Below are positions 1-64,000 of a stretch of 64,000 bases of DNA, one piece after another. The number at the start of each line of letters is the position of its first letter. Position 1 is the first letter of the stretch. The notes under the pieces are model-generated. The model searched no databases and was not told where the DNA came from. It saw only the letters and a list, made by a program, of their open reading frames with translations. The stretch lies in the NCBI GenBank assembly GCA_003344405.1, contig NOWV01000170.1, forward strand, positions 1-64,000. Reading direction: 5' to 3'. Source of the stretch: Trichoplax sp. H2. Taxonomy: Eukaryota. The translations under genes were made by a program, and so were the position numbers.

Positions 1-3000
1 AGCGCATAGCTTGCCATTAACTAGTCATTACTTGCGAATACTATACGTAAGAATTTAAATATCGAATCTTAAAGTGAGGGTTGTATGTCAAGCTACAGTA
101 ACAACAAAATAATATGTGTTGCAGTTTTAGCCACCGTTCATCATGCACAAGAATTAGTTGAATTGAATGAATTTTACAGGCGAAAAAAACTACATTAAAA
201 TACAGTATTTTCCCCATAGATAATGCATACACTAAATTTGTACTAAGTTATAGGATTAAAGCAAGAAGATTAAGTTTATTGTAATAGCATAGACTTTTTG
301 CTGACGAAAAATAAACGAATACATGTTCCATTTAAGTGTAAAATAAAATGTAAATTTTAAACAACTCTACCGCAGATGAAAATCTTGTTACGAGATATAC
401 TCTTACAGATATCGTACCTAAGCTAGCTTACAACTTTCTTAAGGATGTATAACAGCAAATTGCTTTCAGTTTCAATTTCAGTTTAGTCTCTACTTAAATT
501 ATACTGTTATTGTTAATTATCAATTAAGAATCTTTTCGACAGATCTGAAAGCCTGCGTGTTTCTTGCATTTCCAACGTCATTAAATAAGAGCTGCTCCCG
601 TTCTGCTATCTAACTGAAAGCAAGTGGATTGCTATATATCTCTAGTCAATACACAAGATAAAAAATTTCATTGCATTTTGCTATTAACCAATTCTTAAAG
701 TTATGTCAATGATTTAAATTCTTTTTAAAATACCTTCAAGCAGTAGCAATTATTGTAGTAATTTATATTTTATAGTAGTGTAATTTAAGAACCTGAAAGT
801 CTCTATTTGTCTAATATTAATAATATGTATGGCAATTCTTACTAAATCTAGTAAAATAAACGATGAACTATTACTTTAAAATAATAGAATATACACGAAC
901 ATTAAAGAGTGTGGCAAGCTTTATAGAAGAGTTCTTACCGAGCAAAGTTTACTTCAGATCGATCCAAGCGAGATGACAGCGATTAGTTATGCATAAAGTA
1001 GACTTAGTTAGTATTTGCATTATAGAATAAGAAAGCTAAAATACACCTCCTAATTCTAAATCTCTGATATAATTTTAGTTCTAGTACTATGCAATGCCTG
1101 ATTACGCGTATAGCTTGCATACAATTTGAATAGTTAGTGAACAAATAATATTTAACCTGCTCCCTTAATACGTAAAATTTCATGATGAAATCGGTGGCAT
1201 ATTAAATTAAAAAATATGAGAAAATCACGTTAATGACGCATGTAAAGTTTTCTAGTAGAATACATACAGCGCAGAACGATAATCTATGAGTGTCAGTTCG
1301 CAGTTAAAATATCATCATTTTAATTTTCAGATGTAAATAATTTTCATGATTTAATTCTTATGATGCAGTATCAAAGGCGACAACAAACATAAGAATAGTC
1401 AAGGTTGATTTAAGTACTACAATTGCTGTCATCTGCATTCAGCTATGATGCCAGATGCATATTATAGGTGTAAATTAAGAAAATGGATTAATTAACTTCG
1501 ACATCTAATCCTTCGATTGTTAACTTCTTTTTAGCTCAATCAGACTTTGATTTCAATTATGCACTACTGCCGTATAAAATATTACTATATAAATACCCCG
1601 AAGGTAAAGAAATATTAATCTTAACGATCTTAATGTTATTGTACGTGTAGTAATAGATAATCGATACCTCGTTATAAAATTTATATGATTGTTTTCAATT
1701 CGTAAATGGCAGTAAGTTATGAATGTAGTGACAACTGCTAATCTGATATGCTAGTAGAGATTAGTTAATTTCACTGTTAAACAAACCCTTGCAATGTAAA
1801 TAAGTCGTCAGTTGTACTAAAATAACCCATGAGAAGTAACATATACTTTAGTGTCCAACAGTTCGTCATATCCGAGATATCGAGATAAAACAATAACAAT
1901 TTATGCATAACTTTGTGATAGAAATAAAATCACACATAATTATGCAAGACTTCTACGCTGAAATCCGAGTAATTATTACAGCCATATTTAGACGTCATAT
2001 AGTGTAAATGATACAAAATTTATAATAAAATTGCCTGATAAATTGTGTATTTTAAGTTTATATTTCTATAAAGCTGATTTGCGATATATATTATAATATT
2101 ATAATTTTTCAGTGTTTGATAGTTCATCGTATTCGAGATATTGAGATATATAATAAAACTCGTTATTAAATTGAGTCTTTGAAGTTATTTTGTTGCAAAG
2201 CTGATTTGTAATACATATTATAATGTTTTAGTTTTCACTAGTTTATCGTATGCGAAATATCGAGATAGTATAAGATAATGCAGGCATGAAATTACTGTAA
2301 AGCAAAATTACATACGATTATTTAAGACTTACGCGCTGAAATTCAAATAATCGATATAGCCATAACGTCAACGTCATAGAGTATAAATGATACAAATATA
2401 TAATAGAATCACTTATTAAGTTGTATATTTATAAGTTATGTTATTTATAAATCTGATTTGTGATACGTATTATAATATCTCAGTGTATGATGCTTCATCA
2501 TTATTGAGATATCGAGATAGTGCAACAAGAAATTTAACTATGAAGCTATCATAAAAAATGACATATGATTATGCGAAACTTACGCGCTAAAACCCGAGTA
2601 ATCGTTATAGCCAGAGTGTTGACATCACGTAGTGTAATTGATATAAAATGTATGATAAAATCATTTATTAATTTGTGTACTGTAACGTTATGTTGTTACA
2701 AAGCTGATTTATAATACACATTATGATACTTTATCGTATCCGAGATATCGCGATGGTACAACAAGAAATTCAACTATGAAGCTATCATAAAAAATCACAT
2801 ATGATACGAGACTTACGCGCTAAAATCCGAGTAATCGTTATAGCCATAGTGTTGGCGTCATATAGTGTCAATGATAAAAGTGTATAATAGAATTATTTGT
2901 TAATTTGTGTTCTGTAACGTATTGTTATTACAAAGCTGATTTGTAATATACATTATAATACTTAAGTGTTCGATAGTTCATCGTATCTGAGATACCGCGA

Positions 3001-3390
3001 TAGTACAACAAGAAGTTTAACTATAAAACTATAGTAAAAAGTCGCATATGATTATGCGAGACTTACGCTCTAAAGTCCGAGTAACCGTTACAGCCATAAT
3101 GTCGACGTTATACAGTGTACATGACACAAATATATAATAAAGTTAGTTGTTAAATTGAGTATTTCAACTTATGTTGTTATAAAGCTGACTTATAAAATAC
3201 ATTATAATATTTAGTGTTTGATACTTTATCGTATCCGAGATATCGCGATAGTATAATGTAATGCAAGTATGAAATTACTGTAACGTAAAGTTACATATGA
3301 CTATTTAAGACTTACGATCTGAAATCCGAATAGTCGTTATAGCCATAGTGTCGACGTCGTATAGTGCAAACGATACAAAGTGCATATTAA

Positions 3391-3796
3391 TAAATCTCGA
3401 TATTAAGCGAAGTAGCAGTAACACTAATCTATTCACCCAGTTTTGGGACTAATATAAGGGCGATAGATGCGTAGTTGTGAAATATTCGTAATTGTATTTA
3501 TAAGAAATATCACGTTTTATGTAGAAATCAGTTTCATGTCTTACCGATTTCTCGAAGGCCTTTTTCTAGTTATTCGATAGAATACGTCACAGCGTTCAAT
3601 GAAAATTATAAAAAGTTATAAGTTAGCTTGTAATCTAAAACTTACAGTAGTCATTAAGAAGTACAAATAGTATAATGAAATACTAAAATACTACTACTGT
3701 CTATGTAAAATGCATTATACGATTGGTTTACTCTATCTATAAAATTATTATGTAACTTAGAAGAATTCGTAGGCATAAACAATCAGTATACTTACG
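3391..3796. repeat. ~405-bp non-monomer module A, copy 1
   Basis: Begins TAAATCTCGATATTAAGCG...CACCCAGTTTTGGGACTAATA and ends ...AATCAGTATACTTACG. Near-identical to 7416-7821 and similar to 11844-12250. Confidence 0.9.
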
Positions 3797-6700
3797 GTCT
3801 TGAATAGTATTGATTTGTGGATGTATTGTTGTATTAATAGAGAAATATCAGAAAAATATAAAATAAAATTAGTTATTAAACTGTGCATTTTCAAGTTATC
3901 TTATAGCAAAGCTGATTTGTAATATACATCATAATAGTTTAATATTGTATAGTTTATCTTATCCGAAAGATCGAAATAATACAGTAATAATTTATCTATA
4001 ACTTTGTTATGAAAACGAAATTACACATGTTTATAAGAGAATTACAGTTTGAAATCTGAGTAATTGTTACAGCTATAATATTGACGTTATACAGAGTAAA
4101 TAATACAAATATATAATAGAATCACTTGTTAACGTGCGTATTTTAACGTTACGTTGTTGTAACGCTGATTTATGATACATATTTATAATATTTAGTATTC
4201 GATACTTTATCATATTTGAGATAGCGAGTTAGTATAAAAAACATTATACATGACTATACGAGACTTACCGACTAAAGTCCGAGTAATCGTTAGAGCCAAA
4301 AAGTTGACGTTATACAGTTTACATGACACAAATATATAACAAAATCAGCTAAATAGTTTATCGTGTTCGAGATTTGGAGATAGCGTAAAGAAATGCAAGT
4401 ATAAAATTACTGTAAAGCTAATATACATATGACTATGCGAAACTTACGCGCTAAAATCCGAGTAAACATTATAGCCATAAAGTTGACATCATATAGTGTA
4501 AATGATAAAAGTGTATAATAGAATCATTTGTTAATTTGTACTTTACAAACTTGAACGTTATGTTGTTACAAAGCTGATTTACGATAGACATTATAATATT
4601 TTAGTGTTCGATAGTTTATCGCATCCGAGATATCGCGATATTACAACAACAAGTTTAACTATGGAGCTATCGTAAAAAATCACATGAGATTATGGGAGAC
4701 TTACGCGCTAATATCCGAGTAATCGTTATAGCCATAATGTGGACGTTATACAGTGTACATGATACAAATATATAATAAAGTTAGTTGTTAAATTAAGTAC
4801 TCTAACGTTATGTTGTTACAAAGCTGTTTTGTAATACATATTATGATATTTTAGTGTTCGATAGTTTATCGTATCCGAGATATCGCGAAAGTACAACAAG
4901 AAGTTTAAGTGTGGAGCTATCGTGAAAAAGTACGTAAGATTATGCAAGACTTACGCGCTAAATTCCGAGAAATCGTTATAGCCATAATGTTGACGTCATA
5001 TAGTGTAAATGATAAAAAGTGTGTAATAGAATCATTTGTTAACTTGTGTACTCTAACGTTATGCTATTACATAGCTGATTTGTAATACACATTATAATAC
5101 TTAGTGTTCGATACTTTATCGTATCCGAGATATCGCGATAGTATAACTAGACGTTTAACTACGGAGCTATCGTAAAAATTACATATGATAATTCAAGATT
5201 TATGCGCTGAAATCCGAGTAATCCATAAAGTTGACGATATACAGTGTACATGACACAAATATATAATAAAGTTAGTTGTTAAATTAAGTATTTCAACTTA
5301 TGCTGTTACAAAGCTGACTTATAGTATACGTTATAATATTTAGTTTTCGATAGTTTATCGTATCCGAGATATCGAGATAGTATAAGGTAATACAAGTATG
5401 AAATTACTGTTACGTAAAGTTACATATGACTATTTAAGATTTACACCCTGAAATCCGAATAGTCGTTATAGCCATAATGTCGACGTCGTATAGTGTAAAC
5501 GATATAAAGTGTATAATGGAATCACTTGTAAAGTTGTGTATTTTAAGTTTATGTTACTGTAAGCTGATTTGTGATACACACTATAACATTTTAGTGTATG
5601 ATACTTCATCATCATGGACATATCGAGTTATTACAACAAGAAACTTAGCTATGAAGATTTCTATCACATAAAAATCATACACATGATTAAACGAGACTTA
5701 CAGACTGAAATCCGAGTAATCGTTACAGCAATAAAGTATATATATAATACAAAGTATAAAATAAAATTAGTTATTAAATTGTGTATTTTGAAGTTGTGTT
5801 AGAGCAAAGCAGATTTGTACTATACATTAAATAGTTTAATGCTCTATAGTTTATCTTATCCGAAATATCGAGATAGTACAATAATCGTTTATCTATAAGT
5901 TTGTTACGAAAACAAAATTACGCATGATTATAAGAGACTTACAGCCTGAATTCCGAGTAATCGTTACCGCCATAATGTTGGCGTCATATAAAGAAATGAT
6001 GTAAAGTGCATAATAGAATCACTTGTTAAGATACGTATTTTAACGTTATGCTGTTTAAAAGCTGACTCGTAATACGTATTATAATACGTTAGTATTCGAT
6101 AGCTCATCGTGTTTGAGATATCGAAGTAGTACAACAAGTTTGACTATGAGACGATCATAAATATTACATATGGTTATATAAGATTTATGCTCTGAAATTC
6201 GAGTAATCGTTACAGCTAGAATGTTAACGTTATACAACGTACATAACACAAATGTATAATATTACTAGTTATTAAAACGAGTATTCTATAGTTATGCTGT
6301 TGTAACGCTATTTTGTGATATATGTTAAATATTTTAGTGTTTAATACTTCGTAATATACAAGATATCGAGCTAGTATAAAGAAATCGAACTATAATATTA
6401 TCAAAAAAGTAAAACTACATATGATTATTTAAGATTCAGACTCTGAAATCTAAGTAACTACTAGAGCCATAATATTAACATCATATAATGTAAATGATAC
6501 AAAATATATAATAAAATCAGTTGTACGTTCTGTATTTGAAGTTATTTAATACGTGTATAACTCGAATAAAACAGAGGCTATGATGTTCAAGTTATACGTA
6601 TATTAAGTAAGCTACATAAAACTACTAAAAACATCAACTTTCTAGTTTTACACCTATAAGATACTCGTAATACTGTATATAAAATATAGTCATGTGCAAT

Positions 6701-7415
6701 TACTTTCATGTAATGTACTAGTTAGATCCTTAACTCTTGAGTAGAGTAGAGTATTGTAGAGTCGACTATTAGCTATGAACATTTATGTACACATTGCGTA
6801 TAGTACAAGTCAAGCTAGTGTTATTACATAATAGTCGTGTTTATAATAATAACGTCTCTTAATAGATTTATTATCAGCGGGATATTTATAATACAAAGTT
6901 AAATATCTAAGCAAAAGTAAGTGTTTAAAATAGATATATAAGCAATTTGTCTTCTACATTAAAACCAGATTAAGTCGATAGTATTCTCTAAGATTTCAGC
7001 GTATTAGATCATAGTGACGACTTTGCTTACACACTTATCATATGAACAGATAACAAGCTATGAAGTAAATAAGCCTATATAATAAACTTATCGTAGTTTC
7101 TCATCTCAGTTATTTTATCTACATTTGATTCGACTATTCGTTAGCTAGTTAATTATACTCTAATCCGTTTAACTTTGGCTAAAAGTTTGTATTGATATTA
7201 AAGGTATTTACTTCTAGTGTATTATACTTTACTGAGTTACTTTACTAAGTGCTAGTAGGTAGCGAATAATGATAAAATACTCGTAGCTCATCTCGCTGTA
7301 GTATTCGTACTAAGTCATACGTTAAGGTCGAGGCTGACAGCTCTCATCTGTCTTCAGTATTTTCATGTACTGTATTACTCGTAAATTACGATTTACAAGA
7401 CTATTTAAATCACAT

Positions 7416-7821
7416 AAAATCTCGATATTAAGCGTAGTAGCAGTAACACTAATCTATTCACCCAGTTTTGGGACTAATATAAGGGCGATAGATGCGTAGT
7501 TGTGAAATATTCGTAATTGTATTTATAAGAAATATCACGTTTTATGTAGAAATCAGTTTCATGTCTTACCGATTTCTCGAAGGCCTTTTTCTAGTTATCC
7601 GATAGAATACGTCATGGAGTTTAATGAAAATTATAAAAAGTTATAAATTATCTTGTAATCTAAAACTTACAGTAGTTATTAAGAAGTACAAATAGTATAA
7701 TGAAATACTAAAATACTACCACTGTTAATATAAAATGCATTATACGATTGGTTTACTATATCTATAAAATTATTTTGTTACTTAGAAGAATTCGTAGGTA
7801 TAAACAATCAGTATACTTACG
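7416..7821. repeat. Module A, copy 2
   Basis: Same sequence as 3391-3796 with few substitutions. It shares its right flank with copy 1 but has a different left flank. Confidence 0.9.
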
Positions 7822-10800
7822 CCCTTGAATAGTATCGATTTGTGGATGTATTGTTGTATTAATAGAGAAATATCAGAAAAATATAAAATAAAATTAGTTA
7901 TTAAACTGTGTATTTTCAAGTTATCTTATAGCAAAGCTGATTTGTAATATACATCATAATAGTTTAATATTGTATAGTTTATCTTATCCGAAAGATCGAA
8001 ATAGTACAGTAATAATTTATCTATAATTCTGTTACGAAAACGAAATCACACATGATTGTAAGAGAATTACAGTTTGAAATCTGAGTAATTGTTACATCTA
8101 TAATATTGGCGTTATACAGAGTAAATAATACAAATATATAATAGAATCACTTGTTAACGTGCGTATTTTAACGTTACGTTGTTGTAACGCTGATTTATGA
8201 TACATATTTATAATATTCAGCATTCGATACTTTATCATATCTGAGATAGCGAATTAGTATAAAAACATTATACATGACTATACGAGACTTACCGACTAAA
8301 GTCCGAGTAATCGTTAGAGCCAGAACGTTGACGTTATACAGTTTACATGACACAAATATATAACAAAATCAGCTAAATAGTTTATCGTATTCGAGATTTG
8401 GAGATAGTGTAAAGAAATGCAAGTACGAAATTACTGTAAAGCTAATATACATATGACTATGCGAGACTTACGCGCTAAAATCCGAGTAAACGTTATAGCC
8501 ATAAAGTTGACGTCATATAGTATCAATGATAAAAAGTGTGTAATAAAATCATTTGTTAATTTGTATACTTGAACGTTATGTTGTTACAAAGCTGTTTTGT
8601 AATACACATAATGATATTTTAGTGTTCGATAGTTTAGCGTGTCTGAGATATCGCGATAGTACAACAAGAAGCTTAACTATGGAGCTATCATAAAAAATGA
8701 CATATGATTATGGGAGACTTACGCGCTAAAATCCGAGTAAACGTTATAGCCATAATATTGACGTCATATAGTGTCAATGATATAAAATGTGTAATAGAAT
8801 CATTTGTTAATTTGTGTACTCTAACGTTATGTTGTTACAAAGCTGTTTTGTAATACACATTATGATATTTTAGTGTTCGATAGTTTATCGTATCCGAGAT
8901 ATCGCGATAGTACAACAAGAAGTTTAAGTGTGGAGCTATCCAAAAAAGTGCATATGATTATGCAAGACTTACGCGCTAAAATCCGAGAAGTCGTTATAGC
9001 CATAATGTTGACGTCGTATAGTGTAAATGATATAAAGTGTGTAATAGAATCATTTGTTAACTTGTGTCCTCTAAGGTTATGCTGTTACAAAGCTGATTTG
9101 TAATATACATTATAATATTTAGTGTTCGATACTTTATCGTATCCGAGATATCGCGATAGTAGAACCAGACGTTTAACTATGAAGCTATCGTAAAAAGTAC
9201 ATATGATAATTCAAGACTTACGCCCTAAAATCCGAGTAATCCATAAAGTTGACGATATACAGTGTACATGATACAAATATATAATAAAGTTAGTTGTTAA
9301 ATTGAGTATTGCAACTTATGTTGTTACAAAGCTGACTTATAATATACATTATAATAATATTTAGTGTTCAATACTTTATCGTATCCGAGATATCGAGATA
9401 GTATAAGGTAATACAAGTATGAAATTACTGTTACGTAAAGTTATATATGACTATTTAAGACTTACGGTCTGAAATCCGAATAGTCGCTATAGCCATAATG
9501 TCGACGTCGTATAGTGTAAACGATACAAAGTGTATAATAGAATCACTTGTTAAATTGTGTATTTTAAGTTTATGTTACTGTAAGCTGATTTGTGATACAC
9601 ACTATAACATTTTAGTGTATGATACTTCATCATCATGGACATATCGAGTTGTACAGCAAGAAACTTAGCTATGAAGATTTCTATCATAAAACAATCATAC
9701 ACATGATTATACGAGACTTACATACTGGAATCCGAGTAATCGTTACAGCCATAAAGTATATATATAATACAAAGTATAAAATAAAATTAGTTATTAAATT
9801 GTGTATTTTGAAGTTGTTATAGCTAAGCAGATTTGTAATATGCATCATAATAGTTTAATGTTCTATAGTTTATCTTATCCGAAAGATCGAGATAGTACAA
9901 TAATAATTTATCTATAAGTTTGTTACGAAAAAAAATCACACATGATTATAAAAGACTTACAGTCTGAATTCCGAGTAATCGTTACAGCCATAATGTTGGC
10001 GTCATATAGAGTAAATGATACAAAGTATATAATAGAACCACTTGTTAAGATGCGTATTTTAACGTTATGCTGTTAAAAGCTGACTCGTAATACGTATTAT
10101 AATACTTTAGTATTCGATAGCTCATCGTATTTGAGATATCGAAGTAGTACAACAAGTTTGACTATGAGACGATCATAAAAGTTACATATGGTTATACAAG
10201 ATTTATGCTCTGAAATTCGAGTAATCGTTACAGCTAGAATGTTAACGTTATACAACGTACATGACACAAATGTATAATAAAACTAGTTATTAAAACGAGT
10301 ATTCCGTAGTTATGATGTTGCAACGTTAATTTGTGATATATGTTAAATATTTTAGTGTCTGATACTTCGTAATATACAAGATATCGAAATAGTATAAAGA
10401 AATCGAACTGTAGTATTATCATAAAAGTAAAACTACATATGATTATTTAAGATTCAGACTCTGAAATCTAAGCAACTACTAGAGCCATAATATTAACATC
10501 ATATAATGTAAATGGTACAAAATATATAATAAAATCAGTTGTGCGTTCTGTATTTAAAGTTATTTAATACGTGTATAACTCGAATAAAACAGAGGCTATG
10601 ATGCTCAAGCTATACGTATATTGAGTAAGTTACAAAAAATTACTAAATAACATCAACTTTCTAGTTTTACACCTATAAGGTACTTGTAATACTGTATATA
10701 AAATATAGTCTAGTTATAGTTCTAGTTATTCCATCGTTATGCTGTTGCAACGTTAATTTGTGATATATGTTAAATATTTTAGTCTTTGATACTTCGTAAT

Positions 10801-11067
10801 ATACGAGATATCGAGTTAGTATAAAGAAATCGAACTATAATACTATCATAAAAGTAAAACTGTACATGATTATTTAAGATTCAGACTCTGAAATTTAAGC
10901 AACTACTAGAGCCATAATATTAACATCATATAATGTAAATGATACAAAATATATAATAAAATCAGTTGTGAGTTCTGTATTTAAAGTTATTTAATAATAC
11001 GTGTATAACTCGAATAAAACAGAGGCTATGATGTTCAAGTTATACGTATATTGAGCAAGTTACAAAA

Positions 11068-11087
11068 NNNNNNNNNNNNNNNNNNNN
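11068..11087. other. Assembly gap (20 N) inside the satellite
   Basis: Run of N. Confidence 1.
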
Positions 11088-11843
11088 AAGGTGCGTATTT
11101 TAATGTTATGCTGTTAAAAAGTTGACTCGTAATACGTATTATAATATTTTAATATTCGATAGCTCATCGTATTTGAGATATCGAAGTAGTACAGCAAGTT
11201 TAACTATGAGGCGATCATAAAAGTTACATACGGTTATACAAGATTTATGCTCTGAAATTCGAGTAATCGTTACAGCTAGAATGTTAACGTTATACAACGT
11301 ACTTGACACAAATGTATAGTAAAACTAGTTATTCCATAGTTATGCTGTTGCAACGTTAATTTGTGATATATGTTAAATATTTTAGTGTTCGATACTTCGT
11401 AATATACGAGATATCGAGTTAGTATAAAGAAATCGAACTATAATATTATCATAAAAGTAAAACTGTACATGATTATTTAAGATTCAGACTCTGAAATTTA
11501 AGCAACTACTAGAGCCATAATATTAACATCATATAATGTAAATGATACAAAATATATAATAAAATCAGTTGTGAGTTCTGTATTTAAAGTTATTTAATAA
11601 TACGTGTATAACTCGAATAAAACAGAGGCTATGATGTTCAAGTTATACGTATATTGAGCAAGTTACAAAACATTACTAAACAACACTAACTTTCTAGTTT
11701 TACACCTATAAGATACTTGTAATACTGTATATAAAATATAGTCATGTACAATTGTTTTTATGTAATGTACTAGTTAGATCCTTAACTCTTGAGTAAAGTA
11801 CAGTATTGTAAAGTTGACTATAAGCTATGAACGTTTATGTACT

Positions 11844-12250
11844 TAAAATCTCGATACTAAGCGTAGTAGCAGTAACACTAATCTATTCACCCACTTTTGA
11901 GACTAATATAAGGGCGACAAATGCGCAGTTGTGAAATATTCGTAATTGTATTTACAAGAAATATCATGCTTTATGTAGAAATCAGTTTCATCTATTACCG
12001 ATTTATCGGAGTACTTTCCGCATTTATTCGATAGAATACGTCATGGAGTTTAATCAAAATTATAAAAAGTTATAAACTATCTAGTAGTCTAAAACTTACA
12101 TTAGTTATTAACAAGTACAAGAAGTATAATGAAATACTAAAATACTACTACTGTCTTTGTAAAATACATTATACGATTGATTTACTCTATCTATAGAATT
12201 ATTTTGTTACTTAGAAGAATTCGTAGGTATTAACAATCAGTATATTTACG
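11844..12250. repeat. Module A, copy 3 (more diverged; closes the array)
   Basis: TAAAATCTCGATACTAAGCG...AATCAGTATATTTACG, followed by unique sequence. Confidence 0.88.
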
Positions 12251-13215
12251 CAATCTTTTAATTTTTCTATTAAGCTAATTTGGGATCGCACTATATACAC
12301 ATGCGTAGGTAATCAAATATAAGTAGGCTAAGATAATAATTTGCTTTTAGATTTAGTAGCACAATGGTACTAAGTAATGAAAAATTACTATCCAATTTTA
12401 TCAAAGTACGCGTATATCATATTACGAAATCACCAACTTATTATATGCATCAAATTGGTTTATCACTCTTGAGATGCGATTAATATACCATACGTTAAAC
12501 TAGCATACTATAGTCTTTTTAATATTCAAATTAAAAATACTGGATGCTACCGCATTTTGATATAAATATGAACTTGCATTAATTTAAATTAATACAGCAA
12601 ATTTATTCGGTTATTTTCTACCGATGTATTATTAATATATCCAATTGATTATTACTGTTTGTATACAATTAAGTGCATCTAATTTTCAGCTTTAAAGAGC
12701 ATATCCACAATTAAAATAAAACTTATTACTAGCTTATTTATGGTAGTACGAACTGATAAGCGTAATACTTTCTATAAGAGCTTCCATGTGTATTGGATTA
12801 AGAGAAGAATTATATTACTTCTACAACAGGATAGGCTTTTGCCGTTTATAATGGCTAATATAAGATTGGTATTGATCAGTTTCGCATCACATTAATGATG
12901 AAAGTACTGATACTGAAATGTCTGTATTTGTTTACCAAAATACAGATACAGCTTTTAATGATCTTATCATGAGAAATTTTAGCGTCTTCCATACATTTAC
13001 GATATAGAATAGTAGAACGTTATCAAATAAGATCCAAGAGTTGATGATGTAGTCATCAATATGCGTTGTAAGTTATCCTAGGATTTATCAATACTGTATT
13101 CAAAACGGCAATGTGACTAGACTCAGGCTAGCGTAAATCGCTATTTGATTGATTCCAATAATCAAAGTATGCGCTGTGTAAAACAACTACATTGAAAAAT
13201 ATTTCCTCAATATAC

Positions 13216-13395
13216 CTTAATCATTGTAGGTTCGTCATCTTCTTCCTCATCAATCATATCCCTTTCTGCCAGATCACTGGGTTCTTCCTCATCCATCCAT
13301 TCTTCGAGTCGTTCTTCATCGAATTCCTCTGCTTTCGCAGTTGCCAACACGGCGGCAAAGAAGAGCGCAGCAATCAAAATAAGTTTGGTATTCAT
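13216..13395 (-). CDS. First coding exon of a secreted acidic prepropeptide (signal peptide + Asp/Glu-rich propiece); downstream exon not located
   Basis: MNTKLILIAALFFAAVLATAKA (signal-peptide-like) is followed by EEFDEERLEEWMDEEEPSDLAERDMIDEEEDDEPTMIK (21 of 38 residues are D/E). An acceptor-like ttttcgttcatAG lies 2 nt before the ATG, and a candidate phase-0 donor AAG|GTATAT lies at 13216/13215. The unspliced ORF ends at 13207. Confidence 0.8.
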
Positions 13396-16314
13396 TTCTA
13401 TGAACGAAAAGCAGATTTTAGTAACAATAATAATTTCTTATCACTACCATTATAAAAAATGAAGCGTTTTTTACTAAATCGATAGAAAGATAACATTTAT
13501 ATATTACACACTATACAGAGTTAGTCAATGTAAACAAGCTTACATTGTCAGATTTACGAAATAAAAATAGTCAATGATCACCTAGCTGATCGCTTACATG
13601 TTATCGATCAAAATATCTATACTATACGAGTACATACTCGTATATCGTATGTCATGAAATTTCTACTTAATCCTTCTAGTACTATACATAGTATCATACA
13701 CGATGCATTGGCTCTTTCGTTGGGTTTTAATATAATGAAGGTATACGTATGCAATTTTTACGAGATACCAGTAGCTCTATAGCCGTAAAGATAAGTGTCA
13801 ATGAATAAACAATCGCGAATTTAATGAGAACAATTTCATCTAAGACATTTTACGAGTATTTGTATCGACAAACGCTCAAATTTATAGTGCTATCAAATAT
13901 CAATAATAATAACGAGTACGAGTATTCAAAGAGCACGCTACTGATTTTCCTTATGTAGTCGCTACGATTTTATAATTTAACATGAGAGATGTTACTATTT
14001 TGAGTTACATTACAGATAAATATTGAGGAAGACAGGCGTGATAGTAAAGTCGTAGCTTTGATTTCTCACTGTAAATCTGATTTTAGAAAAAGATAATATA
14101 AAGTTGAAGAAGAAACATAATATATTTTCCTCGTTTCATGACCGGCTTTAATGTAAAACTTCAATAGTTAGACATTGAACGATATGGTTAATCAGCTGAT
14201 ATTAACATCTACATATGCTTATATAATCTCATAAATATTCGTATATAAAATTAAATGTAAATTGCCCTCGATCCCTCTCTTTTAAGCTGACCTAAGCGAA
14301 ATCTTGTTACAGTCTAAAATGAATAGTGTTCAATTAAAATATAATACGGTACAAAACATTCTCTTGCACTTTTAAACGCGATGATAGTATAGCAAATAAT
14401 ACCATACTCTTGTACTTTGTTTTTGAATAATTTTAAAATTGACGGTCACAAAACGAGTTTTGGCAGTGATTTCTTGTTTTGGTAAACTTGAATTTTTCCT
14501 ATAGTAATAATCTGTTTCATTTTGCATTCGAATTTATTTCTATACTATCTACCATTTTCGCATGTTATGATATATGTTTTACAGTCTAATGTAATGCGAT
14601 CCTAATACTTAATATATTTTCATGATAGCGATTCATCCTCCGATATTTCTAATTTCTTTCGGACACCGATAACTAGTATATTCTGCTTAATGAACTCTTG
14701 ACATACCCTATTAACGGACTGTCAGTATTTATCTATTGCTCTCTGGTTAGATAAAAATTGTGCTTATTGTGTTTCTATTGTTCTATAAATACACGTTGAA
14801 GTAACTACTGTGAAAGTTGTCTTTGAGTATGAAGTTTTTAGTGTGTATTTCCCGCTTTCGGTTGTTTGATGAAGTTGTTACAATAAAGTACCAGTATTAT
14901 TGAAGAGCTATTTTGTTAGTATTTTCCTGAGCGATTCGTACCGTATTTTACACTGTTATTTTTCCACTAAGTGTTATAAATCATGATTTGTGTCATTGGT
15001 GCCAAAGATTGCAGCCCAACAATAAATTCGCTTTGTTACATAAACACTTGCAACATTTCTTTACTTAACTAAAATATAATTTATAGTTTGATTGGTTGAC
15101 TTATGCAAGATATGGTATGCGCTAGAATGCTTAAACACAATCTAGAATAATATACATGTTAAACGTATCTAATTACGGATGATCGGCTTAATACTCTTAG
15201 CTTAAGCGATTTAGACAGATCAGAATAACGCTGAATAGCACTGTATACAAGCATATAAGCGAAATAGCGTCGAAAGCAACCTGAAGTTTGTACTATGTGT
15301 ACAGTAAGAGTACCCAGTTATGCACTTGCGACTTGGCTACTCTTGAATAAAGTTTTGTATTAATAATACTTCTCATTTGCGATTGCGATTGTTGTAGACC
15401 GTTAGACTGAATATAGGCAGTCCTAACTAATTTAGTAGACAAACTATTTTATTTAAGAATATCAAGTCATTACAAAAAACTGTATTTCTTTCTAAAAAGT
15501 TAGTAGTATACTGTATTTAATCACACATTTCGATATACTCGTATTCCAACACTCAGCGCTATCAACCACTCTTGTAATTACAGAATAAGATAAAATTCCT
15601 TCGCATAGCTGAGAAACTGCATATAAACTATTATTTTATTTAATGCTTAGATGTACGTTGTAGTATGGTTTAACGTAAGTCAACCACAGGACTTGAGCTA
15701 CCTCAGTTTTATTTCAAACAGTAAAGGATTACTACTCCTACTCTCTCATGAAATTACAAAAACAGTTAAAACTGCGTTCCATAATTATAATTACAATAAC
15801 TCATTAGTTATTTTTAGTTGCGTCAGCATTAATTCTATAGAAATGGATGCAGATATAAATGGATTTTAGACTTGATATATAGCAAACTATCGTTACCTTA
15901 ATAGGCAGTCTGCGATGTAGTAGCTTAACTTACGTTTATTTGTTAAAAATTTTGTTAATATTGCCTGAATGTGAGACTGATTCTCTTTGGAGATTGTAGA
16001 AGAGTATGCTAGCATTATATAAGTACGTTCATAATTAATTGACTATTTGTATCATTGCTGATACGTAAGTAAATACTTAACGTGATATTGCGATATGTAA
16101 TGGCTTATATAATATGGCTTGACTAAAACTTGCTGACTATATACACATCAAAATGTAATAAACTTTAAATCCAACGAAATATCAAAAGATATTTATAGTA
16201 TTTATTACAATCAAGTAGTCCAGTAACGGCTTCTACTGATATCAAGATGGCGCATATAGCCATCTACTTTTCTATGTGCGGCATAGACAACGACAGATTA
16301 CATTATTCATTAGT

Positions 16315-17980
16315 CTTGTGATATGACCGATTATGAAAATCCCAAATTTATAGAAAATTGTAAAGATAATTTATATGCATGGCTCTACTCTGGCCAAATA
16401 TAGCTACTACACACTTCTAAAAAGAACTATTTTCGTAACATTTGCAGCTATAATCAGCATGGCAACATTCTACCATATTTTAAACATATTCAGATTATTA
16501 TTAGTAAGAATATTTTACAGCGGACAATCATTAATCCGATATGGAAAATTCTACAGTATTTACATAGATATTAGTTCTATCAGCCAGAGTACGATGAATT
16601 AACTATATCCTAATATATGAATTACACTTTAGTATAGAATCTTCCACTACAGTCTACGGTCATAAGCTATTAAATATGTCTTAAGATAAATATAGAAAAT
16701 GGCGTTACCGTACATCATACTAAACATGGCTAATAGTGTATAATCTCAATATTAACTTACGTTACAAGTTTATAACGTTATTTTAATCTGTAAGATAGAT
16801 AAAATATCTTTAGTAATATAGAATCTCCCATACTAATACTAATAACTATTTGAGTTAATCTTGCTAATACTAAGACATTACAGTAACTAATCTACACAAA
16901 AATCTATCAACATAAATTATTTAGTCAATGTTGCCCTAACTAAAAGATTTATTAGCGTCAGACAATATAAATATAAGAATTAAATATGTTACTTCAACTT
17001 CTAAGCCTTTTAACAGTTATAAATCGAGATTAGATCCGTGACTTACCGAATGGGACTTTGAATTACAGTGAGGCTTCAGTAGAAACATCAAAATGAAGAC
17101 GTCTTAATCTAACGGCCGATATTTATAGACTCCGCTAGATATGAACAATAGTAAACAAGCATTTCTGTTCAGAAATTATCAGTAGGTAATTTATTCCCGG
17201 GAGTATACGTACAATTCCCTAAAGATATACAACTTGAAGTAGAAGAATCAATACGGTAATAGTCGAAATACGAATGTCTATTCAGAAATTATCAGCAGGT
17301 AATTTATTCCCGGGAGTATACGTACAATTCCCTAGAGATATACAACTTGAAGTAGAAGAATCAATACGGTAATAGTCGAAATACGAATGTCTATTAAATG
17401 TTGTGATATATACCAATCACGAAATTCCAAATTTTAGAAAATAAGGGCTTTATTGAATCTTATACAAAGATTAACTACACAGCTCTACTCTAGCCGAATA
17501 CTACTTCTAAAGACTTCTACAACGAACTAACAGAATAATCTAAAGTTGCATGCTTTTATGCTTTCCGTAGCATTCGCAGCTACAATCCGCATGGCAACCT
17601 TTTACCTTATTTTACACATAGTTAAATTATTCTTAGTAAGACTATTCTACTGCGGACCATCATTAATCCAATATGGATACGACTACAGTACTTATGTAGA
17701 CATTATTCACACCAGCCAAAGTACAATGAATTAACCATATCCTAATATATGATTTACAGTTCTATTTTTACCTATAGCCATATTAGTAACTAAACAGCTT
17801 ACTGTATATAGTCATCTGTACTCTAGCATAGCGTCTCTACCACTACAGTCTATAGTTACAGCTACCAAATATCTCTTAGGATAAATATCTACCTTACATT
17901 ATACTACACATGGCTAACAGTCTACAATCACAATACTAAGTTACATTACAAATGTATAAGTCGCGTTATTTTAATTATAA
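16315..17980. repeat. Diverged direct duplication (~16315-16790 vs ~17400-17980)
   Basis: About 80% identical blocks, e.g. CATTTGCAGCTATAATCAGCATGGCAAC vs CATTCGCAGCTACAATCCGCATGGCAAC. Confidence 0.8.
17167..17395. repeat. Two tandem ~114-bp copies
   Basis: TTCAGAAATTATCAG(T/C)AGGTAATTTATTCCCGGGAGTATACG...GAATGTCTA occurs twice in tandem. Confidence 0.9.
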
Positions 17981-18339
17981 ATACTGCAAACTCCCGTCAC
18001 TAGTGCAAACTCCCGTCGCTTTGCTGACGGTTTACGATAATGTGCTCATTCAACAGATAGTATTACCATTTTGGAAGCTTAGTAGAGAAAGTATCATTTT
18101 AAAAATACATTATTTACAGCAGTCAAGGTTAAATTTTGCTTCATATTTTATTACGTTTTTACACAACATCGACGCGTTTAACGATCAAGCTACCACCCAT
18201 TTATAGGATTACCTATATCATTACGCACTGTTCGAAAAGTATTTGTTGACTTCACAATTTCTATAGCATGTCTGGAGATTACAACAGGTGAGTTGTTAAA
18301 CGATAAAGCTACTATGATCAATACTGCTCTATATCTTAA

Positions 18340-18570
18340 CAATCCTCAAAGGTTGTTGAATTGTTATGCTAATACGAAATTACTTTAATTCCCAAATGCT
18401 ATTGAATTGTTATGCTAATACGAAATCATATTGAACCCCAAAAGTCATTAAATTACGATGTTATTACGAAATCACGGCAATCCCCGAAAGTTAATTGAAT
18501 TATGATGTTAATACGAAATCACTTTTAACCCCTAACAGTTATTAAATTATGACACTAGTACAAAATCACC
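18340..18570. repeat. ~46-bp minisatellite (second copy at ~19255-19530)
   Basis: TTGTTATGCTAATACGAAAT occurs at 18361 and 18407. There are 5-6 degenerate units. Confidence 0.85.
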
Positions 18571-21500
18571 ATATCTGACCGAAGAGAGTTGTTAGTTTCG
18601 TCTGNNNNNNNNNNNNNNNNNNNNCTTACCGAATGGGACTTTGAATTACAGTGAGGCTTCAGTAGAAACATCAAAATGAAGACGTCTTAATCTAACGGCC
18701 GATATTTATAGACTCCGCTAGATATGAACAATAGTAAACAAGCATTTCTGTTCAGAAATTATCAGCAGGTAATTTATTCCCGGGAGTATACGTACAATTC
18801 CCTAAAGATATACAACTTGAAGTAGAAGAATCAATACGGTAATAGTCGAAATACGAATGTCTATTAAATGTATAAGTCGCGTTATTTTAATTATAAATAT
18901 AAAAACTGGTGTTTCATATTATAAAAACCACAACACAGTGTTGATTTTCAAATGCAAAGGTATACTAGAATATTTTTGACGTAACTGGAAGCTTAGTAGA
19001 GAAAGTATCATTTTAAAAATACATTATTTACAGCAGTCAAGGTTAAATTTTGCTTCATATTTTATTACGTTTTTACACAACATCGACGCGTTTAACGATC
19101 AAGCTGCCACCCATTTATAGGATTACCTATATCATTACGCATTGTTCGAAAAGTATTTGTTGACCTCACAATTTCTATAGCATGTCTGGAGATTACAACA
19201 GGTGAGTTGTTAAACGATAAAGCTACTATGATCAATACTGCTCTATATCTTAACAATCCTCAAAGGTTGTTGAATTATGCTAATACGAAATCACTTTGAT
19301 CCCCAAAAGTTATTGAATTGTTATGCTAATACGAAATTACTTTAATTCCCAAATGCTATTGAATTGTTATGCTAATACGAAATCACATTGAACCCCAAAA
19401 GTCATTAAATTACGATGTTATTACGAAATCACGGCAATCCCCGAAAGTTAATTGAATTATGATGTTAATACGAAATCACTTTTAACCCCTAACAGTTATT
19501 AAATTATGACACTAGTACAAAATCACCATATCTGACCGAAGAGAGTTGTTAGTTTCGTCTGAAATAAATTATTGCTATACTATTCTAAAATCTTGTAATA
19601 AAAGTATTTTCGAAAATTAAATTTGACGAAGACAGTTATTTGTGAGCTACTTTCATCACAATGATTATCAGCTCGGTTATTTTTTTAACGATTAGTTAGC
19701 TTTGTAAAGTTAGCATTAATTAGATGACGTTGTAAATAAGTCCATTACTTTGGAAAATTATTTGACTGAGTAAATGTGACCTAATAGTTACGTTACTATA
19801 GGTCATAATTATTCAATACTGCTAATTACATTTTATCTTCGCATGGCATTTTTATGTCTGGCTGCGATATAAAGAGTAGAAATTGAATAGAGTCAATTCA
19901 ATCAGCAGAACAAGTAGAAGTGAAAAGACAATACATTAATATACCGAAGCCAATAAGACCGTTGTAAAAATTGTATTCTAGCTTTAACTACTTGTGTCAC
20001 AATTATCATAAAATTGGGATAAATATCACTTAAAATTTATTTATTAATATTTTCTTAATGCCGATATAGACTCATTGATTCTGTTGTAAAAGAATGTGGA
20101 TAATTCTATGTAGATTTAAATACGAAATGGCCCAAATTCGAGTAAGGAAAATAATTCTTATCCAATTTCACTAAATTGAATTGTCATTTAAAGAAGTCAT
20201 GTTAATTATGCTAATACTAACGATTCTAGATTATTGTATTTACGATTTTGAGCAAAGAATTGATCCTTTATTTCGTATTTTATTTTACATAACAAATGTA
20301 TTCCCAGAACCATCTTATCTTTGTATTATTGTTATTCCTGTAATTTTAAAAAGCTATTCAGTAATTAATCATTACACTTTAATAATACCATTAATTTCAT
20401 ATCTGATTCCAACGACTGTCAGTAATAGTTATTAAGTTTATAAGCTTTCCACATTGAATCTTTAGCTTTGCAAAGAGAAATTATCTAAGGTGCTCCTTGA
20501 CTGCTGTTTCTGATAAAATTTGTGATATGACATTGATATTACCAAGACAGCAGGCTGGAAATGTAGAGTACTCTTGCGAATTGACGTAGTTATTAACAAC
20601 GCCGAGTTAACTCCTATGTCGCAGGAATAGTTATGGTAATCTATTTTCGTAAAAATAAAATCGTAATGATTTTCAATACGATATATGATAAACCAGATGA
20701 CAAATTACTGTAAGTACCCAACTCTAGATGGAAGAGCTATAACCCCTAAATGACTTACAATATAATCTCAAATTAATTTTCATCTACTTTTTATCTACAA
20801 ACGTCTTTTGGCTAGTAGAACGAGCTCTCCTGCTATAATCATTATTGATAGCGAACTAAAAATAAAGTGTTCTATGTTTTCCACTCCTTTTCTGATGAAA
20901 TTCGCCTATCGTATTTTATACTATTGCTATATTTAAGATGTGATCACTTCTCTGTATTGGATAGATTGATCATATATTATATTCTACTGTTATCGTAGGT
21001 TTACCTGTTATAGTATACAATAACATTGATTTGTTAGTGTCATACTAGTGTATATTTTTACAATAATTGTTGTTATTTGTGAGACCATCCACAATATAGA
21101 TTATAAGCTCTATTATGAAATAATCGTACTAAGTTATTAACTTTGTCTCTCATAGTAATCTGTAGGTACCTTAATCTGTTTGCGCTAAACTTGTCTACTT
21201 GTCAACAGAGTAAGAGAATGCGATTTAAATGAGCGCATCTCTTACCTTACCAGGAATTTTTTTCCTGCTGTTCCCTCTAAATATTGTCTATGTTCTTTAG
21301 GTTAAATAAACGTAGTCATTCAATTTCTTCTCAACCCTGTTCTCTGAGATTTAACCTTGTTACAAATACCGACGTTGTGTGACATTGCCCTATTCGATAA
21401 TGTTTTCTCTAACCGACCCAAGACCGTATTATGCACCATGATGCAGTGGCATTCTTTCCTAGACGACTTAGGTAGACCTTGGATCGTAAAACCTAGTAAT

Positions 21501-22760
21501 TATTGCAAAATTTAGTGATAATGCTAACATTAGGTGTTTAGTTAGCTAGTATTCGGTCAGTTCAGAATGCATACAGTCAAAATGTTATATTTACATAATT
21601 CTCTATCGTGCCATACGACGTAATATACTTTCGTTAATTTTGCTAAATTTCCAAATTATTATTTAATATCATTCAAAGGTGTAGTTTAAAGTGAGATACT
21701 CTACTTATTTCACTTTGTACTGAAGAGTAGCATTTAGTAAGCATTGAAAACTTTAAAGAATTAATGATAGTGTAAATATTTCATAATATTAAACTTTTTA
21801 ACTCTAACTTAACTCTAACTTTTAACTTTGTGCATTCGGAATTAGCCTAGTTAATTATACTACTCAATTTAACTTTTTTAGAAGTAGTAAGTAGACCGGT
21901 GTCGTACTTACATTAAAGAAGAAAAATATTTTAAGATAACTTTAAAAAGTTTTGAAAGGGCATTACACTGTAAGAGCTGCGTCCCTAGCTACAGTATATA
22001 TGCAATTAGTAGCCAAGAAATATTGGCAATTAAACCAATGTAGAAGTTTATAAACATGAAGACTATGTCTTACATAATTACACACTCGTCTTCATGTTCT
22101 GGTGATCACAAACAAAAAGTCTTGTAATCGTATCGATTAAAGTTTGCTATTTAGTTCTGTATCTCAATAAGCCTATTTGGATCAAACCGAACTGTAAATT
22201 GGGCTCATACTCGTATACAATAAGTACAATAGCTACATTATTATTTACCAGCTTGAATTAAATACAATTTATTAACCTATATCTGCTCTATTGTCTCAAA
22301 TGTAATGATAATAATAATGATTGGAACAATTAACATCAACTTCATTCCTCTGTGCGCATAAAATCTGTGATTAGGTAAGGGTATAGCCAAACAGCCAATA
22401 TTGATAGGTCAGCTTTTTCACAATGATAAACAAGAGAAGTGCTTTCAAGATGCCATATGATGCCACCTATCCTAAAATTTATGGTAGTAAGGATAATTAA
22501 TTATTAAATCTTACCCTACGAATATGTTATAAACTTGACGCGTACGAGATGAAAGTGCTTTTAAGATGCTGTATGATACCATATACCAGTATCCTGAAAT
22601 TTGTGATAGTAACAGTAATTATTATATTTTACCATACAAATACGTTTAAAAGTTGACACATACGAGAGTGCCGACTCTAAAAGTTGACGACAAGAAAATA
22701 AATTAGAAGAGAAGAGAAATCCGGGCGAGGAAAGCAAACTTACTATTGTTTCGATCATCT

Positions 22761-23389
22761 TTTCAGTTTATTAGTATTCTATTGTAGCATCTCATAGAGT
22801 GGCGATTTCTCTTAAGAGCTTACTGTAAAAATACGCCGATTATTCGTTTCTTGTCACTGAAGCAGCGTTAAAATACCGTTGTCTGTCTAAAAGTAGACGA
22901 CAGCTTATTCTTTTATCCAAACATAATAGAAATTTGATAATTATAATGTGCCGTATCGCGAACTTTGAAATTTGAAATGGCTGATGTTGAAAAATAAAGA
23001 AAAATTATTATTCTGATATTTACTGTTTTTATTCTTGAGGTTCTGCTATCATATTGAGATACAAATACGAATAGAATCAAAAATTTCAAATTTATTTAAT
23101 TGATATATAATAGCTTGAACCGCAAGGCTAAATTAGGTTCTGACTTGTGACTGAGATTTTAGCAATAAGACAATGGACTGCATATAATATTATAATTATC
23201 AATTGTCCGGCTTACAGTTGATAGTTTAATAATATAGTTATAGTAGACGAATTTAAAAAATAGTAGCAAATAATTCTGTAGCAGTAAAATCTGTTATTAG
23301 GATTTCACTTCATACGTAGAACTGATATATTTATATTATCTTCTGTAGCGATTTGTAAGACGCACGATTTTTTATAGCGATAAGACTGC
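22761..23389 (+). repeat. ~630-bp inverted repeat, left arm (partner 39946-40568)
   Basis: Reverse complement of 39946-40568 along its whole length, e.g. CTTAAGAGCTTACTGTAAAAATACGCCGATTATTCG vs CGAATAATCGGCGTATTTTTACAGTAAGCTCTTAAG. Scattered substitutions and a small indel. Confidence 0.95.
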
Positions 23390-23527
23390 ACAGTCACATT
23401 ATAAAATAGTAATCACAGTACTGCAGGAAGAAAGTTTTAATCTTCTATAGAGCAAAAATCTCAATCATGGAAGTGATGACTGTGATTGGCATAGCCATCG
23501 GATCTGATATTGGGGTCAACGTAGTAA

Positions 23528-28397
<4,870 letters not shown>

Positions 28398-29268
28398 GAT
28401 TGCAGTTTTTCCCAAGATGAGCAAAGGTTCCCTCATTGGGTAGGTGGAAGTTTGATCCCTTGCACGGTCTTCTATGAGAGTTGTAGTACCCTACAGTGTA
28501 CAGGCTGGGTGTGCAAAATGAATTGTCATGCTATTTTCCATTTATGCCATACCATCAATATAAGGTATTCATTCAGTGGGTGACAACTTATTTTACGCAC
28601 TACGGTACCTGACTGTGCACTTGTACAGTACTATGTACTCGACGTTGGACAGTAGTAGTTCGCTAGCCGTGGTAGTGGTATCCGCTAGACTCGCAGTCTA
28701 AATCCACTTCTTCTAGGTCATGGATCGCACATTGTATGCCGATAGAATGAACAACATTTACTGGAAGCACTGCTCTGCTTTCACTGTCATTTCCAAGGCC
28801 AAGAGTCAAGATCCAAGTAAACATCGCTACCTTGGCCAATGAATTATTAGTGGTGTTGCATTTTACTGTAATTATTCCATTGAGGATTAGATGGACCAGA
28901 AATCAAACTACCTGCTTGATGAGATATCAACTACTGAATCATTAGCTAACAACAGTACATATAGTATGAAAGTCAATCGTGATTTTGAATCTCTATCATT
29001 TTAGTGCAGCCAGTCCCTGGTCTTTCGAGCAGGGCTCTACAGTGTACAGTACGCGGTACTGTAAGAAAAAGATCCATCGTACTCTGTCGCTAGACAACAA
29101 CAACGCAGCTGTTGCAGAAGCTGCAGCAAAGTTCTGGTTGCAAGTTGATCTTGGCTTGCAATTGCTGATGTGAGAATTCTACTTGATTCATCAGGCTCAT
29201 GGTAAGGCTGTTTGGGCTCCAAATTTCTTGTATTTTAGCTCTTAAAGACAGATATTAAGTATTCAATT
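28398..29268. promoter_or_regulatory. Putative bidirectional promoter / 5' UTR region between divergent MMUT and GTF3C4
   Basis: Start codons are head-to-head and 871 bp apart. The region is locally GC-richer than nearby introns. Position-based inference only. Confidence 0.55.
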
Positions 29269-32200
29269 ATGGAGGAAAAGGATGAGAACTTGCCAATCGT
29301 CCAAACTATCACCGAAACACGGCTAGGAATGTATTTGAAATCGCGATTCTGTCTTGCATGGTCGCAAGATGGCAAATTAGCTCTTGTTTGCGATAAATCA
29401 ATACAGGTTCTAGTATCCTAACATTAGTCCTATGCAGTCATATTTACTCTCTGTAGTCTGTTAAAAATGATCGTAATCTGGCAGCACATACAGTTACTTT
29501 GTATAGAATAATGATGTCGTAGTATTTGCGATCTATCACGCTTTATGCTGTGGTTTCGCAGTGCATCACTAGCGAATTGATTTAAAACACCAACGTCCTT
29601 CAGTGAATAGGCACCCTTAAACAATAGTCCCATGATAAATTCCGACTCCGGTTTGCTTCGTATGTGGAAATATTCCACGATCAATCTGCAGCTTTACTCT
29701 AGTACTCGTTACGATGCAGTATAAAAATGAATAAGCGCCTATGCATCTACAGTTTACACTCGTAACAAAGTAAACTATACTTAGGCATATTGCGGACATT
29801 GTTTACATTTTGAGTACTCATATTTACATATGCGGAGATACTTCAAGGAAATTAATCTGGATCTTGCAGTGTTACTGCAATCATGCGTTTATGATATCAT
29901 TATTAAATTGATAAGTAAAAACAGTCATTGCTCAACGTATGCTAATTTTGACGAAGTAGTCTTACTTCGCACAATACGATGATTGTCCTTAACCAGATAT
30001 CTACTCATAGTCTTTTATGCATCAGTTGCATAATGTTACCAGCTCGTTGAGTTATATCAAGTCTACTGCTGCTTTGCCTAAAACATGGCCAACGGTCGAT
30101 CTCGGTACTGTCGATTATACAGGTATGTTGTGGGGTAGTCTGCAGGTTCCTTTTTGTCATTGTAATAAGTTTAATTTTTACTATTGATCTTGCATTCATG
30201 TTACTTTCAAATGCTCCACTTGTAATCACGTTAATTGAAAAGGCTTTATTTGTGTACCACACGTTAATATTTTTTTATTATATTGACTACTGTGTCCTTG
30301 ATTTAGGTATCCATGAGCATAGTTACGACGTTTATTCTCATGATAAATTCGATCCTGCATTTAATAGTAGCGATGCATCCGTTGATCATATAAAATGGTC
30401 TCCTGATTGTTGTTCTCAGTATCAAGAGTAAGCTTCTCTATTTTACTACCTAAACCTAACTACGATTATTTGCTTCCTAATTAAATTTTATTTTGACTGT
30501 GGTATACCAATTCTCCAGGTGCATATTAACTGTAATAACCTCTAATTACAAAATCTTATTCTACACACCTTCGCCTGTATTACATGGAATATGGGACATG
30601 GTACAGTACTGTATTTTAACAAGTTTTCCTTTGTAATGCAATTACATTAAGTTCAATCATGCGTGTACCCTAAAATTAGTAGCTAATCTTGCATGTTTTT
30701 CGATTGCTAGATGTTCGATATGTCGTCTTTAATACACGAAAAACTGAAAGCTTGTCATTATTCTTTTCTCTCTTATCTTAATGGAGTAAACCCGGAGACA
30801 CGCGAGGAAAAGTACATTATTAAGTTTGAACGAATTTAAAATTATTAAGCGTATGTACTGTTTCGCAGTAAGCAATAGCTAATATTATTCTTTTACTCCT
30901 TATAATATTTTCAATATATGGATGGTCGTACCAATAACCTTTGTGAAATAGTCAGGTTAGGATTAATGGTGGGAATCTACTTAAGAACCACTTTTAGTAA
31001 TTATCTAAAAGACACTTTATGTCTTATGTTTCTTTGCATTGGCTTCTTAAGATGCTAAATGGTTTACTTATCTCATAAATTAACTCTAATAAGTACTACC
31101 ACTGGATTAAAATTAGAATTGAATTTAAATCACTCAATTTAAATGCACTTTATCAATTATTTTATGAATTAGATCACTGATGCTGAATATCTAGGGAGAT
31201 GTTTTAAATTATCGCAAATTGGTAACAATTCTGATATTAAATACCTCCTTATTTAAAGTTTATGTTATTTCACCACTTAAATGAAATATTTAAACAATTG
31301 CGGATCAATCATAATATTTACTTATTTTTCTTTATAGATGCTGCTTGGTCTCCTATCAACTTCCCTTCAGGTATTAATTGAGCAACGATAATATTGTTTT
31401 TAGTATATGACACTTTCTTCTAGTGTGCAAGTTACAGCCATTTTAAGTTGTAATATATAACTGTGGCCATTATACTGATCGTAAAGGCTGCAGCAAGCCT
31501 ATAAATTAAAGTGTATTATACAGCAGTTATACCTGCAAGATTTTGTAATTGTATTCATGCTACGACAAACTTATTAGGCGAGAATTGTTCCATACTTGCA
31601 TCTGTAAATCGAAATAGAGAGCTATTAATATGGAAAATCAATATTCCATTTTATAGGTAATTAAGTATTTTTAATGATTCTTAATTGCATTATCGACCGA
31701 AAATTTTAATCAATATCGCAGATTTAGTTGCTTTAAACTTCAATGACCTTAAAGAAATGCGCTTTTTTCTCTTAGTAATAACAGTATAGAACTAGTCGGT
31801 TTTCATAGTCTCAACATCGAATCAGATCCATACCGTGTACAATGGATAATGGCAGGCGATCTTAAAGGTAAATGGTTAGATCTTATTTTGTAACAAAATC
31901 GCATCGGCTGAATTGTAGCTTGCAGACCTCAAGATTGTAACTATCTGTTATGCATTAGGTTACATCGCTATTTCATTTGGAGATGGACAGATTCAAGTTT
32001 ATTCTGTGTCTTTTGAAAATAAAAAATCTGGAGCAATTGTACACTCAATGGGTTGTCTTTGGCAAAGAGATTATATACCGGTTAATGAAATAATATTTCA
32101 CCAAGTACGTTACTGTTTGGGGCTGAAGTTTTCTTTTTTACGCCAACTTTTCTATGACGCAGTCTCTGCCTGCAGTTATTACTCTTATTAGCTACTGATT

Positions 32201-34771
32201 ATACTTGTACGATACTCACCATTATTTTATTATTGATAGCTAAATAAGAATACTGTGCGAGTGGCCCAATGCAAAGGTTCTTCAACTGTTTATAGCGATC
32301 TAAATTGTTATCAACTCGAACATTCAATTAGGGAATTTCAGTCGAATTGTATAATCAATTCTCGTTTGGATAGTAAAGCGATTACTGGTATGCATTCTAA
32401 TTAGTAATTTGTAGATTTGCAAGTGTAGATCTTTATTAATCTAATACTTGTAACTTTTGAGATAAAGAAATTGCTACCAATACTGATCTTTATGTCTAGG
32501 ATTTGCATTTACTGGCGTTGGAAGCGATTTCTTAGCATGTACTACGAATCGGTTGCTTATCTTCCGGAACTCAAGCAATAGTATAAATGGTTCTTTATGC
32601 TAAATTTTTGTAGTGTGGTATTCCATTTAATTCATTACTGTGATACTAACTGCCAAATAATTACTGCTTGTAGATTTACCAGTAAACATCAAGAATATTT
32701 CAAGCAATAATCAAGATTTCTGTGGTATGGCATTGTCAGGAAATTATTATTTTGCAGCTATTCTATCTAGGTAATAGAAAATACTTCAATGCAAATTGGA
32801 CATTAAGTATCGAATAATTGCTTATATCTTTACTTGCAGAGATCAAAAACCGCGTCGAGAATCTGGTTGGACATATATCAACACAACAGTAAGGAATTTG
32901 ATTCTTTGTGATATGAAGCTTAATCTCTTTAATTTAGCTGATTACCTACCTGATCGAATATGCACTGTAAAATCTAGCTAACTGTCGTGCAATTAAAAAG
33001 TATCAACGATGCAATCCGTGATGTGGTCGTAAATAATACAGGCAAGACTTAAGTTATGTTATTTCCGTTATTGCGGATTAATAATGTTATTAGTCATTTA
33101 GTATATGTGCAGTATTCGTAATAAACATAATATTTGTTGTGCATTCCAGAGGAATACTTACTTGGTTCATGGGATGTTTATGAGACTATTCGCATAGCTG
33201 TATATAAAAATAAGAATATACCCGAAACTTTTCTAAATGATATTAAATCTATTAGGTAATTTGATTACCATTATAGTTGAGCTTAATCAGACTTTCTTTT
33301 ATATTTTCTGCAAAGTAATTATTCAATTAATCTGTTACATAGCCAAACTGATTCAGCAGACGAACTAAAATCCAAATGGCGATTGTTGTTAATAATCATG
33401 GTAAGAAATCTTACTAATATTGACGTTAAATAAATTCGAATATGCTTGTAAAGCAGGGCGATCTTGATATTTTGCAGCGTAATTCCCATCGCACTTTCGA
33501 CCTTGATCTAGATGAAGGAGCTGGACCAGTGAACGATGATTGGGTAAATCTCGTTGATAGTTTCGGTCGAGAACATTTGAAAATTAGCTACTTTTATGGT
33601 TACTTCATCTAAATTCTGGTTTTCTTATTTAAATATTGAAGGAGATAATTTTATCACGGTGTGAAACTTATATTTTTTACCAACACTGCAGTAAATATCT
33701 GACATTATGGCTAGATAGATATAAAGATAGAAACGATATAAATCGAAACGACCGTGAGACTATTACCAATAATCAATCATTTATTTCGAATAATCATCGA
33801 TGATTATCTGCATAATGTAATTTATATAACATCCATAGGTATAGGCATCCTAGTCATGACAAACTATCTTCAAAGGAGTGGAATTAAAGTTGATAATGAA
33901 GTCATTAAATCGGTAATTACTAATATATCAGTACAAATTTCAGTAAATAATAAATCGATGTATTAAGATAGCAAATAATGTGATACATCTTTTACAAACT
34001 CCTACAGAAGCGGCTAATTACTTACACTACTTTATTCTTCTATGTATTGCCTAGATTTCCAGTAAATGCAAAACAGCTACTAGCCAACAAGTTAACCATA
34101 TTGATAACGATCAATTTGAGTCCGTAGAACGTTGTCCGATGTGTTCTAATGATATCCAAAGTCATTTCTTAGATGAACACTGTAATTACTAATATTAGTA
34201 TGCAGAATAATACTAGCGATTAATTCATAATGTAAAATAGAGACCCTTAACACCATTCAATTATAAAAAACACTGATAAGATTATGGAAGCAGAGTGTAC
34301 AAATGGCCATAAATGGGGTAAATAACTATAATATTAGCTCTATGGTACTGATTTTAAACTGTGTACACTTTAATGGAACAATATATAGATATAATTATTA
34401 TTCATGGAAAAACAGTTCCTTAAAATGATTTAACGTAAGATATTTTTAAATGATGATCGATATTCTGCTGTATGATACGCGAATAGTTCGATGCTGTATA
34501 ACCTTCCAGATATGTGACTACAACTCATGTCGCCGTTGTCAATCCTGTCATTGCTATGCCAAAGAAATAACAGAAATATGCAACGGTATGAATTTTAATA
34601 ATTATATCATTATAACACACTGTTCTCTGAGCACAAACTATTAAACTTTACCTAGCTAAGAATAGCTACTGCACTTATTTTCATCTATTAGAATCTTGGA
34701 CAAATTCCATCTTACGACAAAGTAAGAGTTGTACTTTATGTGGAGGAAGACTAGAATGTTCACGTCTTTAA
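29269..34771 (+). CDS. GTF3C4: General transcription factor IIIC subunit 4 (TFIIIC90/delta) homologue, multi-exon
   Basis: The first exon MEEKDENLP...CLAWSQDGKLALV resembles the TFIIIC90 N-terminal propeller motif, and HIKWSPDCC follows. The C-terminal zinc-finger pattern CPMC...CTNGHKW-RCCITFQIC...RRCQSC...SWTNSILRQSKSCTLCGGRL matches the GTF3C4 C-terminus. Stop TAA at 34769-34771. Internal exons are only partly resolved. Confidence 0.85.
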
Positions 34772-36211
34772 ATCCTATTGGTGTGGATTTTGTAATTGTT
34801 TCTCGTAAACATGACTTGAAAGATACACTATCAGATATTATCACTATCGATTTTCATTAACATTTATTACTACTATACTATCGAGAGAAAACGCTGAGAC
34901 TCAAACGGTGTAATGTGGTAAATGATAATGCAACTTTGTAAAGCAACTACATTTACGTGCATATGCACGGTCACTCGTACCTAATATTTGTGTAAATATA
35001 AAGCAAAACTGAATTTTTTAATCACAGATGTATATAACACGCATTAAATTGATATATATTTAGGAAGATTTGATTTGATTATAACAATTTCCATAATAAA
35101 ATAAACTTGCAGCATCTGTTGATTCTGCACTTATTGCTTCTGTCCATATAGTAATGTACTTAGTATGCTATTAACAAAATACTACTATCACGGTGAAATT
35201 TCATCGTTCTCAAATTTGTTGCATAACTATTCAATATTAAGGTAAGTTTGCACCGGTAAAATTATATTATTAATCTGCCATGATGTAGTACATATTTCAA
35301 AATCAGATTCTATCAACGTTATGGATTACTAAATATACCAGCATACGAATTTAGTAACGTAGCTCATGATATTAGGCAGCAGTACCGCACATTTAGCGAC
35401 TAGGAAAGCGATTGATTAACGGTAAGGAAACACAAACCATCCTAGTTAATGGTGAAATGATTTCGAAAAGTATTTTAAGCTAATAGCTATGCTTAGTCAT
35501 GACTATGCCGCTTAATCAATTACCTTAATTTTTATTAGATCACAACATTCATTTGGTAATAACCTCAACATTGAATTTAATACACAGTATGTTGGTAATT
35601 ATCTCAATGTAATCGGTTCTTTACAATTAACAGATATTTGAAGGCAGCAAGGCTAAGTTCATTGAATTTTGCTTTATTCCTCAAAGCAGAAGGATTTCAT
35701 GGTTTCTGACCTACTAGACATTTAGTCAATTAGAAAGAAAGAGATAAACTGCCTAAATAATACAATTAGAAATAGAGGTATAGTTAAATTTTACTGTGCC
35801 GTATCGATGCAGTCTTTGCTAGTGATAAAATTAGAATATCTCTGGAATGTAAAAGACATAACCATCTTCAGCTGTTATCATAATTTTCGTTTTGTTCATA
35901 TCAACATTATAAACTGAATTAGGTTTTATCTGATTAGGCCAAGAATAAAGAAATTCTTTCGTGCATAGAACATCACTTAAAAAATTCAAGTGTCAGTTCC
36001 TAATTATAATCATCCTTATATCGCTAATATTATAAGTCATCTATGTGAAGAGAATCGGATACGTCTAATACGCTTAAAAATCTGTTGAATGATGGTGTTT
36101 TGTTGTGAGAAGTCTTCGTAGGTAAAGTTATATTACAGTCAATCTGCCACATGGCAGCACTTATTTCTAAATTAGGTCTCGTCAGCAGAGTATTAGCTAA
36201 AGGTTAAACCA

Positions 36212-39027
36212 TCATGGTGAGCGATGCAAACGCAAAATTTCCCTGTTAACACCTAGTTAAGAATAATGTTCGATCCTTCGACGTTACATAAGAAATCAGC
36301 ATGACTACAGCATGTTGCTAATGCTACATATTGCAAACTACTGAAAATATTCCGGAATTTTGTTATCCAACATACCTAGTGTTATCCGTTTACAAACTTC
36401 ACATTGAAAATAATTATCATTGCTAACGAGAGCCTCAAATGCTCTTGTGCCGCCGCCAACTCCAAAATAGATAGTTTTTGCAGCAATATAGCTGTTGTAA
36501 AGTAAAGTCAAGGATGTCCAATAACATTAACAAAAATGAATAGATCTGGCATCGTTAAATATAGCAGTAATAGCATAATTCAGACTTGAAGCTGAACGAC
36601 ATCAGTTGCAGGATACGCTACTCCGTTTTCCTTTAACAGCCCCTTAATTAACTTGTATAGCTTATCTTGAGATTCTTCAGAGTAGATTGTTTCTGACGTT
36701 AACACAAAATCATACCTATTGTCATAGTCATTTATGTTATATAGTATTAGAATTGCACCCTAAATAACTGGTGTTGATTTACGCAATTTAACTTTATAGT
36801 TTAGTTAATTACAATCATACACTACCTATTATTTCCACCATCTTGCAAAACATTCTAAGATGTATAGATGGCAGGTTATAAATATTAGTAAGATTGAAAT
36901 TTAATAGCACATTTCATATTGTTATATCTATAAAAGTGAATATTGTGCATTGTAATAACGGTTTACAAGTATGCTTACTCCCATATTACTCCAATCTCCA
37001 GCATAGAAATGACATTTCTTCTTTATTTGTTGCTTGGGTGACTTTGATGAGCAATTCAAAAAGACATTTGGTACTGTCACATATCGAATAACTTCTTCAT
37101 TCTATCACGTCATAGTTTATATTCATTAAAAATTGCTTGATGATATTTGGTAATCGATACTAAATTGTATTAGCTCTACGTTGAGTACTATAAGAACTAA
37201 GATACTCGTACTGTTTAAAAAACGATACTTACATAATCTTGAAAGTCGACTCTTTTAGCAGCTTTATTTAAAGCGTAAATTCCTGGTAATCCTGCACCGC
37301 AACCAAGCTATAAAAAGTCAATTTTAAGTACATTATTAGGATGCCACTATTATTTGTTTATAGAAAAAAGGAGGCTTTGCAATACATAGATCATTATTCG
37401 CCTGCTGTCTTAATCACCTCAATAACATTTTTACCACGGAATTGTATCGATTGCTCTTGAAAGTACTCTACTAAATCGAAGGAACATTCCCATACTTTCA
37501 AACCTCCTAATACAGAAAAGATACAATAGCAGAACCAATTCATTAAGAATTGAGCAAAAATTCATTTATTGGTGTATAACATATAGACTACTGTCTGCAT
37601 TAAAGAAACAATTATTTCACCTTCGTATACCGAAGGAACCAGATCAGAATTATTTTCAATGGCCGTTATCAAACCACTGGTAGCACACTCCTTATTATCC
37701 GTTAGAAACTTTTCAACATATTTAGCATTGATATATTGCATTTGTTGATCGTCATTACCTAAGACGATGCTCTCTACCTGTTGTTTATCGATCTATGAAT
37801 GATTCAGATGCATGAACAAATCCATTTGAATGTCGTGATTAATGGGTAATTTGAGATCAATATGCGCGTATGTTGGCAAAGTCGCTACGTAATTACTAAT
37901 CTTATAAGAATATTAATTGAATGTAATAAGTAATATCAGACAACGTAATTTCAAAGACAACTGCTGTGTCTAAGAGTAATGATTTAATAGACGGAATCTT
38001 AAGCTTTAGACTTGAGACAGGTTTTAGGAAGTGTCTATTAAGCAATTGTGCAAGGATTAATATCGGCTGTTGTGATATAGATCGACAACTTACATCTGGA
38101 ATCCTGTCGCAGACGATTTCAATGGCTTCCTTGCAATGCTGACCAGGGGATGGTTCATTGTCCCTATCTGAAATTGGACTATATTAGCCTTGTATTTAGC
38201 GCTTAGAGTGATCTATAATAAATACGTTGCTTTAGCAAATCATAATTGCAATCATTACGTGATAAGCAATGTTATGAAACATCTACAATACGATGTTGTA
38301 GTAAGAAAATAATCGTAGCAAAACAGATCTTCTAATCAGTTTGAATTTGATCCAAATTTCATTCAGCTCGATACATAGTATAAACGTGAGCTGGATATTA
38401 CTGCAGATCTCTCATCTGATACTACTAATTCTCCATATAAAATACCACTTTGCAAAACAGATCTCCTATCAGTTTGAATTTGATCCAAATTTCATTCAGC
38501 TGGATACATAGTATAGGTGTGAGCTGTATATTACTGTAGATCTCTCATGTGATACTACTAATTCTCCATATACAATACTACTTTGCAAAGCGAAGATCTT
38601 TGCCTATGTTACTAATTCTCAGCTCTCTTCGAGATAGCTGCGATCAAGAATAAATTTATTTCCAAAACTGATTCAGCACCACTCACAGTTCAACTGCAGA
38701 CGTAGAACAACTACAGGTTTTCCTATTCTCATTCCTACTATGAAATTCAATCTATTTAGATATCGTAAGTATTATATCCTACTAGATAAAGGTCTTTCAT
38801 CCACTACCATTGCAAGTTTCAACTACAGAAGATGATTGCAGTACTACTAGCCTGTACTAGCATTGCAAAGTCATTACTGTAGATATGCAACCCCTTTACC
38901 TCTTATCATGCAACCTTTTACTAGCAATCCATTGATGCTACATATGAAAATACAGTAGCTGACCTGATTTTTCCACCTCTTGTTGATCCTCCGATGAAAT
39001 ATTAAAGTTAAATCGAAATGATGTCAT
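36212..39027 (-). CDS. METTL18: Histidine protein methyltransferase 1 homologue (METTL18/Hpm1 family), multi-exon
   Basis: N-terminus MTSFRFNFNI. Motifs SDLVPSVYEGGLKVWECSFDL, SAM motif I VIELGCGAGLPGIYA, FYAGDW, YDFVLTSETIY and AAKTIYFGVGGG. Last exon GVNREILRLHRSP* with stop at 36212-36214. Confidence 0.93.
38318..38592. repeat. Intronic tandem duplication, 2 x ~134 bp (METTL18 intron 1)
   Basis: GCAAAACAGATCT...CAGTTTGAATTTGATCCAAATTTCATTCAGCT...GATACTACTAATTCTCCATA occurs twice. Confidence 0.88.
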
Positions 39028-39945
39028 TTTAACCGGCCGATTTTACCCAAATCAAATGGATTTAATGTCCATGATGGTGGATCTAGATCCGACGATGGAG
39101 TCGGCAATGAGCTCAGATGCAGCTATGGCCAAGCTAGGTACTGTAACTGCACTATTTTTAGTAGAATTTATTATAAAAATAGGCGCATTTTTAGAATTCA
39201 CTATTAGTAATATGATGTACTCGGTAGTACCCTATATTACAGCATAAAAGTCTCTAGTCATGTTTTGGTAACTTGACTATGTGCACACTGACACCGCCGT
39301 TACTAAGTGATCATCCATCGACCAAAATGGAAAAGTAAATAAATCAATATAATTCGGCCTCTAATCCAATCTGATGTGATATTAAATGAATATAAAATCT
39401 GCATATCATAGTCAGCAGGTTATATAAATCGATAGTTCTACTATCCGACGAATATTAGCAAAGTATCATAGCTGATCGACAGTAGAAACTGTATCGCAAT
39501 ATCATTCTGCAGACAAGCATCTTCCATCTTAATTATCTTAGAGTTATACTGTAGTGCCTCGTTGTGAATATCTTGGATGGCAACTACTAACTCCATATAG
39601 TGATAGGATATGGATAGCCATAGTGAAATAGATGAGCGATACTATTCCAGAAAAAATCTATTTTAGGATTGGTGACAGGTGCTTATCAATTGCGGACTAT
39701 TCCCTATCGGGCCAAGCAATCATGAAATCCTGCCAAGCCCAGAATCTTAAACGCATGTGCAATATTTTGCTGTCTTATGGATTCCTACCGCGTAGATCAA
39801 TATTAGAATACTGTAGTCTAGTCGGTATTTGTATAATAACAGTACAGAATGATTTTCTGCCAAGCATGACCATGAAGAATGGCTGTACAGATTTTTTTAC
39901 AGTTATACCGTTAACTTAAATACTGATCCAAGCCTCTGCAAGTGG

Positions 39946-40568
39946 GCAGTTTTATCGCTATAAAAAATCGTGCGTCTTACAAATCGCTACAGAAAATAAT
40001 ATAAATATATCAGTTCTACGTATGAAGTGAAATCCTAATAACAGATTTTACTGCTACAGAATTATTTGCTACTATTTTTTAAATTCGTCTACTATAACTA
40101 CATTATTAAACTATTAACTGTAAGCCGGAAAATTGATAATTATAATAGTATATACAGTCCATTGTCTTATTGCTAAAATCTCAGTCACAAGTCAGAACCT
40201 AATTTAGCGTTGCGGTTCAAGTTATTATATATCAATTAAATAAATTCGAAATATTTGATTTTATTCGTATTTGTATCTCAATATAATAGCAGAACCTCAA
40301 GAATAAAAACAGTAAATATCAGAATAATAATTTTTCTTTATTTTTCAACATCAGCCATTTCAAATTTCAAAGTTTGCGATGCGGCACATTATCAAATTGC
40401 TATATGTTTGGATAAAAGAATAAGTTGTCATCTACTTTTAGACAGACGACGGTGCTTTAACGCTGCTTCAGTGACAAGAAACGAATAATCGGCGTATTTT
40501 TACAGTAAGCTCTTAAGAGAAATTGCCACTCTGTGAGATGCAACAATAGAATACTAATAAACTAAAAA
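39946..40568 (-). repeat. ~625-bp inverted repeat, right arm; coincides with the NDUFS1 3' UTR/flank
   Basis: Reverse complement of 22761-23389. Starts ~32 nt after the NDUFS1 stop on the minus strand and contains minus-strand AATAAA hexamers (~40260, ~40337). Confidence 0.95.
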
Positions 40569-40600
40569 CATAACCGCTAACATAAACGGGTGGCAATATT

Positions 40601-45077
<4,477 letters not shown>

Positions 45078-46237
45078 GACGACAAGGTCGTATTGATCTC
45101 TATAATAATCATTCGATCATAAATAAAGATAATGATGAAAACTTGATGCTCTTGTAGAAATGAGTATGATATCAATACATGAAAAAAAATGGACGACAGC
45201 AGGGGTGCAGTTTCATCTGCTGTTGCAGCGTTGAATTACTCCTAGAGTACAGTATGGCAAAGTTATATCGCCTGACATCAATGACTAGTATCTTTCTAGC
45301 TACCACAGTAAAAGGTTAAAGAATGAAGTGCGTACACTAATCGTCTAATCGATTAACGTATGTCTATTTTAATGTGAGCTAACAATCGAGGAAAATAATC
45401 CACCCTTCCAGTATAAAAAAGGAAAGGTTTGAATCAACATTTGACTATAAAAGGAAAATGTTGCTCATTCAATACTGTAGGCGTTCGGTTTGTGCGCGTT
45501 ACATGAGGTATAACCTATCCTCGACTATGGGAGTACACGCCGTATTGTGGATTGTATTAGCAAGGCAAGCTTCAACCGCGCACCGTATCTGTCTATTCAT
45601 GGTAACTACTGTAGTAGCATCCGCGCGTGCATGCATCCGTCTAGCATAGGAAAGAAATGGTAGCCAAGTTTGCAACGATGAGCAGCCTTATAACCCCCAA
45701 TTTATCAATTGACTACAAGAAATGACGTACTATGATCGTCTATTACAATACCCACTCAAAATTACATGCTAAAACTATCAGAAAAATAAATTGATGGCAC
45801 AACAGTCACTCTTCAGTACTGCATCAAAATGGCGTCCAACTGCAGGATAAACGAAATGTTATTTTTATCTTTTTCCATATTATTTATACATACAAACAGG
45901 ATAGAAATTAGACAAGAGATGTATTGGATCATTTTTATGAAGTCAACACTACAATAATTCAAATTGATATGAAGGATAACGAGTAAATAGCTGATAAATA
46001 GTTGAATTACTGCTAAAAGGAAATAACTTACACGTCCTTGATTTGGTTAGGATGTCTTTTGGATTCTTTTCGACCGCTTGCCACTCATGAGTGCTTTGCT
46101 ATGGCAAGGATTAGTATGAAAAACGCCGCCTCATTTGAGTCAGTATACTATGGATAGTATAGCACTGCGAAGAATCAATATGTTTGCTGTACTGTAGAGC
46201 TACAGTACCTTGCGCAACAGGAGTGACAGTGACACAA

Positions 46238-47697
46238 AGTACTGTACACTGTACAGTACTGTACTGTACAGTGTACAGTGTACAGTACGGTACTATGCGT
46301 TAGTGTACTGTACACTGTACATCCACCCAGCTACGGTATTGGTAGGCGGATTCACCAAGCTACTGAAAGCTACGGTAAGCTTGGTGTCATCATTTTTGCT
46401 AGCGATTTGAATCATGCTGTACAATAATATCCATTCAGTCATCACTAGCATTCCTTAGCGTTGTCTGTGACCTATTTTCTTCCGTCAAAAACTCTTGGTG
46501 ACATGGAAAACTCACCTTTCCTTATACAATAAGCAGGTGTAAGCTAGTTGCTTATGTGTGAAATGATCAAATTATGTTGAAATAAATGGTTGTCTAAGCT
46601 GCAAAGAACAAGCTGCAGGCTCTCATCAGTGAGCAATGGGCATCCAAAACATGATCGCCGCAAAGCAACAAGCTGCAGGCTCTCATTCGTCAGCAACACA
46701 TTCACTGCACGCACTGTCTACAGTGCTGTTACTGATGTACTCTGCATTACTGCATGCAAAACATGATCGCTGCAAAGCAACAAGCTGCAGGCTCTCATCC
46801 GTCAGCAATACACTCACTGCACGTACTGTGTACACTGCTGTTACTGATGTACTCTGCACAGTCTGCAGTACAGTACTGCATGCAAAACATGATCGCTGCA
46901 AAGCAACAAGCTGCAGGCTCTCATTTGTCAGCAACACACTCACTGCACGCACTGTCTACAGTGCTGTTACTGATGTACTCTGCATTACTGCATGCAAAAC
47001 ATGATCGCTGCAAAGCAACAAGCTGCAGGCTCTCATCCGTCAGCAATACACTCACTGCACGTACTGTGTACAGTGCTGTTACTGATGTACTCTGCAGTAC
47101 AGTACTGCATGCAAAACATGATCGCTGCAAAGCAACAAGCTGCAGGCTCTCATTCGTCAGCAACACACTCACTGCACGCACTGTCTACAGTGCTGTTACT
47201 GATGTACTCCGCAGTACTGCATGCAAAACATGATCGCTGCAAAGCAACAAGCTGCAGGCTCTCTCATCCGTCAGCAATACACTCACTTGCACGTACTGTG
47301 TACACTGTACTGTACAGTGAACAGTGCTGTTACTGATGTACTCTGCAGTACTGCAAAGCAACAAGATGCAGGCTCTCATTCGTCAGCAATACACTCACAC
47401 TACAGTGCTGTTACTGATGTACTCTGCAGTCTGCAGTACTGCATGCAAAACATGATTGTTGCAAAGCAACAAGATGCAGGCTCTCTGCATCAGTGAGCAA
47501 TGTGAACATTGTGCATTTTACTCGGCTCGCAAATCGCCAGCAAAAATGATGTTACTAGTACAGTACAGTACAACCAGTTCTTTACTGTACAATACCGTAC
47601 AGTGTCTCAGATACAGTACTATACACTCTGGTTAGAGCATCCACTGTACACTGTACACTGTACTGTACAGTACTGTATCGTACTGTACACTGTACGT
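46238..47697. mobile_element. Composite non-autonomous element candidate: TGTACA/GTAC-rich palindromic ends, 22-bp subterminal inverted repeats, internal tandem array
   Basis: CATCATTTTTGCTAGCGATTTG (46388-46409) and CAAATCGCCAGCAAAAATGATG (47530-47551) are inverted with 21/22 matches. TGTACA/GTACTG tracts lie at 46238-46320 and 47640-47697. No transposase and no clear TSD. Confidence 0.5.
46596..47502. repeat. Tandem array of ~112-125-bp units (7-8 copies) alternating between two variants
   Basis: GCAAAACATGATCGCTGCAAAGCAACAAGCTGCAGGCTCTCAT is repeated. Units alternate between ...TCGTCAGCAACACA...CGCACTGTCTA and ...CCGTCAGCAATACA...CGTACTGTGTA. Confidence 0.97.
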
Positions 47698-49267
47698 CCA
47701 GGACATGATCGCAAACATGTTTCCAACGCTGTTGGTCGCTGACTTGTTTTGAAAGAAATCCTGGTTCAAGATGGACTAGAACTTGTAGCATGTACAGTGT
47801 ATGTACTGTACATGGTGTACTCACTCTCATACAGGTCAGTCATCCTAGGTACTACTGTCAAGTCAACAGTGAGTGCCAGCAGTCAAACCCGGCCAATTTG
47901 AATCGCAACGCCAATTTCAAATTTTGCACCATAGTCTGCCAGTGAATTGGTCAACCATTTTGCGCTTCTTCTTCACTTTCAAGACGTATCGAAAAGAAGA
48001 CAGTGAAGAAAAAGGAAACAAAATACATGGTAATAACGTAGCTTAGACTGAGATTCATTGGTTACGTGAAATTGCGTCTATGGAGGGATTGATAAAGATG
48101 AACAACATCAACTTGAAAGGCAAATAAACTCGCTGCTTTCAGCCTTTCACTACAATCTGCAGTGAATAGTGCAGTGATTACAACGCCAGATAGAGATTCA
48201 AAAGGCAATTCTTCAAGAGCCTTGCTCATTGAGTTTTGCACAGTGTGGCCCAACTGTATCATTTTTACACCAATTACGGTAAGTAAGAAGACAATCTGCA
48301 ATAGACTAGGAAAATCAGTTACAATGGACTCAATGGTAGTTGGATTGAAAGCTTATGTTAGGGAATGATTCTTAGCAATGCTTAGCTACTTTCATCATCC
48401 AGTTGTAATGTTATAAAAATGATATCCGTGGCTATCAATGGATTCTCTATGTTAGCCGTCATGGTATCTTGAAATTGATATAGGCCATGAGTAGTTCATT
48501 TTATTGTGGTACAGGTTATCTTCTTACAATCAAGTAAAATAAGAGACATTGACTACAACCGATCGTTACGGTCAAAGACTGTGGTATAGTCATACTGGAC
48601 TTTGCGTTTATATGTTTACAAATGTAAAGAATGACCTTTTACTCTTGCTTGATAGAAGAAGCTTCTGGCAATCCTACAAGACCGTATCTTGTAGTGGTTG
48701 AATTCATTTTACTATTTCATTATACAAGCAAATCGACTGACAGTAGTAGCACATTTCAATACAACATGAGATATACGTGTGTTCTGCTACTGGCAATAGA
48801 ATAAAACGAGAAACGCTGCAACCAATCGTCATTCTGTGCTGTACTCGTACTGTACTTTGCATTGAAACGCTGACAGATCTAAAGTGAAGAATGACCTATT
48901 AATCTTACTTGATAGAAGGAGCTTCTGCCAATTCTGCATGACTGTTTATATCTTGTAAGGATTGAAATATATTTCGTAATGCCGTTATGCAAGCAATTCG
49001 CACTATCAATACTTGAACTGTACAGTGTAAACATTAAGGTTCGTTAGCATGAAATAATGACATCAATATTGATGCGTAATGGGGCTCCCTATGGAAGTGG
49101 GCACATTAATTAAACAGGTGTAATTACCTTTACTTGGACCAAATTGTATGCTATACTGACTACAACCTATGCTGTACGTTGTTAAAGTTGACGTTACTAT
49201 TAATATAATTAATTATGAACTTTTCCATTTCTTATTAACTGTAGGTCTTGCCCAAAGAGCAGCCGGA

Positions 49268-51975
49268 ATGGCCTCATTTCAGTCAATATTTCATGTTGAA
49301 CTACAAGATGATGACTTCGCCCTTGACGACGAGGTATGTACAGTGTATAGATAGTGTACGTATAAACATTGTAGTGCCATTATTCGTGGAAATAATGGTA
49401 GAGACAACTAAAATACTTATATTTAGTAGTCCCTGAAATGTTGTAAGTACATAGTATTGAAATTCGCGTACAGTCAAAAAATAGCATCAAATAACATACA
49501 GACAATATTCTTGGGTATTGATATTAATATTGCAATTATTACTGTTACTGTGTTCCTCCCTGAAGGAATTTGTGCAGGTTGTGAGTCAAATGGATGCTAC
49601 AAAAAGCACTGACTATAAGAATACCAATGATGACTCACCTGGCACTAAAAAGGCAATTACAAATAGTGAAAATGTAACTGAAAAATCATTAAAACGGAAA
49701 AAGCAGTTACAAGCTAGCCCACCAAATCATAAAAAGTCAATCCAGTCAGCATCTAATTCAATAAATACTGACAGTCAATTTGATGGCATAATCGACATGA
49801 ACGACTCACTTCTGTTGTTTGATGACGAAGATCCAGATGTACTGGAAACTTGTAATACAGATATTTCGTCACCTCGCCCACCACTTCAAAATCTAGTCAA
49901 TCATAACAATTTTTCAGCTAATGAAAATGCCTTACAATCCAATCAATGTGTCGATGCGGGTTCAAAAGATAGTACTAGGCTAAACGGCAATGAAATCACG
50001 AAATTGAAAACTAACTCAATCGTAAATAGTAAATACAATTTAAACAGAGTTAATAGCAGTTTCAATGGTAGTCCAAGCAGCCAAATTTCTGAAAGTAATT
50101 ACTCAAGGAACTTAATAAAAGCTAATGAAAGTAATAGTAGCACTACAAAGATAACCAGTATTTGTAAAGCCGCCACAATCAGCTCTAACGCTAATACAGA
50201 ATATAGTAAAGATAGCAACTTGCATAATTCAATTCAAAAAGAGAAAATATCCAAATGGAAAGCATCATTACAAAATAGCAACAAGAAGCATTCGAATTCA
50301 CTTATAGTTCGACGCTTTCCTGGACCTGCTGGTGTACTGCCAAGATTGGTGTGTTAACAGATTACCTGATAACTGACAACTTTTTTGTTAATACTAGTAG
50401 CTAATGTTTTTGATATTCTTGACTTCAGCGCCCTGGGCAAAAAGTAGAAGATGCAATAGCGGCCGTTTGCCGATCTGATACTTCAACATTTATAAAAGAA
50501 AATTCCCGATGGCCGGTAAATTTGCACTCACATAAAACGAACAGACTTATCTAATTGTTAAATATCGGTGTGGAAAGATAAAGATACTCCTAATACATCC
50601 TATTACTATTATATTCATATTCTTGTGTACTGTATTGTAGACTGAACTAAGTACGAATTGTAATCAAATTGAACACGAATTTCCAACTGAATTATGGGAA
50701 AAATCAATCAGCAACCTGCAAAAAAACGATAGTATGAATACGATCAATAACAGTATTCCAGAGATTACTGCATACCTGATGGTTAAAAAATGTACTAAGT
50801 AATACTGTATTATACCCCTTCAACTAGATTGCGCTAAATACTTTGACTATAACATCAACATGATTATGAAGATGGTACGTTAAATACCTAAATTCGTTTG
50901 CGTGATCTCCATAGTAATTTGTAGCCCGAAATAACGAACTCGCGTTTAAATTTATAAATTTCACAGGCTAAACGGAAGCAACTACCAAACAATCGTGTTC
51001 CAGGCCTTCTAACTATCCTAAAAAGTCTAACTCCAACCAACTCTGGAGCGACTGCTGTTTTCTCTGACCCTTCTGGTACAATTATCCTAAAGGGTACCTA
51101 ACAGATATATGTAGCTCAAAATTTGTTTTTTCTATAGGAGAAATAGTTGGCGCTCTGCATCAAAAAGTTCTCGAAGAAAATACAAAACTCCTAGTGCAAG
51201 GAGCTGTTGTAGTATTACAGAAAGTATGTAACTTATTCTGGAAATTACTATTGTAGCATTGTTAGCATCACCAATATAATTATGGTCAGATTAGGATATT
51301 ATAATATCGATCATCTTAATAACATTTCTTTCTATAAAAAAACAAAGGTATCTTTGCTTAGTCCTTCTTCAAAGCAACATTTCCTGAATATTGTCCCTGG
51401 TAATATATTTACGATATATTCACCCATAAATCTGGTAAGATAGCACACTTTTTTTTTACTTTAGTCATATAGTCGAAGTTTCTTATTCACGCCAAAAAAA
51501 CATGTTTATGTAAATTGATAGACTTCCAATGAAGATGATACCATTGCCACAGATGAAAAGTAAGAGTCGGGCTCTCATTTATATGCTAAGTTATTCTTTG
51601 TATACTGATTAATAAGCCTTACAATTTAATCTTAACCTACTGGACGACGATCTGAATTTCATAGTACTCCGGATTTTTATAATCGTTCTCCAAACAGTGC
51701 ACTTGTAAAAGAAGCCGAATCACTTCATGCGGACCATACGGATAGATTTATATGTAGTAATTCGATGAACACCAAACGTGACAAGGAATGCGAATACTCT
51801 AACAACTCCAAGTCACAAATACCAAATTTTTGTCATCTAAATTCCGAAGAAGGTAACTTTGAAACTTTCCTCATTTTTCCTTTGCTTTGTATTTATTGAT
51901 ATATCCGCATTTATAGATGTAGATACCCTACTGAAGGACTTATTGGATGACGATCTATCTGAAGCGCTATTATAA
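49268..51975 (+). CDS. HROB: Homologous recombination OB-fold protein (C17orf53/MCM8IP family), ~11 exons
   Basis: N-terminus MASFQSIFHVELQDDDFALDDE|EFVQVV, then a long Ser/Asn-rich disordered exon ending in the RRFPGPAGVLP motif. OB-fold segment RVPGLLTILKSL...AVFSDPSGEIVGALHQKVLE...LVQGAVVVLQKVSLLSPSSKQHFLNIVPGNI. Acidic tail DVDTLLKDLLDDDLSEALL* with stop at 51973-51975. Confidence 0.9.
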
Positions 51976-52480
51976 TACTAAAAATAATTTTTAAATTTGT
52001 TTTATGAATAATAATATTGTTAGGGTTAGCGACAAGATCTTTATCATTTGCTCGCTTAAAGTGTATTAATACATCCAATCTTGTATGCAAGTAATTCTTG
52101 TCAATAATTAAGCGAAATACGGCGTCAGTAGCGGTTCCAACATCATGTGATGATGAAATTGTTTGTAACTGCAGTACATAATATGTCTTCAAAAATTGTA
52201 TGGAGGCTGATGACTTGTAATTTCAGATACTGTAATGACCATCTTAGCATTTCTTTTTAAAAGAGGATAAGATCTCAAATCTACATATTTGCTGTATTAA
52301 CTCTTTATTTAAATAATAATGTTCAGTTTTCATTTTGATAAATAATTCTAGCGTCATTTAGTATGAAGCTCCTATTAATTCATTAGTATAATCTTATGCG
52401 GACACGTGTAGATCTAATTATTATTGAAACATTCATGTATAAAGTGTAGGCACGTAGTTAGCATGATCTGGTACTGTATT

Positions 52481-52596
52481 TCATGATCATTACGGTAATA
52501 CTGTATGTACGAATCGCAATAAGAATTCAAAATGTGTATGATGATCATGGTGGTAATACTGTATGTACGAATTATAATAATAAGAATTCAAAATGT
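52481..52596. repeat. Short tandem duplication (~58 bp x2)
   Basis: ATGATCAT...GGTAATACTGTATGTACGAAT...AATAAGAATTCAAAATGT occurs twice. Confidence 0.8.
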
Positions 52597-53488
52597 CAAT
52601 AATGATATATTAATAAAATCTCGATTTGTGCACAGTATATGTAAATGATTTGATATTCAAAAATAGACAGTAGTATCCAAACTAATAATAATAATAATAT
52701 CGTGAAGCTGTCAATGAGGTTCTCATGTAAGTTGTCTACAACACGAATTCTATTACTAAACTTGATGACTAGTAAGTAGTACAGTAACATGAAGATGGTT
52801 CAATGGAAGCTCATACTGGGTGGATATCGGCAGCCACTGAAATTGTTCGACGCTAGTTATGTAAATAAATGGCACACGCACGCTAACGGCAGACATTACA
52901 ATACTACTATAGCAATGTGCAGTATGGCCCTACACATGGCATCAAACAGTACTGTGTACAGTATACTATGTTTACCTCCACTATTACTTTTGGAGGACTG
53001 CATATTTAGCATGGCACGGTCCGCCAATAACCTACCACCACGTCATAAACGCACAATACAAGACTTTCTGGACAAGCAAAGTACTCAAGTCATGAAGACA
53101 AAGTACTATAAAATGACAAAAGCGCTTGGTAACCGATATCTTATTGTACGACAGCCAGCTGATTGGTTTGCTGCAGATCACAAGCGGTTTGCACCGGATA
53201 TTTGCAATCATTCAACGTGTTGCGTGTAGAAACGTTAGGCTACTGAGATTGTTGAATTTTGGTAAGCTAGGGAGAAATCTTGGTGTAAGTTAATACTGAA
53301 AATTGTTGCTGTTGCATTCAATCTTTGTAGGCAGTGGTCAAGTACAGCAGGTTACATGATATATAGGCGTATAAATTTTGACACCTGGAGTCTTAGATTA
53401 GCTTGATTATCTTTCAACGTATCTCCAGATAGAAATGAAAGGTTTTATCAGTTAATCTAATCTTTAGATTGTATATCGATATACAGTA

Positions 53489-54455
53489 CAATAGTATCGA
53501 CTCTCCTTTACTAGACTGTCTCATTAATAACCGTAAAGTTGGAAATTTGATGCTTCAAATACAGTAGATTGTCTCGTCCATGCCCAAAAAGTTCGAAATT
53601 TGACGCTTAAACTACCCTACGTATATACATCTTTCAATTCAATTATAGATATCTATTCACTACTGCAGGTTGTCTCATTGATAGCCATAAAGTTTAAATT
53701 TTGGTGCTTGTACAAACTTGTTCATCGTTCAAATTCGCTTGGAGATGAACTAGTCTCTGCGTTATATGATATGATATATTGTAGTAGTATCAAGGTTTTA
53801 TCAGCTAATCTAATCTTTGGATTGTATATATCTACAATCCAATAGTATCGACTCTCCTTTACTAGACTGTCTCATTAATAACCGTAAAGTTGGAAATTTG
53901 ATGCTTCAAATACAGTAGATTGTCTCGTCCAAGCCCAAAAAGTTCGAAATTTGACGCTTAAACTACCCTACGTATATACATCTTTCAATTCAATTATAGA
54001 TATCTATTCACTACTGCAGGTTGTCTCATTGATAGCCATAAAGTTTAAATTTTGGTGCTTGTACAAACTTGTTCATCGTTCAAATTCGCTTGGAGATGAA
54101 CTAGTCTTTGCGTTATATGATATGATATATTGTAGTAGTATCAAGGTTTTATCAGCTAATCTAACCTTTGGATTGTATATATATATATATTATACATATA
54201 TATACAATCCAATAGTATCGACTCTCCTTTACTAGGCTGTCTCATTAATAACCGTAAAGTTGGAAATTTGACGCTTAAACTACCCTACGTATATATCTTT
54301 CAATTCACTTATAGATATCTATTCAGTACTGTAGGTTGTCTCATCTATAGCTATAAAGTTTGAATTTTGGTGCTTGTACAAACTTGTTCATCGTTCAAAT
54401 TCGCTTGGAGATGAACTAGTCTTTGAGTTATATGATATATTGTACTAGTATCAAC
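53489..54455. repeat. Tandem repeat of ~351 bp (two full copies plus a deleted third), probably in the 5' UTR intron of the RAP gene
   Basis: CAATAGTATCGACTCTCCTTTACTAG occurs at ~53489, ~53840 and ~54210. The duplicated ORFs at 53600 and 53951 are 351 bp apart. An (AT)n expansion lies at ~54176-54203. Confidence 0.93.
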
Positions 54456-54746
54456 TCTCTAGTAAAGTACATTGTCTCATCTATAACTGAAAAAGTTTTA
54501 ATTTCGATGCTTTACTAACTTGTTAATCCTTGAAATCACTTGTAAATGAATCTTTTTTTAAGTTTGTATCTGCTAATCTATCTTTTGAGTAGTATTTATT
54601 ATTACGTATACATGCACGAGTTTGCGGTAGTGTTAAAGCTCTAGCACTGTATGTTGTCTCATCCTTGATCAAAGTATTGAATGTTGGATTGCTAAAACTA
54701 CCTGTTCACTCTTTCAAATGACCTACAGGTAAACTTCATCATCATT

Positions 54747-56216
54747 ATGTTGAAGAACATTATCATCGTCGCAGCTATTGGCATATTAGCTTTCTATATA
54801 TTCCCATCTACAAAGAACGAACTGCCAACGTCCGATAAACCTTTCAAAACTAAAAATGCTAACCGTGTTTGGGTGAAAGCTAAAGAAGTACTAAAGGACG
54901 ATAGTCTCAAAAGGCTATATAAAGAATTAAAAACTAAAGACCAAGAATTAATCCAATGGAAGAAAGACAATCGTGATAAGGAAGTTAAAGATACTGCCAT
55001 CAAAGAGAAATTACTAGCAGAAATTAAATCCATAAAGGAAAAGTACAATTTAACCGATGACGGTGTAAAGAAAGCAACACAGGAACCACTCAGATTTAAA
55101 GATTCTCGTTTGCAAGAAATTTGGAGCCAGGTATCCAAATCTCCTTATTACCATTCTTATGAACTGGATAGAATGATGGAAGAAATGGATGATTTGCAAA
55201 ACAAAATTGATAAAGTCAAACGTGAAACAGCTGATGATAACCAAGATGGAAAATCTCAATCCAAACGTAGGTCTAATATACGTATTATCTAATTTTATAC
55301 ATGGATCATGATGACAGTAAATTTTGTATGAGCATACGAGTATAATCACATAAACAATATCAATCATATGCAATGACTAAGTCAAATATGCCCTTGGCTC
55401 AAAAATTATAGACTACTACTCTATCAGTTTTATAAGTCTACAGAATGCGTGATGCTGCTTTAGAGTCTCCTTTGGAGCTATACTCATAATGACTATTTGC
55501 ATGGTACTGTAGGCACACAGAATGCTAGGATGTAATCTTGTATGAAAGAATCGTAATTTTAATTCTTAGATATCTCGACGGTGATACATTAGTTTACTTT
55601 ATTTTATTTGCAATTTTGCCGATTGTAGTAAAATTTACTTTATTTTCCTTTACCAACTTAGCAATGCATGTAGGCGATTAGCACATGTACCTGTACAATC
55701 AATTATATTATAATTATATAATATAAGTTGTTGGTCTTATGCATATACTTAATTAATATGCAATTTTATTTGGTATCGACTAATGTTATAGCTTACAAAA
55801 AGGTGAATAAGGAACTAAAACAATTACATGATCAAGTACAGGAAGATATAAAAGTTCTAGATCAGAAGCACAAAGCTACAGCTAATATGATGCAGAATTC
55901 ACAAATTTTAGAACTATGGAATTTCGCTCTAGATAAAAAATATGGTTTAACTGGTGAAGAATGTGAAAATATCAAAGAAGATTTACGCCACATGTACGCC
56001 AAAGTATTAAAGCAATCCAGATTTTTAGCTAGAGCTCGATCTTTTAGAAAATTTGACGTTGAGGCTCGAGAAATGGGTTATGAAGATGATATGATGGATC
56101 CAGAAATGCAGGATATTGTAAGAGGTCAACAAAAAGTTATACAGAAATGGTATCTTTCTATCTATAGACGAATAACAGGGGAGAATCCACCTGGTATAAA
56201 TCCAGACCTTCTGTAG
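54747..56216 (+). CDS. LRPAP1: Alpha-2-macroglobulin receptor-associated protein (RAP)-like LDL-receptor-family chaperone, 2 coding exons (54747-55266, 55792-56216), ~314 aa
   Basis: Hydrophobic N-terminus followed by three RAP-like helical repeats: PFKTKNANRVWVKA...LYKELKTKDQELIQWKK, FKDSRLQEIWSQV...ELDRMMEEM and QILELWNFA...EECENIKEDLRHMYAKV. A phase-1 intron AAAC|GTAGGT...TTATAG|CT keeps the frame. Confidence 0.8.
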
Positions 56217-57834
56217 TGTCTAAATTTCATTGCTTAAGGTGGATTTAATCTAAAACTAAATAAGAGAGTGTCTTATCAGTTAATGTTTATAATTGCAAAA
56301 AAATATTACCGGTACTATTTTATCTTTAACATATAGACTGTGTAACGTTTTATAGGCTTGGTGAAGTTTTACATTTTTTACCATTATTATTTCATTTCAG
56401 TGTAGAGATCAGAAAAAAAATTTTTGCGGAATTACTGGCACCCTGTAATCCGTCTAATATTTACTACAATGAATACGTGATTGCTATTGATAAATGTGAC
56501 ATCATATAGGTCGATTCGATCAGGACCTACGATAGTCTTGTACTCCTGATTGGTTCATGACCGAAAATATGTGCAATTACTGTTTATCAGAACTAAAAAT
56601 TTAAGCTTTGCCTTATCATTTGATAAATTTAGTGCTTTATAGTGCTGTTATAATTGCCTAATGTACAACATCGTATTTTCATTGGACTTTGGAAAATAAT
56701 TTAAATCCTTTGCGGTATAAGTCAGCCATATTGTTATAGAAGCTGGTTTGCTGAGTTATTGATCAACAATAAATCGTATTAAATTGTCCTATTACATATT
56801 TGAATACTCTATTTCATTTTGGTCAGTAGCTGTCTCAAATTGAAAACTGATTACATTTAATATTCTTATGCTGCAGCTCGATTTTTTTCTTTCAATTGCT
56901 GTATGCGGGCGCGTAGTACCATCGTAGTAAAACTTCGTGCTAGTGTATTTAAAATTTCAGTTATAATTCCTGATTTCAACCTACTTAAGAATCCACTTGC
57001 AGGCTTCATCCAAATTGATTATATACTGGTAGGCTAAGCAACATGCGACAAGCTATAGTAAGCATCAGAAATCTGTCATCACCATGACAACAGGCAATCC
57101 CATTTCTCTGAGTAAAACTAATACTGTATCATAGTAATTCACTTATTCTATACAAACTATCACAAAACTTTCCTCGCCAATGATCCATAAACTTAAGTCC
57201 TTAATTTTTAATATTAGCGCACGTATGCCACGGATAAAAAAGTTTATCTCGTGTGATTTGCATTAAGCCATTAGTTCCTAGAACACCTTGTAATAATAAA
57301 TTTGTTTTTAATTTTCGCTCAACAGAAATATGCGCTTATAGTAGTATTTCCTAGGATGTTGTTATAAATCATTTTTATTTAATAGCTAGGGCGTGTACAA
57401 GAAGAAAAGTTTACTAAATTTGATATGGTATCTATCCAATTCAAATTTTAGATCCGCCTTCTATAACATCAGCTTACGGTCGGTATAATTAGCGCATTAA
57501 AATTGCTTTACTTACAACCTTACAAGTAGTATCACATAAGCCAGCTTCCCTAAAGTGATTACTGCCTACTGTAATATTAATCAGACTTCTTTCTGGAAAA
57601 CGGCCGCCGTAGATAACAAGGTGATTGAGATTTTAGTAATTTACTCTTTACAAAATTAATTTCAAAGCAGGATTCGTACTTCCTGTAGTCAATACTTGTT
57701 AGAAGCTTATTTCTTCTATGGTAAGTTACGTATCTTATGATATACGTATACATTAATTATTAAAGCATTTTTATTTCATATTTTTTGTGTATAATGTCTA
57801 TAGCTGGTATACGAATCTGTAGAAGTTAGTAATT

Positions 57835-60800
57835 ATGGCGGCACAACACCAGCTGGAAACGGTATCTCGAATTCTTAGAGGAGACTTTACTACCGATCAA
57901 AAGATCGATTCCAAAATTATACGCATATTTACAAGTTCTACCTTTACTGGTAAGACATAGATTGAATAAACGGAGTTAAAACTAAGCATATATACAAGCA
58001 TTCAGATACGTTTGACTTAAAGGTATCTCAATAGTCATTTTTGATTCACATCTGCAGTATCATACTGGTACAGTTGACAAATCAATATTTCTTTATCCAT
58101 CAATACATTTGAACCATTTAGATACTGAAGCAGAACGTAATACTCTAATGGAGAAAGTCTACCCTCGATTAAGAATCCATTGCCAGAAAGCTGGATTCGA
58201 GTTTCAAGTAGTGGATATGCGTTGGGGAATTAAAGATGCCTCAACTGATGATCATTCTGTAGTTGAAATCTGCATGAAACAGATCGAGCAAAGTAGACAA
58301 GTCTCCGTTGGCCCATATTTTATAGTAAGAGACTATGCCTATTACAGTATTAAAGCTACTATTCGGATTAAATTATTTCTTTGAGAAAATACCATAATAT
58401 ATAGGAAGCGTTTATAAGAATAAATGTAATTTTATCCATAGGCTCTCCTAGGCCAGAAATACGGTTATAGACCACTACCCGTTCAAATTGATTCTGTTGA
58501 GTTTAATAAATTACTGGCTAGCATTAAGAGCGATCATGAGGCAGACCGGTTACTTCTGCAAGAGTGGTACTATGAAGATACTAATTCAATACCACCAGTT
58601 AACATTTTACAACCAATTAGTTCCAAATACCCTCATTATGTTAACAATCAGGAAAAGGAATTGCAAGACGAAGCTAGACAATCATGGTGGGCAACTTATA
58701 ATCGACTTGGGATTATATTAAGAGATTTAGCTGATCGGTTGGACATTACACAAGATAGTAAGAAGAAGTATTTCATTTCAGGTTGGTATAGTCATTCCTT
58801 AGCAATTAATTTGGCTTCATAGATTACTGAATCAGTAGAGTAGATCATAAATCTTAAGTCAAGAAATCTAACATGTAAACATTATCTTTGCTTAGTGACA
58901 GAAAGGGAGATCCATCAAGCCGTTTTTCAAGGCAACGGTGAAAATAATCATTATTGCTTATGCTTTAAACGAACAATAAGTGATTTAGATCATATGATTG
59001 CTAGTGGTAGTAAACAAGCTGAGCTTTATACGGATGTAGTATCGACAACACAAGAAGTTGATACTCGAGCTCAGACTTTATTAGCTCAACTACGTGAATC
59101 TAAATTACCCGAAAAATTGCCATCAAGTAATATTCTTCACCACACCGTAGAGTTAAATCAGAGTTTAAAGATTGATCGAACTGCTCATCAAGAATATATT
59201 GCTAGTTTTTGCGATGATTATTATCAAAAATTAATGGAGCTAATTAATGCTTCTATCAAGGACTATCATAACAAACAGGAAATTGTTCATGACCCATTAG
59301 TCGTGGAAATTTTACAACATATTCGTTTCTGTCGAGAAAAATGTCGTACATTCCATGGCCGAGAATCGCTATTAGCTCAAGTACAAGCTTATATCAAGCA
59401 GAAGCAGCCATCCCTTTCGCCCTATGCTGTTTACGGTGAATCTGGCAGCGGTAAAACAACATTCATGGCAAAAGTAGCTTATGAATGCAATCAATGGTTA
59501 GATTGCCCTTCTGCCGTCGTTGTGTTGCGCTTTATAGGAATAACGCCGACATCTTCTAACCTTCGTACCTTATTGCATAGTATTTGTACTCAAGCTGACC
59601 GTGCTTATGGATATAGCACAAGGCTGATACCAAAGGTAGGCCAATTTATCAACTCTTTATCATATTCTACTTACTTTTAATTACAGTTTCGTGAATTATT
59701 AGAACTATTAATGTACAATATAGGCTATATATCGGATGCATCTCATGTTCAGATAATCTTTTATATTATATCAATAATTATAATGACCAATATTTTTACT
59801 ATACATCTATTCCATCCGCCAGTGTTTATTTTCATAAAATTTGGGATAATGTATACTTAGATTGCGTACAGTAAAATCGTTGCTACACTCATAATTATCG
59901 TCTTTAAATTACTAGATAACAGTTCGTTATGACAATTTCTGCATAAATGAGATAAGCAGGATGTGATTGATTTGCTTATAAAATAAATGATTCAGTAAGC
60001 CCTTTAGCAAATTGAATCCAGCGTTTTCAAAGTTATAGCTGTAGAGTAGTAGTAATGAAATTAAAAACTAATTATAAAATGTAATATTCAAGTAAAACGT
60101 AAATGCGGCTAAATACAGTCTTCTACTAATAATAATATCTTTCTATCTTTCCTATAACAGCATTTACAAGAACTTATCGACTACTTCACTACCGTTACAG
60201 TCTCCAGAGGAACCGATAGCAAACCCTTAATTATCTGCTTAGATTCCTTAGATCAGTTATCACCAGAAAACGGAGCACTATTACTAGGTTGGCTACCCCA
60301 AACTTGTAGTAGCTCTTTCAAATTAATAACGTCTACTCTATCAGATGATCAGTACCCATGCTATAAGAAATTAATCTCATTTATTCCTACCAGCCATGTT
60401 TTAAAAGTCCCTACTCTAAACAATTCTGATGCTAAGACAGTTCTGCAAAACTGCCTAAAGCTAAGCAATCGAAAAATCAATCAATCACAACAGCAACTGA
60501 TAGATGAAGCATTTACTCAGTGCTCTTTGCCCTTATACGTCAAGCTCATTTCTCATCAAGCAGAGCAATGGCATTCGTTTACGCCTATCCAAGAATTAAA
60601 ATTAGACTTTACTGTTGACCAAGTTATCCAGCACTATTTTCAACAATTAGAAGAAAAATATGGTAAAATTTATGTTTCGCATTGCTTGGCATATATTACC
60701 GCTAGTAAGAACGGATTAACTGAGTTTGAAATTGAAGATCTTTTATCATGTGATGATCAAGTTCTAAATGAAATCTTTCAATATTGGACGCCACCTATTC

Positions 60801-63718
60801 GTCGTCTTCCTCCATTAATATGGGCACGCTTACGAGAAAGCTTAGGCGATTATTTGGTCGAGCGAGGAGCGGATGGCACCCAAGTGTTTGCCTGGTATCA
60901 TCGACAATTTTCAGCTGCTGCCTCTCGAAGATATTTAACAACGGATTCTACATCATCAATACGTAATTATATATATAAAACTCTTGCAGATTATTTCTCT
61001 GATCGTTGGTATGCTGGTAAAGAATACACTGATTCAAATGGTTTAACCAGATTGTTGGATCGACATACTACTGCTCAACCATTAATTTTAACCGAAAATT
61101 CTAGAAGTCGCCAAATTGTCTACAATTTGCGTAAGATGTCGGAACTGCCTTACCATTTAATTCAATTACAAGAAATTGATCGACTAAAGCAAGATATCTT
61201 ATTTAATTTCGATTGGATCTATCATAAAATTTCAGCGACATCATTCTATCATGTTTTGGATGATTATATGGCTGCAGTAGCGGTTTTTCCTGATGATATC
61301 GAAATTAATGTAATTTATAAGACCATGAGATTATCTTCAACTGCTCTACTCGATTCTGCCTCTCACTTACCATTCCAATTATTAGGAAGGCTATCTAGTC
61401 ATCAATTAAAGCAAATCGACATAAATAACCACTTCGATCTACTACAAAAGCTAATGCAAGATGCTCATTGCAAAACGATAGATTGTATGAGGCCATCGAT
61501 TGCGTGCTTAACAGCACCTGGTGGTGCTTTAATCCAAGCAGTTATTGGCCATACTAGACGCATTAAAGTAATTGCATCAACTACTGATGGGAAACTATTA
61601 ATTACAGCCGATAACGATAAAACAGCCAAGATATGGGATAGCCAACACTTGCGGTTATTGAATAAAATTTCAGGTTTAGGGGCATTAATCCGCATTATTC
61701 CTGCATGTCAGAACGAATATTTCGTTGCTCCGTGCGTGGATAAAGTTCAAATTTGGCATATTGAATCTTGCCAATTAGCCAATGAGTTTTCTTTAAAATG
61801 GAGCTATGCAGCGGTAGTTTCTAGGAGTGATGATTCTAAATTAATATTCATGGATAATGACGATGATCATATCGTCGTATGGGATATGAGAGAAAAGAAA
61901 GAATTGGATAGATTTTGTTATTCATCTTGGTGGCAAATAAAAGATTATCGACGAGGACTTATTGGTGCTTATAAAGATATCGTTGTCCTATATGCTTTAA
62001 CTGATGAAGGCTTAAAGATTCAATGTATTAACTTTCGTACTGATGAAATTACTCTAAACATTCAGGAAGAAAAAGTAGATGTGGAAAATGGTTGTGTTAC
62101 CAGTCAAGGTCAATTAATCTTACCGTTGCAGCGAAATTTAATTAAAATCTACGATCTAAATACCAATCAGCATATTAAAGATATACCGGGAAGTTCTCTA
62201 CGCGAATTTACTGGGGAAAAGAAACATTTAATGGGGCTTGTTCAGTCTGAAAATTTATTTACCTGTACTCAAGGTAAAATTGCTTATTGGAATCTAACAT
62301 CAAGCATTAGTACTCCATTACTAGAATTGCAAGATGCTGATATACCCAATGTTATCCACTTTCTGCATAAGGAAAATGGCAATAATCACTCCTATGTCAT
62401 AGCAACAGCAAAAGGCAATTGCATCTGTTTATGGAAATGTCAGGCAAGCGATGGATTCGATTTCAATCGAGAAGCTAATCAATCTAGTACAGCTTTTAGC
62501 CCAACCCAAATTATGGCACTGTCTCCTGATCAACCGCGTTCCTCCTTAGTCAGTTATGAGGCAGAAAAACAACTTTGCACCGTATGGAACATGAATCAAC
62601 AACCCATCTTGATCCTGAAAAAAGTCAAAACTAAATTATTTAATCAGGGCTTTCTTTTCATCGATAGTAAAAGTGCTCTTGTACGTGATTATGTCATTAA
62701 TTTACAGACCCAATCGCCTATATGCCAATTACAGTGCAATCAAATCAATCCAGATACTATAGCTAAGAACAGTAAAATCATTGAAGAAAATAAATTAGCT
62801 ATCTTATCTCAAGACTGTACCAATATATTTATTTTTTCATTATCGGATGGTAAGATCGTAACAACAATTTCATTTCCTGCTAATAGTACATGCCATAAGG
62901 TTATTTATAGCGAGAATGGCCGAGTTGCTGTAACCCTAATTGGCAGTGATATCATGGCTTGGAATATCGTTGACGGTAAATTAATAGCAAAAAATACTCC
63001 CGCAACTCAACTCGATCATATTTGTTTAGACAACCAAGGCCACTATGTGGCCATGTTTAGTTATCATGGCGAAGTCAATAAAGATGGAACATCCAACTCG
63101 TTAGTCCACCTTTGGAATTTAGCCAAACAACAATTATTAACTTATAAATTAAACTACAGTCCACGAGCTGGAGGTCTGGCACTAACCAAGCAATATATTC
63201 TTGGAGGAGATAATTCTGGTGATATCTCGTTGTGGGCAACTGGTGATGGTAGTTTAGTTCAGCAACTGCATGGCCATTATCACGATGTATATAAAATAAT
63301 TATTAATCAACACGAAGATCGAATGTTGACCATGTCCGAATATGATTACGATGGTACTATCCGTTTATGGGATTTATCAGCTTTAGTTGAGTTAGCAGCA
63401 TTTCGCCCAGATTGGCGAATTGAAAGATCCAATATAGCTTTAATTGATCATGGTCAAAAAATTGTCATAACGTTAGATGGCATCAATCAGTTTATTATCG
63501 TTCAATTTCATTCTGCTGCTGTTGATGAAAATCAAATTATAACTGTATTTGAAGACGAAATTATTGATGTAAGACCAACAACTATCGACTTATCCCAAAT
63601 ACAACCTCCAAAAGATGCTGGAACAAATCAGCAATCACTGTTCCAAGCACAAGCCAAGCTAGAGAAAAAATCCAAGAAAAATCGGAAAAATGTAGCGAGA
63701 TCGTGTATACTATCATAA
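57835..63718 (+). CDS. NACHT and WD-repeat domain-containing protein (NWD1/NWD2 family; DUF4062-NACHT-WD40), 5 exons, ~1651 aa
   Basis: Exons 57835-57949, 58122-58324, 58442-58781, 58896-59635 and 60161-63718 total 4956 nt and are in frame. DUF4062-like IRIFTSSTFTDTEAERNTL...VDMRWGI, Walker A GESGSGKT, Walker B LIICLDSLDQL, YNLRKMSELPYHL, GH...WD repeats and a C-terminal CILS. Confidence 0.93.
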
Positions 63719-64000
63719 GTTAGATCTGAAGAAGTTGAAACAATATCTGACAGAGTCACAGCAATAGTAGTGAGGTAACAAACCAGATGCTGATTCTTTT
63801 CTTTTAACTACAGCATAGATTTGATTATGCAATAAAATACTGAAATAGTATTTCTTCACGGTAGATTAAATTATTTAAGATCAAGAATGATTCTTGCGTT
63901 ATTCATTCCAATAAACTGATGAAGTAATGAATAAAACTGCTAAACATATTTTCATGAAAGATAATTTGTCTTTGAAGAATTCTCCTAAATGAATTTTAAG

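What the first reader, a model, noticed from the sequence alone, without database searches (positions are those of the whole stretch)
63655..63718. NACHT-WD40 protein ends in a K-Ras-like polybasic + CaaX membrane anchor
Seen: the C-terminus is ...KLEKKSKKNRKNVARSCILS*. Established: a terminal CaaX with X=Ser is a farnesyltransferase substrate, and an adjacent lysine-rich stretch targets proteins to the plasma membrane, as in K-Ras4B. Inference: this is a lipid-anchored STAND-class NTPase (DUF4062 effector, NACHT switch, WD40 sensor), i.e. an NLR/Apaf-1-like sensor tethered to the inner membrane leaflet. I do not recall this feature being emphasised for vertebrate NWD1/2.
Basis: partly seen in the sequence, partly recalled or inferred. 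Interest (0 to 1): 0.7.

Follow-up and report, generated by a model that had tools for sequence, protein, structure and literature searches.

The report
Placozoan NWD sensor with prenylation tail
A Trichoplax NACHT-WD40 "switch" protein really does end in a strongly basic stretch plus a CaaX lipidation box, and the same box is conserved in relatives from a choanoflagellate to mammals, so this protein family is probably membrane-anchored by a lipid.

Summary
The + strand gene (ATG 57835, stop 63716-63718) encodes a 1651-aa DUF4062–NACHT–wHTH–WD40 protein, identical to an annotated Trichoplax sp. H2 "NWD2" protein. It ends ...KLEKKSKKNRKNVARS-CILS*.

Spliced contigs from public runs show five GT..AG introns. 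None lies inside the 3.5-kb last exon, so the stop is in the mature mRNA.

The 16 residues before the Cys (net +7) are the most basic window in the whole protein. CILS scores above the prenylation cut-off in a published screen of all 8000 yeast CXXX motifs.

The box is a family trait:
- Cys sits at -4 in 40 of 150 family representatives, against 1-7 of 150 at neighbouring positions.
- It is present in 117 of 120 vertebrate NWD1 proteins and in a choanoflagellate homologue.
- These tails usually follow the pattern S-x-x-C-a-a-X. Trichoplax lacks that Ser.

No paper in the library links NWD1 to CaaX or prenylation. Mouse Nwd1 is reported on the ER membrane through its C-terminal part.

Lipidation and plasma-membrane targeting remain predictions. 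The verdict is a real, probably functional prenyl anchor, a new variant of known kinds.

The parts
57500..57620 (+). 5' UTR exon. Its start lies upstream of 57500 and was not determined.
   Evidence: Spliced contigs of X4, X5 and X7 join 57620 to 57804, GT..AG.
57621..57803 (+). 5' UTR intron, 183 nt.
   Evidence: Joint listed as 57618/57802 with cut +2, GT..AG, in X4, X5 and X7. Sequence read.
57804..57949 (+). Exon carrying the start codon (ATG 57835-57837). Encodes residues 1-38 and the first base of D39, including the start of DUF4062 (IRIFTSSTFT).
   Evidence: Sequence, joint in X5 and X7, and agreement with the length of P0001.
58122..58324 (+). Coding exon 2, part of the DUF4062 / TIR-like domain.
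   Evidence: Joints 57949|58122 and 58324|58442. Pfam DUF4062 covers residues 30-116, 37.2 bits against a cut-off of 24.7.
58442..58781 (+). Coding exon 3, the end of DUF4062 and a linker.
   Evidence: Joints in X5 and X7, and X4 for 58324|58442. Sequence.
58896..59635 (+). Coding exon 4, the linker and N-terminal half of NACHT with Walker A GESGSGKT.
   Evidence: ORF translation. Pfam NACHT covers residues 396-563, 37.5 bits against a cut-off of 26.7. Joint 59635|60161 in X4, X5 and X7.
60161..63718 (+). Coding part of the terminal exon. It holds the rest of NACHT (to about 60451), HTH_NWD1 (60614-60949), a helical region, the WD40 propellers (about 61496-63487), the tail and the stop.
   Evidence: Open frame, Pfam, and no joint in 60159-64000 in any of the 4 runs.
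63488..63655 (+). Region after the last Pfam-matched WD repeat (residues 1576-1631). It ends in a Pro/Gln-rich stretch that I infer to be a flexible linker.
   Evidence: Pfam WD-type matches end at about residue 1572. Sequence printed. Flexibility is inferred and was not modelled.
63656..63703 (+). Polybasic patch KLEKKSKKNRKNVARS (residues 1632-1647), net charge +7.
   Evidence: It is the most basic 16-aa window of the protein and more basic than all 40 CaaX-bearing representatives, whose maximum is +6.
63704..63715 (+). CaaX box C1648-I-L-S1651.
   Evidence: Yeast CXXX screen scores.
63716..63718 (+). Stop codon TAA.
   Evidence: It lies inside contigs of X1, X5 and X7 with no difference listed.
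63719..64000 (+). 3' UTR. It runs past the window end; the X5 contig continues 334 nt beyond 64000.
   Evidence: Record 15 of X5 is 5985 nt long and reaches position 5651 at window base 64000. A contig cannot show the true RNA end.

Best explanation
The gene encodes an NWD-family STAND NTPase. Its parts are an N-terminal DUF4062 (TIR-like) effector domain, a NACHT ATPase switch, a winged helix, a helical domain, WD40 propellers and a C-terminal membrane anchor.

Shown:
- The ORF ends in the mature mRNA with a polybasic patch (net +7) directly followed by CILS.
- CILS is a canonical farnesyltransferase-type box.
- A C-terminal CaaX box is an old, conserved trait of this protein family.

Inferred:
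- C1648 is farnesylated.
- The ILS tripeptide is cut off and the new C-terminus is methylated, the usual CaaX pathway.
- Farnesyl plus the basic patch hold the protein on the cytoplasmic face of acidic membranes. By the K-Ras4B rule (a polybasic second signal with no palmitoylatable Cys) this is most likely the plasma membrane.
- The WD40 sensor and the NACHT-driven oligomerisation therefore act at a membrane surface, where the TIR-like effector would be brought together.
For: 1. Sequence and reading frame. The protein is identical to annotated P0001.

2. Spliced contigs show five GT..AG introns and none inside the last exon. The tail is unchanged in the three runs that cover it.

3. Domains pass Pfam cut-offs.

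4. The tail is the most basic window of the protein, and C1648 is the only Cys in the last 80 residues.

5. CILS scores Ydj1_HM 5.02 (the authors' cut-off is 3) and Ras_HM 9.18. H-Ras CVLS scores 4.63 and 8.37 (PMC10320760, supplement and passages).

6. Family enrichment:
- Cys is at -4 in 40 of 150 representatives, against 1-7 of 150 at other positions.
- 39 of the 40 have a canonical a2 and X.
- The upstream 16 residues carry a mean net charge of +2.5 in these 40, against -1.2 in the 110 others.

7. 117 of 120 vertebrate NWD1 proteins end in CaaX, and all 117 have Ser at -7. All 15 lamprey, elasmobranch and amphibian proteins examined do too.

8. A choanoflagellate homologue (P0234, Salpingoeca kvevrii) ends ...KGSACCMIL.

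9. Mouse Nwd1 sits on the cytoplasmic face of the ER membrane, and a C-terminal fragment is enough for this. The paper does not contain the words prenyl or CAAX (PMC11897295, passages).
Against: - No lipid has been observed on this or any NWD protein.
- The Trichoplax tail has Ala at -7 and Ser at -5, not the S-x-x-C register seen in 37 of 40 representatives. It could therefore be an independent, even fortuitous, ending.
- In the mixture-model tree the protein falls in the clade whose tails are mostly acidic. That clade has 41 rows, and only the query and the choanoflagellate protein carry CaaX (SH-aLRT 99).
- The tail itself cannot be aligned to any homologue; only the WD repeats align.
- No second placozoan orthologue was available, so conservation within Placozoa is untested.
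- The only experimental localisation in the family (mouse) is ER and mitochondria, not plasma membrane.
- The presence of farnesyltransferase, the CaaX protease and the methyltransferase in Trichoplax was assumed from their general conservation in eukaryotes. It was not checked, because no genome is held.
Confidence: 0.62

Rival explanations
1. The CaaX box is used, but the protein lives on endomembranes (ER, Golgi or mitochondria-associated membranes) rather than the plasma membrane, as reported for mouse Nwd1. Alternatively, the prenyl group serves mainly as a protein-protein contact.
For: Mouse Nwd1 is on or near the cytoplasmic face of the ER, and its C-terminal fragment is sufficient for this (PMC11897295). 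CaaX processing takes place at the ER (established knowledge, recalled). Most family tails are only mildly basic, with a mean of +2.5 to +2.8.
Against: The Trichoplax tail is much more basic (+7) than any of the 40 CaaX representatives, whose maximum is +6. It has no second Cys. That pattern sends K-Ras4B to the plasma membrane (established knowledge, recalled).
Confidence: 0.2
2. The ending is not modified. A Cys at -4 arose by drift in a low-complexity basic tail, and the basic patch has another role or none.
For: The tail lacks the family's Ser at -7 and cannot be aligned to other tails. The protein groups with acidic-tailed relatives. There is no experimental evidence of lipidation.
Against: Cys at -4 is strongly enriched in the family. 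The box is canonical, with I and L at a1 and a2 and Ser at X, and has high screen scores. The AU test does not reject placing the protein with the CaaX clade: delta lnL 1.73, p 0.351. The outgroup-like choanoflagellate protein has the box, so retention needs fewer changes than a new gain.
Confidence: 0.1
3. The basic stretch KKSKKNRK is a nuclear localisation signal. The protein is nuclear, or is tethered to the nuclear envelope like a lamin, through farnesylation.
For: The stretch resembles a classical monopartite nuclear signal (recalled consensus K-K/R-x-K/R, not tested). Polybasic regions next to CaaX boxes in some small GTPases also act as nuclear signals (recalled).
Against: No nuclear function or DNA-binding domain was found in the Pfam scan. 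The reported localisation of the mouse relative is ER and mitochondria. A basic patch directly abutting a farnesyl-Cys usually acts on membranes (recalled).
Confidence: 0.06

Closest known systems
Vertebrate NWD1 (NACHT domain- and WD repeat-containing protein 1)
   Same: Same architecture: DUF4062, NACHT, HTH_NWD1 and WD40. It also has a C-terminal CaaX box: 117 of 120 vertebrate proteins examined, including monotreme, marsupial, rodent, carnivore and primate entries.
   Different: Vertebrate tails follow K-x-S-Q-x-C-a-a-V/L (CLLV 42, CLIV 23, CHIV 16). That is a geranylgeranyl-type X, with an invariant Ser at -7 and a modest charge (mean +2.8). Trichoplax has X = Ser (farnesyl-type), Ala at -7 and a charge of +7. 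The tree places Trichoplax outside the NWD1 clade, but this is not firm. I saw no human or mouse sequence.
K-Ras4B hypervariable region (polybasic stretch + farnesylated CVIM)
   Same: A CaaX box preceded directly by a Lys-rich patch, with a Ser embedded in it and no palmitoylatable Cys. The expected mechanism is the same: farnesyl plus electrostatics on acidic inner-leaflet lipids.
   Different: It is attached to a 1651-aa STAND NTPase, not a small GTPase. The basic residues are interrupted (KK-S-KK-N-RK) rather than a run of six Lys. The K-Ras details are recalled, not from a call.
NLRP3 polybasic region plus S-acylation
   Same: A NACHT protein recruited to a membrane by a lipid plus a basic patch (PMC11392533, abstract seen in the listing).
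   Different: In NLRP3 the lipid is a reversible internal palmitate and the target is the trans-Golgi. Here the predicted lipid is an irreversible C-terminal isoprenoid.
Apaf-1
   Same: [quoted passage not shown] The NWD proteins are compared with it in the literature.
   Different: Apaf-1 has a CARD effector and an NB-ARC ATPase. As far as I recall it is soluble, with no CaaX.
DUF4062 TIR-like NADases (bacterial Swarozyc, human TEP1)
   Same: The N-terminal domain belongs to Pfam DUF4062. A 2026 preprint shows this family contains NAD+ hydrolases (10.64898/2026.05.01.722283, passages).
   Different: Purified full-length human NWD1 and NWD2 were inactive in that study. I did not test whether the Trichoplax domain keeps the catalytic Glu.
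Prenylated innate-immune proteins (OAS1 p46, ZAP-L, GBP1/2/5)
   Same: Immune sensors or effectors aimed at membranes by a C-terminal CaaX box. This is recalled from memory; no call was made.
   Different: These are unrelated folds, and none is a STAND NTPase.

Membership tests
NWD family of STAND NTPases (NWD1/NWD2 type) | N-terminal DUF4062 domain | tested here: met
   PF13271, residues 30-116, 37.2 bits against a cut-off of 24.7.
NWD family of STAND NTPases (NWD1/NWD2 type) | NACHT NTPase with P-loop | tested here: met
   PF05729, residues 396-563, 37.5 bits against a cut-off of 26.7. GESGSGKT is seen in the translation.
NWD family of STAND NTPases (NWD1/NWD2 type) | NWD1-like winged helix after NACHT | tested here: met
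   PF25469, residues 618-729, 67.8 bits against a cut-off of 27.
NWD family of STAND NTPases (NWD1/NWD2 type) | C-terminal WD40 propellers | tested here: met
   PF00400, 31.1 bits against a cut-off of 27. Many propeller models match residues 912-1575 below their own whole-domain cut-offs.
NWD1 orthologue group (the clade holding vertebrate NWD1) | Falls inside that clade in a family tree | tested here: inconclusive
   The 97-row IQ-TREE mixture tree puts it on the other side of a split with SH-aLRT 99. In the 40-row set, holding it with the NWD1/CaaX clade costs only 1.73 lnL, p-AU 0.351. No vertebrate NWD2 was in the data.
NWD1 orthologue group (the clade holding vertebrate NWD1) | Tail motif S-x-x-C-a-a-X (Ser at -7) | tested here: not met
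   Trichoplax has Ala at -7 and Ser at -5. Ser at -7 is found in 37 of 40 CaaX representatives and 117 of 117 vertebrate CaaX tails.
CaaX prenylation substrates (farnesyltransferase type) | Cys exactly four residues from the C-terminus of the mature ORF | tested here: met
   C1648, with the stop at 63716-63718. The stop lies in spliced contigs.
CaaX prenylation substrates (farnesyltransferase type) | Permissive a2 and X residues | tested here: met
   a2 = Leu and X = Ser. CILS scores Ydj1_HM 5.02 against a cut-off of 3, and Ras_HM 9.18 (PMC10320760 supplement). PrePS was not available.
CaaX prenylation substrates (farnesyltransferase type) | Covalent isoprenoid on the Cys | not testable with these tools
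   Needs metabolic labelling, mass spectrometry or an in vitro transferase assay.
CaaX prenylation substrates (farnesyltransferase type) | Exposed, flexible segment before the box | not tested
   Inferred from composition (Pro, Gln and Lys rich) and from the end of the Pfam WD matches near residue 1572. No structure was predicted.
K-Ras4B-type plasma-membrane signal | Polybasic cluster next to the prenyl-Cys, with no nearby palmitoylatable Cys | tested here: met
   8 K/R and 1 E in the 16 residues before C1648. There is no other Cys in the last 80 residues.
K-Ras4B-type plasma-membrane signal | Plasma-membrane localisation that depends on both signals | not testable with these tools
   Needs imaging of wild-type, Cys-to-Ser and charge-neutralised tails.
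DUF4062 TIR-like NADases | Catalytic glutamate and NAD+ hydrolysis | not tested
   Only the Pfam match was made. No alignment to TEP1 or KpSwz was done. Human NWD1 and NWD2 were inactive in vitro.

The most novel reading that the evidence does not exclude
The whole NWD1-type family, from choanoflagellates to mammals, is a prenylated, membrane-resident STAND machine: a TIR-like effector, a NACHT switch and a WD40 sensor. Its near-invariant C-terminal motif (basic)-S-x-x-C-a-a-X would be a lipid anchor with a built-in phospho-switch, the Ser lying three residues before the prenyl-Cys. This would explain the unexplained ER-membrane residence of mouse Nwd1. The placozoan protein would be the extreme, K-Ras4B-like, plasma-membrane version. 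It would be the first STAND/NLR-like class whose site of action is fixed by an isoprenoid.
Probability: 0.35. Interest if true: 0.75.

Novelty: new variant of a known kind. Interest (0 to 1): 0.6.

Why it matters
STAND/NLR-type switches are usually treated as soluble cytosolic sensors, and where they assemble is a live question; NLRP3 and NOD1/2 need lipidation.

A conserved CaaX box would fix NWD proteins at a membrane from before the origin of animals. It would also give a simple, testable cause for the ER-membrane association of mouse Nwd1. That protein is linked to steatohepatitis-like liver disease, purinosome assembly and seizures, and the authors ascribed its membrane association to the WD40 domain.

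It would also place a TIR-like, possibly NAD+-consuming effector at a membrane.

The tests are cheap: a Cys-to-Ser mutant, prenyltransferase inhibitors and a clickable isoprenoid.

Databases I could not consult (UniProt features, PRENbase) may already flag the motif. The claim of novelty rests only on the paper searches named here.

Tried and rejected
- **Own genome.** No genome is held for this window. Paralogues and the prenylation enzymes of the organism could not be sought.
- **Earlier findings.** Nothing was returned.
- **A badly framed paper search.** It did not require the term NWD1 and gave only general prenylation papers. I did not use it.
- **BLAST of the last 260 residues against all fetched proteins.** Only WD-repeat parts align and the tail itself does not. 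Homology of the tail cannot be shown by alignment.
- **AU test on the 97-row mixture-model set.** It never finished. I replaced it with a 40-row LG+G4 set, which is a weaker model.
- **Raw Ydj1 enrichment factors.** CILS 1.76, CVLS 0.49. I did not use these as a measure, because that reporter disfavours canonically processed motifs, as the paper says. I used the authors' heat-map score instead.
- **Yeast GGTase-I screen (PMC11304957).** CILS scores 0.47 and 0.29, which is uninformative. CLIV scores 0.069 at 37 °C, which falls in the authors' strongly de-enriched 'canonical' set (below 0.2). CLLV scores 1.0 and 1.7, which is ambiguous. I take this only as a hint that X = Val tails can be geranylgeranylated.
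- **Run X4.** It has no contig over 63641-63751. A gap in a low-depth assembly says nothing.
- **Three CKSM/CKSQ/CKQQ endings and one acidic CQIL ending.** These occur in the cnidarian-like group, whose close relatives end differently. I regard them as doubtful boxes.
- **Not attempted.** No structure prediction, complex prediction or PrePS run was made.
- **NACHT plus CaaX paper search.** It gave 37 papers. I saw only the listing of 15, and none is about a native CaaX on a NACHT protein judging by title and abstract.
Full report
**What is in the sequence.**
Window bases 63656-63703 encode KLEKKSKKNRKNVARS. Bases 63704-63715 encode Cys-Ile-Leu-Ser, and 63716-63718 is TAA. This is the end of a 1186-codon open frame, 60158-63718. 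The window has 29-40% G+C.

The frame is the last exon of a + strand gene whose model I read from the sequence and from laid contigs:
- a 5' UTR exon ending at 57620
- ATG at 57835
- coding exons 57835-57949, 58122-58324, 58442-58781, 58896-59635 and 60161-63718

Together these give 4956 nt, which is 1651 codons plus the stop. [quoted passage not shown] H2]'. It has the same last 30 residues.

**Is the stop real in RNA?**
One run search found 19 rows holding the stretch. I laid 4 of them, from four studies.
- All five introns appear as GT..AG joints in the contigs of X5 (a single 5985-nt contig) and X7.
- Three of the five appear in X4, the run on record as RNA.
- None appears in X1, which covers the introns and so looks like DNA or unspliced material.
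- No run shows a joint anywhere in 60159-64000.
- The tail (63655-63718) is covered in X1, X5 and X7 with no listed difference. The nearest differences are at 63425 and 63724. X4 has no contig there.

So the mature message carries the CILS ending. Contigs cannot exclude a rare isoform and cannot show the RNA's end.

**Domains.**
Pfam gives DUF4062 (residues 30-116), NACHT (396-563), the NWD1-like winged helix (618-729) and WD40 propeller matches from about 912 to 1575. The first three and the WD40 repeat model pass their curated cut-offs.

A 2026 preprint reports that DUF4062 is a family of TIR-like NAD+ hydrolases (bacterial Swarozyc, human TEP1). Purified full-length human NWD1 and NWD2 were inactive in its assay (10.64898/2026.05.01.722283, passages). 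I did not test whether the Trichoplax domain keeps the catalytic Glu.

**Is the tail special within the protein?**
- The 16 residues before the Cys hold 8 Lys/Arg and 1 Glu, a net charge of +7.
- This is the most basic 16-residue window of the whole protein. The eight best windows all start at residues 1629-1636.
- C1648 is the only Cys in the last 80 residues. There is therefore no palmitoylation-type second signal, only the basic one, as in K-Ras4B (recalled).

**Is CILS a good box?**
PrePS was not available. I used a published screen of all 8000 yeast CXXX motifs (PMC10320760; supplement and named passages).

| Motif | Ydj1 heat-map score (authors' cut-off 3) | Ras-based score |
|---|---|---|
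| CILS | 5.02 | 9.18 |
| CVLS (H-Ras) | 4.63 | 8.37 |
| CIIS (yeast Ras2) | 4.07 | not looked up |

The scores concern yeast enzyme and reporter proteins, not this tail.

**Conservation in the family.**
- Best 120 word-indexed hits to the last exon: 11 have Cys at -4, including the query.
- Exhaustive HMMER search of 1.84 billion cluster representatives, best 150: 40 have Cys at -4. The other positions from -1 to -12 have 1, 4, 7, 7, 3, 2, 4, 1, 1, 2 and 2.
- Of the 40, 39 have a canonical a2 and X. The a2 residue is Leu, Ile or Val in 35. X is Leu 19, Gln 6, Val 4, Ile 3, Ser 3, Met 2, Phe 2, Thr 1.
- Ser stands at -7 in 37 of the 40.
- The 16 upstream residues carry a mean net charge of +2.5 (maximum +6) in the 40, against -1.2 in the 110 without the Cys.

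Named CaaX members include Saccoglossus, Owenia, Antedon, Branchiostoma, Tubulanus, Rhabditophanes, Pinctada, Argopecten, Acanthaster, Asterias, Tegillarca and lampreys.

**Vertebrate NWD1.**
- With a lamprey NWD1 as query, all 15 lamprey, elasmobranch and amphibian proteins examined end in CaaX.
- With a caecilian NWD1 as query, 117 of the best 120 do. These include amphibians, coelacanth, lungfish, sturgeons, turtles, birds, platypus, marsupials and many placentals, among them squirrels, carnivores, bats and monkeys.
- The three exceptions are P0345, an 'isoform X3' (P0411) and a 'partial' entry (P0420).
- The commonest boxes are CLLV (42), CLIV (23) and CHIV (16).
- All 117 have Ser at -7 and 113 have Gln at -6.
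- I saw no human or mouse sequence.

**How old is it, and where does Trichoplax sit?**
- A FastTree of 261 rows over the NACHT-C, winged-helix and helical region gave three groups. Two are rich in CaaX tails, one of them holding vertebrate NWD1. The third has mostly acidic tails, with the query as a long basal branch.
- For a better model I thinned the set. Of 189 rows with at least 400 aligned residues, 110 remained after removing rows 55% or more identical to a kept row. I then dropped 13 long or compositionally odd rows: P0179, P0191, P0192, P0205, P0215, P0217, P0221, P0222, P0232, P0233, P0240, P0246 and P0258.
- The resulting 97-row IQ-TREE (LG+C20 PMSF, quick search) has a split with SH-aLRT 99. 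One side has 56 rows (33 CaaX, 0 acidic; it holds vertebrate NWD1). The other has 41 rows (21 acidic, 18 other, 2 CaaX).
- The 2 CaaX rows on the acidic side are the query and P0234. P0234 is a choanoflagellate protein (Salpingoeca kvevrii) that ends ...KGSACCMIL, the full canonical motif.
- In a 40-row set rooted on that protein, forcing the query together with the CaaX clade costs 1.73 log-likelihood units, p-AU 0.351, so it is not rejected.

My reading:
- The box predates animals.
- Acidic tails are derived.
- The Trichoplax box is more simply a retained feature than a new one.

This is parsimony on an unresolved tree. The missing Ser at -7 and the unalignable tail leave convergence open. 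No other placozoan protein appeared in any search.

**What is in print.**
Searches of the held library:

| Search terms | Papers | Relevance |
|---|---|---|
| NWD1 + CaaX | 1 | a mouse gene-list paper; irrelevant (passages) |
| NWD1 + prenyl | 1 | the same paper |
| NWD1 + geranylgeranyl | 0 | none |
| NWD1 + farnesyl | 2 | the gene list, and a review that cites an Nwd1 paper only in its reference list |

The main mouse paper (PMC11897295, passages) reports the following:
- Nwd1 lies on or near the cytoplasmic face of the ER membrane by immuno-electron microscopy.
- A C-terminal fragment is sufficient for ER localisation, while an N-terminal fragment is cytoplasmic or nuclear.
- The authors credit the WD40 domain.
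- The words prenyl and CAAX do not occur.

The 2020 purinosome paper also lacks the word prenyl (passages). Subscription journals, databases such as UniProt or PRENbase, and prenylome supplements were not searched, so the motif may be flagged somewhere I could not look.

**Mechanism.**
Shown:
- an expressed ORF ending in a basic patch plus a canonical box;
- a family-wide, ancient box.

Inferred:
- farnesylation of C1648, removal of ILS and methylation;
- membrane binding by farnesyl plus charge, most likely at the plasma membrane;
- ligand sensing by the propellers and NACHT-driven oligomerisation on that surface, bringing the TIR-like domains together.

The vertebrate tails (X = Val or Leu, weaker charge) would instead be geranylgeranylated and stay on endomembranes, which fits the mouse data. 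In the yeast GGTase-I screen CLIV behaves like canonical geranylgeranylated motifs, while CLLV is ambiguous (PMC11304957).

The near-invariant Ser three residues before the Cys, flanked by basic residues, suggests a phospho-switch like those next to the prenyl-Cys of several small GTPases. That comparison is recalled and speculative.

**Verdict.**
The wider result is that the CaaX box belongs to the NWD1-type family as a whole, which the searched literature does not mention. Lipidation and the target membrane remain to be shown.

Noticed in passing
window 54696-55292 and 55722-56216 (+): Two open frames just upstream of the NWD gene match the N- and C-terminal domains of the alpha-2-macroglobulin receptor-associated protein (RAP/LRPAP1): PF06400 at 4.6e-11 and PF06401 at 3.1e-07. 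They are probably two exons of one gene.
   Followed up: partly
proteins P0121-P0258 and the vertebrate NWD1 set: In CaaX-ending family members, Ser at -7 (three residues before the Cys) is nearly invariant: 37 of 40 representatives and 117 of 117 vertebrate tails. It usually has Lys/Arg just before it. This may be a phosphorylation site next to the lipid anchor.
   Followed up: partly
proteins of the other main clade: Many relatives end instead in a strongly acidic tail, for example ...DDDKDDDDSYIA in cnidarian-like sequences and ...DTDEEESDEDD in molluscs. The family seems to have two opposite kinds of C-terminus.
   Followed up: partly
protein P0234: A choanoflagellate (Salpingoeca kvevrii) transcript encodes an NWD-like protein with the canonical S-x-x-C-a-a-X ending. 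Both the family and its box therefore predate animals.
   Followed up: partly
window 57621-57803 (+): A 183-nt GT..AG intron lies in the 5' UTR of the gene. It is seen in contigs of three runs.
   Followed up: yes
window 57500-64000, run X1: Run X1 is listed as 'RNA?' but covers all introns without any joint. It behaves like DNA or unspliced RNA and is no evidence of expression.
   Followed up: no
several CaaX tails: In 5 of the 40 CaaX-ending representatives a second Cys directly precedes the CaaX Cys (for example ...ACCIVL...ACCNIS...VCCVL). Many frog NWD1 tails have a further Cys about nine residues upstream (...WWKCKEQ...). These are possible palmitoylation sites that the Trichoplax tail lacks.
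   Followed up: no
window 46736-47233 and 49485-50357 (+): Two open frames of 165 and 290 codons have no Pfam match at E <= 0.001.
   Followed up: no
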